This document shows, in pieces, positions 1 through 42,369 of a stretch of DNA of 42,369 bases. The translations under genes were made by a program, and so were the position numbers. The stretch comes from a virus (Duplodnaviria > Heunggongvirae > Uroviricota > Caudoviricetes), in the IMG/VR virus record IMGVR_UViG_3300032038_000031, positions 1 through 42,369 of that record. One strand, given 5' to 3'. Position 1 is the first letter of the stretch. Each line of letters opens with the position of its first letter. The notes below the pieces were generated by a model. It had not been told where the DNA came from, searched no databases, and worked only from the letters and a program-made list of their open reading frames with translations.

Positions 1-1
1 T

Positions 2-30
2 ATATTATCACATTTTTAAAGGTTTGTCAA
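2..30 (-). promoter_or_regulatory. sigmaA-type promoter pointing out of the left edge of the window
   Basis: Minus strand TTGACA-17bp-TAATAT with a TGn extended -10. Confidence 0.6.
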
Positions 31-48
31 GCCTTTTTTGAAATTTTC

Positions 49-120
49 TTAAAAAAGATTTTTCCAAAACTGGTAAATACAAAATCCGCCTAAAACAGTG
101 GCAATCAAACACACACTCAT
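49..120 (-). CDS. 23-aa hydrophobic peptide MSVCLIATVLGGFCIYQFWKNLF (not in the ORF track)
   Basis: AAGGAG RBS upstream of ATG at 120, TAA at 51-49, and an extended -10 (TGGTATAAT) at 163-155. Confidence 0.55.
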   Translation of the reverse strand: MSVCLIATVLGGFCIYQFWKNLF

Positions 121-182
121 TTTTTTTTGCTCCTTTCTTCATTTCTGTAATTAGATTATACCATTCAAAAAAGCAAAATACT

Positions 183-940
183 AGTGGGATTTTGCACAAA
201 GTTAAATAAAAATTTTTGTGCAATTTGTACAGTAAAAATTAAAATTTTGTAGACCTGCACAAAAAGGTCCGCCTTTTCTTTAGAGTTTTTGTGCATTTTA
301 ACTAAAAAAATAATTTTGTGCATTTTACACAACAGATTAGTTATTTTTTAAATAATTTTGTGCAGATTACCAAAAAATAATTTCGTCATTTTGTACAGTT
401 TTTAGGAAAAAACTAACTCATTTTTGTGCAGAACGCCGAAAGGTAAAAATTGGCAAGACTACCAAAAATTGGTAAAATTGGATGGCTTCGTTGTGTTTCG
501 AACTTTTGATTTATCAATTATTGATTTGTTAACAAATTCTAAATCAACTGTTGAGAAAAAGAAAGTTGATTTGTAAATGATTGATCTTTGAATAGTTTAT
601 TTGTAAATCATTTCAGGAAAAAATGCCAATTTTTGGCAACAAAAAAACTCTGTCAAAATTTGGAAGAATTACCAAAAATTGGTAACAACGGACAACTTTG
701 TTGTGTTTCGAACTTTTGACTAGTAAATTATTACTTTGTCAGCTTTTTACTTTTGACCATTTCAACAGTAGATAGTTTAAAAGTAAACCTTCTAGATCAG
801 CATTGTTTCCTTTGCAACTGATCAAAAGTGAACAGTTAACTTGTTAATTGTTTCATTGTCAATTGTTTACAAGTAAACTTCGTCATTTTGCACAAAATTA
901 GGAAAAATTACCAAAAAATGTTTGTGCAAAATGACGAAAA
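183..940. repeat. Cluster of about 12 degenerate 7-3-7 dyads, consensus near TTGTGCA-N3-TGCACAA
   Basis: Examples at 216, 289, 316, 358, 382, 424, 670, 879 and 921. Positions 879-896 and 921-938 are a perfect 18-bp inverted repeat. Confidence 0.65.
460..715 (+). repeat. Duplicated module TACCAAAAATTGGTAA...GTTGTGTTTCGAACTT, 210 bp apart
   Basis: Identical 16-mers at 460/670 and at 490/700; each copy directly precedes a 15-bp lattice array. Confidence 0.85.
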
Positions 941-1198
941 AAAATTTTGCAAAAAATACTTGACTTCTGCAAATCGGTTCGGCTTGAATGTTACCGAACC
1001 GTTCACTTTTAAACCTTTTACTTTTGAATTATTTATTTATTAACATTATACAATTAAATACTTTTTTTTGAACATTTTTAAAAGTAAAAGGTTGCGCTGT
1101 AAATAATTGAGGTGTTGACTTTTGGGAATTAAATTATTTATTTTATTTGTAAAATTTTGATAAGAAAATAGTTGACTAGTAAATAGTTTACAATTTTT
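506..1198. repeat. Left 15-bp-pitch arrays of degenerate 12-bp palindromes (506-607, 716-877, 1002-1118, 1142-1198)
   Basis: Boxes such as TTGATTTGTAAA, TTGACTAGTAAA, TTTACAAGTAAA and TTTAAAAGTAAA fall on an exact 15-bp phase within each block. Confidence 0.8.
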
Positions 1199-1231
1199 CG
1201 GGGTTAAAATGTCCGTTTACAATAAATAAAT

Positions 1232-1417
1232 TTACCAATTATTGCCATTTGGGGGGTGGGGATTTTTAGCAAAAACTGGTAAATTTCGGCTAGAATTTTC
1301 TGAACTTATCTTCACTTTAAAGCCAATTTCCGCACTATTTAATAAAGCCTTTAAATCAATAGTAGAAAGTAATTGATCTAATACACTAATTTCTTGTAAA
1401 GTGAATTTTTCAGTCAT
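1232..1417 (-). CDS. hypothetical protein, 61 aa
   Basis: AGGAGG RBS and its own sigmaA promoter upstream. Confidence 0.65.
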   Translation of the reverse strand: MTEKFTLQEISVLDQLLSTIDLKALLNSAEIGFKVKISSENSSRNLPVFAKNPHPPNGNNW

Positions 1418-1453
1418 ACTTATTCTAGCCTCCTTTCTTTATTTTTATAATAA

Positions 1454-1482
1454 ATTATAACAATTTTTTTTATAAAATGCAA
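1454..1482 (-). promoter_or_regulatory. sigmaA promoter
   Basis: TTGCAT-17bp-TATAAT on the minus strand. Confidence 0.7.
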
Positions 1483-1490
1483 TAAAAATA

Positions 1491-1512
1491 ACCACAGAAA
1501 AAATCTGTGGTT
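1491..1512 (-). terminator. intrinsic terminator
   Basis: ACCACAGA/TCTGTGGT stem followed by a T-rich tract on the minus strand, downstream of ORF 1751-1521. Confidence 0.6.
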
Positions 1513-1520
1513 TATATATA

Positions 1521-1751
1521 TCAATAGATTATTAACAAAGCTATTGTAATACCCGTAAAAACAATATCTTTTATTAGATTAGCTTTTGGGAGCTTTAAGG
1601 CTAAATCTCTAATTACTCCAAATACATTAGCCAATAAGTATAATATTTGAGCAAATATATACATATAGCCTACAGTAATTTGACCTATTACGCATAAAAG
1701 CAGTGTAATATATCCTACAATTTCCCATAGAATAAATATTTTTTTGTCCAT
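1521..1751 (-). CDS. small membrane protein, 76 aa, about 3 hydrophobic segments
   Basis: Hydrophobic translation; GAAAGGGGGTG RBS upstream. Confidence 0.75.
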   Translation of the reverse strand: MDKKIFILWEIVGYITLLLCVIGQITVGYMYIFAQILYLLANVFGVIRDLALKLPKANLIKDIVFTGITIALLIIY

Positions 1752-1808
1752 ATTAATTCACCCCCTTTCTTAATTTCTTTAATGTTAAGGGCTATCCCCT
1801 TATTTCTT

Positions 1809-1982
1809 TTACATATCTCCTATAATATGTAATAGACAAGTATTAAAACAACTTGTAATTACATCCATATTATTTGACTGATCGCATATAGAGCAGAACC
1901 ATAATGTAAATGGATCTTCCATTCCTAATTCATGAATTACAATATCTTGTAGTTTTTCTTTTGTATATTCTATCTTGTTCAT
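1809..1982 (-). CDS. hypothetical protein, 57 aa (start reassigned to MNKIEY)
   Basis: AGGAGG RBS directly upstream of the ATG at 1982. Confidence 0.7.
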   Translation of the reverse strand: MNKIEYTKEKLQDIVIHELGMEDPFTLWFCSICDQSNNMDVITSCFNTCLLHIIGDM

Positions 1983-2013
1983 AAGTAACCTCCTATGTTT
2001 ACTATACAAGGGA

Positions 2014-2205
2014 CTAACCCCTGTATAGTAAATTTTTTCTTACAATTCCGTCAATTTCTTTAGCACAGTTAACTGCTTTATCAAGATCATTAAAACCGCC
2101 CCAATACCAAAATTGACCATTTTTATCGGTATATCTTGCTACTAAATATTGACAAGACTTACCATATTCGGTAACATTATTAATTTCTTGGAATCGTGTA
2201 ATCAT
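2014..2205 (-). CDS. hypothetical protein, 63 aa
   Basis: GGAGG RBS; ATGA overlap with the upstream gene. Confidence 0.75.
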   Translation of the reverse strand: MITRFQEINNVTEYGKSCQYLVARYTDKNGQFWYWGGFNDLDKAVNCAKEIDGIVRKNLLYRG

Positions 2206-2633
2206 ACACTATACACCTCCTTTTTCCATTCTTCAAGTTTTCTTTTATATGTATCTTCTGCTAATGTTAAATCTCTATATGCTACAGCATATGGAGTTAC
2301 ATCCATATAATCTACCCAATAAAGGTCTTCTACTCTGCAAATTTTAGGTGTAGGTACTCGGCTACCAAATTTGTTTTCAAATTCAACAACAATACAATAT
2401 TCACTACCATCATAAAAAAACAATGGTTCATCATATGGTAGGCTATAATCACTAGCTACTCTGAAAATTTGCCACATTTTGGCAAGTTCTCTATTAGACC
2501 CAACATAAATATCAGCCCTTAATTTGCTATCCCAATTCTGAGTACCTGTTAGATAAGGGCAACCAAGTTCACCTTTTTCAACTCTTAAAGTTGAAGTGTA
2601 ATTTTTGTAACCATCAATTGTAATTTTTTTCAT
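2202..2633 (-). CDS. hypothetical protein, 143 aa
   Basis: AAAGGA RBS; first gene downstream of the promoter at 2691-2719. Confidence 0.8.
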   Translation of the reverse strand: MKKITIDGYKNYTSTLRVEKGELGCPYLTGTQNWDSKLRADIYVGSNRELAKMWQIFRVASDYSLPYDEPLFFYDGSEYCIVVEFENKFGSRVPTPKICRVEDLYWVDYMDVTPYAVAYRDLTLAEDTYKRKLEEWKKEVYSV

Positions 2634-2690
2634 AATCCTTTACCTTGATAAGCCCTGTAGGCTTATCCCTTTCCTTAATTCTTTAATTAT

Positions 2691-2719
2691 ATTATACAGT
2701 AAAAAACTTAAAAAAGCAA
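2691..2719 (-). promoter_or_regulatory. sigmaA promoter with extended -10
   Basis: TTGCTT-17bp-TATAAT on the minus strand. Confidence 0.7.
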
Positions 2720-2798
2720 GAATTGTAACAAAGTTGTAACCATTTATTACAGCATTGTAACCATTTTATTTTTTTCTTAAATTACCATTCTCTGGCAG

Positions 2799-3441
2799 TT
2801 GCTTTTGAAATAGTGAACAAAACAAAGGTTTCAAAGTAAATAGATCATTTGTACAATAGTTCAAAAGTAACAATGTATTTTACACAGTGTTCTAAGTAGA
2901 AAGTTGACTGTTGATTATTTCAAAAATAACAAGATTATTAATAACTAATTGACTAGTAAAAGATCTCCTTTAAAACATTGTAATAATACATAATTAATTA
3001 GTTAACAGTTAATAAGTAGATTATTGTTAATGTAATAATTAATTAGTTAACAGTTAATAAGTAGATTATTGTTAATGTAATAATTAATTAGTTAACAGTT
3101 AATAAGTAAATTATTGTTAATGTAATAGTTAATTAATCAACAGTTAATAAGTAAATTATTGCTAATACAATAGTTAACAAGTAAACCTTTGCTAATGAAT
3201 TATTTAATAAATAAAATATTTACTTATCAACATTTGACTTGTAAACTGTTAACAAATAAACTGTTTACTTATCAACAATTAAATAGTAAACTGTTAACAA
3301 ATAAACTGTTTACTTATCAACAATTAAATAGTAAACTGTTAACAAATAAACTGTTTACTTTTGGGATAATTGATAATTAAACCGTTTACAAAAAAACAAT
3401 TTCAAAATAAAAAATTTACTAGTAAACATTTGACTTGTAAA
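2799..3441. repeat. Right 15-bp lattice: 38 in-phase positions (2799-3365) plus 5 after a 1-bp shift (3370-3441); contains two 45-bp higher-order tandem arrays (2990-3169, 4 copies; 3241-3360, 2.7 copies)
   Basis: Each 45-bp unit splits into three 12+3 subunits, e.g. ctg-TTAACAAATAAA-ctg-TTTACTTATCAA-caa-TTAAATAGTAAA. The perfect palindrome TTTACTAGTAAA occurs at 3415. Confidence 0.9.
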
Positions 3442-3641
3442 AAGGTCCGCAAGCGAACCTATCAAAATTCGTTACAGAGGGGGTGTGATTTTAACGGCTT
3501 GAGTCTACTTTTCTTAGCATCAAAAGGAAGCATTCTGAAAATATATTTTATTATAAAAACAATATTATTTTGTGGGTGGGGGTGTGTTTTTGGGAAAAAT
3601 AAAAATTTGATTTTATTTTTTTATTTTAGCTCCACCTCTCT

Positions 3642-3740
3642 CACTCCAAATAATTTTTTCAATTTTGGAATTTCCACTCCAAATAAATTTTTCAATTTCA
3701 GAAAACATAAACCACACTCCAAATAATTTTTTCAATTTTG
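3642..3740 (+). repeat. Three direct repeats of about 26 bp, CACTCCAAATAA(T/A)TTTTTCAATTT
   Basis: Copies start at 3642, 3675 and 3715. Confidence 0.85.
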
Positions 3741-3776
3741 AAATCCCCGTTCTAAATAAAAATTTTAAACCATCGC

Positions 3777-3805
3777 TTGATTTTGCAAAAAAAATATGAT
3801 ATAAT
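3777..3805 (+). promoter_or_regulatory. sigmaA promoter with extended -10, at the head of the morphogenesis module
   Basis: TTGATT-17bp-TATAAT preceded by TGA; AAGGAG RBS downstream. Confidence 0.7.
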
Positions 3806-3835
3806 TAATTAAAAAAGGAGCGATAAAAATAAAAA

Positions 3836-4900
3836 ATGTCAGAATTAAAATTAGATTATACAATCACCTCTCCACAAGAGAGAAACAAATTAGTAAATAA
3901 TATTTTAGAACAAACACCGTCATCTCAGCTGACTCCTAAATATCTTGAAATATTAGCTGATTATTTAGTTATTCCCGCAGAAAAAGAAGAAAAAAAGAAA
4001 AAACAAATTCTTACTAATAACCATATGGTAACAGTTAACAAAAGAGAAACTTCTTATCAGGGGATGGTAGATAAATTAGAGAATGGAGAAGACGGTTTAT
4101 ATAACCTTATGTCAGAGATGGGGAAAAATGTTCTTCTTGTCCCTAAAATTTCAATTACCGCAAAAGATATAGAAGAAGTACCTGGACTAAAAGAGTTAAG
4201 GGCGGAAATCGAAAAAATTAAAGCTTTAGAAAAAACTGCTCGAGGTAAACGAAAATATTTATTAAAAAAGCAATTAATTGAAATGTGTCAAGACCAATAT
4301 ATTTTAAAAAATTCTTATAGAAAAACACTTCAATTTCAAAAGCCTCAACGCAGTTTTACTCAATTTAATTTTGATGAACATCTGTCAGTTGCGGAAGATG
4401 GTAATATTCAATCAGATAGCCGCATTAATTTTATGAATCCGGCTCATATATCTGCTCTTCTCCGCAACTATTCCGCAATGAAAGAAGACTCTTGGGGCAA
4501 TTTTTCTAATGACTCTTGGTACATTATGGAGGACTTAGACAATTTAATAGAATCCGCCTTAAAAGAAAAATTCCCGCTTTATTATGATTTAACTGTTTTA
4601 AAGATAGAGGGGGCATCAAATGCGGAAATACAACAACAGCTAAAAGAGAAGCATGGTATAACTCATTCTATTGAATATCTCTCTTCATTGTGGCGAAATA
4701 AAATTCCTAAATTGTTAGCGGATAAAGCTCAAGAAGATTATCTAATTTGGTATTATACAAATGTTGAAAAGGGGAAATGGAAAAGATGTTCTAGATGCGG
4801 TGAAATTAAACTAGCTCATAGCAAATTTTTTACTAAAAACAAAAGCAGTAAAGATGGTTGGTATTCTATTTGTAAATGTTGCCGCAATAAGAAAAAGTAA
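3836..4900 (+). CDS. putative DNA-binding regulator, 354 aa, with an HTH-like segment and a C-terminal CxxC...CxxC Zn finger
   Basis: LKIEGASNAEIQQQL...HSIEYLSSLW resembles a sigma-region-4 HTH; KRCSRCGE...ICKCC forms the Zn finger. Confidence 0.5.
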   Translation: MSELKLDYTITSPQERNKLVNNILEQTPSSQLTPKYLEILADYLVIPAEKEEKKKKQILTNNHMVTVNKRETSYQGMVDKLENGEDGLYNLMSEMGKNVLLVPKISITAKDIEEVPGLKELRAEIEKIKALEKTARGKRKYLLKKQLIEMCQDQYILKNSYRKTLQFQKPQRSFTQFNFDEHLSVAEDGNIQSDSRINFMNPAHISALLRNYSAMKEDSWGNFSNDSWYIMEDLDNLIESALKEKFPLYYDLTVLKIEGASNAEIQQQLKEKHGITHSIEYLSSLWRNKIPKLLADKAQEDYLIWYYTNVEKGKWKRCSRCGEIKLAHSKFFTKNKSSKDGWYSICKCCRNKKK

Positions 4901-4943
4901 TGGGCTATTTTAAATCATTCTTTTATAATTATTTTAAATATTA
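4901..4943 (+). promoter_or_regulatory. candidate phage late-promoter motif
   Basis: TGGGCT, then about 31 nt later a T-run followed by ATATTA; the motif recurs at 6 other gene starts. Confidence 0.4.
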
Positions 4944-4961
4944 AAAAAGGAGGAAAAATAA

Positions 4962-6188
4962 ATGGCGGAAGAACAACAAAAACGAACTTGCATTAAATGC
5001 GGTCGTTTAATGTTAGAAAAAGAATTCTACACCAAAAAGAATGGCGAAAAAACAGATATGTGTAAAAAGTGCTTAACTATGCATGTAGACTGTTGGGATC
5101 CTGATACTTTTACTTGGATTTTAAAAGAAATAGATGTCCCCTATATTCCTCAAGAATGGAATGTTTTAAGGGATAAGGCGTATAAAGAAAAAAAAGGCAA
5201 AATGTCTGGTACTGCGGTGATGGGTAAATATCTATCTAAGATGCATTTAACTCAATTTAAGCAGTTTACATGGGCGGATTCAGAAAAAATATTAGAACAA
5301 TTAAAAGAAACAGCTGAAACCCGCAAAGAAGCTCAAAAGCAATTTGAGAAAGAATTAAAAGAGCAACTAGCAAAAGGCGAGATTTCAGAAGCCCAATATA
5401 AAACTTATATTAGCACAGAAACACAACATGAAGAAGATTTACAAGCGGAAATTGGAGATACTGTTGGAGCAAAGAATGCTTTTAATGAAGATAATTTTAT
5501 GTCAGAAGAGGAATTATTTAATTATCAAGATGAATTAACTCAAGAAGATAAAATTATGTTAGCAACAAAATGGGGGCGTTTATATCAGCCTCATGAGTGG
5601 GTCTTCTTAGAACAGCACTATAGAGAGATGGAACAAGGATTTGATATTCAAGATCCAGACTCAATTAATACTTTAAAAATTTTAAGTAAAACTTATTTAA
5701 AGATGAATCAAGCTATTGATTCAGGAGATATAGACACATATCAAAAGTTATCTAGAGTATATGATTCTCTAAGAAAATCTTCAAAATTTACTGCCGCACA
5801 AAAGAAAGAAGAAAAAGAGGATGCGGTTGACTGTGTGGGGAATTTAGTTGCCTATTGTGAAACCCATGGAGGGCAAATCCCACGTTATGAAATTGAAGAA
5901 CCGAAAGATAAAGTTGATATTATTATAAAGGATTTAAAAAGATATACAAAAGATTTAGTCTATGAAGATACTGCTCTTGCTCGTCAAATTGAAGACTATT
6001 TGAAAAAAAGAGAGATTTTAGATCAAGAGGCAAGAGATGAAGCCAAAAGAAGATCTATGACTCTTGAAGAAGAACAAGAAGAAGCAATTATTTCTGATGA
6101 AGATCATATAGCATTTTTGGCGGATGAAGAAAAACAAAGAAAAGCAGATAATGATCAACAAGGGGAGGCGGCAAGTAATAGATTATGA
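4962..6188 (+). CDS. probable terminase small subunit with an N-terminal Zn finger, 408 aa
   Basis: Lies immediately upstream of terL with an overlapping stop/start; CIKCG...MCKKC motif. Assignment is mainly positional. Confidence 0.5.
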   Translation: MAEEQQKRTCIKCGRLMLEKEFYTKKNGEKTDMCKKCLTMHVDCWDPDTFTWILKEIDVPYIPQEWNVLRDKAYKEKKGKMSGTAVMGKYLSKMHLTQFKQFTWADSEKILEQLKETAETRKEAQKQFEKELKEQLAKGEISEAQYKTYISTETQHEEDLQAEIGDTVGAKNAFNEDNFMSEEELFNYQDELTQEDKIMLATKWGRLYQPHEWVFLEQHYREMEQGFDIQDPDSINTLKILSKTYLKMNQAIDSGDIDTYQKLSRVYDSLRKSSKFTAAQKKEEKEDAVDCVGNLVAYCETHGGQIPRYEIEEPKDKVDIIIKDLKRYTKDLVYEDTALARQIEDYLKKREILDQEARDEAKRRSMTLEEEQEEAIISDEDHIAFLADEEKQRKADNDQQGEAASNRL

Positions 6189-9100
6189 GTTTAGATAATA
6201 TATTAACCTTAACTAGTGGAGTTAAAAAACAGGGCTTATCTGAAGAACGCCTAAAAGCTCAACTACCGCATTTAAGAAGTCTAATTGCTCAATATAGAGA
6301 ATATCCTGATTTATTTATTGATGAAATAAAAGGAGAAAATTGCTCTTTTGAATTTTTCTTTTATCAAAGAATTTTCTTAAGAGTTGTAATGCGACATCGA
6401 TATGTTTATGCAACTTTTCCTAGAGCTTATTCAAAGAGCTTTTTGTCAATGACGGTTTTAATTATTCGTTGCATCTTATATCCAGGATCTCACCTTTTTG
6501 TAACAACAGGAGGAAAAGAACAGGCGGCTTCTATTACTGTTGCTAAAATTGAAGAAATATGTAAACTAATTCCAGCTTTACAAAATGAGATAAACTGGGA
6601 AAGAGGTAAAACTAAACATTCTAAAGATAATGTAAAATATTTATTTAAGAATGGTTCTGTAATAGATATTTTGGCGGCACGAGAAAGTTCGAGAGGACAA
6701 AGAAGAACGGGTAGAAGAATTATTATTACTTCTTTGGTCATTTTCGAATAATCTTCTTATTATCTTTTTTATATTTGTATGTTAGGAAAATATAAAGAAG
6801 GAGAAGATAAACAGATGATTGGATATTTATACCATATTACTAATTTAATTAACAATAAAACTTATATAGGAAAAACTAATAATATTGATAGACGAATTTC
6901 TCGTCATTTTTCAGATTTAAAAAAAGGTCAACATCATTCTCATAAATTGCAAAGAGCTTTTAACAAATATGGAGAAAAAGTTTTTAAAGTTACTTATGAA
7001 ACTTTTTTAGATATTTCTGAAAAAGAACTCGCTGACAAAGAAATCTCTGAAATTAAAAAATTTAATAGTTATTATAATGGATATAATGAGACCTTAGGAG
7101 GAGAAGGTCATGCTCTTTTATTTGATTTTGAAGAGCAGGTTTTAATTTATCAGATTGGACAACGATATGATGGAATTAAACATAAATTAGCAAATTATTT
7201 TAAATGTGATAGAACTACTTTAACAGCGATTATGAAAAAAGATGTTTTAAGTCATATCCAATATTCAGAAGAAAAACTTCAAACATTAATTCAACAAGTA
7301 GGAATTACGAAAGATTATTTAAAAGAAAATTATAAAAACAATTATACAAAAAAATTAAATAAATTTCAAGTTTTTTGTATTTTAGCTGAAATTGAATTTA
7401 ACAATATTTCACAAGCAACTTGTGGAAGAGCTTGTGGAGTAACAAAAGATTTAGTTCAAAATATTGTAAGTGGACGAACTTACAAAAAAGAATATCAAGC
7501 ATATATCCAAATGGATCAAGAAAAAAAGAAAAAATATTTAAATCAACTCCCTATTGATAGAACAGCTAAAAAGATGTCTAAAGTACAAATCACACAAGCT
7601 CTTGTTGATTATATTTTAGATAACAAAGGAAAAAAGACTCAAACTGAAATTGCAAAAGAATTAAATATTGATAGAAAACGAGTAAGTCGAATAATTAATA
7701 AAGAAACTTATCTTAATTTTATTAAAGATTGGGAAAAAAGACACCTCCATAGTTAATCTGCCCGAATTGCGGAAAAAAACTGGAACCCTAAACATATTTA
7801 TTATGCAAGGGAATCAGAACTGAAGGCGTAAGCCAGGTGCAACGCATAGGTATTGACGCAAGAATAATATACCCACGAGTCCGCAACAATTACCTAACAA
7901 ATTGAAAAGATATGCTGAACTTATAGGAAACTATAAGAAGTAAAGGATAAAAAGCCTTTACGATAACAAATTGGGACTAATGGAAGAGTGTGTTCTTATT
8001 GATCAAACAGCTCTTAATGAAATAATCATTCCTACAACCAATGTTGATAGACGATTACCAGGCGGAGGCTCTGCACCAGAAGAGATGGTTAATAAAAGTC
8101 AAATTTATATTACTACAGCTGGGTTAAGAATTCTTTGGCTCAGGATAAATTATTCTAATTGCTGGAACGCTAAGTTATTTAACTATAAATAATATGCCAA
8201 TCAGCAGCGAAGTATTTTATTAAATATAGAAAGGATACCAACAATGAAAGATATAAAATATTCAAAAATAAAGCCAAATCTATATGCTATTGAAAAAGAT
8301 GGTAGAGTTTGGAGTAAATATACTAAGAAGTATATGAAAATTTCATTGGATAAAGATGGATATTCTACTATTTCTCTTAAAAATGATAGAAATGGGTATT
8401 CCCATTTTGGAATACACAGATTATTAATGATTGCTTTTAAACCTATAGATAATATGGAGAATATGCAAGTTAATCATAAAGATGGGAATAAAAGCAATAA
8501 TGTTTTATCTAATTTAGAATGGGTAACTTGTAAAGAAAATCTAAAACATGCTAGAGATAATAATTTAAATGTTACTTTTGGACAAAAAGGAACTAATCAT
8601 CCTAATAATAAAATTTCAGAGAAAGAAGCTAAAAAAATTATTGAATTAAATAAAAAAGGCTATACTCCAAAAGAAATTTTAAAAGAAGTCCCAAATGCGA
8701 CAAAAAATATTATCAATAGTATTATTCATAATAGAACTTGGAAACATTTAAAGAGATAATAAAATAATGTGCTCAACGACTATCCCGCAAGGGAGTACAC
8801 TATAAGCGATTGATAGTGGAAAAGAATAACAAATACAATAAGTATTAGAAGATATAGTCTAATCTTATAGGAAACTATAAGCAGTTCATAAGAGAACGTA
8901 TATAATAGTAGCGTATTATATAGAAAAATATGGGAAGAATTCATTTGCTTATAAAAAGTTAATTGAATTATTAATTCAATCATTAATTGAACCAGATGCT
9001 TGTATGATTATGGGCGGAACTTATGAAACTCCAGTTGCTGAAGGGCTATTGAATGCTGATTTTGTAAGGCAACTAAAATTACAAGGGACTTTTAATGAGG

Positions 9101-11178
9101 ATTCTTTTGACAGAGAATATAGAAGTAAATGGAGCGGAGATGTAGAAAATGCTTTCTACTCTGCAGAAAAATTTGATAAATATAGAGTATTAAATCAGCC
9201 AGAAAATGAAGCTAGTGGAAGAAGTACTAAAACAACTTATTATGTTCTAGGTGTCGATGTAGGACGTATTGGTTGTACAACAGAAGTAGCTGTCTTTAAA
9301 GTATGTCCACAAATTCAAGGTGCGGCGATGAAAAGCTTAGTTAATATTTTTACCTTTGAAGCAGAACACTTTGAAGAACAAGCTATTCATTTAAAACGAT
9401 TATATTATCGCTATAAAGCAAGAGTATTAGCTATTGATGCTAATGGATTAACACAACTAGTCCCTTATATCAGCAATGATATAAGCAAACTCTTTTAATT
9501 GCTGGAAAGCTAAGTTCTATAATAGAATATGCTAATCAGCAGCTAAGAATTAAGAATACTTGAAGCTTTTATAGGAGGCTTAAGATGAAAGAAAAAAAAT
9601 TACAATTTGTAAATATAATTTAATTTATGATTACTATGTATGTGATGATGGTACTATATATAGTGCTAGAACAAATAAAACATTATCACCCCAATTAGAT
9701 AAAGATGGATATGAAAAAGTCCAAATGATGTCTGACGATGGAAAAAGACATAGATATTCAGTACATAGATTAATTCTTGAAAATTTTAACCCTGTTGAAG
9801 GAATGGAAAATTTACAAGTTAATCATATTGACGGAAATAAAAGAAATAATAAATTAAGTAATTTAGAATGGACAACTTGTCAAGAAAATATTGATCATGC
9901 TATTAATAATAATTTAAGAGCTAAAGTTAATGGAGCTTCTAAATTAACTATTGAACAAGTTAAAGAAATTTTTATTCGATCTAATAATGGAGAAACAAAT
10001 ATCTCTTTAGGAGAAGAATTTGGAGTTCATCCAGACCAGATTGGACGAATTAAAAATAGACATTCTTGGAAAGAAATAACTAAAGATTTATAATTTAAAA
10101 TAATTTTAAGTATTCTTAATTAAAGTTCAACGACTATCCCTTTGGGGAGTACATTAGAAGCTAATGCTAATGGAAATGGAGAGCGTCCTTTTAAAGGATG
10201 ATGATATAGTCTAATCTTATAGGAAACTATAAGCAGTTCATAAGAGAACGTATTTAGATGTTGCGATCTAAATAGAATATAATGTAGGGGTTGGTTTAAT
10301 TGATTTTATGACTCGTTCTCAAATTGACCCTGAGACGGGTGATGTATTACCTCCATTTGGAGTTGAAGGTGGAACAACCGCTGATATTATGGATCAATAT
10401 AAGAAAATTCGTGGAGCAGATGTAGAAGAAGATGCTATGTTTTTAATAAAAGCTAATGCTCCAATCAATACAGAAGCTTATTCTTATGCTCAAACACAAA
10501 TGTCTAGTGGTAAAGTTAAATTTTTAATTGATGAAAACCAAGCTAAAATGAAACTAATGGAAACAAAAGTAGGACAAAATATGTCCCCAGAACAGCGAAA
10601 TGATAAATTAAGACCTTTTGTTCATACTACTATTCTAAGAGAACAAATGCTAAGAGATTTGGCAGCTTAATTAGTAATAATTAAGAATAATAACCTTTCT
10701 AATTGCAAGAAAATCCAAATATTTTTTGGACAATTTGCAGCAAAGCTATTTATATATTTATACAAAAGCAAAAATGCGTCAGTCATATTAGAAATATAAA
10801 TAGAATGTTCAACGACTATCCCGTAGGAGGATGAGAAGCCTCAATAGGAGTAGGGCACAAGTTAATGGTGTGGGTGAGAATCCCTTAAATCGAAATGGAA
10901 GGCTCCTAGCAATAGGATGAAGACATAGTCTAATCTATATGGTAACATATAGCATAAATATATTTTATGGTATTAATTTTACGCATTAATATAAATATCA
11001 ATGAAATTTAGTAGAAGAAAATGAAGGTCAAAACATTATTTTAAAACAGTCTTCTCGTAATATTAAAAAAGATAAATTTTCTGCTTTTTTATATGGTTTA
11101 TATTATATTAAAAGAGATGAAGATAGAAAAAGAAAAAGAAAGAAAAGAGATATTAGTGATTTTATATTCTTTTCTTAA
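6185..11178 (+). CDS. terL: terminase large subunit, spliced, 578 aa; exons 6185-6712, 7974-8124, 8933-9448, 10285-10651, 11004-11178
   Basis: Exons sum to 1737 nt (579 codons). Junctions restore RRTG|GLMEEC (Walker B), TTAG|WKNS, DANG|LGVGLIDF (nuclease) and ML|NLVEE. Walker A-like FPRAYSKS is in exon 1 and KKDKFSA in exon 5. Confidence 0.92.
6713..7973 (+). mobile_element. group I intron 1 of terL, with GIY-YIG HEG in the P1 loop
   Basis: 5' exon ends in U and the intron ends in G. P1 CGGGU|AGA pairs with UCUGCCCG (7757-7764); P3 TTGCGGA/TCCGCAA; P7 GCATA/TATGC; P9 with a GAAA loop. Confidence 0.88.
6779..7756 (+). CDS. GIY-YIG homing endonuclease (start probably 6815)
   Basis: GYLYHITNLINNKTYIGKT...R...H...E...N motif followed by C-terminal HTH-like repeats; AAGGAG RBS at 6798. 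Confidence 0.9.
   Translation: MLGKYKEGEDKQMIGYLYHITNLINNKTYIGKTNNIDRRISRHFSDLKKGQHHSHKLQRAFNKYGEKVFKVTYETFLDISEKELADKEISEIKKFNSYYNGYNETLGGEGHALLFDFEEQVLIYQIGQRYDGIKHKLANYFKCDRTTLTAIMKKDVLSHIQYSEEKLQTLIQQVGITKDYLKENYKNNYTKKLNKFQVFCILAEIEFNNISQATCGRACGVTKDLVQNIVSGRTYKKEYQAYIQMDQEKKKKYLNQLPIDRTAKKMSKVQITQALVDYILDNKGKKTQTEIAKELNIDRKRVSRIINKETYLNFIKDWEKRHLHS
8125..8932 (+). mobile_element. group I intron 2 of terL (IA-like), with HNH HEG in the P6 loop
   Basis: P1 CTGGGT/GCTCAG; P10 AATTCTTT pairs with the 3' exon; P4 TGCTGG/TCAGCA; R element CTCAACGACTA; S element AAGATATAGTCT; terminal G. Confidence 0.92.
8244..8759 (+). CDS. HNH homing endonuclease (I-HmuI-like), 171 aa
   Basis: HRLLM...QVNHKDGNKSNNVLSNLEWVTCKEN plus a C-terminal HTH. 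Confidence 0.92.
   Translation: MKDIKYSKIKPNLYAIEKDGRVWSKYTKKYMKISLDKDGYSTISLKNDRNGYSHFGIHRLLMIAFKPIDNMENMQVNHKDGNKSNNVLSNLEWVTCKENLKHARDNNLNVTFGQKGTNHPNNKISEKEAKKIIELNKKGYTPKEILKEVPNATKNIINSIIHNRTWKHLKR
9449..10284 (+). mobile_element. group I intron 3 of terL (IA-like), with HNH HEG in the P6 loop
   Basis: P1 GGAT/GTCC; AATTGCTGGAA and AATCAGCAGC elements; R GTTCAACGACTA; S GATATAGTCT; a 14-bp stem (9548-9561/10108-10121) brackets the ORF. Confidence 0.92.
9585..10093 (+). pseudogene. HNH homing endonuclease with a frameshift at an A8 run (169 aa if restored)
   Basis: AGGAGG plus ATG at 9585 stops at 9621; the -1 frame from 9599 is open through QVNHIDGNKRNNKLSNLEW to 10093. Confidence 0.75.
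10652..11003 (+). mobile_element. group I intron 4 of terL, no ORF, 352 nt
   Basis: P1 TGCT/GGCA; P10 AGATTT/AAATTT; R GTTCAACGACTA; S AAGACATAGTCT; terminal G. Confidence 0.9.
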
Positions 11179-11185
11179 TAAAAAA

Positions 11186-11229
11186 TGGTCAATAATAATT
11201 AAAAGATATTTTGGAGTTTTTATATATTA
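11186..11229 (+). promoter_or_regulatory. candidate late-promoter motif
   Basis: TGGTCA, then about 32 nt later a T-run followed by ATATTA. Confidence 0.4.
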
Positions 11230-11266
11230 ATAGTATAGAAACTCCAAAAAAGGAGGAAAGAAAAGA

Positions 11267-11623
11267 TTGAGAGCCTCAAGAGGAGAAATTAAAATTTATG
11301 ATATATTAACTGCGGCAGAGTTAAATTTTAAAGAAGAATATTCTTTTCCTGATTTAAACAGTAATTTAGGTAGACCTTTAAGATTTGATTTTGCAATATT
11401 TGATGATGACGGAGATTTAGACTTTTTAATTGAGTATCAAGGTATACAACATTATGAACCAAAATCAAAATTTGGTGGTTTACAAGGTTTAAAGAAACAG
11501 CAGTTTAATGATATGAAGAAAAGAGAATATTGTAAAAAACATAATATTAATTTAGTTGCAATTCCCTATTGGGATGAGAATAGAATTAATTATGATTATA
11601 TTATGAAGGCAGCTGGATATTAA
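11267..11623 (+). CDS. small PD-(D/E)XK / Vsr-like endonuclease-domain protein, 118 aa
   Basis: E...LRFDFAI...LIEYQGIQHY motif; TTG start with AGGAGG RBS. Confidence 0.75.
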   Translation: MRASRGEIKIYDILTAAELNFKEEYSFPDLNSNLGRPLRFDFAIFDDDGDLDFLIEYQGIQHYEPKSKFGGLQGLKKQQFNDMKKREYCKKHNINLVAIPYWDENRINYDYIMKAAGY

Positions 11624-11641
11624 TGAAAGCTAAAGATAAAG

Positions 11642-11670
11642 TTGCTTAGTGTAAAAATTTTTGGTATAAT
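11642..11670 (+). promoter_or_regulatory. sigmaA promoter upstream of portal
   Basis: TTGCTT-17bp-TATAAT with a TGG extension. Confidence 0.6.
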
Positions 11671-11682
11671 TAAAATAGAGAA

Positions 11683-13329
11683 ATGAGGTGTATTAAGAAT
11701 TTGATTCAAGAAAAACATTCAGAAACACGAATGGAAAAAATTCGTAAAAAAGGTTTTGATATGACTCATAATACTTATGAAGATATTCCTTTATCTGAAA
11801 AAGACTATGGAACTCCTTTAACTGATTATGCAAGAAAAGAAAAAGATAAAAGAATAAAAGTAGGATTAAAACAACTTAGTAACGCTTTATTATCTCTTGG
11901 GGATTTAGATAATATTGACAATAGTTATCTAAGAAAAGAAGATGTTTTAAGAGCTATTGCTAATCAAGATAGTAAAGAATTAAGAGATATTTCAAATTAT
12001 TTTTATAAAGTCAGTGGTATATATAATCGTTTATGTCGATATATGGCATATATGTATAAATATGATTGGATGGTAGTTCCTACTGCGAAAATAGATCAAC
12101 CAGATACTAAAAAAGAACAAAAAACTTTTTATGATATATTACAATTTTTAGATAATTTTGGGGTTAAAAAGTTTTGTGGGGAAACAGCTTTAAAAATTAT
12201 TAAGAATGGTTGCTATTACGGTTATTTAATTGAAAAGAATAATCAATTAAGTATTCAAGAGTTACCTCCAAATTATTGTCGTTCAAGATTTAAAACTGCT
12301 GATGGTCGTGATGCAGTAGAGTTTAATGTTAAATTTTTTGATGACTCTTTTAGAGATGTGAATCAAAAGATGAAAATGTTAAATTTATTTCCTGATGATA
12401 TAAAAAGAGGTTATTTATTATATAAACAAGGTAAGTTACCACAAGATTTTTCGGGGGATTCAAAAGGCTGGTACTTATTAGATACAGAAAAAGCCATTAA
12501 ATTTGATATATGCGGAGAAGATTTTCCATTTTTTATGGCGGCTATTCCCGCAATTATTGATTTAGATGAGGCTAAAGGGCTAGAAAGAAAAAAGATGAAA
12601 CAACAGTTATTAAAAATTGTTGTTCAAACTTTACCTCTTGATAAAAATGGAGATTTAATTTTTGATTCAGATGAAGCAAGAGTTCTTCATAATAATATCG
12701 TATCTATGTTAAAAAATGCTGTTGGAGTTGAGGTACTAACTTCTTTTGGTAATATTGATATTGAAGATATAGCTCAACAAAAAACAAATGCAGTATCTGA
12801 TGACTTAGAAAAAATGGAGAGGGCAGTTTTTAATGAAGCTGGTGTTCCTCAAAATCAATTTAATGCAGAAGGTAATGTTGCTCAAGAAAAATCAATTTTA
12901 AATGATGAAGCTTCAATGTTTAATTTAGTTCAACAATTTGAAGATTTTTTAAATTATATTATAAAACCTTTTAATAAAAAATCTGGTAAAGTGTCTTTTA
13001 AAGTACAAGTTTTACCAACTACAATTTATAATTATCAAAATTTATCTAAGTTATATAAAGAACAAACTCAAATTGGTTATTCTAAATTTTTACCTCAACT
13101 TGCTCTTGGACAATCTCAAAGTTCAATTTTAGCAAGTGCTTATTTTGAAAATAAAGTTTTAAAATTAAATGATGTATTTATTCCGCCAATGATGTCTAGT
13201 ACAATGAGTTCTAACACTCAAAAATCTAATGATTCTATTGAAAAGAAAAAAGCGGGAAGACCATCAAAAGAAGAACAAGGTGAATCTGTTAGTGATAAAA
13301 CGATTCAAAACCAAGAAAGTTTATCTTAA
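11683..13329 (+). CDS. portal protein (start may be the TTG at 11701)
   Basis: About 540 aa, located after terL; GAGGTG RBS before 11701; typical portal size and a low-complexity charged C-terminus. Confidence 0.8.
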   Translation: MRCIKNLIQEKHSETRMEKIRKKGFDMTHNTYEDIPLSEKDYGTPLTDYARKEKDKRIKVGLKQLSNALLSLGDLDNIDNSYLRKEDVLRAIANQDSKELRDISNYFYKVSGIYNRLCRYMAYMYKYDWMVVPTAKIDQPDTKKEQKTFYDILQFLDNFGVKKFCGETALKIIKNGCYYGYLIEKNNQLSIQELPPNYCRSRFKTADGRDAVEFNVKFFDDSFRDVNQKMKMLNLFPDDIKRGYLLYKQGKLPQDFSGDSKGWYLLDTEKAIKFDICGEDFPFFMAAIPAIIDLDEAKGLERKKMKQQLLKIVVQTLPLDKNGDLIFDSDEARVLHNNIVSMLKNAVGVEVLTSFGNIDIEDIAQQKTNAVSDDLEKMERAVFNEAGVPQNQFNAEGNVAQEKSILNDEASMFNLVQQFEDFLNYIIKPFNKKSGKVSFKVQVLPTTIYNYQNLSKLYKEQTQIGYSKFLPQLALGQSQSSILASAYFENKVLKLNDVFIPPMMSSTMSSNTQKSNDSIEKKKAGRPSKEEQGESVSDKTIQNQESLS

Positions 13330-13402
13330 TAGTGAAGGACAAAAAAATTTAAGTGTCCCTTACTATTTTTAAAATATAAATGATGAAAAAAGGAGATTGT
13401 AA

Positions 13403-14725
13403 ATGAAAAATAAATCTATTGTTACAAATGAATCTCCTGCTTTTATTAATCTTCAACCATTAGATATAAGTCCATTAATTTCTTCTTGTGAAATTAAAGT
13501 TGCTTATGTAGGTAAGAATAGAAATCACTCAGTTATTTCTAAAGAAAAACTTACTGAAATGGCAAAAACTTTAAGAGGTAATCCTATTGTAGGTTACTAT
13601 AAAAAAGATAAAGAAGATTTTGCAGACCATGGACAGCAATTAGTTATTGATGATGAGGGCGTAAGAACGAATTGTTTAACAGTTCCTTATGGCTTTGTCG
13701 CACCAGATGCAAAAGTATGGTTTCAAACTTTTGATGATTATGATGAATTTGGTAATATTCAAACTAGAGAATATCTAATGACTCAAGGATATTTATGGAC
13801 TGGTCAATTTAAAGAATGCCAGAAAGTTATTGATGAAGGTAAACCTCAATCAATGGAATTTCAAGATGATGATAGTTTTAAAGGTCATTGGGCAGAAGAT
13901 TATGGAACAGGTAACGAATTTTTCATTATAGATAATGCAGTTTTTTCTAAGTTATGTATTTTAGGAGATGATGTAGAACCTTGCTTTGAAGGCGCAAGTG
14001 TAACAGTCCCAATGGTAAGTAAAGATTTTGCTAAACAACAAAATTTTGCTTTAAATGATGACGCTCTACATACTTTATATTCAATGAAGAAAGAATTGCA
14101 AGATCTTAAACAAAAAATGTTTACAAAAGGAGGAGACAATACTATGCAAAAAGAGGAAAAGCAAAAACAGGCTGAAACAAAGACTCCAGAAACAGAGCCA
14201 AAGAATAAAGACGATTCTAAGGGTGAAGTAAAGAAAGAGTCAGAAAAGAAAGAGACTAATACTGAAAGTAAGTCTGATGATAAAAAAGAAAAAGAGCCTA
14301 CTAAAAATCATACTCTTTCAGAAACAGAATATAATGGTTTAATAGAAAAGATAGATACTCTTACTACTAATTTTACTAATGCAACAGAAAAAATTAATCA
14401 GTTAGAATCAACAATTTCTCAATTAACTTCAGAAAATTCTAATTTAAAAGATTTTAAAAAGAATATTGAAGATAAAGAAAAAGATGATATGATCAATAGT
14501 TTCTATATGCTTTCTGACGAAGATAAACAAGATGTTATTGCTAATAAAGATAAATATAGTCTTGATGATATCGAATCTAAACTTTCTGTTATTTGTTTTA
14601 GAAAGAAAATTAATTTTACAGAAACTCAAGTAGATAATAAGGTATTAACATATAACTTACAATCAACAGTAACAGATGATGTACCTGATTATATTAAAGC
14701 TTTAAGACAAACAAAAGAAAATTAA
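13403..14725 (+). CDS. prohead protease / scaffold fusion, 440 aa
   Basis: Globular N-terminal half (GKNRNHS...QSME...LCILG), a K/E-rich linker, then a coiled coil; lies between portal and capsid. Confidence 0.7.
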   Translation: MKNKSIVTNESPAFINLQPLDISPLISSCEIKVAYVGKNRNHSVISKEKLTEMAKTLRGNPIVGYYKKDKEDFADHGQQLVIDDEGVRTNCLTVPYGFVAPDAKVWFQTFDDYDEFGNIQTREYLMTQGYLWTGQFKECQKVIDEGKPQSMEFQDDDSFKGHWAEDYGTGNEFFIIDNAVFSKLCILGDDVEPCFEGASVTVPMVSKDFAKQQNFALNDDALHTLYSMKKELQDLKQKMFTKGGDNTMQKEEKQKQAETKTPETEPKNKDDSKGEVKKESEKKETNTESKSDDKKEKEPTKNHTLSETEYNGLIEKIDTLTTNFTNATEKINQLESTISQLTSENSNLKDFKKNIEDKEKDDMINSFYMLSDEDKQDVIANKDKYSLDDIESKLSVICFRKKINFTETQVDNKVLTYNLQSTVTDDVPDYIKALRQTKEN

Positions 14726-14744
14726 TTATAGGGAGGAAAATAAT

Positions 14745-15350
14745 ATGAAGAGAATTGGTTTTGGTCAAGTTGAACCAAATCATTTATCTGCCCAAAGAAC
14801 AGGTCAGATATATGCACAGCTTCCAGCTCACGTTAAGAAAGCTTCTGGAGATTCAGTAGCTACCGCAGATACTATTTCAATTCTTGAAAATGGTCAATTT
14901 GTTAAATATGACTATGCTCATGGAGAAGTTAATTATAGCGGCAAAGGCGAATGGATGCTTGTTTTTAATGAAGTAAAACTTTATGATGATAGATTTAGAG
15001 AAAGTTATAAAGATTTTGCAATGATCGCAGAAAATTATGTTCCAGCAGGAGCATCAATTTCTCATGGTGGTGTAGGTCCTTTTGATGGTCAAATGTATCC
15101 TCGTGTACTTAAGACTAATGTAGGAGATATGTATACTACAAACACTCTTGAAAAAGGTAATACATCAGGTAAGGCAGAAATTGAAACTGAAGCACTTGCA
15201 GTAGGTGATTTACTTCAACCAAATGCTACAGGTTATTTAAAAAAGGCTGCTGGTGAATTAGATACATTGACTGGTATGGTATGGCAAGTTGTTAAAGTTT
15301 ATACTTTAGCAGATGGACAAGAAGCCGTAAAAATTATGAGAATTAAATAA
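14745..15350 (+). CDS. probable head decoration / structural protein, 201 aa
   Basis: Directly precedes the capsid gene; strong RBS and codon usage typical of highly expressed genes. Confidence 0.5.
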   Translation: MKRIGFGQVEPNHLSAQRTGQIYAQLPAHVKKASGDSVATADTISILENGQFVKYDYAHGEVNYSGKGEWMLVFNEVKLYDDRFRESYKDFAMIAENYVPAGASISHGGVGPFDGQMYPRVLKTNVGDMYTTNTLEKGNTSGKAEIETEALAVGDLLQPNATGYLKKAAGELDTLTGMVWQVVKVYTLADGQEAVKIMRIK

Positions 15351-15367
15351 AGGAGGAGAAATAAGAG

Positions 15368-16402
15368 ATGAGTAAACCTTTAGATTTTAAATCATTAACA
15401 ATACTTGCAAAATTTGCAGCAAATAGTAATAATGCTAATACTTGTTTCTCTTTCAATGATGAAAAATATTCTTGTGAACAAGTAAATGAAACTCTTCGTA
15501 GAGAATTAAATAAGTATGCATTAGATTATAATACATTCCAAGAAAATAAATACAAGATCTTTAAGCTAATGGAAGAAGTTATTCAAGATGTACTTCCAAG
15601 AAAAGTTCTTGATCAGTATGGTAATTTTGCAGAAATTAAACAGTTTAATCAAGGAGATAAAGCTGTATTTACACAAAAGATTACATCTGCCGCAAAGCGT
15701 AGAGCAAAACAGTTTATTACAAAAGTTGGTTTAGCTGGTGTTTATGAAGTATTCAAGCTAGATGGTAAAAGTTATGAAATTCCAACAACTGCTTTTGGTG
15801 GAGCTGCTCAAATTGGATTTGAAGAATTCCTAGATAAGAGATTTGATATGGCTGATCTAGTAGATATTATGCTAGAAGGTCTAGACGAAACTATTTATAT
15901 TGAAATTGAAAAAGCTCTAAAAGGTGCAGTTGAAAATCTTCAAACAGCTAACAAGACTACTCAGACTGGTTTTGTAGAAACTGCAATGGATAATCTATTA
16001 CAGATTGCTGATTCATATGGCACTGGAAAATCTACAATTTATTGTACTTTTGAATTTGCCGCAAAGATGGTTCCTGAAGAAGGCTGGAGATCTGAATCTA
16101 TGAAAGAGCAGAGATGGAACAATGGTTATCTAGCAAACTATAAAGGTCATAAAGTTATTGTTCTAAATCAGTCTTTTGAAGATGAAACAAATTCTAAGAA
16201 AGTTATTGACCCAGCTTATGCTTGGATTATTCCAGGCTCTTCAAAAAAGCCTGTTAAGATTGCTTTTGAAGGACAGACTATTGTTAAAGATTGGGAAAAT
16301 AGAGATCTTTCAAGAGAAATTCAAGTTTATAAAAAGGTTGGTGTAGGTGCAATTATTAATAATGATATTTGCGTTTACATTGATAGTTCTTTAAAAGTTT
16401 AA
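15368..16402 (+). CDS. major capsid protein, 344 aa
   Basis: Position, size and high-expression codon bias; followed by a terminator. Confidence 0.8.
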   Translation: MSKPLDFKSLTILAKFAANSNNANTCFSFNDEKYSCEQVNETLRRELNKYALDYNTFQENKYKIFKLMEEVIQDVLPRKVLDQYGNFAEIKQFNQGDKAVFTQKITSAAKRRAKQFITKVGLAGVYEVFKLDGKSYEIPTTAFGGAAQIGFEEFLDKRFDMADLVDIMLEGLDETIYIEIEKALKGAVENLQTANKTTQTGFVETAMDNLLQIADSYGTGKSTIYCTFEFAAKMVPEEGWRSESMKEQRWNNGYLANYKGHKVIVLNQSFEDETNSKKVIDPAYAWIIPGSSKKPVKIAFEGQTIVKDWENRDLSREIQVYKKVGVGAIINNDICVYIDSSLKV

Positions 16403-16421
16403 AATAGGATAAAAACATATA

Positions 16422-16456
16422 AGGGAAGATAATTTAATAGACATTTTATCTTCCCT
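16422..16456 (+). terminator. intrinsic terminator after the capsid gene
   Basis: AGGGAAGATAA/TTATCTTCCCT stem followed by ATATTTTT. Confidence 0.7.
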
Positions 16457-16494
16457 ATATTTTTATAAAACAAGGAGAAAAAAGGAGAAAAAAT

Positions 16495-17067
16495 ATGAAT
16501 GAACAAATGAAAGTAGCAGTAATAAATAGAGATAGTGGTACAGTAGGATATGTAATTCCAGATTTAAATAATTTACATAGAACTTTTCAGACTAATGAAA
16601 CAAAGTATATTCCTTTTGAAGAATTACGTTCTTTAGCAAATGTTCCTGGTGGTATTTATCTTTTAGAAAATTGTCTTCAAATTCAAGACGAAGAAGTTAT
16701 TAAAGATTTATTAGGTTCAGTAGAACCAGAGTATTATTATTCAAAAGAAGATGTAAAATCTTTATTATTAAATGGTAGTTTAGAGCAATTAGAAGATTGT
16801 TTAAATTTTGCTCCAAGTGGAGTAATTGAAATTTTAAAAGATGAAGCAATAAACTGTGAATTAAATGATGTAAGAAAAAGAGATTTAATTTTTAAAAAGA
16901 CTGGTTTAAATATTAGTACAGCTATAAAGAATAATCATTTAGCGGAAGAAGAAAATGAAGAAGAAGAGGCTCCAAAGAGAAGAAAAGCCGCAGTTCCAGA
17001 AAAGAATAATATTAATACCAGCTCACAAAGAAAAGCTCCAACTCAATATAAAGTTGTAAGCAAATAA
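16495..17067 (+). CDS. hypothetical head-associated protein, 190 aa
   Basis: Intact ORF with RBS in the head-neck region. Confidence 0.6.
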   Translation: MNEQMKVAVINRDSGTVGYVIPDLNNLHRTFQTNETKYIPFEELRSLANVPGGIYLLENCLQIQDEEVIKDLLGSVEPEYYYSKEDVKSLLLNGSLEQLEDCLNFAPSGVIEILKDEAINCELNDVRKRDLIFKKTGLNISTAIKNNHLAEEENEEEEAPKRRKAAVPEKNNINTSSQRKAPTQYKVVSK

Positions 17068-17093
17068 AAGAGAAAAGGAGGCAATATTGATTA

Positions 17094-17567
17094 ATGGCAA
17101 CGAAATTTAGTGAAGTATATAACTTATTTTTAGCAAAAGTCACAGATGATATGTATATGGAATTAACCATAGAAGATACTAAAAAACTTTTACAAGATTT
17201 ATTAATTGCCTCAATTTTTAAATTTGAATTTCCACGAGTTGATTTAACTGAATATAAAGAAATTGATGGAGAGATGTCCTTTGTTGCGGATGTGTCTGTT
17301 GAAGAACAAAATATTTTAGCTACTTATATGGTAGTAGAATGGATAGGACAACAGTTAGCATCAGTTGAAATGACTCGTTTAAAATATTCTGGAAGTGATT
17401 TTAAATTTACTTCTCAAGCAAATCATTTGCAAAAATTATTGACTTTAAAACAAGATTATGAAAGAGAAGGGTTTCATTTACAGAGATTATATAAAAGAAG
17501 AAGAAAAAATGATAAAGGTATTATGGAATCAACTTTTGGAGATATAATGATGCCTTTAGGAGGCTAA
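17094..17567 (+). CDS. putative head-tail adaptor, 157 aa
   Basis: Position and helical character. Confidence 0.5.
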   Translation: MATKFSEVYNLFLAKVTDDMYMELTIEDTKKLLQDLLIASIFKFEFPRVDLTEYKEIDGEMSFVADVSVEEQNILATYMVVEWIGQQLASVEMTRLKYSGSDFKFTSQANHLQKLLTLKQDYEREGFHLQRLYKRRRKNDKGIMESTFGDIMMPLGG

Positions 17568-17568
17568 T

Positions 17569-17880
17569 ATGAATTTTAAATATGATATTAGCATTTCTCA
17601 ACAAGATATAAAAAATAATTTACAAAGATTAATAAATCAAATATACAAGCTCCTTCCTATTCGAGAGGAAGGAGCTAATTGGCAAAAGCCTTTATCAACT
17701 ATTATAGTTGAATTGACGGGAATGGGAGAATTAATCCCATCTTTTAAATATACTATTTTTAATATATTATGTAAACTTGAAGGATTATATTCCTTAACAG
17801 AAGATAAAGATTTTATTTTGTATAGAAGAATTATTTTTGATTGCTTAACATTAATGGGAAAGCTGGTGAAACAATGCTAG
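17569..17880 (+). CDS. hypothetical protein, 103 aa
   Basis: AGGAGG RBS; translationally coupled to neighbours. Confidence 0.7.
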   Translation: MNFKYDISISQQDIKNNLQRLINQIYKLLPIREEGANWQKPLSTIIVELTGMGELIPSFKYTIFNILCKLEGLYSLTEDKDFILYRRIIFDCLTLMGKLVKQC

Positions 17881-18839
17881 ATAAAACAAATTTAAATTTA
17901 AGATTAAATTATTATGGTGGAGAAAAACAGCAATCTCGCATGATTAAAGATAAGGCTAGAGATTTACGAAAAGCTTTATTATATTCTTATCAAGCCGATA
18001 CTGTAATATTGGAAGATGGTAGAGAATTCCGCTGTCTTATTAACCCCAATGAAGACGAAGTAGAAACTGATAAGAAAATTTTAGCTATTCCTTTTAAAGA
18101 TATATGTTTAAATAAAGAAAAAGTAGAAAAGAATAAGACTTCTCAAGATTTTGAAACTATTGGTATTAAAGAAGGAGACACTTTTACTTGGAAAGAAACT
18201 AATACTCATTGGTTAGTTTTTAATCAATATATTCAAGAAAAAGCTTATTTTAGAGCAGAAATTTATTTATGTCAAGATGAAATAGACATTAATGGACAAC
18301 ACTTTTGGGTATATATGTCAAGAAAAAGACCAGAAGATTTAAAATGGTTAAAAAATTCAAATAGTATTTTAAATGAATATGGTTATTCTAATGTATTATA
18401 TATAAAAAGAAATGATATAACATTAAAGTTTTTTCAGCGATTTAAGCATTTTAAAATTGGTAATCAATATTGGCAAGTTGTTTCTGTGCAAGAACAATAT
18501 GGTTTAGGATTAATTCAAGTATTTATAAAAGAAACTTATTCTAATGATTTAGAAAATAATCTTGAACAAACTCCAGAAGAACCTGCTATTCCAGAAGGAA
18601 ATAATAAACCATATATTGAAGGTAAAACAACTGCTAGTCTATTTAGTGAAGAAAATTATAAAATACACAATCTAAATAATGGGCAATGGTTTTTACAGTA
18701 TGAAGGACAGCCATTAATTGATTTACAAAATAATTCTAATTCAGTAAATATTCTTATACAAAATAAGAAAACTTTTTTTGTAATTTATAAGACTAAAGAT
18801 ACAGAAATAAAATTACAAGTAAAAGTATCTAGTTTTTAA
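17874..18839 (+). CDS. putative head closure / neck protein (start reassigned to MLDKT)
   Basis: GGTGA RBS; beta-rich; neck position. Confidence 0.5.
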   Translation: MLDKTNLNLRLNYYGGEKQQSRMIKDKARDLRKALLYSYQADTVILEDGREFRCLINPNEDEVETDKKILAIPFKDICLNKEKVEKNKTSQDFETIGIKEGDTFTWKETNTHWLVFNQYIQEKAYFRAEIYLCQDEIDINGQHFWVYMSRKRPEDLKWLKNSNSILNEYGYSNVLYIKRNDITLKFFQRFKHFKIGNQYWQVVSVQEQYGLGLIQVFIKETYSNDLENNLEQTPEEPAIPEGNNKPYIEGKTTASLFSEENYKIHNLNNGQWFLQYEGQPLIDLQNNSNSVNILIQNKKTFFVIYKTKDTEIKLQVKVSSF

Positions 18840-18865
18840 TTTGAGGAAAAAGGAGTCATAAGGAT

Positions 18866-19456
18866 ATGAAAAAAAATTTAATAATACCACCAGATAAATT
18901 TAGATCATCTTTTTTATCTTGTGAGAAAGATGCTGAATTAATTTGTAAAAAACTTTTTTTAGAAAGTCTTCCATATAGTAATGAATTAAAAAGACTATTA
19001 ATTATTAATGCAAAAGACTGTTTAGATAATACAGAAAATGAACAATATCAAGAAAAAATTAATTTATCTTTAAAAGAAATTAAAGATAAAGGCTATATTA
19101 GATTTATGCCACGAATTCAAATTCAAGAATTTGAAGAATTAAAATCATATATAATTGTGTCATTTGATAATTTTACTCCAAATAACACGAATCCGCAATT
19201 TAGAGATCATATTGTAAACTTTGATATATTGTGTCATTTTGACTATTGGGATTTAGGGAATTTTAGAATGAGACCTTTAAAAATTGCGGGATATATAGAT
19301 GGAATATTAAATAATACAAAACTTACTGGAATAGGAACTTTCCAATTTTTAACTTGTAAAGAATTAATTTTATCAGAAGATTGGGGCGGATATACCTTAA
19401 GTTATATGGCTATTCAAGGTTCTGATGATAAAATTCCAGAGGATGCTTTTGAATAA
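18866..19456 (+). CDS. putative tail terminator / completion protein, 196 aa
   Basis: Position; VNFDILCH...IAGYIDGILN...GGYTLSY pattern. Confidence 0.45.
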   Translation: MKKNLIIPPDKFRSSFLSCEKDAELICKKLFLESLPYSNELKRLLIINAKDCLDNTENEQYQEKINLSLKEIKDKGYIRFMPRIQIQEFEELKSYIIVSFDNFTPNNTNPQFRDHIVNFDILCHFDYWDLGNFRMRPLKIAGYIDGILNNTKLTGIGTFQFLTCKELILSEDWGGYTLSYMAIQGSDDKIPEDAFE

Positions 19457-20186
19457 TAGATTATTATTATTATGCGGAGAGGACATCCCTTTTCCAGAAG
19501 CAAGTATTACAATTCATGTTCCCACATTACAAGAAATTTCTTATATAGGAGAAAGAAGTTTCTTTTTAGGTTGCGAATTTTTTGCTTTTTCTGAAGAATT
19601 TTTAAAAATGAAGGACAAAAGTAATTTAGATAATCAAAGTAGTTTTGATATAATTATGACAATGTTATCTATGAATATTCAAACACCTGATGCAATAGAA
19701 TTAGTTTCTTCAATATATTTATTTTTAGGATTACTTTTTCCAAAAAGAGAAATTAATTTTACATATAATGAGATAAGATTGATCCAAGAACAAGATGTTG
19801 CTATCATTAATAAAAATAATTTTAATATTTTTCAAGATTTAATAAAAGCAATGTTTTGTTTAGAAAAAAAGGCAGAAGAAAAATATAACCCTGCCGGAGA
19901 ACAAGCCTCAAGAATTGCTAAAAAACTAGAAGAACGACATCGTAAATTAGCAGAAAAAGATAAACAGAAAAAAGGCGATGTAGTAGATGTTCTTAATAGA
20001 TACATGTCTATTTTAATGCTATTTTATGATGTAAATACTTTAAAACAATATACTTATTATCAAATTGCTGAACTTTTTGAAAGAGTACAGCTAAGAGAAG
20101 TATATGAAAGTAATATGAAAGCAAGACTTGCAGGGGCAAAAAATTTAGAACAAGTAGATCATTGGATGGTAGATCTCCATTCATAA
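19425..20186 (+). CDS. hypothetical tail-assembly protein (start may be the TTG at 19449)
   Basis: Lies upstream of the tail tube gene; chaperone-like C-terminus. Confidence 0.5.
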   Translation: MIKFQRMLLNNRLLLLCGEDIPFPEASITIHVPTLQEISYIGERSFFLGCEFFAFSEEFLKMKDKSNLDNQSSFDIIMTMLSMNIQTPDAIELVSSIYLFLGLLFPKREINFTYNEIRLIQEQDVAIINKNNFNIFQDLIKAMFCLEKKAEEKYNPAGEQASRIAKKLEERHRKLAEKDKQKKGDVVDVLNRYMSILMLFYDVNTLKQYTYYQIAELFERVQLREVYESNMKARLAGAKNLEQVDHWMVDLHS

Positions 20187-20221
20187 TCTTATATATTATT
20201 TAAATAAGGAGGAAATAAACA

Positions 20222-21998
20222 TTGAAAAAATTTGGTGTAAGAGAAATATGTGATGTTACATTTAAAGCTAAACAACCAGTTCGAATTGGTAAAACTGAAT
20301 TTAAAACCAATCAACCAGTTTTAGTTATTGATTCTGCAAAAACTTCAACTATTGAAGGTGCAAGTACAACAGTATATGCACAGGGTTAATTCGGCTCCCT
20401 TTATTAGTAATAATAAAGTGCAAATTACTTTAAATGCTGGGACACCCTAGAAAAACCTCATAGGGCAATCAGCAGCAAAGAATTAATTTTTATAAGAAGG
20501 AGATTTTTATTAATGAATGATTTAATTCAAATTAGTAAAATTTTACCTGAAGTAAAAGATCGTTACTACATAAATAAAAAAGGCGAACTTTTTACAGATA
20601 ATGGCAATAAAAAAATGAAAGATTGCTTAAAAAATGGTTATGTTAAAAATACGCTTGTATTAAAAGATGGCTCTCAAAAGAGTTTTTTCAGACATCGTTT
20701 AGTGATGATATGCTTTAATAAAGTAGATAATTATAAAAATTTACAAGTTAATCATATTGATGGGAATAAACAAAATAACACTTTAAACAATTTAGAGTGG
20801 TGTACAAATCAAGAAAATAGAATCCATGCAGTAAAATTGGGTTTAGCAGCTTCTTTAAAGGGAGAAGATAATCCCGCTAGTAAATTGTTAGAAAGTCAAG
20901 TTTTAGATATTATAAATGATTTATTAAATCATGTTCCTTATTCTCAAATTTGTAAAAAATATAATTGTTCAAAAAGTACTATTTCAGCTATAAAAAATAA
21001 GCGTAATTGGATTTACTTAACTAAAGATATAAATTTTGATTAATGTTCAACGACTATCCCGAAAGGGAGTACACTATAAGCGATTGATAGTGGAAAAAGG
21101 TAAATTCCTAATATGTAGTAGGAATAAGATATAGTCTAATCTATACATATATATAAAAGTATAGCAGTTCATAAGAGAACGCATATTGATGTAGCGAATC
21201 ATATGGAATATAATGGGTAAAGGTAATACTAGACTAATTGCTTGGGAAGGTGAAAAGACTTTAACATTTACAGTTGAAGATGCTCTTTTATCTCCTATTG
21301 GTTTTTCTATTCTATCTGGAGCAGGATTATTTGAAAGTGACACAGAAACTGTTAGAGTTCATAGAACCGCTACCGCTTTTGTTGCTAAAGGTAAAAAAGA
21401 AATTGATTTAACTCCTGCATTACCAGGCGAAGAATATGTTGATATTACTGCACCTTTGTTTGTTATGACTGACAATGGCGCAGGTCCAGTTGGAACACCA
21501 TTAGAAGTTGATACAACTACAACTACTGGAGAACAGGTTAAGAAGCTTACTTTAAAGTTAGCGGATGGTGTTACTGGTGTTACTGAAGATACTACTGTAT
21601 TTGTTGATTACTATGTAAAGAAAAGTGCAGCAAAGGTTTCAGAGCTTCAAATTGATGCAGAAAAGTTTGCTGGTAACTATTATGTAGAAGCAAGTACTTT
21701 ATTTAGAGATACTGATGGTAAAGATATGCCTGCCGAAATCACTATGCCTAATGTAAAAATTCAATCTAATTTTACATTCTCAATGGCATCAACTGGTGAT
21801 CCAAGTACATTCACATTTACTATGGATGCTTTCCCTGGTTATACTTTATTTGATCATACAAAAAAAGTACTTTGTGTAATGCAAATTATTGATGATAATA
21901 GTGTAGCTACTAAAGATATTAATACAGTAATGCCAGGTAAGGACCCAGTACATGATACTAGTGATGAAGACCAAGATTCATATGAGAATAAAAATTAA
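20222..21998 (+). CDS. major tail (tube) protein, spliced, 315 aa; exons 20222-20386 and 21216-21998
   Basis: TTG start with AGGAGG RBS, exon 1 missing from the ORF track. The junction restores VYAQG|GKGNTRLIAWEGEK; C-terminal FTFTMDA motif; high-expression codons; followed by a terminator. Confidence 0.85.
20387..21215 (+). mobile_element. group I intron in the tail tube gene (IA-like), with HNH HEG in the P6 loop
   Basis: Exon ends in U with GGGT/GCTC P1; AATGCTGGGA and AATCAGCAGC elements; R GTTCAACGACTA; S AAGATATAGTCT; ends GAATATAATG, as intron 3 does. Confidence 0.92.
20513..21043 (+). CDS. HNH homing endonuclease, 176 aa
   Basis: RHRLVM...QVNHIDGNKQNNTLNNLEWCTNQEN plus a C-terminal HTH; AAGGAG RBS. 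Confidence 0.92.
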   Translation: MNDLIQISKILPEVKDRYYINKKGELFTDNGNKKMKDCLKNGYVKNTLVLKDGSQKSFFRHRLVMICFNKVDNYKNLQVNHIDGNKQNNTLNNLEWCTNQENRIHAVKLGLAASLKGEDNPASKLLESQVLDIINDLLNHVPYSQICKKYNCSKSTISAIKNKRNWIYLTKDINFD

Positions 21999-22009
21999 TA
22001 TTATAGGTT

Positions 22010-22033
22010 AAAGGCGGGGATTTCCCCGTCTTT
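22010..22033 (+). terminator. intrinsic terminator after the tail tube gene
   Basis: AGGCGGGGA-TT-TCCCCGTCT-TT hairpin. Confidence 0.75.
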
Positions 22034-22052
22034 AATTATATAGGAGGAAAAT

Positions 22053-23336
22053 ATGGGGAAACAAAAAACTGTATCATCTAGTAAACAAGAAATAATTGAA
22101 AAAATAAAAGAGCAATTAATAAATGTAATGAGTAAAGATGTTAGTGAAGAAGTGCAAGAAAATTTTCAAAATTTGGTAAATGCTGCAAAGACATTATATA
22201 AAAATTTACAAAGAATAGAAGATCAAGAAGGGCTAATAGCTCAAGTTGAGAAGAAGGCAAAAACTTTACGAGCTTTTTTTACTACAAAAGAAAATCTTTC
22301 ATTATTATTAAATAACAGAAAAGAATCAAAACAACAGAAAGTTATTAATGATGTTCTTAAATATGTTCATGAATTTGAATTAGCTTTAGATCAATTCTTA
22401 AATAGAAAAGTTCAGTTAGTATGGGTAGATGAAAAAGGTAATTTATTAGCAACTACAGAAGATGGCTATAATCAATTATTATCAATGGCAAATGTAGATT
22501 CAGACAGTCGTGGCAAGATAGCTGAAAATGCAGTAAAAACATTAGAAACTTTAGAAAATTCTAAAAATATTTATACAGAAGCTCTTACAGATTTTAATGA
22601 CTCTATAAATAATAGAAAAAGATTTTATCAATTAGCTCTTAAAAGATATGAAGCAAATACGATAGAAGAAGAAATTGGAGAAAAAAAGCCTCAAAAGCCT
22701 CAAAAACATTTTTATTGGAAAAAAGATAACGAAAAAGATGATTCTGAATCAGAAAATATTATAGGAAAATATGTTCTTAGTAAAAAAATTAATAATAAGG
22801 GAAGAATAGCTGAAGCTTATGTTGAATCAGTTATTAATGATACAGAAGAACCACTTGAAGAAAATAATTGGTTGCGTCATTTAAATAGTTTAATTTATGA
22901 AGATAATATCTCTGCAATATTAAGAGGAGATGTTATTAAAAAAATTATAAATGTAAATACAGGAGAATCAAAATTAGAACAACATTTTGCAGTAAAAAGT
23001 GGTTCTTGGAGTACTGCAGGTATAAAACAATATTTATTATTAGCAGAGAGATTGAAAGATTTTAAAGATGTCCAAATTTCTCCATCTTTATTCAGAGTTG
23101 GTTTGCCTATGTTATTAACTGCAAAAAAAGATAAAAAAGTAGAAAAGATTAAAAGTTATATAGTAAAAGATGCAGCAGAAGAAGTATCTAACAAAACAGA
23201 AAAACAGATTAATAATATTGCATCAGATCGATTATTAGAATTATTAAAATTATACTTCAAAAATACTACTAAAAAAGATATGGCAAAGAGAACAGCTATT
23301 TTAAGTGCAAGTTTGAATATAAAACTAGAAATTTAA
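22053..23336 (+). CDS. hypothetical protein, 427 aa, possibly a degenerate PD-(D/E)XK fold
   Basis: GRIAEAY...RGDV...FAVKS spacing. Confidence 0.5.
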   Translation: MGKQKTVSSSKQEIIEKIKEQLINVMSKDVSEEVQENFQNLVNAAKTLYKNLQRIEDQEGLIAQVEKKAKTLRAFFTTKENLSLLLNNRKESKQQKVINDVLKYVHEFELALDQFLNRKVQLVWVDEKGNLLATTEDGYNQLLSMANVDSDSRGKIAENAVKTLETLENSKNIYTEALTDFNDSINNRKRFYQLALKRYEANTIEEEIGEKKPQKPQKHFYWKKDNEKDDSESENIIGKYVLSKKINNKGRIAEAYVESVINDTEEPLEENNWLRHLNSLIYEDNISAILRGDVIKKIINVNTGESKLEQHFAVKSGSWSTAGIKQYLLLAERLKDFKDVQISPSLFRVGLPMLLTAKKDKKVEKIKSYIVKDAAEEVSNKTEKQINNIASDRLLELLKLYFKNTTKKDMAKRTAILSASLNIKLEI

Positions 23337-23422
23337 TTAATTGGGCAAATATGTTTTATTTTTTTTAAATGCTTTTGATATAATTTTAGATGAGGTTATT
23401 AAAAACAGGAGGAAAGAATAAA

Positions 23423-23908
23423 ATGGAAGAGGTTCTTCAATTATTAAGTTCTTATTCTTTTTCAGAGATTGTGTGTTTTATTATTGCTTTGTTATTAGCA
23501 ATAAAAGGATTAATTACTTTTTTAGATTGGACTAAAGAAAAAATTACTTTACTTTATAAAAAACACTATAAACAAGATATAGCAAAAATAAACCAAAAAA
23601 CAAAGGAAGAAGAAAAAAATGAAATAATTAATCAAATCAAAACAGAACAAGCGGAAATCCGCAATTGTATTACTGAATTAACAAATAAAACAAATTTATT
23701 ACTTGAATCAGATAAAGATGATATAAAGTCATTCATAACTAAAGAGCATCATTACTTTTGTTATAAGCAAAAATGGATTGATGATTACAGTTTAGACTGT
23801 TGTGAAAAGAGGTATGCTCATTATAAAGCGGAAAAAGGTAATTCTTTTATAGAAGGTTTTATGGAAGAATTAAGAGCATTACCAAAAGAACCTAATATAA
23901 GAAAATAA
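23423..23908 (+). CDS. membrane protein with an N-terminal TM helix and coiled coil, holin-like (start reassigned to MEEVL)
   Basis: AGGAGG RBS at 23408; hydrophobic IVCFIIALLLAIKGLITFL segment. Confidence 0.55.
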   Translation: MEEVLQLLSSYSFSEIVCFIIALLLAIKGLITFLDWTKEKITLLYKKHYKQDIAKINQKTKEEEKNEIINQIKTEQAEIRNCITELTNKTNLLLESDKDDIKSFITKEHHYFCYKQKWIDDYSLDCCEKRYAHYKAEKGNSFIEGFMEELRALPKEPNIRK

Positions 23909-23933
23909 AGAAAATGAAAGGAGGAATATTTAT

Positions 23934-26783
23934 ATGGCTATTGTAACAAGTAATAGTAGTCTATATCCACCAGTAGTAAATAATGCTGTAACGGTAATGG
24001 AAGAAAAAAATAATGATAGGACAATTCGAATTCCTTTTCAATTTTCATTATATAATACACGAGAAGATGTAGGGGGTTGGATACATGTAATAATAAAGCA
24101 AAATAATACTTCTATTTATAATGGAATATTTTGTTGCAAAATATTTAATAAAGACAATATGTATTATATAGAGATACCTTTAAAAAGTTCTGAATATCAA
24201 TTAAAATATCAACAATTATATAGTTTCCAATTTCGTTTTGTCCTTAAAGGTACTTATATTTTTAAAGAACAATATCCTTATTATTGGGTAATTGATCCTA
24301 ATATGTATGATAGTTATATTACCCCTCATTTAGATAAATTTTCAGAATGGTCAAAAAAAGAAATTGTTAAAATTATTCCTCCTCTAAAATCTGTTTCTAT
24401 TACTAATATAAATGGTAAAAATCAAGACTATAATCTTACTGTTAAAGAATTTCAATCTAAAATTCACTCATTTTCTTTTATTACTAATCAATTCTTAAAT
24501 TTTCAGGGGAAAATTTTATTTGATGATAGTTCAATAGATAATCAAATAATTAGTGCAATTAAAAAGTATCGTGTAAAAATAACAACTGGATATGGTAATA
24601 CAAAAAAAGAAGTTGATAATAGTGATTGGATTTATCCAATAGAAAAAACTCAAAATTTCTCTTTTCAGGGAACTGTAATTTTACAAAAATATACACAATA
24701 TAATTTAGAAATAGAATTTGAAACTGTCGATAATTTTATTTTTTCTACTTTTGATTATTTCACTATTACTCAGATTGAGGCAGATGATGATGTTTTACCA
24801 ATAGAGGATATTGTTGTAAAACCTATTTATGAACAAAATAATTTATTAATTAATTTTTTATGTAATAATAATTTTAGTAGTATTATCGCTATAAAAAGAA
24901 CAGATAGTGATTCTAATTTTACAAAATGGATTGATGTATTTTATGGACAAATATCTGACAATTTTTCTATATCTCCGCAATTAACTTTATTAACAAGTAA
25001 AGAATTACAAGAATATCATAATCCTAATATTAATTTTGGTTTTAGTTGGATAGATAGAACTATTGAAAGCGGAAAAGAGTATAAATACTGTATTCAACGA
25101 AGAAGTAGTGAAATTAGAGCGGGATTAATTAATAAATATAGCAATGTTCAATCTATTGTATTTGATAATATTAGTCTATTAGGTGAACGAGGACAAGAGT
25201 TACAAATAGTTTTTGATCCTAGTATAGATAATTATTCTCAGCATTATGCTGATAGTATAACAGAAACTTTTGGTCAATATCCTTTTGTAGGAAGAAAAGG
25301 GAGAATTAATTATAAACAATTTTCACTTAGTGGAACTATTTCTCATGATGGAGATTTTGAAGAACAATTTTATCAATACAATAATAATGATAATTTATCT
25401 AGCACAGATAATGACATTGTTAGAGAGAAAAATTTTAGAGATAAAGTAATTAATTTTTTGTATGATAATAATATTAAATTGTTTAAATCTGCAACTGAAG
25501 GTAATATTTTAATTAAATTAACAGATATTTCTTTTTCTCCAAAAAAAGAATTAGGTCGAAGAATTTATTCTTTTTCAGCAACCGCAACAGAAATAGATAA
25601 TTTTTCTTATAGTAATTGTATAAAATATAATTTGGTTGATAATAATAAATTAAGTGATTTAGCTGTTGCCAACTTAATAAAGAAAGATTTCTGTAAACAA
25701 AAAAAATATGATTATGTTTCTTCAGCAGATGAAACAATTAATATATTTGAAGATATTAAAAATGATTTATTATTCGAATATGAAAATGATTTTGAATATG
25801 GCTTAAATACTCCTATTAATAGTATAAAAAATATGACACTTAATTTTATTCGTTTGCATTTTGATGGAGATTGCAATGCTGATGATGGTACAAGCCGCTA
25901 TCAATTTAAGATTAAGCTTAATGGAATAGAAAAAACAGTATATGTATTAAAAGATAGGGCTTTTTTTGAATTAAAAGATGTTAATATTAATAATTTAACA
26001 TTTTTAAAAAAAGAAAATACTAAACTTACTATTGAATATACGGGAACTGTAACTTTAACTCATAAATATTATTATTTAACTAATACACAATATAACAATA
26101 TTTGTGGACAATTAATTAATAATTATAATAAAGAAAATAATAATATTAAAGATATGATAAAAGATATTGAACAAAAATATAGTTATACTATTAATACTAA
26201 TTCTAATATTTATACTCAAGATTTGCAATCAATTCAAGGAATAAGAGTTGAAGCGAATGAAGGAACAATTTTTAGTATTCGAGATTCTTTTAGTTCAAAA
26301 CTACATTATTTTTATATAAATGATACTCAATCTTTAGAGCTGTCTAGTGATGAAGAAAATATTTGTAATATTCAAAATTTATATATTAATGGGAAAATAC
26401 TCCCTAGTAATAATGAGTATGAGTTTAAAACAAGTGGTCTAAAACTTCCTGAACAGGCAGAGGAAGAAGATACTTTTATTTTAGGTAATATAAGTGAAAA
26501 TAATCCAAATAATTTACCTGTGGTAAAAGGGACTCTTTTAAAGAAAAATGAAAATCCTGAAATAAATAATCAACAATTAAGTATATCTTCTAAACAATTA
26601 TATGATATTAATACTATTACAGCTCAACAAACTGGTACTAAATATATCTTTATAAATAATCAATGGCATAAATATGGAAAAGATATAGATAATAATATAC
26701 AATATTATGAAGATGATATAATGGCTACTGTAACTTATTGGGGAGAAACAAGAAAAGGAGAAGTGATAGCAGATGAAATATGA
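23934..26783 (+). CDS. baseplate / distal-tail-like protein, 949 aa
   Basis: Beta-rich; contains YPF..R.G.INYKQFSLSGTIS...KLFKSATEGN...YSFSATATE, resembling Dit-type proteins. Confidence 0.5.
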   Translation: MAIVTSNSSLYPPVVNNAVTVMEEKNNDRTIRIPFQFSLYNTREDVGGWIHVIIKQNNTSIYNGIFCCKIFNKDNMYYIEIPLKSSEYQLKYQQLYSFQFRFVLKGTYIFKEQYPYYWVIDPNMYDSYITPHLDKFSEWSKKEIVKIIPPLKSVSITNINGKNQDYNLTVKEFQSKIHSFSFITNQFLNFQGKILFDDSSIDNQIISAIKKYRVKITTGYGNTKKEVDNSDWIYPIEKTQNFSFQGTVILQKYTQYNLEIEFETVDNFIFSTFDYFTITQIEADDDVLPIEDIVVKPIYEQNNLLINFLCNNNFSSIIAIKRTDSDSNFTKWIDVFYGQISDNFSISPQLTLLTSKELQEYHNPNINFGFSWIDRTIESGKEYKYCIQRRSSEIRAGLINKYSNVQSIVFDNISLLGERGQELQIVFDPSIDNYSQHYADSITETFGQYPFVGRKGRINYKQFSLSGTISHDGDFEEQFYQYNNNDNLSSTDNDIVREKNFRDKVINFLYDNNIKLFKSATEGNILIKLTDISFSPKKELGRRIYSFSATATEIDNFSYSNCIKYNLVDNNKLSDLAVANLIKKDFCKQKKYDYVSSADETINIFEDIKNDLLFEYENDFEYGLNTPINSIKNMTLNFIRLHFDGDCNADDGTSRYQFKIKLNGIEKTVYVLKDRAFFELKDVNINNLTFLKKENTKLTIEYTGTVTLTHKYYYLTNTQYNNICGQLINNYNKENNNIKDMIKDIEQKYSYTINTNSNIYTQDLQSIQGIRVEANEGTIFSIRDSFSSKLHYFYINDTQSLELSSDEENICNIQNLYINGKILPSNNEYEFKTSGLKLPEQAEEEDTFILGNISENNPNNLPVVKGTLLKKNENPEINNQQLSISSKQLYDINTITAQQTGTKYIFINNQWHKYGKDIDNNIQYYEDDIMATVTYWGETRKGEVIADEI

Positions 26784-29700
26784 ATACTTAAATGATCACG
26801 TTTTTTTAAAAAAAATTGATGAATTAAAAGTAAAAGAATACTTCTCTAAAATTATTTTAATAGATCAGAATGAAAATGAAATAGGAGAACAAACTGATTC
26901 TATTATAAGTGGAAATATAAATATAGATGGAAATTCAACTATTCGCCGCACCTGTAATTTAAGTGTAGCTATAAATGAACAACTTGGAGACATAGAAGAT
27001 GCTAAAAGTATTTTTTCTATTGGAACAAAATTAAAGATTGAAGTAGGAATTAAAAATACTACTTCTTTCTATCCTAATTTTGATATTGTTTGGTTTCCAG
27101 TTGGTGTATATGTAATTTGTGATGCTTCAGCAAATTATAGCAATTCTGGATGTACAATAGATTTACAATTAAAAGATAAAATGTGTTTATTAAATGGAGA
27201 GTGCGGAGGAACTTTACCTGCTTCAGTTACTTTTGATAAAGAAGAATCTTATGATAGTTCAACAGATACAATAGTAACTAAACGCCCTACTATTTATCAG
27301 TTAATTAATGAAATTGTAAACCACTGGGGTGGAGAACAATTAGGAAATATTATAGTTAATGATATAGATGAAAAAATTAAAAGAGTAGTTAGTATAATTA
27401 AACAAGATACTTTATATAAATGTAAAAAAGATAAAGAAAAATATTCAACTTATTATAATAGTGAGCAAATGATATCATATTTTGCAGAATTAAATCTAAT
27501 AGATACAAGTATTGAAAATGCTGACACTACAATAACTAGAAAAATTCTAGGGCAAGATGCTTTTTGTCAAGCTATAGTAACTAATATGAAAAATTATTAT
27601 AGCGGAGAAGGATTAAAAAAATCTTTAACAACAGAATTAGAAAAATATTTAAAAGATATAAATGACTTTTTTAATGAGGAAGTTGCTAAAAACCCCGCTT
27701 TTTTGCGAGTTGATAATATAAGTACAGAATTAGATTTTGATCATTTATTGGCATATTATTGTTTATGTGAACGAACAACAGAAAATAAATTTAAAATTGA
27801 TAGCAATAAAATTTCAAATAAAAATTTTATAAAAGCATTAAATCAACTGTTGGATACAATTTTTAATAAGTATGCTTTATCTCTAGTTTCATTTCCAGGA
27901 GTTTTTTCTAGCACTGTACTTGTTGAGGATGCATTTAAAAAATTATTGCAAAATGATTTAATACCAAATGTAATTCAAGATGATAATAGTAGAAGTTTTT
28001 TAGCAAATTATGCTTGGGACAACAACAGAGGTGGTTTACAAACTACTTTAGGAAAATATTTAGATGCTGAGGTTACAGGAACTCCTCTTCAAGTAAATGA
28101 AGCAACACTCGAAAAAAAGGTAGATACTCTAAAAAGCAAGTTATTTACACGAGTATATGATGTATATAAGGGTTTAAAAAGTCATGTTACTGCTGGAGAT
28201 GATGTTACAAATTTTTTTAAGCCAGAAAACCATAAATTATTAGATGATGCAGAGATTGCTGATATTATAAACAATGTTTTAGATACAAAAACTAAAAAGA
28301 TAAAAAAAATTACGCAAAAAAATATTGTTAATTTTGTTTGTAGTTTTGATGATTTACAGTTAACCACAGAACAGTTAAATAAATGGAATAGAGCGGCTAT
28401 TAAAAATTATCAAGAGCAGACTAAAAATTCTATTATATTAGATACAAAAGATTTTGAAATAGAACAAGATGTAGGGTATGAATATGTTGATTTTGTTTAT
28501 AATCAAGATTTAATAATAGATGCTGGTGGAACAGTTTGCGATGTTTTAGATAAAATAAAAAACTATTTAGGTAATTATGAATATTTTTACGATGAAGAAG
28601 GTCATTTTGTTTTTCAAGAAATTAAAAACTATATCAATACTTCTTTATCATCAATAGCAGAAGAAACAGGCAATTATAATGAATTATTAAGTAATCCGCA
28701 AGGATATAAATATGAATTTAATAATAGCAATATAGTAGCCTCATATACAAAAGCTCCACAATATAACTTAATAAAGAATGATTTTTTAATCTGGGGAATA
28801 AAAGGTGGGTCTTCTTCAGACTCAAAAATTCCAATTAGGTATCATTTAGCTATTGATGAAAAGCCTACTTTTGATATGTCTTTTTTAAAAAATAAAGCTA
28901 TTTTCGTAGACACTGAAGATTTTGGGTTTAATCCTAATCGTGAATTAAACATTAGAGTACCAAAAAGAAATAGTCAAGGAAAATATTATAATACAGTAAA
29001 AGATCAAACTCAAATGTATAATAATAATTTAGATAAGGATATGATTTATAAAATAGAAACTTTTAAGGGTTGGTTTAGATTAACTAATCGACAAAAGAGT
29101 ATTCATGGAAATTACTTTAGTTATATACCAGAGAAAGATGTAAAATTTACAGAAACTTATCCTTTATATTTTATCTGGGACAAAGATATAAAAAAATGGT
29201 TACATTATTCTAGTGGCAGATTCTATTATTTTACAACAGATAAAAATCCAGAATTAGATAGAAATTATTGTATTCTTAGTAACAATGGGGCGGATTTAGA
29301 TTGGCGAACTCAAATTTATTTATTTGGACTATTTGATGAAACTTCAAGTGGTTTTGATAATTATTATTATACAGAATTAGTTAATGAGTGGAGTAAAATA
29401 TATGAATTTAAAAAAACTTCTGATAACGATGACTTTAATACTATGATTATATCTATTAAAGAAGAAGCAAAAAAAACTCCTACTACACTATCTTATTTTA
29501 TTGATTTAATAAGTTCAACTTCAGAATTAAATCAATTTAGTGTTCAAAATATTGGTCGCCGCACAAAAGTAATTAATGAAGATGATATAAATTGTATCTT
29601 TGAACCTGATATTAAAGATATTTATTATATTCGTAGTGATGATCCTGATATAGAAAAAATTATTGAAAAATGTGGAGATGCTCATTATTTCATTATTAGC

Positions 29701-29973
29701 GGAGATATTTTTGATACTTATTTTTCTACTGGAGGAACTTTTAACTCTGCTTATAATCAAGCTAGAAGTTTATTATTGCAATCAACTAAGTATAATACTT
29801 CTATAACTATGACCACTTTACCAATTTATTATTTAGATGTTAACTCTAAGATTTTTGTATCTGAAGAACAAGCACATATTAATGATCAATATATGATCTC
29901 TAATATTAGTTATTCTCTTGATGGGAATGCTACTATGACTATTTCTGCTACTCAACTAATAGATAGCTTATAA
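26773..29973 (+). CDS. baseplate hub / Tal-like tail protein, 1066 aa
   Basis: N-terminal IRRTCNL...WFPVGVY...DKMCLLNGECGG and C-terminal LDVNSKI...YMISNISYSL...MTISA, a hub-like architecture. Confidence 0.6.
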   Translation: MKYEYLNDHVFLKKIDELKVKEYFSKIILIDQNENEIGEQTDSIISGNINIDGNSTIRRTCNLSVAINEQLGDIEDAKSIFSIGTKLKIEVGIKNTTSFYPNFDIVWFPVGVYVICDASANYSNSGCTIDLQLKDKMCLLNGECGGTLPASVTFDKEESYDSSTDTIVTKRPTIYQLINEIVNHWGGEQLGNIIVNDIDEKIKRVVSIIKQDTLYKCKKDKEKYSTYYNSEQMISYFAELNLIDTSIENADTTITRKILGQDAFCQAIVTNMKNYYSGEGLKKSLTTELEKYLKDINDFFNEEVAKNPAFLRVDNISTELDFDHLLAYYCLCERTTENKFKIDSNKISNKNFIKALNQLLDTIFNKYALSLVSFPGVFSSTVLVEDAFKKLLQNDLIPNVIQDDNSRSFLANYAWDNNRGGLQTTLGKYLDAEVTGTPLQVNEATLEKKVDTLKSKLFTRVYDVYKGLKSHVTAGDDVTNFFKPENHKLLDDAEIADIINNVLDTKTKKIKKITQKNIVNFVCSFDDLQLTTEQLNKWNRAAIKNYQEQTKNSIILDTKDFEIEQDVGYEYVDFVYNQDLIIDAGGTVCDVLDKIKNYLGNYEYFYDEEGHFVFQEIKNYINTSLSSIAEETGNYNELLSNPQGYKYEFNNSNIVASYTKAPQYNLIKNDFLIWGIKGGSSSDSKIPIRYHLAIDEKPTFDMSFLKNKAIFVDTEDFGFNPNRELNIRVPKRNSQGKYYNTVKDQTQMYNNNLDKDMIYKIETFKGWFRLTNRQKSIHGNYFSYIPEKDVKFTETYPLYFIWDKDIKKWLHYSSGRFYYFTTDKNPELDRNYCILSNNGADLDWRTQIYLFGLFDETSSGFDNYYYTELVNEWSKIYEFKKTSDNDDFNTMIISIKEEAKKTPTTLSYFIDLISSTSELNQFSVQNIGRRTKVINEDDINCIFEPDIKDIYYIRSDDPDIEKIIEKCGDAHYFIISGDIFDTYFSTGGTFNSAYNQARSLLLQSTKYNTSITMTTLPIYYLDVNSKIFVSEEQAHINDQYMISNISYSLDGNATMTISATQLIDSL

Positions 29974-29990
29974 GTAGAGGAGGTATAATA

Positions 29991-30593
29991 ATGAATAATT
30001 TTAAACAGATATCTTTTAATCAAAATCATTTAAGTGATAATTTAAATTTAAAAATATCTAATTTTCCTAATTCTAATTTTGTTATGAAAGAAGATCAATC
30101 TAATTTTTCTAATTTAGTTACATATTATATATTAATTAAACCAAATAAAACAGTACAATATACTTATACTCAAGATTTTAATATTTATTTAGTTGATTAT
30201 AACAACAATGACATTAAAAATAGACAACTTATTGGAAAAGTTACAGCTTATCAATTAAATAATAATAATTTTGTTTCTTTTATCTTTTCTCCAATAACAA
30301 ATCAAATAAATTTAAATGCTATTCAATTTGAAAAAAATGAAAATAGTATTATTAATAATGTTTCTATTTCTACTATTAATACTAAAGTAGTTCCAAGCAA
30401 TGAAAGATGGGAGCACATTGGCGTACAAGGAATGCCTAATAACTTAATTATGGTTAATAATGAATTATTTTCTTTAGGAAAAAGTGGAGTATTAGAAATA
30501 GGAGACGAAATAAAAAATAATATTACAAAGTTTGCAATTATTGATCATGGAAATAATAATATATTAGTAGATATATTATATAAGGAGGTTTAG
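29991..30593 (+). CDS. hypothetical tail-tip-associated protein, 200 aa
   Basis: GAGGAGG RBS; beta-rich. Confidence 0.55.
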   Translation: MNNFKQISFNQNHLSDNLNLKISNFPNSNFVMKEDQSNFSNLVTYYILIKPNKTVQYTYTQDFNIYLVDYNNNDIKNRQLIGKVTAYQLNNNNFVSFIFSPITNQINLNAIQFEKNENSIINNVSISTINTKVVPSNERWEHIGVQGMPNNLIMVNNELFSLGKSGVLEIGDEIKNNITKFAIIDHGNNNILVDILYKEV

Positions 30594-30595
30594 AT

Positions 30596-31138
30596 ATGAA
30601 TTCTTTTTATGGCGGAAAGGTTGGTCCACAAGGAGATTGTGTAAAAAATATTTTAGAAGTTCAAACAAGTGATTGTGGTGCAAGAAATGATTCTAATACT
30701 AAAAAATATATTATTGAAAATTATAATGATATACCAGAAGGAGCAGTAAAAATTCTTATTTATAGTTTAGAGTTACCTACTGGAGAGATTTTTTACTATT
30801 ATTTAAGTCAGTCTATTAATAATATATCTACAATATCAGCAGATAACAATAACGGAAAGCTTAATTTTACTTTTGAAAATGGAAACATTTTAAAAATTGA
30901 TTATCCTTTTATTTCTTATATTGGTTTAGGAACAGGTAATCAAAGTGATAAAATTATAGTAAAAATAAAACAAGGAGCTAATGAAACTAGTTATGAAATA
31001 GGAAGACCAACTTTAGAAATACCAGAAGGAACTCCTGTTATTAATTATTTTGTTCGTATTGATTCAAAAACAAATGTAGAAGATGCTGAACAATATAAAG
31101 ATAGTGATGGAGAAATAATTTTGATAATGGAGGGTTAA
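30596..31138 (+). CDS. hypothetical protein, 180 aa
   Basis: AAGGAGG RBS. Confidence 0.6.
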   Translation: MNSFYGGKVGPQGDCVKNILEVQTSDCGARNDSNTKKYIIENYNDIPEGAVKILIYSLELPTGEIFYYYLSQSINNISTISADNNNGKLNFTFENGNILKIDYPFISYIGLGTGNQSDKIIVKIKQGANETSYEIGRPTLEIPEGTPVINYFVRIDSKTNVEDAEQYKDSDGEIILIMEG

Positions 31139-31140
31139 TC

Positions 31141-31371
31141 ATGAAACAACTTTCTTATCATCAAAAAATATTAACTCCACAAGAAACTTTTTCTATAAAA
31201 AGTCCTCATTTAAATGTTTCATATATAAAAAAGATAGAAGAATCATTTTCTATTATTATAGATAATGTTGAATATAAGAATTTTCCACAAAATACAATCG
31301 AATTATTTAATATTGATTCAGAAATAACCATTAAATCTTATAATAATTATATTGTTATTACTTATATATAA
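31141..31371 (+). CDS. hypothetical protein, 76 aa
   Basis: GGAGG RBS; coupled to the upstream gene. Confidence 0.55.
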   Translation: MKQLSYHQKILTPQETFSIKSPHLNVSYIKKIEESFSIIIDNVEYKNFPQNTIELFNIDSEITIKSYNNYIVITYI

Positions 31372-31383
31372 AGGAGGAGTTTT

Positions 31384-31959
31384 ATGGCAAATAATCCAAC
31401 TATATCTCAAGTTGCAAAAATAAAAATTGACAGTGACAAGAACAAATCAATTAATTATTATGATTTAGCTTGTGAAGCTAGTAATATTAAACATTTTATG
31501 GGAAAAGCAACAACGGCAGTTGGTGATGGATCAGGAGCAGGAGTAGTTACACATGCTCCATATAATGATGAAGATGGAGCATATGAATACAAAATTGATC
31601 CTGCAAGTGTATCTTCTTCAAAGAGAGTAGGATTTAGTTTTGACAAATTATACAAAACAAAAGAAGCAGAAAAAAAATATGCTTTATTTTTCTTTAACTT
31701 ACAATGTTCTACTGCAGATACTACTTTACCATTATATTTTTTTATGCTAAAAAATGATAGTTTAGAACATCCTTTAGTTTTGGAAGTACCAACGATGTCA
31801 ATAGGAAATGCTAATCCTATTCAATTAACTATTTCATATGTGCTTACTAAGAGCAGTTTAACATTAGAGCTTATACGAGTAGATGATGACAATGTCAGTC
31901 CTACAGATTTAGGTAGTTATACCCTTTCTAATATGCGTTTAACATATAATATTTTTTAG
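31384..31959 (+). CDS. hypothetical beta-rich protein, 191 aa, possibly a receptor-binding or accessory tip protein
   Basis: AAGGAGG RBS. Confidence 0.55.
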   Translation: MANNPTISQVAKIKIDSDKNKSINYYDLACEASNIKHFMGKATTAVGDGSGAGVVTHAPYNDEDGAYEYKIDPASVSSSKRVGFSFDKLYKTKEAEKKYALFFFNLQCSTADTTLPLYFFMLKNDSLEHPLVLEVPTMSIGNANPIQLTISYVLTKSSLTLELIRVDDDNVSPTDLGSYTLSNMRLTYNIF

Positions 31960-31960
31960 C

Positions 31961-31989
31961 TTGACATTTCTAAAAATTTTTGATACAAT
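31961..31989 (+). promoter_or_regulatory. near-consensus sigmaA promoter with extended -10
   Basis: TTGACA-17bp-TACAAT preceded by TGA. Confidence 0.75.
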
Positions 31990-32021
31990 AAAATATAAGG
32001 TGAAAAAAGGAGTAATAAAAA

Positions 32022-32609
32022 ATGAAGAATAAAGTAAGTTTTGCTAATTTAAAATTAAAAGTTCAAGATATTTCCCATGAAGTTCAATTTTCAAATGATA
32101 ATGGACAAACTATTGCTTTTTCTGTTATTGATTATCTGCCTATTCAAGATAAATTAGATTTAGTAAATATTGCTATTGCAAAATCTAGAGATGGCTATAA
32201 TAATATTAATAGATATTTAGCTAAAGAGTTAATGAATTTATATATAGTTATTATGTATACAAATATTTCATTTACAGAAAAGCAGAAAGAGAATGAATAT
32301 AAACTATATGATATATTAAAATCTAATCAAGTTATAGAAACTGTTATTAAAGCAATGCCTCAGCAAGAGTATTTAGAGCTACAAACATTATTAGAAATGT
32401 TAATTGAAGATGAAAAAAATATGAATAAAAGTATTGCGGGAGCAATTAATAATTTATTAGAAAATCTTCCTAAAAGTGCGGAGGCGGCTCAAGACATTAT
32501 TAATAGTTTTGATCAAGAAAAGTATGGACAAGTATTAGATTTAGCTAAATCAGTAGGATATAATCCATTATTAGAGCAGATAAATAAAAACAATGATGGG
32601 CAAAAATAA
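32022..32609 (+). CDS. putative tail assembly chaperone, 195 aa
   Basis: Helical protein directly upstream of the tape measure gene. Confidence 0.5.
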   Translation: MKNKVSFANLKLKVQDISHEVQFSNDNGQTIAFSVIDYLPIQDKLDLVNIAIAKSRDGYNNINRYLAKELMNLYIVIMYTNISFTEKQKENEYKLYDILKSNQVIETVIKAMPQQEYLELQTLLEMLIEDEKNMNKSIAGAINNLLENLPKSAEAAQDIINSFDQEKYGQVLDLAKSVGYNPLLEQINKNNDGQK

Positions 32610-32619
32610 TTAATTTTTA

Positions 32620-32656
32620 AACCTTTACTATTATATAATAATAGTAGAGGTTTTTT
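32620..32656 (+). terminator. intrinsic terminator-like hairpin overlapping a candidate late-promoter motif
   Basis: AACCTTTACTATTAT/ATAATAGTAGAGGTT followed by a T-run. Confidence 0.65.
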
Positions 32657-32696
32657 ATTTTTATATTGAAATAAATAAATAAAAGGAGGAAGACAT

Positions 32697-35600
32697 ATGG
32701 CGTCAATGAATGGCGGTACAATTAATTATGGAATTAACTTTACCGCAGATCAAAGTGGTCTTAATAAAGTAAAGCAATCTTTACAAGAGTTGCGTAATCT
32801 TTCTGCTGAGGACTTATTTAAACTTGGTAATACTAAAGATTTAAGTAAAGCCTATTCTGATTTAAAAAATATAAAAGATGAAGCAGAACAGATTGAAACC
32901 GCTTTAAAAAAGTCTTTCAATCAAAAACTTGGAGTTTATAATATTAATGAGTTTAAAAAGAATTTAAAAGGATTAGATATTAGTTCTATTGGTAAAGACT
33001 TTGAAAAAGCTGGAGCAGTAGGGAAAAAAGCTTTTAGAGATATTGCAAGTGAGTTATCAAAAACTAATCTTCAAGCTAAAAAGACTAGTGAAACTTTAGA
33101 TAAAATGAAACTAACTTTAATGAATACAATTCGTTGGAGTATTTCTTCTAGTGCGTTAAATGCTTTTACTGGTTCAATTCAAGAAGCTTATGGATATGTA
33201 AAAAATTTAGATAAATCTTTAAATAATATTCAAATTGTTACTAAAAAAAATGCAGATACTATGGCGGATTTTGCAAAACAAGCGAATAAATCTGCTCAAG
33301 CTTTAGGTAAAAGCACTACTGATTATACTAATGCATCTTTGATTTATTATCAGCAAGGTTTAAGTGATAAAGAAGTACGAGCAAGAACAGATACAACTTT
33401 AAAAGCCGCTAATGTTACAGGACAAGACACATCTGAAGTAGCAGATGAATTGACAGCTGTATGGAATGGTTATAAAGTATCTGCAGAAGAAACAGAATTA
33501 TATGTAGATAAATTATCTAAAGTAGCGACAAGTACCGCATCAAACCTAGAAGAACTTTCTACAGGTATGTCTAAAGTAGCATCTGCCGCAAACTCTATGG
33601 GTGTTGATGTTGACCAATTAAACGCAATGTTATCAACTACTATTTCTGTTACTCGTCAAGCACCAGAATCAGTAGGTACAGCTTATAAGACTATTTTCGC
33701 TCGTATGGGTGACTTATCTCTTGATAAGACAGATGAAGATGGAGTAGACTTGGGAACTGTATCAGGACAATTAGACGATTTAGGTGTAAAAGTCCTTGAT
33801 GAAAATAATAATATGAGGGATATGGGAGATATAGTTGAAGAAGTTGGTGAAAAATGGCAAGGTTGGACACGAGCTCAACAACAGGCAGCTGCAGTAGCTC
33901 TTGCGGGTAAAAGACAATATAACAACTTATTCTCTTTATTCGATAACTGGGATTCTTATAAATCTGCAAAGAATACTTCTGAAAATGCGGAAGGAGAACT
34001 TCAAAAGCAACAAGACACCTATATGGAAAGTGTTCAAGCACATCTAGAACAAATGTCTGCCGCTTGGGAAGGCGTTTATGATTCTATTTTAGATCCTGAT
34101 TCTATTAAGACTTTTGCAGATGCAATGAAGGATGTTGCTAACTTTACTGAAAATTTTATTGATAGTATTGGTGGAGGTATTCCTTTACTACAAATGCTTG
34201 GTTCTATTGGTTTAAAGGTTTTCCGCAACCAAATTGGACAAGGTATTGTAAAAGTTATAGATAATATCAAAATTAGTAAACAAAATGCTGAGCAGATGAA
34301 GAAGACTTCTGCAGAAACTACAGCAACAATTTCAAAGATGGGTGAACAGAGTAAAGATGAAATTACTAAAACTACTATATCTTTACGAGAACAGGCTCAA
34401 TCTTATTTATCTTTAGGTATTATTTCTCAAGAAACTATGGATAAAATTAATCAACAGCTAGATGAACTTTCTGAAGCCGCTGCTGCAGAGGATTTTACAA
34501 AAGAGGCTAGAGAAGGAGTTATTGAATATCTTGATTTATTGGGAAAATTATCTGAAGAAGAAAAGAAAGTTCTTCAGGAAAGTGATTCTATTGATAAGAA
34601 CAAAACAACATTAATTGATAATGCGACTAATAACGCAATAAGTGGTAAAGAAATAACTTCAGGGTTATTAAAATCATTAAATAAAACAGATTCTTTAGTT
34701 GATAATAAAGAATATTTAAAAGGTCAAGATAAAATAGATCAAGCTAATAAAAGAACTAATAATATTAATGATTTTATGGGCTTATTAGATAAAGCAGTTC
34801 CAAAAGAAACAAAAATACCTAATCTCCCAACTATGGAGAAACTGAGAAATAATGATGAATTTCAAGCCCTTATCGAAAATATAGCTGAAGAAAAACAAGA
34901 AGAATTAAATAAAGCTTTTAATGAAGCAATTAATGAATATGTATCAACAGCAATGAACTCTACTCAAGAAAATGATCCTAAGCTTGAGGAGACAAAACAA
35001 AAAATAAAAAATATTTATGAACAAGCCTATACTCTTAGTACTGGTATTAGTACGGAAGATTTACAAAAACAGGGTGAAAAAGAATCTCAAAAACCAGCAA
35101 CTACCTTTTTAGATAAAAGAAATATATCTACTGATATTCAAAAATTACAACAAGGAGCAGTTGCAACAGAATTTGTTCAAAGAGGTTTTTTTGAAGAACA
35201 AAAAGATAAAGATAGTGGTATAATAACTAGAACACCATCTGAAGAAAAATTACAAAATGAATTAAAATCTAAAAAAGAAGAATTAGAAAGTTTAGATAAA
35301 AATGACGAAAAAAATAAAAACGACATTGAACAAATTGAAAAAGAAATTGCAAGTTTAGAAAAACTTGTTGCTTTAAAAAAAGAAGCTTTTGGAGAAGATG
35401 AAGTTAATATATCTCAAGCTTTTGGAATGAATCCTGGTGCTCTTAAGGAATTTGAAGAAACATTAAAAAAGATACAAGATATTAGAGAACAGTTGTCTGA
35501 TGCAAGTGAAGAAGATCAGAAGATTTTAGGTAAAGAGTTAGATGAAAATATTAAAAAACTTGATAAAATAATGGATAAGCAAGTAGAAGAAGGAAAAAAA

Positions 35601-38600
35601 GCTCAAGAAGATGTACAAAACTCAGATAATGGGGCAGCAAGTGATGCACATGCTAAACTAGAAGGAAATCAACAAGAGTTAATTAACCTTTTTAAAAATA
35701 TTGATCTAGCAAAAACTATTTCTCAATTTGCAGATTTAACTTCTGGTATTAATTCTGGATTATTTGCATTGTCATCTTTTAAAAATGCCTTTTATGATAT
35801 TTGGCAAGATGATAATACTTCTGCAATAGAAAAAATAACTCAATCTATTATGGCTTTCACAACAGCTGTTTCTATGAGTGTAAGTGCATATAATAGTCTT
35901 AGAAATGGCATGGCTGGAGCAGTAAATCTATTTAAAATTCTTACAGCTAAATTAATAGTAAAATCTGGAGCAGTAGCTGCTGATACTCTATTAACAAAAA
36001 CTAATACAGGTGCAGTAATAGTTAATACTGCAGCTTTAAAAACAATGGGAAAAGAAGGATTAAAAGCTTGGCTAAAAATTCTTGGTCCTATAGCATTAAT
36101 AGCTGCTGCTGTAATAGGTTTAATTGCTCTTATTTATAAATTAGTAACTGCACAATCTAAAGCAGAACAAGAAATGCAAAATATCCAAGATTTTACAAAA
36201 GATGCCGCAGATAATGCAGAAAGAGCTGCTTCTGCTTATGAAGCAATAAAAACTGCTATTAATAATTATCAGACTGCTATTGATAAACTAGAGGAATTAG
36301 CAAATACAACTAATACATTAACAGAAAATAGCCAAGAGTATGAAAATGCCCTTAGTGATGCTAATAAACAGGCTCAAGAATTAATAAATAAATATCCTGA
36401 ATTAGCTAAATATGCTGTAATGTCTTATACTGGAGTTATAAAATTCCAAGATGCAAATGGTAAAGAAATAGATTTAAATGCAATCGTAACAAAAGCTGAA
36501 AAGGCTACTCATACTGCAAATGCTATATCAACTTTAGCTACACAAGCTGAGACTGATGCTACACCTGAAGATTGGGCAAAAGAATTAGCAGCAAATGATA
36601 CTACTTTTAAAGTATTAGAACAAGATAATATAGAATATACAGATATTTCTGAAGAAGCAAAAGCTGCCTTATTTCAAGATATGGCAAATAATGGTGGTAA
36701 ATTTGATTTAGATAGAAGCGAAAAGATCTTAGAGTCATATGGTTATATTCTAGAAAAAAGAAATGGAGCAATTCCAATAGTTCAAGATCAAGGTGACAAA
36801 GATGAAGTTACTAAAACTAACAAATCTATCTTAGCAAATACAGAAAATCCAAAGCAGTTTCAAAAAGGAAGAGATAGCCAATATCAAATTGCTATGGATG
36901 AATATATTAAAAATATAGTTCCTGAAGCAACAGAAAGTCAACAACACATCTATGCAACTGAAATGGGTGGAGATTATGATACTTATTTATCTAATTTCCA
37001 AAAAGAAAAAATTAAATTAGATGATGGCATTACAGATAAAGATAAAAGAGAATATGCAAATACTTTAAATTTAAATTACAATAAGAATGAAGGAACTTTT
37101 TCAGATGCTAATGGAGAAAATGTTGATGTTACTGAGAATGATATTATTCGTACTTTAGCAAATAGTAGAGCCTTAAAGACACAGTTAGAAAATTCTGATA
37201 TTAGTCAAACAGATATTGCTCAACAATTAAAGAAAGTAGATAGTTTTGCATCTGCTTTTTCTACTGATGGAAAAGCTCTATTAGAAAATTTATCTTTTAA
37301 AAAAAGTCAAAATAATTTAAGTCAAGAAGATCTAAACACAATTAATTTATCTGATTATCGACAACTTAAAAAAAGTATTGAAGATGGAACTTTAGAAAAA
37401 TCTGTTGGACAAGAAGTTGCTTCAACAATAGAGCAAGGTTTCGAAAAAATTAATTTAAATGCGGCAATATCTAACACTAGAGAATCAGTAGGAACTCAAA
37501 AAAATGTTAAATCAGCAAATAATTTATTAGATAAAGTTAATCAAAATAAAGTAGATGCACTAACTATCTCAAAAGATGAAGACTATAAGGCAATGTCAAA
37601 ACAAGTTGACAATTTGGCTGCTTTACAACCAGAATTGCAAGGTGCTGTTGAAACTTTTAAACAAACTAGTCTAGTAGGAACACAAGCTTTTGCGGATGCT
37701 TTAGAAGATATTCAAGAAGGAATTGAAAATCAGCAATTAATTAAATCAAGAACAGATTTAGAAGATACTTTTGAAAATATTGATTTAACTGCTAATATAG
37801 ATACATCAAAAGCAGATGAAAAAATCAAATCTTTTATTGATAAAGATTATGAAGTAACAATAAATGTAAAGACTGCATCAGATGAAGCTTTTGAAGAATT
37901 AGAACAAGGTATCAATGCTCTACAAGATGGAGCAAGTAAAATTGGTAAAGATTTTACTGTTTCTGCGGATGATATTAAAGAATTAAATGAACAGTTTCCT
38001 GGAATTATCTCAGGAATGACATTGCTTAATGATGGTTCTGTTCAATTAAATAAACAGTCTGTTAAAGAAGCTGTTGCCGCAGCTCAACAAACTGCAATAG
38101 CAGATACTGAAGCAACTCAAACTAAATTAGAAAATACTAAAAGAGAATTATTAGCTAAAAGAGCTATCTATGTTGAAATGGCAAAAGCAGCTCATAAGTT
38201 AGCAACGACAGAGAATTTATCAGAAGAGCAAAAAAGCAAATATCAGACAACCATAAAACAAGGATTAGCTAAAGTTAATACGGTTGCCGCAAAAGATGAG
38301 ACAGAAGCTAATAAAGCTGTTACTGATAATGCTAATGATAATGCAAAACAAGTTGCTGAAAACTGGACTTCTGCTTATCAGTCAGCATCTGATTCTGCGG
38401 AGGCATTTGCTAAAAATGCTATTACTGCGACAAAGGCAGCAACTAATAATGATGCTAGTGAGTTAGATAATATACAAGATATTAAAGTTAATTATACTGG
38501 CGGAAATGGAACATCTACTGAAGTAAAACAAAATCAAAACTATGCTAAAGAATTAGAAAATGGTAATACTTCTCAAAAAGCAATGGCAGAGCAAGAAAAG

Positions 38601-41600
38601 TATTACAATCAGATGGTTACTTTCTTAGATGAACAACTTGCTTCTGTTGATGGGCAAATGGCGGAAGGTACTGCTAAATTAAAAGCTTTAAAGGCAGGAT
38701 TAAAAAATGTTGCGAATGGCAACGGATTTAACACTTCTGCTGTAGCAGGTATTGATACTGATACTATTGACAAATATCATGACATTAATCTTGAATTAAA
38801 AGAATTAGAAACTAATTTATCAAGAGTAGAAAAAGCTCAAGAAAAACTTGTTAGACAAGATTTAATGGATAGCCTAAATAAACAGTTAGGTATTTTAAAT
38901 CAACAAGCTGATGCCCAAGAGAGAAAATTAGCAATAGCTAAACAAGATATGGCATTTCAACAATCCCAATTAGCTAGTTTAGGAGTAACTTTTGGAGCAG
39001 ATGGTGCGATTAGTAATTATGCTAGTGCATTAGAATCTGCAAAACATTCAGGAGATTCTCAAAAATATTCTACTTTAAAAACATTAATTTCTAATTATGA
39101 TACTTTATATAGTGAAACTATTCCAGGTATTATTGACAAGATACAAGAAATTGCTGATAAAAAAGTTGAAATTCAAATTAGCAAATTTAAAATGAATGCG
39201 GAAATTGCTCTTGATTTGCGTCAAGCAAAACAAGACTGGGCAGAATTTTTAGAGAATATGACTGAAGATATTGATAAGCGTTTTGATGTAAAAATTCAAA
39301 CTCAATACAAAAAAGCAAATGCTTATATATCTTCTGGAGAACTTCAAACAAATGCAGATACTTTAAATACAATTATAAGAGAAGCTAACATTATAAAAAA
39401 TGGCGGAACTTCTTCTATTTATGGTAAAGACTTAAAACAAGCCGAAGAAGATTTAAAAGATTATCAATCTAAAGTCGAAGAAGGCTTAACAACTATGAAA
39501 AAGTCTTTAGAGGAAGCTCGACAGATTGCCGTTGATGCTGCAGAGGCAGTAAATAGTGCAATGAATGACTATGGTGATCAATTAGAAAGAATTAACAATC
39601 TTTACGAACACCATAAAAAAGTAATTGAATTGGCTTATGGAGAAAAAGCTTATAGTAAATTATCTAAATCATATGCCGCACAAGAAAAAAATAATCAACA
39701 ACAATTATCTTTCTGGTCTAAACAAGCAGACTATTGGGAAAAACAAATAGCTCATACTAAAAAAGGCACAGATGCTTGGAAACAAGCTGTTGAAAGTTGG
39801 CAAAATGCAGTTGATAAGATGAATACTTCTATTGAAGATACACTTCAATCTATGCTTGATAATTATTCAAACACAGTTAAACAAGCATTCCAAGAAGTTG
39901 AAAATGAATTAACTAATGGATTAGGAATTGATTATTTAAAAGATCAAATGGATTTAAAATCAGCTACTTCTGGTTTATACCTTGATGATATTAATTCTGA
40001 ATATGAAAAACAAAAACTTCAAAGAAAATATCAAGATGCTATTTATGATGCTGATTCAGTTGCCGCACAACAAAAAATTAGTAAAGCTATGCAAGAGCAA
40101 ATGGATATGCTCGAAAAGAAAGATAAATTAAGTCAATATGATATAGATCGTGCTAATAAAAAATATGAATTAACTTTGAAACAGATTGCTCTTGAAGAAG
40201 CTCAAAATAATAAAACTACTATGCGTCTTCGTAGAGATGCTAATGGTAATTATTCTTATCAATATGTAGCTAATCAAGAACAAGTATCTAAAGCTCAGCA
40301 AGAATTAGCAGATACTCAAAATGATTTATATAATTTTGATAAAGACGCATATCAAAAAAATCTTGATGATCTTGTTCAAATGTGGAAAGATTATCGAGAT
40401 AAAGAAGAAGAAATCCGTCAAGATAGTTCTTTATCTGAAGAAAAAAGAAAAGAATTATTATTAGATTTAGAAAAACAATATTGTCAACAAAGTGAAGCTT
40501 ATACTGAACAAAACCAAACTATTAGAGTTAATTTAACTAGTTCTGCTAATGACGCTTTGAAAAATCTATATGAAACAAATACTAATAATTTTTCAAAAGA
40601 AGTTAAAAAAGAAAAAGCAATTTTATTAGAAGATTTAGTTCCTAACTGGAATAGCGGAGTTCAGCAAATGGCAGACCAAATTGGAGAAAAAGGATTCCAA
40701 GGTGTTGTGCAGACCGCAGTAGCTAAGAGCAATGAAGCTTTAACTGACCTTAATGAAAAAATAAATTCTGTTTTGAGTACTTATGAAAGTAAACAAAAAG
40801 GTATGATTAGAAAAAATAGAACCTTATCTAAACAGTATCTAACTTTATTGAATAGACAAAAGAGTATAAAAACTCAAACAGATAATACTTTAACTTCTTT
40901 AGAAAATCAATATAAAAAATGGAGCAAAATTCGTTCAGAGGCTCTTGCCGCAGCTAAGAATGCGGAACGTTATGTTGAGGCAGCTAAGTTTGCAATAGAT
41001 AATGGAGTTTCAGGTGGAACTGGTGCTAATAAAACAGGAGGTTCTGGTGCTTCTGGAAATGGTTCTAATCAAAATTCAGGAAGTACAGATTTTACATCTA
41101 CTGTTGATACTACTAAAATTAAACCAAAAAAATTACCAAAAAAAGTCAATGAGAAATTATCATTAAAAGATACAATTAAACAAAAATATGAATCTTTTAA
41201 ATTAGGCGGTAAAATAATTTCTACAAAAGGAGGACCAAGTTTTACTTTAATTTCAATAAGTCCAAATGGAAAAGGAAAAGTAGAATGGCAACATTATATT
41301 GGTTCAGGTATTTCTAAAACTGAAACTTTTTCAGCATCAAAAGATGATTTAAAAAAATACTTTAAAATTAGTAGAATAGGTTATAATCAAGTTTATAAGG
41401 ATGGTAAATTTACATACAATCAAGATAATTCTTGGAATGATTTATTTAAATTTGATACTGGCGGTTATACTGGAGATTGGAAATCAAAACAAGGAAAACT
41501 TGCAGTATTACATGAAAAAGAATTAGTATTAAATAAAGAAGATACTAAAAATATGTTAAATATTGTGAATGAAGTTAGAGAAATTACTGCTCAGAAAGCT

Positions 41601-41816
41601 TTTAATTTAACTAATGAATTATCTACTTTAATTGAAAAGGTTATTAATGAAAGAAGTAATTCTGTACAAGGAATTACAACTTCTCAAGATAATCAATCTA
41701 TTGAGCAAAAAGTTTCTATTCAAGCTTCTTTCCCTGGCGTAAAACAAGCATATGAAATAGAAAAAGCATTAAACAATCTTGTAAATGTAGCTTCTCAAAA
41801 AGCTTATACTAATTAA
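32697..41816 (+). CDS. tape measure protein, 3039 aa
   Basis: TP901-type core (LNNIQIVT...LGKST.DY...AANVTG...MGVDVDQL), long helical/coiled-coil body, and a C-terminal FDTGGYTG...LHEKELVLN motif. Confidence 0.92.
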   Translation: MASMNGGTINYGINFTADQSGLNKVKQSLQELRNLSAEDLFKLGNTKDLSKAYSDLKNIKDEAEQIETALKKSFNQKLGVYNINEFKKNLKGLDISSIGKDFEKAGAVGKKAFRDIASELSKTNLQAKKTSETLDKMKLTLMNTIRWSISSSALNAFTGSIQEAYGYVKNLDKSLNNIQIVTKKNADTMADFAKQANKSAQALGKSTTDYTNASLIYYQQGLSDKEVRARTDTTLKAANVTGQDTSEVADELTAVWNGYKVSAEETELYVDKLSKVATSTASNLEELSTGMSKVASAANSMGVDVDQLNAMLSTTISVTRQAPESVGTAYKTIFARMGDLSLDKTDEDGVDLGTVSGQLDDLGVKVLDENNNMRDMGDIVEEVGEKWQGWTRAQQQAAAVALAGKRQYNNLFSLFDNWDSYKSAKNTSENAEGELQKQQDTYMESVQAHLEQMSAAWEGVYDSILDPDSIKTFADAMKDVANFTENFIDSIGGGIPLLQMLGSIGLKVFRNQIGQGIVKVIDNIKISKQNAEQMKKTSAETTATISKMGEQSKDEITKTTISLREQAQSYLSLGIISQETMDKINQQLDELSEAAAAEDFTKEAREGVIEYLDLLGKLSEEEKKVLQESDSIDKNKTTLIDNATNNAISGKEITSGLLKSLNKTDSLVDNKEYLKGQDKIDQANKRTNNINDFMGLLDKAVPKETKIPNLPTMEKLRNNDEFQALIENIAEEKQEELNKAFNEAINEYVSTAMNSTQENDPKLEETKQKIKNIYEQAYTLSTGISTEDLQKQGEKESQKPATTFLDKRNISTDIQKLQQGAVATEFVQRGFFEEQKDKDSGIITRTPSEEKLQNELKSKKEELESLDKNDEKNKNDIEQIEKEIASLEKLVALKKEAFGEDEVNISQAFGMNPGALKEFEETLKKIQDIREQLSDASEEDQKILGKELDENIKKLDKIMDKQVEEGKKAQEDVQNSDNGAASDAHAKLEGNQQELINLFKNIDLAKTISQFADLTSGINSGLFALSSFKNAFYDIWQDDNTSAIEKITQSIMAFTTAVSMSVSAYNSLRNGMAGAVNLFKILTAKLIVKSGAVAADTLLTKTNTGAVIVNTAALKTMGKEGLKAWLKILGPIALIAAAVIGLIALIYKLVTAQSKAEQEMQNIQDFTKDAADNAERAASAYEAIKTAINNYQTAIDKLEELANTTNTLTENSQEYENALSDANKQAQELINKYPELAKYAVMSYTGVIKFQDANGKEIDLNAIVTKAEKATHTANAISTLATQAETDATPEDWAKELAANDTTFKVLEQDNIEYTDISEEAKAALFQDMANNGGKFDLDRSEKILESYGYILEKRNGAIPIVQDQGDKDEVTKTNKSILANTENPKQFQKGRDSQYQIAMDEYIKNIVPEATESQQHIYATEMGGDYDTYLSNFQKEKIKLDDGITDKDKREYANTLNLNYNKNEGTFSDANGENVDVTENDIIRTLANSRALKTQLENSDISQTDIAQQLKKVDSFASAFSTDGKALLENLSFKKSQNNLSQEDLNTINLSDYRQLKKSIEDGTLEKSVGQEVASTIEQGFEKINLNAAISNTRESVGTQKNVKSANNLLDKVNQNKVDALTISKDEDYKAMSKQVDNLAALQPELQGAVETFKQTSLVGTQAFADALEDIQEGIENQQLIKSRTDLEDTFENIDLTANIDTSKADEKIKSFIDKDYEVTINVKTASDEAFEELEQGINALQDGASKIGKDFTVSADDIKELNEQFPGIISGMTLLNDGSVQLNKQSVKEAVAAAQQTAIADTEATQTKLENTKRELLAKRAIYVEMAKAAHKLATTENLSEEQKSKYQTTIKQGLAKVNTVAAKDETEANKAVTDNANDNAKQVAENWTSAYQSASDSAEAFAKNAITATKAATNNDASELDNIQDIKVNYTGGNGTSTEVKQNQNYAKELENGNTSQKAMAEQEKYYNQMVTFLDEQLASVDGQMAEGTAKLKALKAGLKNVANGNGFNTSAVAGIDTDTIDKYHDINLELKELETNLSRVEKAQEKLVRQDLMDSLNKQLGILNQQADAQERKLAIAKQDMAFQQSQLASLGVTFGADGAISNYASALESAKHSGDSQKYSTLKTLISNYDTLYSETIPGIIDKIQEIADKKVEIQISKFKMNAEIALDLRQAKQDWAEFLENMTEDIDKRFDVKIQTQYKKANAYISSGELQTNADTLNTIIREANIIKNGGTSSIYGKDLKQAEEDLKDYQSKVEEGLTTMKKSLEEARQIAVDAAEAVNSAMNDYGDQLERINNLYEHHKKVIELAYGEKAYSKLSKSYAAQEKNNQQQLSFWSKQADYWEKQIAHTKKGTDAWKQAVESWQNAVDKMNTSIEDTLQSMLDNYSNTVKQAFQEVENELTNGLGIDYLKDQMDLKSATSGLYLDDINSEYEKQKLQRKYQDAIYDADSVAAQQKISKAMQEQMDMLEKKDKLSQYDIDRANKKYELTLKQIALEEAQNNKTTMRLRRDANGNYSYQYVANQEQVSKAQQELADTQNDLYNFDKDAYQKNLDDLVQMWKDYRDKEEEIRQDSSLSEEKRKELLLDLEKQYCQQSEAYTEQNQTIRVNLTSSANDALKNLYETNTNNFSKEVKKEKAILLEDLVPNWNSGVQQMADQIGEKGFQGVVQTAVAKSNEALTDLNEKINSVLSTYESKQKGMIRKNRTLSKQYLTLLNRQKSIKTQTDNTLTSLENQYKKWSKIRSEALAAAKNAERYVEAAKFAIDNGVSGGTGANKTGGSGASGNGSNQNSGSTDFTSTVDTTKIKPKKLPKKVNEKLSLKDTIKQKYESFKLGGKIISTKGGPSFTLISISPNGKGKVEWQHYIGSGISKTETFSASKDDLKKYFKISRIGYNQVYKDGKFTYNQDNSWNDLFKFDTGGYTGDWKSKQGKLAVLHEKELVLNKEDTKNMLNIVNEVREITAQKAFNLTNELSTLIEKVINERSNSVQGITTSQDNQSIEQKVSIQASFPGVKQAYEIEKALNNLVNVASQKAYTN

Positions 41817-41821
41817 AAATA

Positions 41822-41845
41822 AAGGGGCTTTTGCCCCTTATTTTT
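41822..41845 (+). terminator. intrinsic terminator after the tape measure gene
   Basis: AAGGGGC-TTTT-GCCCCTT followed by ATTTTT. Confidence 0.75.
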
Positions 41846-41910
41846 ATATGGTCATTTATAGTTAAGAAGTTTAAATTAATTTTGATATTTTTATAGAAAG
41901 AGGTGTTAAA

Positions 41911-42183
41911 ATGGCTAGTTATGAAGAAAAAATTTGTCAAGCAATTCAAATTATGTTAAATAAGAAAATAAGCGATATTCCGTATGATAGAACAATCACC
42001 GCAAGAATTGCTAAATGTATTAACAAAGAAGAGGGTAAATATTTAGTAAAATTTCAAGATTCTCAATTCTATGCCTATTCTTTAAATCAAGCAGATTATT
42101 CTCAGCATATTGGCAAATATATTTATGTTTTAATACCTAATGGAGATATGAGAAAGAAAAAATTAATTTTAACTTTAATGTAA
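41911..42183 (+). CDS. hypothetical protein, 90 aa, possibly OB-fold-like
   Basis: GAGGTG RBS; candidate late-promoter motif at 41849-41890. Confidence 0.65.
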   Translation: MASYEEKICQAIQIMLNKKISDIPYDRTITARIAKCINKEEGKYLVKFQDSQFYAYSLNQADYSQHIGKYIYVLIPNGDMRKKKLILTLM

Positions 42184-42198
42184 AGGAGGTTATAAAGT

Positions 42199-42369
42199 AT
42201 GGCTGAAGGAAATAGAAATTTTGTTGATCAAGTATATGTTACAGATGACGTATCTTCTGATAATGGACAAATTATTGATATTGGGGCAAAAGCAGAAAAT
42301 GTATACTTTAATGATAATATCACTTTACCTAATAAATTAGAAGAATACCAAAAACAATTAATAGCAGAA
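42199..42369 (+). CDS. partial ORF (MAEGNRNFVDQVY...) running off the window
   Basis: AAGGAGG RBS and 57 open codons to the window end. Confidence 0.7.
   Translation, partial: MAEGNRNFVDQVYVTDDVSSDNGQIIDIGAKAENVYFNDNITLPNKLEEYQKQLIAE

Follow-up and report, generated by a model that had tools for sequence, protein, structure and literature searches.

Lattices of a palindromic box at a 15-bp pitch beside the early operons of an uncultured SPbeta-like phage of the cattle gut

At least four lattices of one palindromic box lie within 8 kb beside the late genes of the phage described here. Each lattice is roughly 400–750 bp long and holds 25–50 box positions, and across the lattices one genome copy presents roughly 100 or more box sites. 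In lattice C, at positions 2799–3441, a 12–14-bp palindrome, (G/T)TTnAyWWrTnAA(C/T), recurs every 15 bp. We propose that such a lattice is an amplified array of operators along which a dimeric regulator would polymerise, silencing or insulating the early cassettes and the early/late switch, an account that we regard as plausible though somewhat short of an even chance. Repeated operator families and cooperative protein coats are each known; the extreme and ordered form found here is unusual. A search of the literature for phased 15-bp arrays in phages returned nothing relevant.

The phage and the lattice region

The window, by which we mean the whole stretch of DNA that was analysed, corresponds to bases 1–42,369 of a phage contig of 106,369 bases, whose GC content is 27.5%. 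The contig is ∼73% complete according to CheckV, with about 27% of the genome outside it. The phage lineage occurs in bovine gut metagenomes from 12 studies. The Pfam families YonG_N, YonD_N and YonB are carried by relatives of the neighbouring genes; this is a distant SPbeta-like phage, uncultured, of the cattle gut; more than 5,500 homologues were found for the gene neighbouring lattice C, a large family of SPbeta-like gut phages. The phage may be virulent. The 106-kb, ∼73% complete contig yielded neither an integrase nor an MrpR-like recombinase-fold gene; PF00589 gave no match in it, MrpR being perhaps too diverged for this profile. A lysogeny-repressor role is therefore unsupported.

The main features around lattice C are arranged as follows.

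466–1190, no strand: lattice B, the same box at a 15-bp pitch, with blocks at 506–596, 716–866, 1002–1122 and 1142–1187 and repeated leader modules
1232–2633, minus strand: early operon 1, five small ORFs of 143, 63, 66, 76 and 61 aa, between lattices B and C
2690–2719, minus strand: probable leftward promoter of operon 1, a perfect TATAAT with a −35 element TTGCTT at 17 bp, read by eye
3777–3805, plus strand: rightward sigma70-type promoter, TTGATT-17-TATAAT with TG, scoring 10/12 and serving the first rightward gene
3836–4900, plus strand: gene that begins the rightward cluster, with a match to PHROG 5767 (annotated ‘sigma factor’)

Gene orientation switches at lattice C, as the initial annotation had observed, from minus-strand ORFs at 1232–2633 to plus-strand ORFs from 3836 onwards. 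The divergent promoters that it placed on either side were borne out unequally. The rightward one at 3777 has the high score given above, and the leftward one near 2719, ∼80 bp off the lattice edge, has a perfect −10 element but a −35 element matching at only 3/6 positions and hence is absent from the promoter scan. Neither the ORFs of operon 1 nor the small genes left of lattice C gave family matches. The gene at 3836–4900 had no Pfam, NCBIfam or PDB sequence match, leaving its ‘sigma factor’ label without other family support; it is followed by a YonG_N-type gene and then by an intron-split terminase gene, with terL lying 2.7 kb downstream of lattice C. The content of operon 1 varies between strains, being replaced or partly deleted in two related strains (L145 and L146) and in sequencing run X1.

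Architecture of lattice C

Lattice C is built from successive 15-bp units, each consisting of a 12-bp box and 3 bp, and is divided into a degenerate left flank, a core with two tandem arrays, and a right block.

2799–2948, no strand: left flank, degenerate, 10 positions of which about 4 are box-like, in phase with the core
2949–3353, no strand: core, with a box at 2949, two weak positions and then 24 consecutive in-phase positions at 2994–3339
2990–3177, no strand: 45-bp tandem array 1, 4.2 copies at 95% (TRF), a trimer of 15-bp units
3204–3360, no strand: 45-bp tandem array 2, 3.5 copies at 93% (TRF), a trimer of 15-bp units
3355–3441, no strand: right block, 6 positions with a shift of +1 bp, including the ideal palindrome

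Both the TRF output and the register confirm the initial reading of the two 45-bp arrays as trimers of a 12+3 unit, and the ideal palindrome TTTACTAGTAAA is present at 3415–3426, where it had been reported. A PWM trained on the nine distinct array boxes only found its best offset at 0 at position 2949 and in 23 of the 24 rows at 2994–3339; row 3189 is in phase yet weak (PWM 3.5), with a local best at +7. In six successive rows at 3354–3429 the best offset was +1. The left flank (2799–2948) had an in-phase PWM sum of +6.6, the best of the 15 phases (the next-best being −48), and none of 5000 shuffles scored as high. The phase thus continues through non-repeated DNA to the left and right of the two arrays and shifts by 1 bp at 3354, both of which had been claimed from inspection.

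A motif-free stacking statistic, in which the sequence is written in rows of length p and the column chi-squares are summed, ranked period 15 top for 2799–2989 (z 6.3) and for 3355–3445 (z 5.2), and within the left flank periods 15 and 30 ranked highest. Plain autocorrelation at lag 15 reached significance throughout lattice C (arrays, middle and right part) except in the left flank (z 0.4), where lag 30 gave a z of 3.8. Autocorrelation outside the arrays had been named as the check on a true 15-bp period; the middle, the right part and the stacking statistic bear the period out, and lag 15 in the left flank does not.

A walk along lattice C scored 33 of the 43 positions as box-like (PWM ≥ 3), compared with a mean fraction of 0.04 and a maximum of 0.14 in 300 control stretches. 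The ∼10 positions that are not box-like lie mostly at 2844–2989. The initial description of the lattice is therefore correct save for these degenerate positions. The pitch is strict within blocks only, each lattice consisting of several in-phase blocks without one continuous register. The logo derived from 70 distinct units is a 14-bp palindrome, with neighbouring sites separated by a single base.

Four lattices alternate with early operons

Lattice B gave a stacking z of 13.6 at period 15 (466–900). Across the 106-kb contig, phase coherence rose above background only at 466–1190 and 2761–3450, and the strict 14-mer frame occurred once in the other 103 kb. A contig 99% identical to the window (L001) reaches 2.1 kb past the window's left end and adds a third lattice, in which 13 boxes share a phase across 480 bp. 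The whole region is covered by a 126.7-kb contig of the same phage (L142), in which a fourth lattice is present. The order in this contig, along the direction of early transcription, is lattice C and operon 1, lattice B and operon 2, lattice A and operon 3, and lattice D and a further unit.

The placement of the lattices follows one plan. Each begins at most about 60 bp past the end of the preceding small early operon, and a strong sigma70-type promoter of the next operon lies 0–430 bp downstream of each. Lattices A and B are 280–430 bp away from the promoters, nearer the end of the preceding operon, and lattice C has the operon 1 promoter on one side and the divergent promoter of the first rightward gene on the other. 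Two perfect TTGACA-17-TATAAT promoters precede operon 3, and one promoter has its −35 element overlapping the final box of lattice D. Lattices A and B share duplicated segments with 85% identity.

The box is conserved between strains

The lattices are kept at the same places in L145 (82–86% nucleotide identity) and L146 (about 92%). Orthologous lattices were aligned and the columns sorted by their position in the unit, six positions being consensus and nine other. Consensus positions were identical in 0.91 of the columns in L145, compared with 0.74 for the others (Fisher p 6e-8), and in 0.95 compared with 0.90 in L146 (p 0.0016). Neighbouring non-lattice intergenic DNA was intermediate, at 0.82 and 0.93, respectively. 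The higher conservation of the consensus positions argues for purifying selection on the box, although alignment guidance or gene conversion among the repeats could account for part of the contrast.

The case for selection on the pitch is less clear. Seven indels between strains keep the phase of the lattices (15, 15, 30, 45, 45, 120 and 210 bp), and others of 64, 44/46 and 8 bp are not multiples of 15. Array 1 differs by 45 bp in copy number between strains; array 2 carries an indel of −30 in L001 and of +15 in run X1. Slippage in a 15-bp repeat yields multiples of 15 without selection. The argument of the initial annotation, that a phase kept while the sequence drifts signifies selection on spacing, is weaker than it was put, because old tandem arrays keep their phase unselected and some indels break it. 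The cassettes inserted in L145 and L146 sit at the lattice B edge.

Relatives contain isolated palindromes of the same type

No 15-bp lattice was found at the syntenic place in 19 loci of relatives whose neighbouring protein is 48–70% identical, and in most of these loci an interval of only about 150 bp separates the divergent genes. Synteny had been put forward as a check on the lattice; it fails at this distance and holds among the closer strains described above. Isolated GTTAAATTTTTAAC-type palindromes in the same frame are nevertheless enriched in four relatives, with 6 copies in L137, 8 in L141, 6 in L140 and 3 in L014 against an expectation of 0.4–0.6. The six copies in L137 lie within 880 bp upstream of the neighbouring gene. 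In L141, the sole locus compared with gene calls, 8 of 8 copies are intergenic and fall in a 10-kb early region. The frame of the palindrome depends on the sub-lineage, being GTTTAC..GTAAAC in the window phage and GTTAAA..TTTAAC in the relatives. These isolated copies make the box look like an ancestral early-region operator of the clade that was multiplied into lattices in the window's lineage.

Other apparent instances of the box were rejected or uninformative. A high-scoring box upstream of a winged-helix gene in L141 is the −35 region of an ordinary promoter. Corynebacterium phage Zion and its relatives, recovered as a BLAST match of the arrays, have a 400-bp AT-only repeat of 7/8-bp units and no 15-bp boxes. 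A loose four-box IUPAC scan of viral contigs revealed no further lattice among the matches listed, which were chance AT-rich matches.

Candidate binders of the box

Operons 2 and 3 contain one gene each for a 130-aa protein, at 9543–9935 and 12584–12976 of L142, and the two proteins form a paralogous pair with 25% identity. A profile search collected ∼60 small relatives. The structure predicted from 54 aligned relatives (pLDDT 91.6) contains an N-terminal helix and hairpin, a 40-residue helix and a C-terminal winged helix; an earlier model of the operon-2 paralogue from 5 sequences (pLDDT 55.7) was not used. The predicted winged helix resembles those of the ArsR/SmtB, NolR, Fur, PadR and MarR types (Foldseek E about 0.01), with VIA-align Z values up to 9.8 and an rmsd of 1.4 Å over 60 residues. 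This fold match is generic, and there is no TubR among the matches listed. ArsR/SmtB-, Fur- and MarR-type winged-helix proteins usually bind palindromes as dimers. The two 130-aa proteins are the best candidate binders, linked to the box by their position only.

The distribution of the family does not follow that of the box. Members are also encoded in the lattice-less relatives L140, L141 and L016, and the 13 kb of L014 contain palindromes and no family member, indicating that there is no exclusive co-occurrence with the box. The short contigs that encode distant members offered no gene context.

A host factor may instead be the binder. A host global regulator or nucleoid protein would then read the boxes, and the lattices would couple the early genes to host physiology or soak the factor up. 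The lack of a phage protein specifically tied to the box speaks for it, as do the roughly 100 or more sites per genome copy, which would make an effective sink. The difference in frame between phage sub-lineages is more typical of co-evolving pairs of phage repressor and operator, and to our knowledge none of the CodY, cre, parS, Fur-type 7-1-7 and FNR consensus sequences fits the box, which also counts against a host factor. We consider the host-factor explanation rather unlikely.

A putative coat on an amplified operator array

In the operator array proposed here, a putative dimer would bind each palindromic box. Because the sites abut, occupying 14 bp of every 15, the bound dimers are expected to polymerise into a continuous protein coat. 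A pitch of 15 bp corresponds to ∼1.43 helical turns, so successive dimers would be placed about 154 degrees apart and the sheath would spiral round the DNA. Cooperative filling would lead to a switch-like occupancy. The coat could then spread onto, occlude or loop to the neighbouring promoters, shutting off or insulating the early cassettes; it could gate the promoter of the first rightward (late-side) gene, and the sheath could block read-through from the preceding operon. A silencing platform read by a dimeric protein had been among the initial suggestions, of which it fits best; it accords with the 14-bp palindromic logo, the selection on the box, the location of four lattices upstream of early promoters and the isolated palindromes of the lattice-less relatives, the identity of the dimer being presumptive. 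Against the operator array stand the distance of lattices A and B from the promoters, the strain indels that are not multiples of 15, and the number of sites, as we know of no repressor that requires more than 100.

Two further roles may be attached to the lattices. Replication would multiply a sink of ∼100 or more sites per genome copy, which might, as a speculation, serve as a timing mechanism. The lattices probably double as recombination linkers, that is, as junctions for the gain, loss or swap of early cassettes, given that the cassette points coincide with lattices and that the 85% identical segments are duplicated between them. It is conceivable, if unlikely, that all of these properties belong to a single new device, in which a dimer polymerised on 15-bp-pitch lattices acts as a silencer, a cassette insulator, a copy-number-sensitive sink that times the early-to-late transition, and a linker for exchange.

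Several known systems share part of this design. In SPbeta, a 15-bp repeated element (SPBRE), bound by the master repressor MrpR/YopR, occurs in some ten promoter regions, one of them the yonP promoter region that heads the late operon (PMC10516654). The likeness is one of length and placement: in both cases an element of ∼15 bp is distributed over many intergenic promoter regions of an SPbeta-type phage, the lattices here preceding four early promoters as well as the first rightward gene. The SPbeta sites are single or few per promoter, unlike the abutting lattices of 25–50 positions, and the 106-kb contig gave no match to a recombinase-fold repressor or integrase.

Phage phi29 offers a parallel for the coat. 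Its p4/p6 complex forms at the divergent early (A2b/A2c) and late (A3) promoters, where p6 binds every 24 bp with low sequence specificity and mainly reads bendability. A multimeric coat of fixed repeat length between leftward early and rightward late promoters, switching the programme, would be common to both systems, the coat in our phage being putative. The window phage differs in having a period of 15 bp and a defined palindrome in place of the 24-bp, low-specificity pattern of p6.

The stoperators of cluster A mycobacteriophages (L5 gp71) are asymmetric, dispersed genome-wide and not known to abut. They resemble the present boxes in that one short intergenic site is used tens of times by one repressor, and the isolated palindromes of the lattice-less relatives are similar; the sites described here differ in their palindromic sequence, their restriction to the early region and their tight packing at a constant pitch. 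Arbiol et al. (2010) reportedly described PeSL (promoter-early stem-loop) cassettes in T4-type phages, a PeSL consisting of a promoter and an RNA stem-loop. There too, repeated regulatory modules lie on either side of small early genes, at the points of cassette shuffling, but the module in our phage is an array of putative protein-binding sites, not a promoter with an RNA stem-loop.

If binding of the proposed kind occurs, a sequence-specific site set edge to edge over more than 600 bp, repeated in four lattices of one early region and subject to selection, would bring operator families and protein coats together in one arrangement, and would be a natural template for long ordered filaments of dimers on DNA. 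The lattices could also show how the number of sites sets the timing of a phage programme. Control of early genes and exchange of cassettes in this region bear on a large and unstudied group of SPbeta-like gut phages.

Alternative explanations of the lattices

Three of the remaining explanations call for a single site, and the presence of four lattices does not fit one origin, one pac site or one centromere. The initial annotation had considered an origin. The lattices would in that case be a replication origin or an iteron field for copy-number control, with an initiator that is bound, titrated or handcuffed by the arrays. Lattice C lies at the strand switch and at the minimum of the cumulative GC skew (3–4 kb), it is AT-rich (GC 0.24), and array 2 contains three one-mismatch DnaA-box look-alikes at a 45-bp spacing. 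The lactococcal c2-type phages, which have their origin between divergent early and late promoters, provide a precedent that counts in favour. The skew minimum, which had been listed as a check and was indeed recovered, is confounded with the flip in gene orientation that coincides with it; AT-richness is general; and one-mismatch DnaA boxes occur 37 times genome-wide. No initiator-like gene family lies beside the lattices, and the claim of a single origin is not upheld. We regard an origin or iteron field as quite unlikely.

SPbeta-type phages have their genome opening point, and pac with it, where the late operon starts, between yonR and yonP (bioRxiv 10.1101/2021.11.22.469490), and a packaging function was considered on this basis. 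Lattice C occupies the same relative position as the SPbeta opening point, 2.7 kb upstream of terL, and could be the pac region, or mark the edge of a long terminal repeat, with the terminase small subunit or an end-binding protein reading it. The contig depth in four runs is 1.4–1.9 times higher to the left of 3018–3331 than to the right. However, in run X3, the best resolved, the depth steps at both lattices, from 349 (1–940) to 304 (1220–3018) and 188 (right of 3331), and in run X1 operon 1 has a depth of about zero with both flanks deep. Mixtures of strains with different cassettes explain these depth steps. Assembled contigs cannot show the ends of molecules, the records of the relatives are without end repeats, and neither three more lattices nor the isolated intergenic sites of the relatives would be expected of a pac site. 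The packaging explanation is accordingly judged very unlikely. The contigs from the RNA-labelled runs X18 and X19 are structured like DNA contigs and were uninformative on transcription.

The lattices could instead be minisatellites that have no dedicated binder, expanded by slippage from a palindromic seed and kept mainly as homologous linkers for cassette exchange. The 45-bp copies are 93–95% identical and hence recent, the copy number varies between strains by 15, 30, 45 and 120 bp, and cassette breakpoints fall at a lattice edge, to which the 85% identical duplicate segments of lattices A and B may be added. Slippage alone does not account for the selective conservation of the consensus positions between strains, for the box-like sites that degenerate, non-repeated stretches keep in phase, or for the palindrome frame, which is the same as that of single intergenic sites in the relatives. 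Such an origin without a binder strikes us as very unlikely.

The remaining single-site explanation is a partition centromere of a plasmid-like prophage, working in the manner of TubR/tubC or ParR/parC. The known examples, TubR/tubC, ParR/parC of R1 and pSK41, and sopC of F, have 4–12 repeats at one locus beside an NTPase gene. They share with the lattices an array of many short tandem sites, on which small dimeric wHTH or RHH proteins bind side by side into a filament or ring. The tandem short repeats of the window phage, the small winged-helix dimer that is their presumed binder, and the small wHTH genes adjoining the repeats are all reminiscent of such a system, and an episomal state would be possible in view of the absence of an integrase from the 106 kb.

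The search for partition genes, which the initial annotation had advised, produced the two small 130-aa winged-helix proteins between the lattices but no TubZ/ParA-type gene. Neither a ParA/CbiA ATPase (PF01656) nor a tubulin-like GTPase (PF00091) was detected in the ∼73% complete 106-kb contig, in which the controls for both were matched, and there was no tubulin-family match among the genes scanned to the left of the lattices (about 9–20 kb of L142). The profile of actin-like ParM (PF06406) had no match in the 106 kb, and the controls were likewise without a match. No gene for an NTPase was detected within the 20 kb surrounding the lattices. The window phage differs from the known centromeres in this respect and in having four loci with dozens of sites each, interleaved with strongly promoted early operons. 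The centromere put forward in the initial annotation is therefore not supported, and of the explanations discussed it is the one to which we give the lowest probability.

Three other candidates were rejected directly: a promoter array or RNA-polymerase sink, since promoter-like sites numbered 27 against 25.9 expected, with no enrichment; a pentapeptide-repeat coding region, since the short ORFs that cross the lattices are in short frames with poor starts and the conservation is dyad-symmetric, not codon-like; and a structured RNA or tRNA, none of which was detected by Rfam or ARAGORN over 20 kb.

A second repeat family

The interval between lattice C and the rightward promoter contains a repeat of a different type.

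3642–3740, plus strand: second repeat family, three copies of CACTCCAAATAA followed by a T-rich run

The copy number of the CACTCCAAATAA repeat varies between strains, with joints at 3640–3746.

Uneven depth of the cassettes and the modular structure of lattice B

The cassettes parted by the lattices differ in contig depth across window 1–6500 in the sequencing runs X1, X3, X18 and X19. The cassette depths in run X3 include, for example, 349, 304 and 188, and by the same measure operon 1 (1232–2633, minus strand; five small ORFs) is almost missing from run X1. Lattice B, a row of palindromic boxes at a 15-bp pitch (466–1190), contains two blocks that are preceded by one common leader (ACCAAAAATTGG ... 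TTGTGTTTCGAACTT; window 461–505 and 671–715). The leader copies lie 210 bp apart, and the strain in run X19 is without exactly one 210-bp module of this kind.

A cluster of TTTTGTGCA / TGCACAAAA motifs is located between the operon-2 promoter and lattice B, at window 193–422 and 889–948. The first kilobase of the window holds 10 such motifs, compared with ∼0.5 per kb elsewhere, and the motif is also present in the early regions of L140 and L141, two relatives without lattices. On L142, the 126.7-kb contig of the same phage, the last gene of operon 2 encodes a 172-aa HAD-like hydrolase and the first gene (11450–12145) of operon 3 encodes a 231-aa protein of PHROG 20187 with weak similarity to DEDD exonucleases.

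Repeats upstream of operon 1 and the first rightward gene

Three copies of TTGTAAC(C/A), a short repeat family of their own, occupy window 2723–2772 between the operon-1 promoter and the left edge of lattice C (2799–3441). The operon-1 leader carries a stable hairpin of 8 pairs (2647–2667, minus strand) immediately before the ribosome-binding site.

Directly upstream of the rightward promoter at 3777, three copies of CACTCCAAATAA are followed by a T-rich run (window 3642–3740). Their copy number varies among strains, with joints that skip 33–40 bp. These repeats may serve the first rightward gene (3836–4900, plus strand) as an activator site. The equivalent place in L137, a lattice-free relative of 67% identity, holds an analogous pair of another 30-bp repeat. 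Upstream of that gene, L137 also carries a perfect 22-bp palindrome built on GTTAAATTTTTAAC that occurs six times, at irregular spacings of 47–77 bp (150–460), and the ends of the L137 contigs fall within this region. The first rightward gene's homologue in the relatives G001 and G002, to which L006 and L008 belong, has 3–4 in-frame TAG codons, which suggests that part of the clade recodes TAG.

The Corynebacterium phage Zion (L089), a rejected BLAST match of the arrays, has a 400-bp stretch (4410–4830) of 12% GC versus 47% for the phage; the stretch is made solely of TTAATTAT / TTAATAT units and bears no annotated feature.
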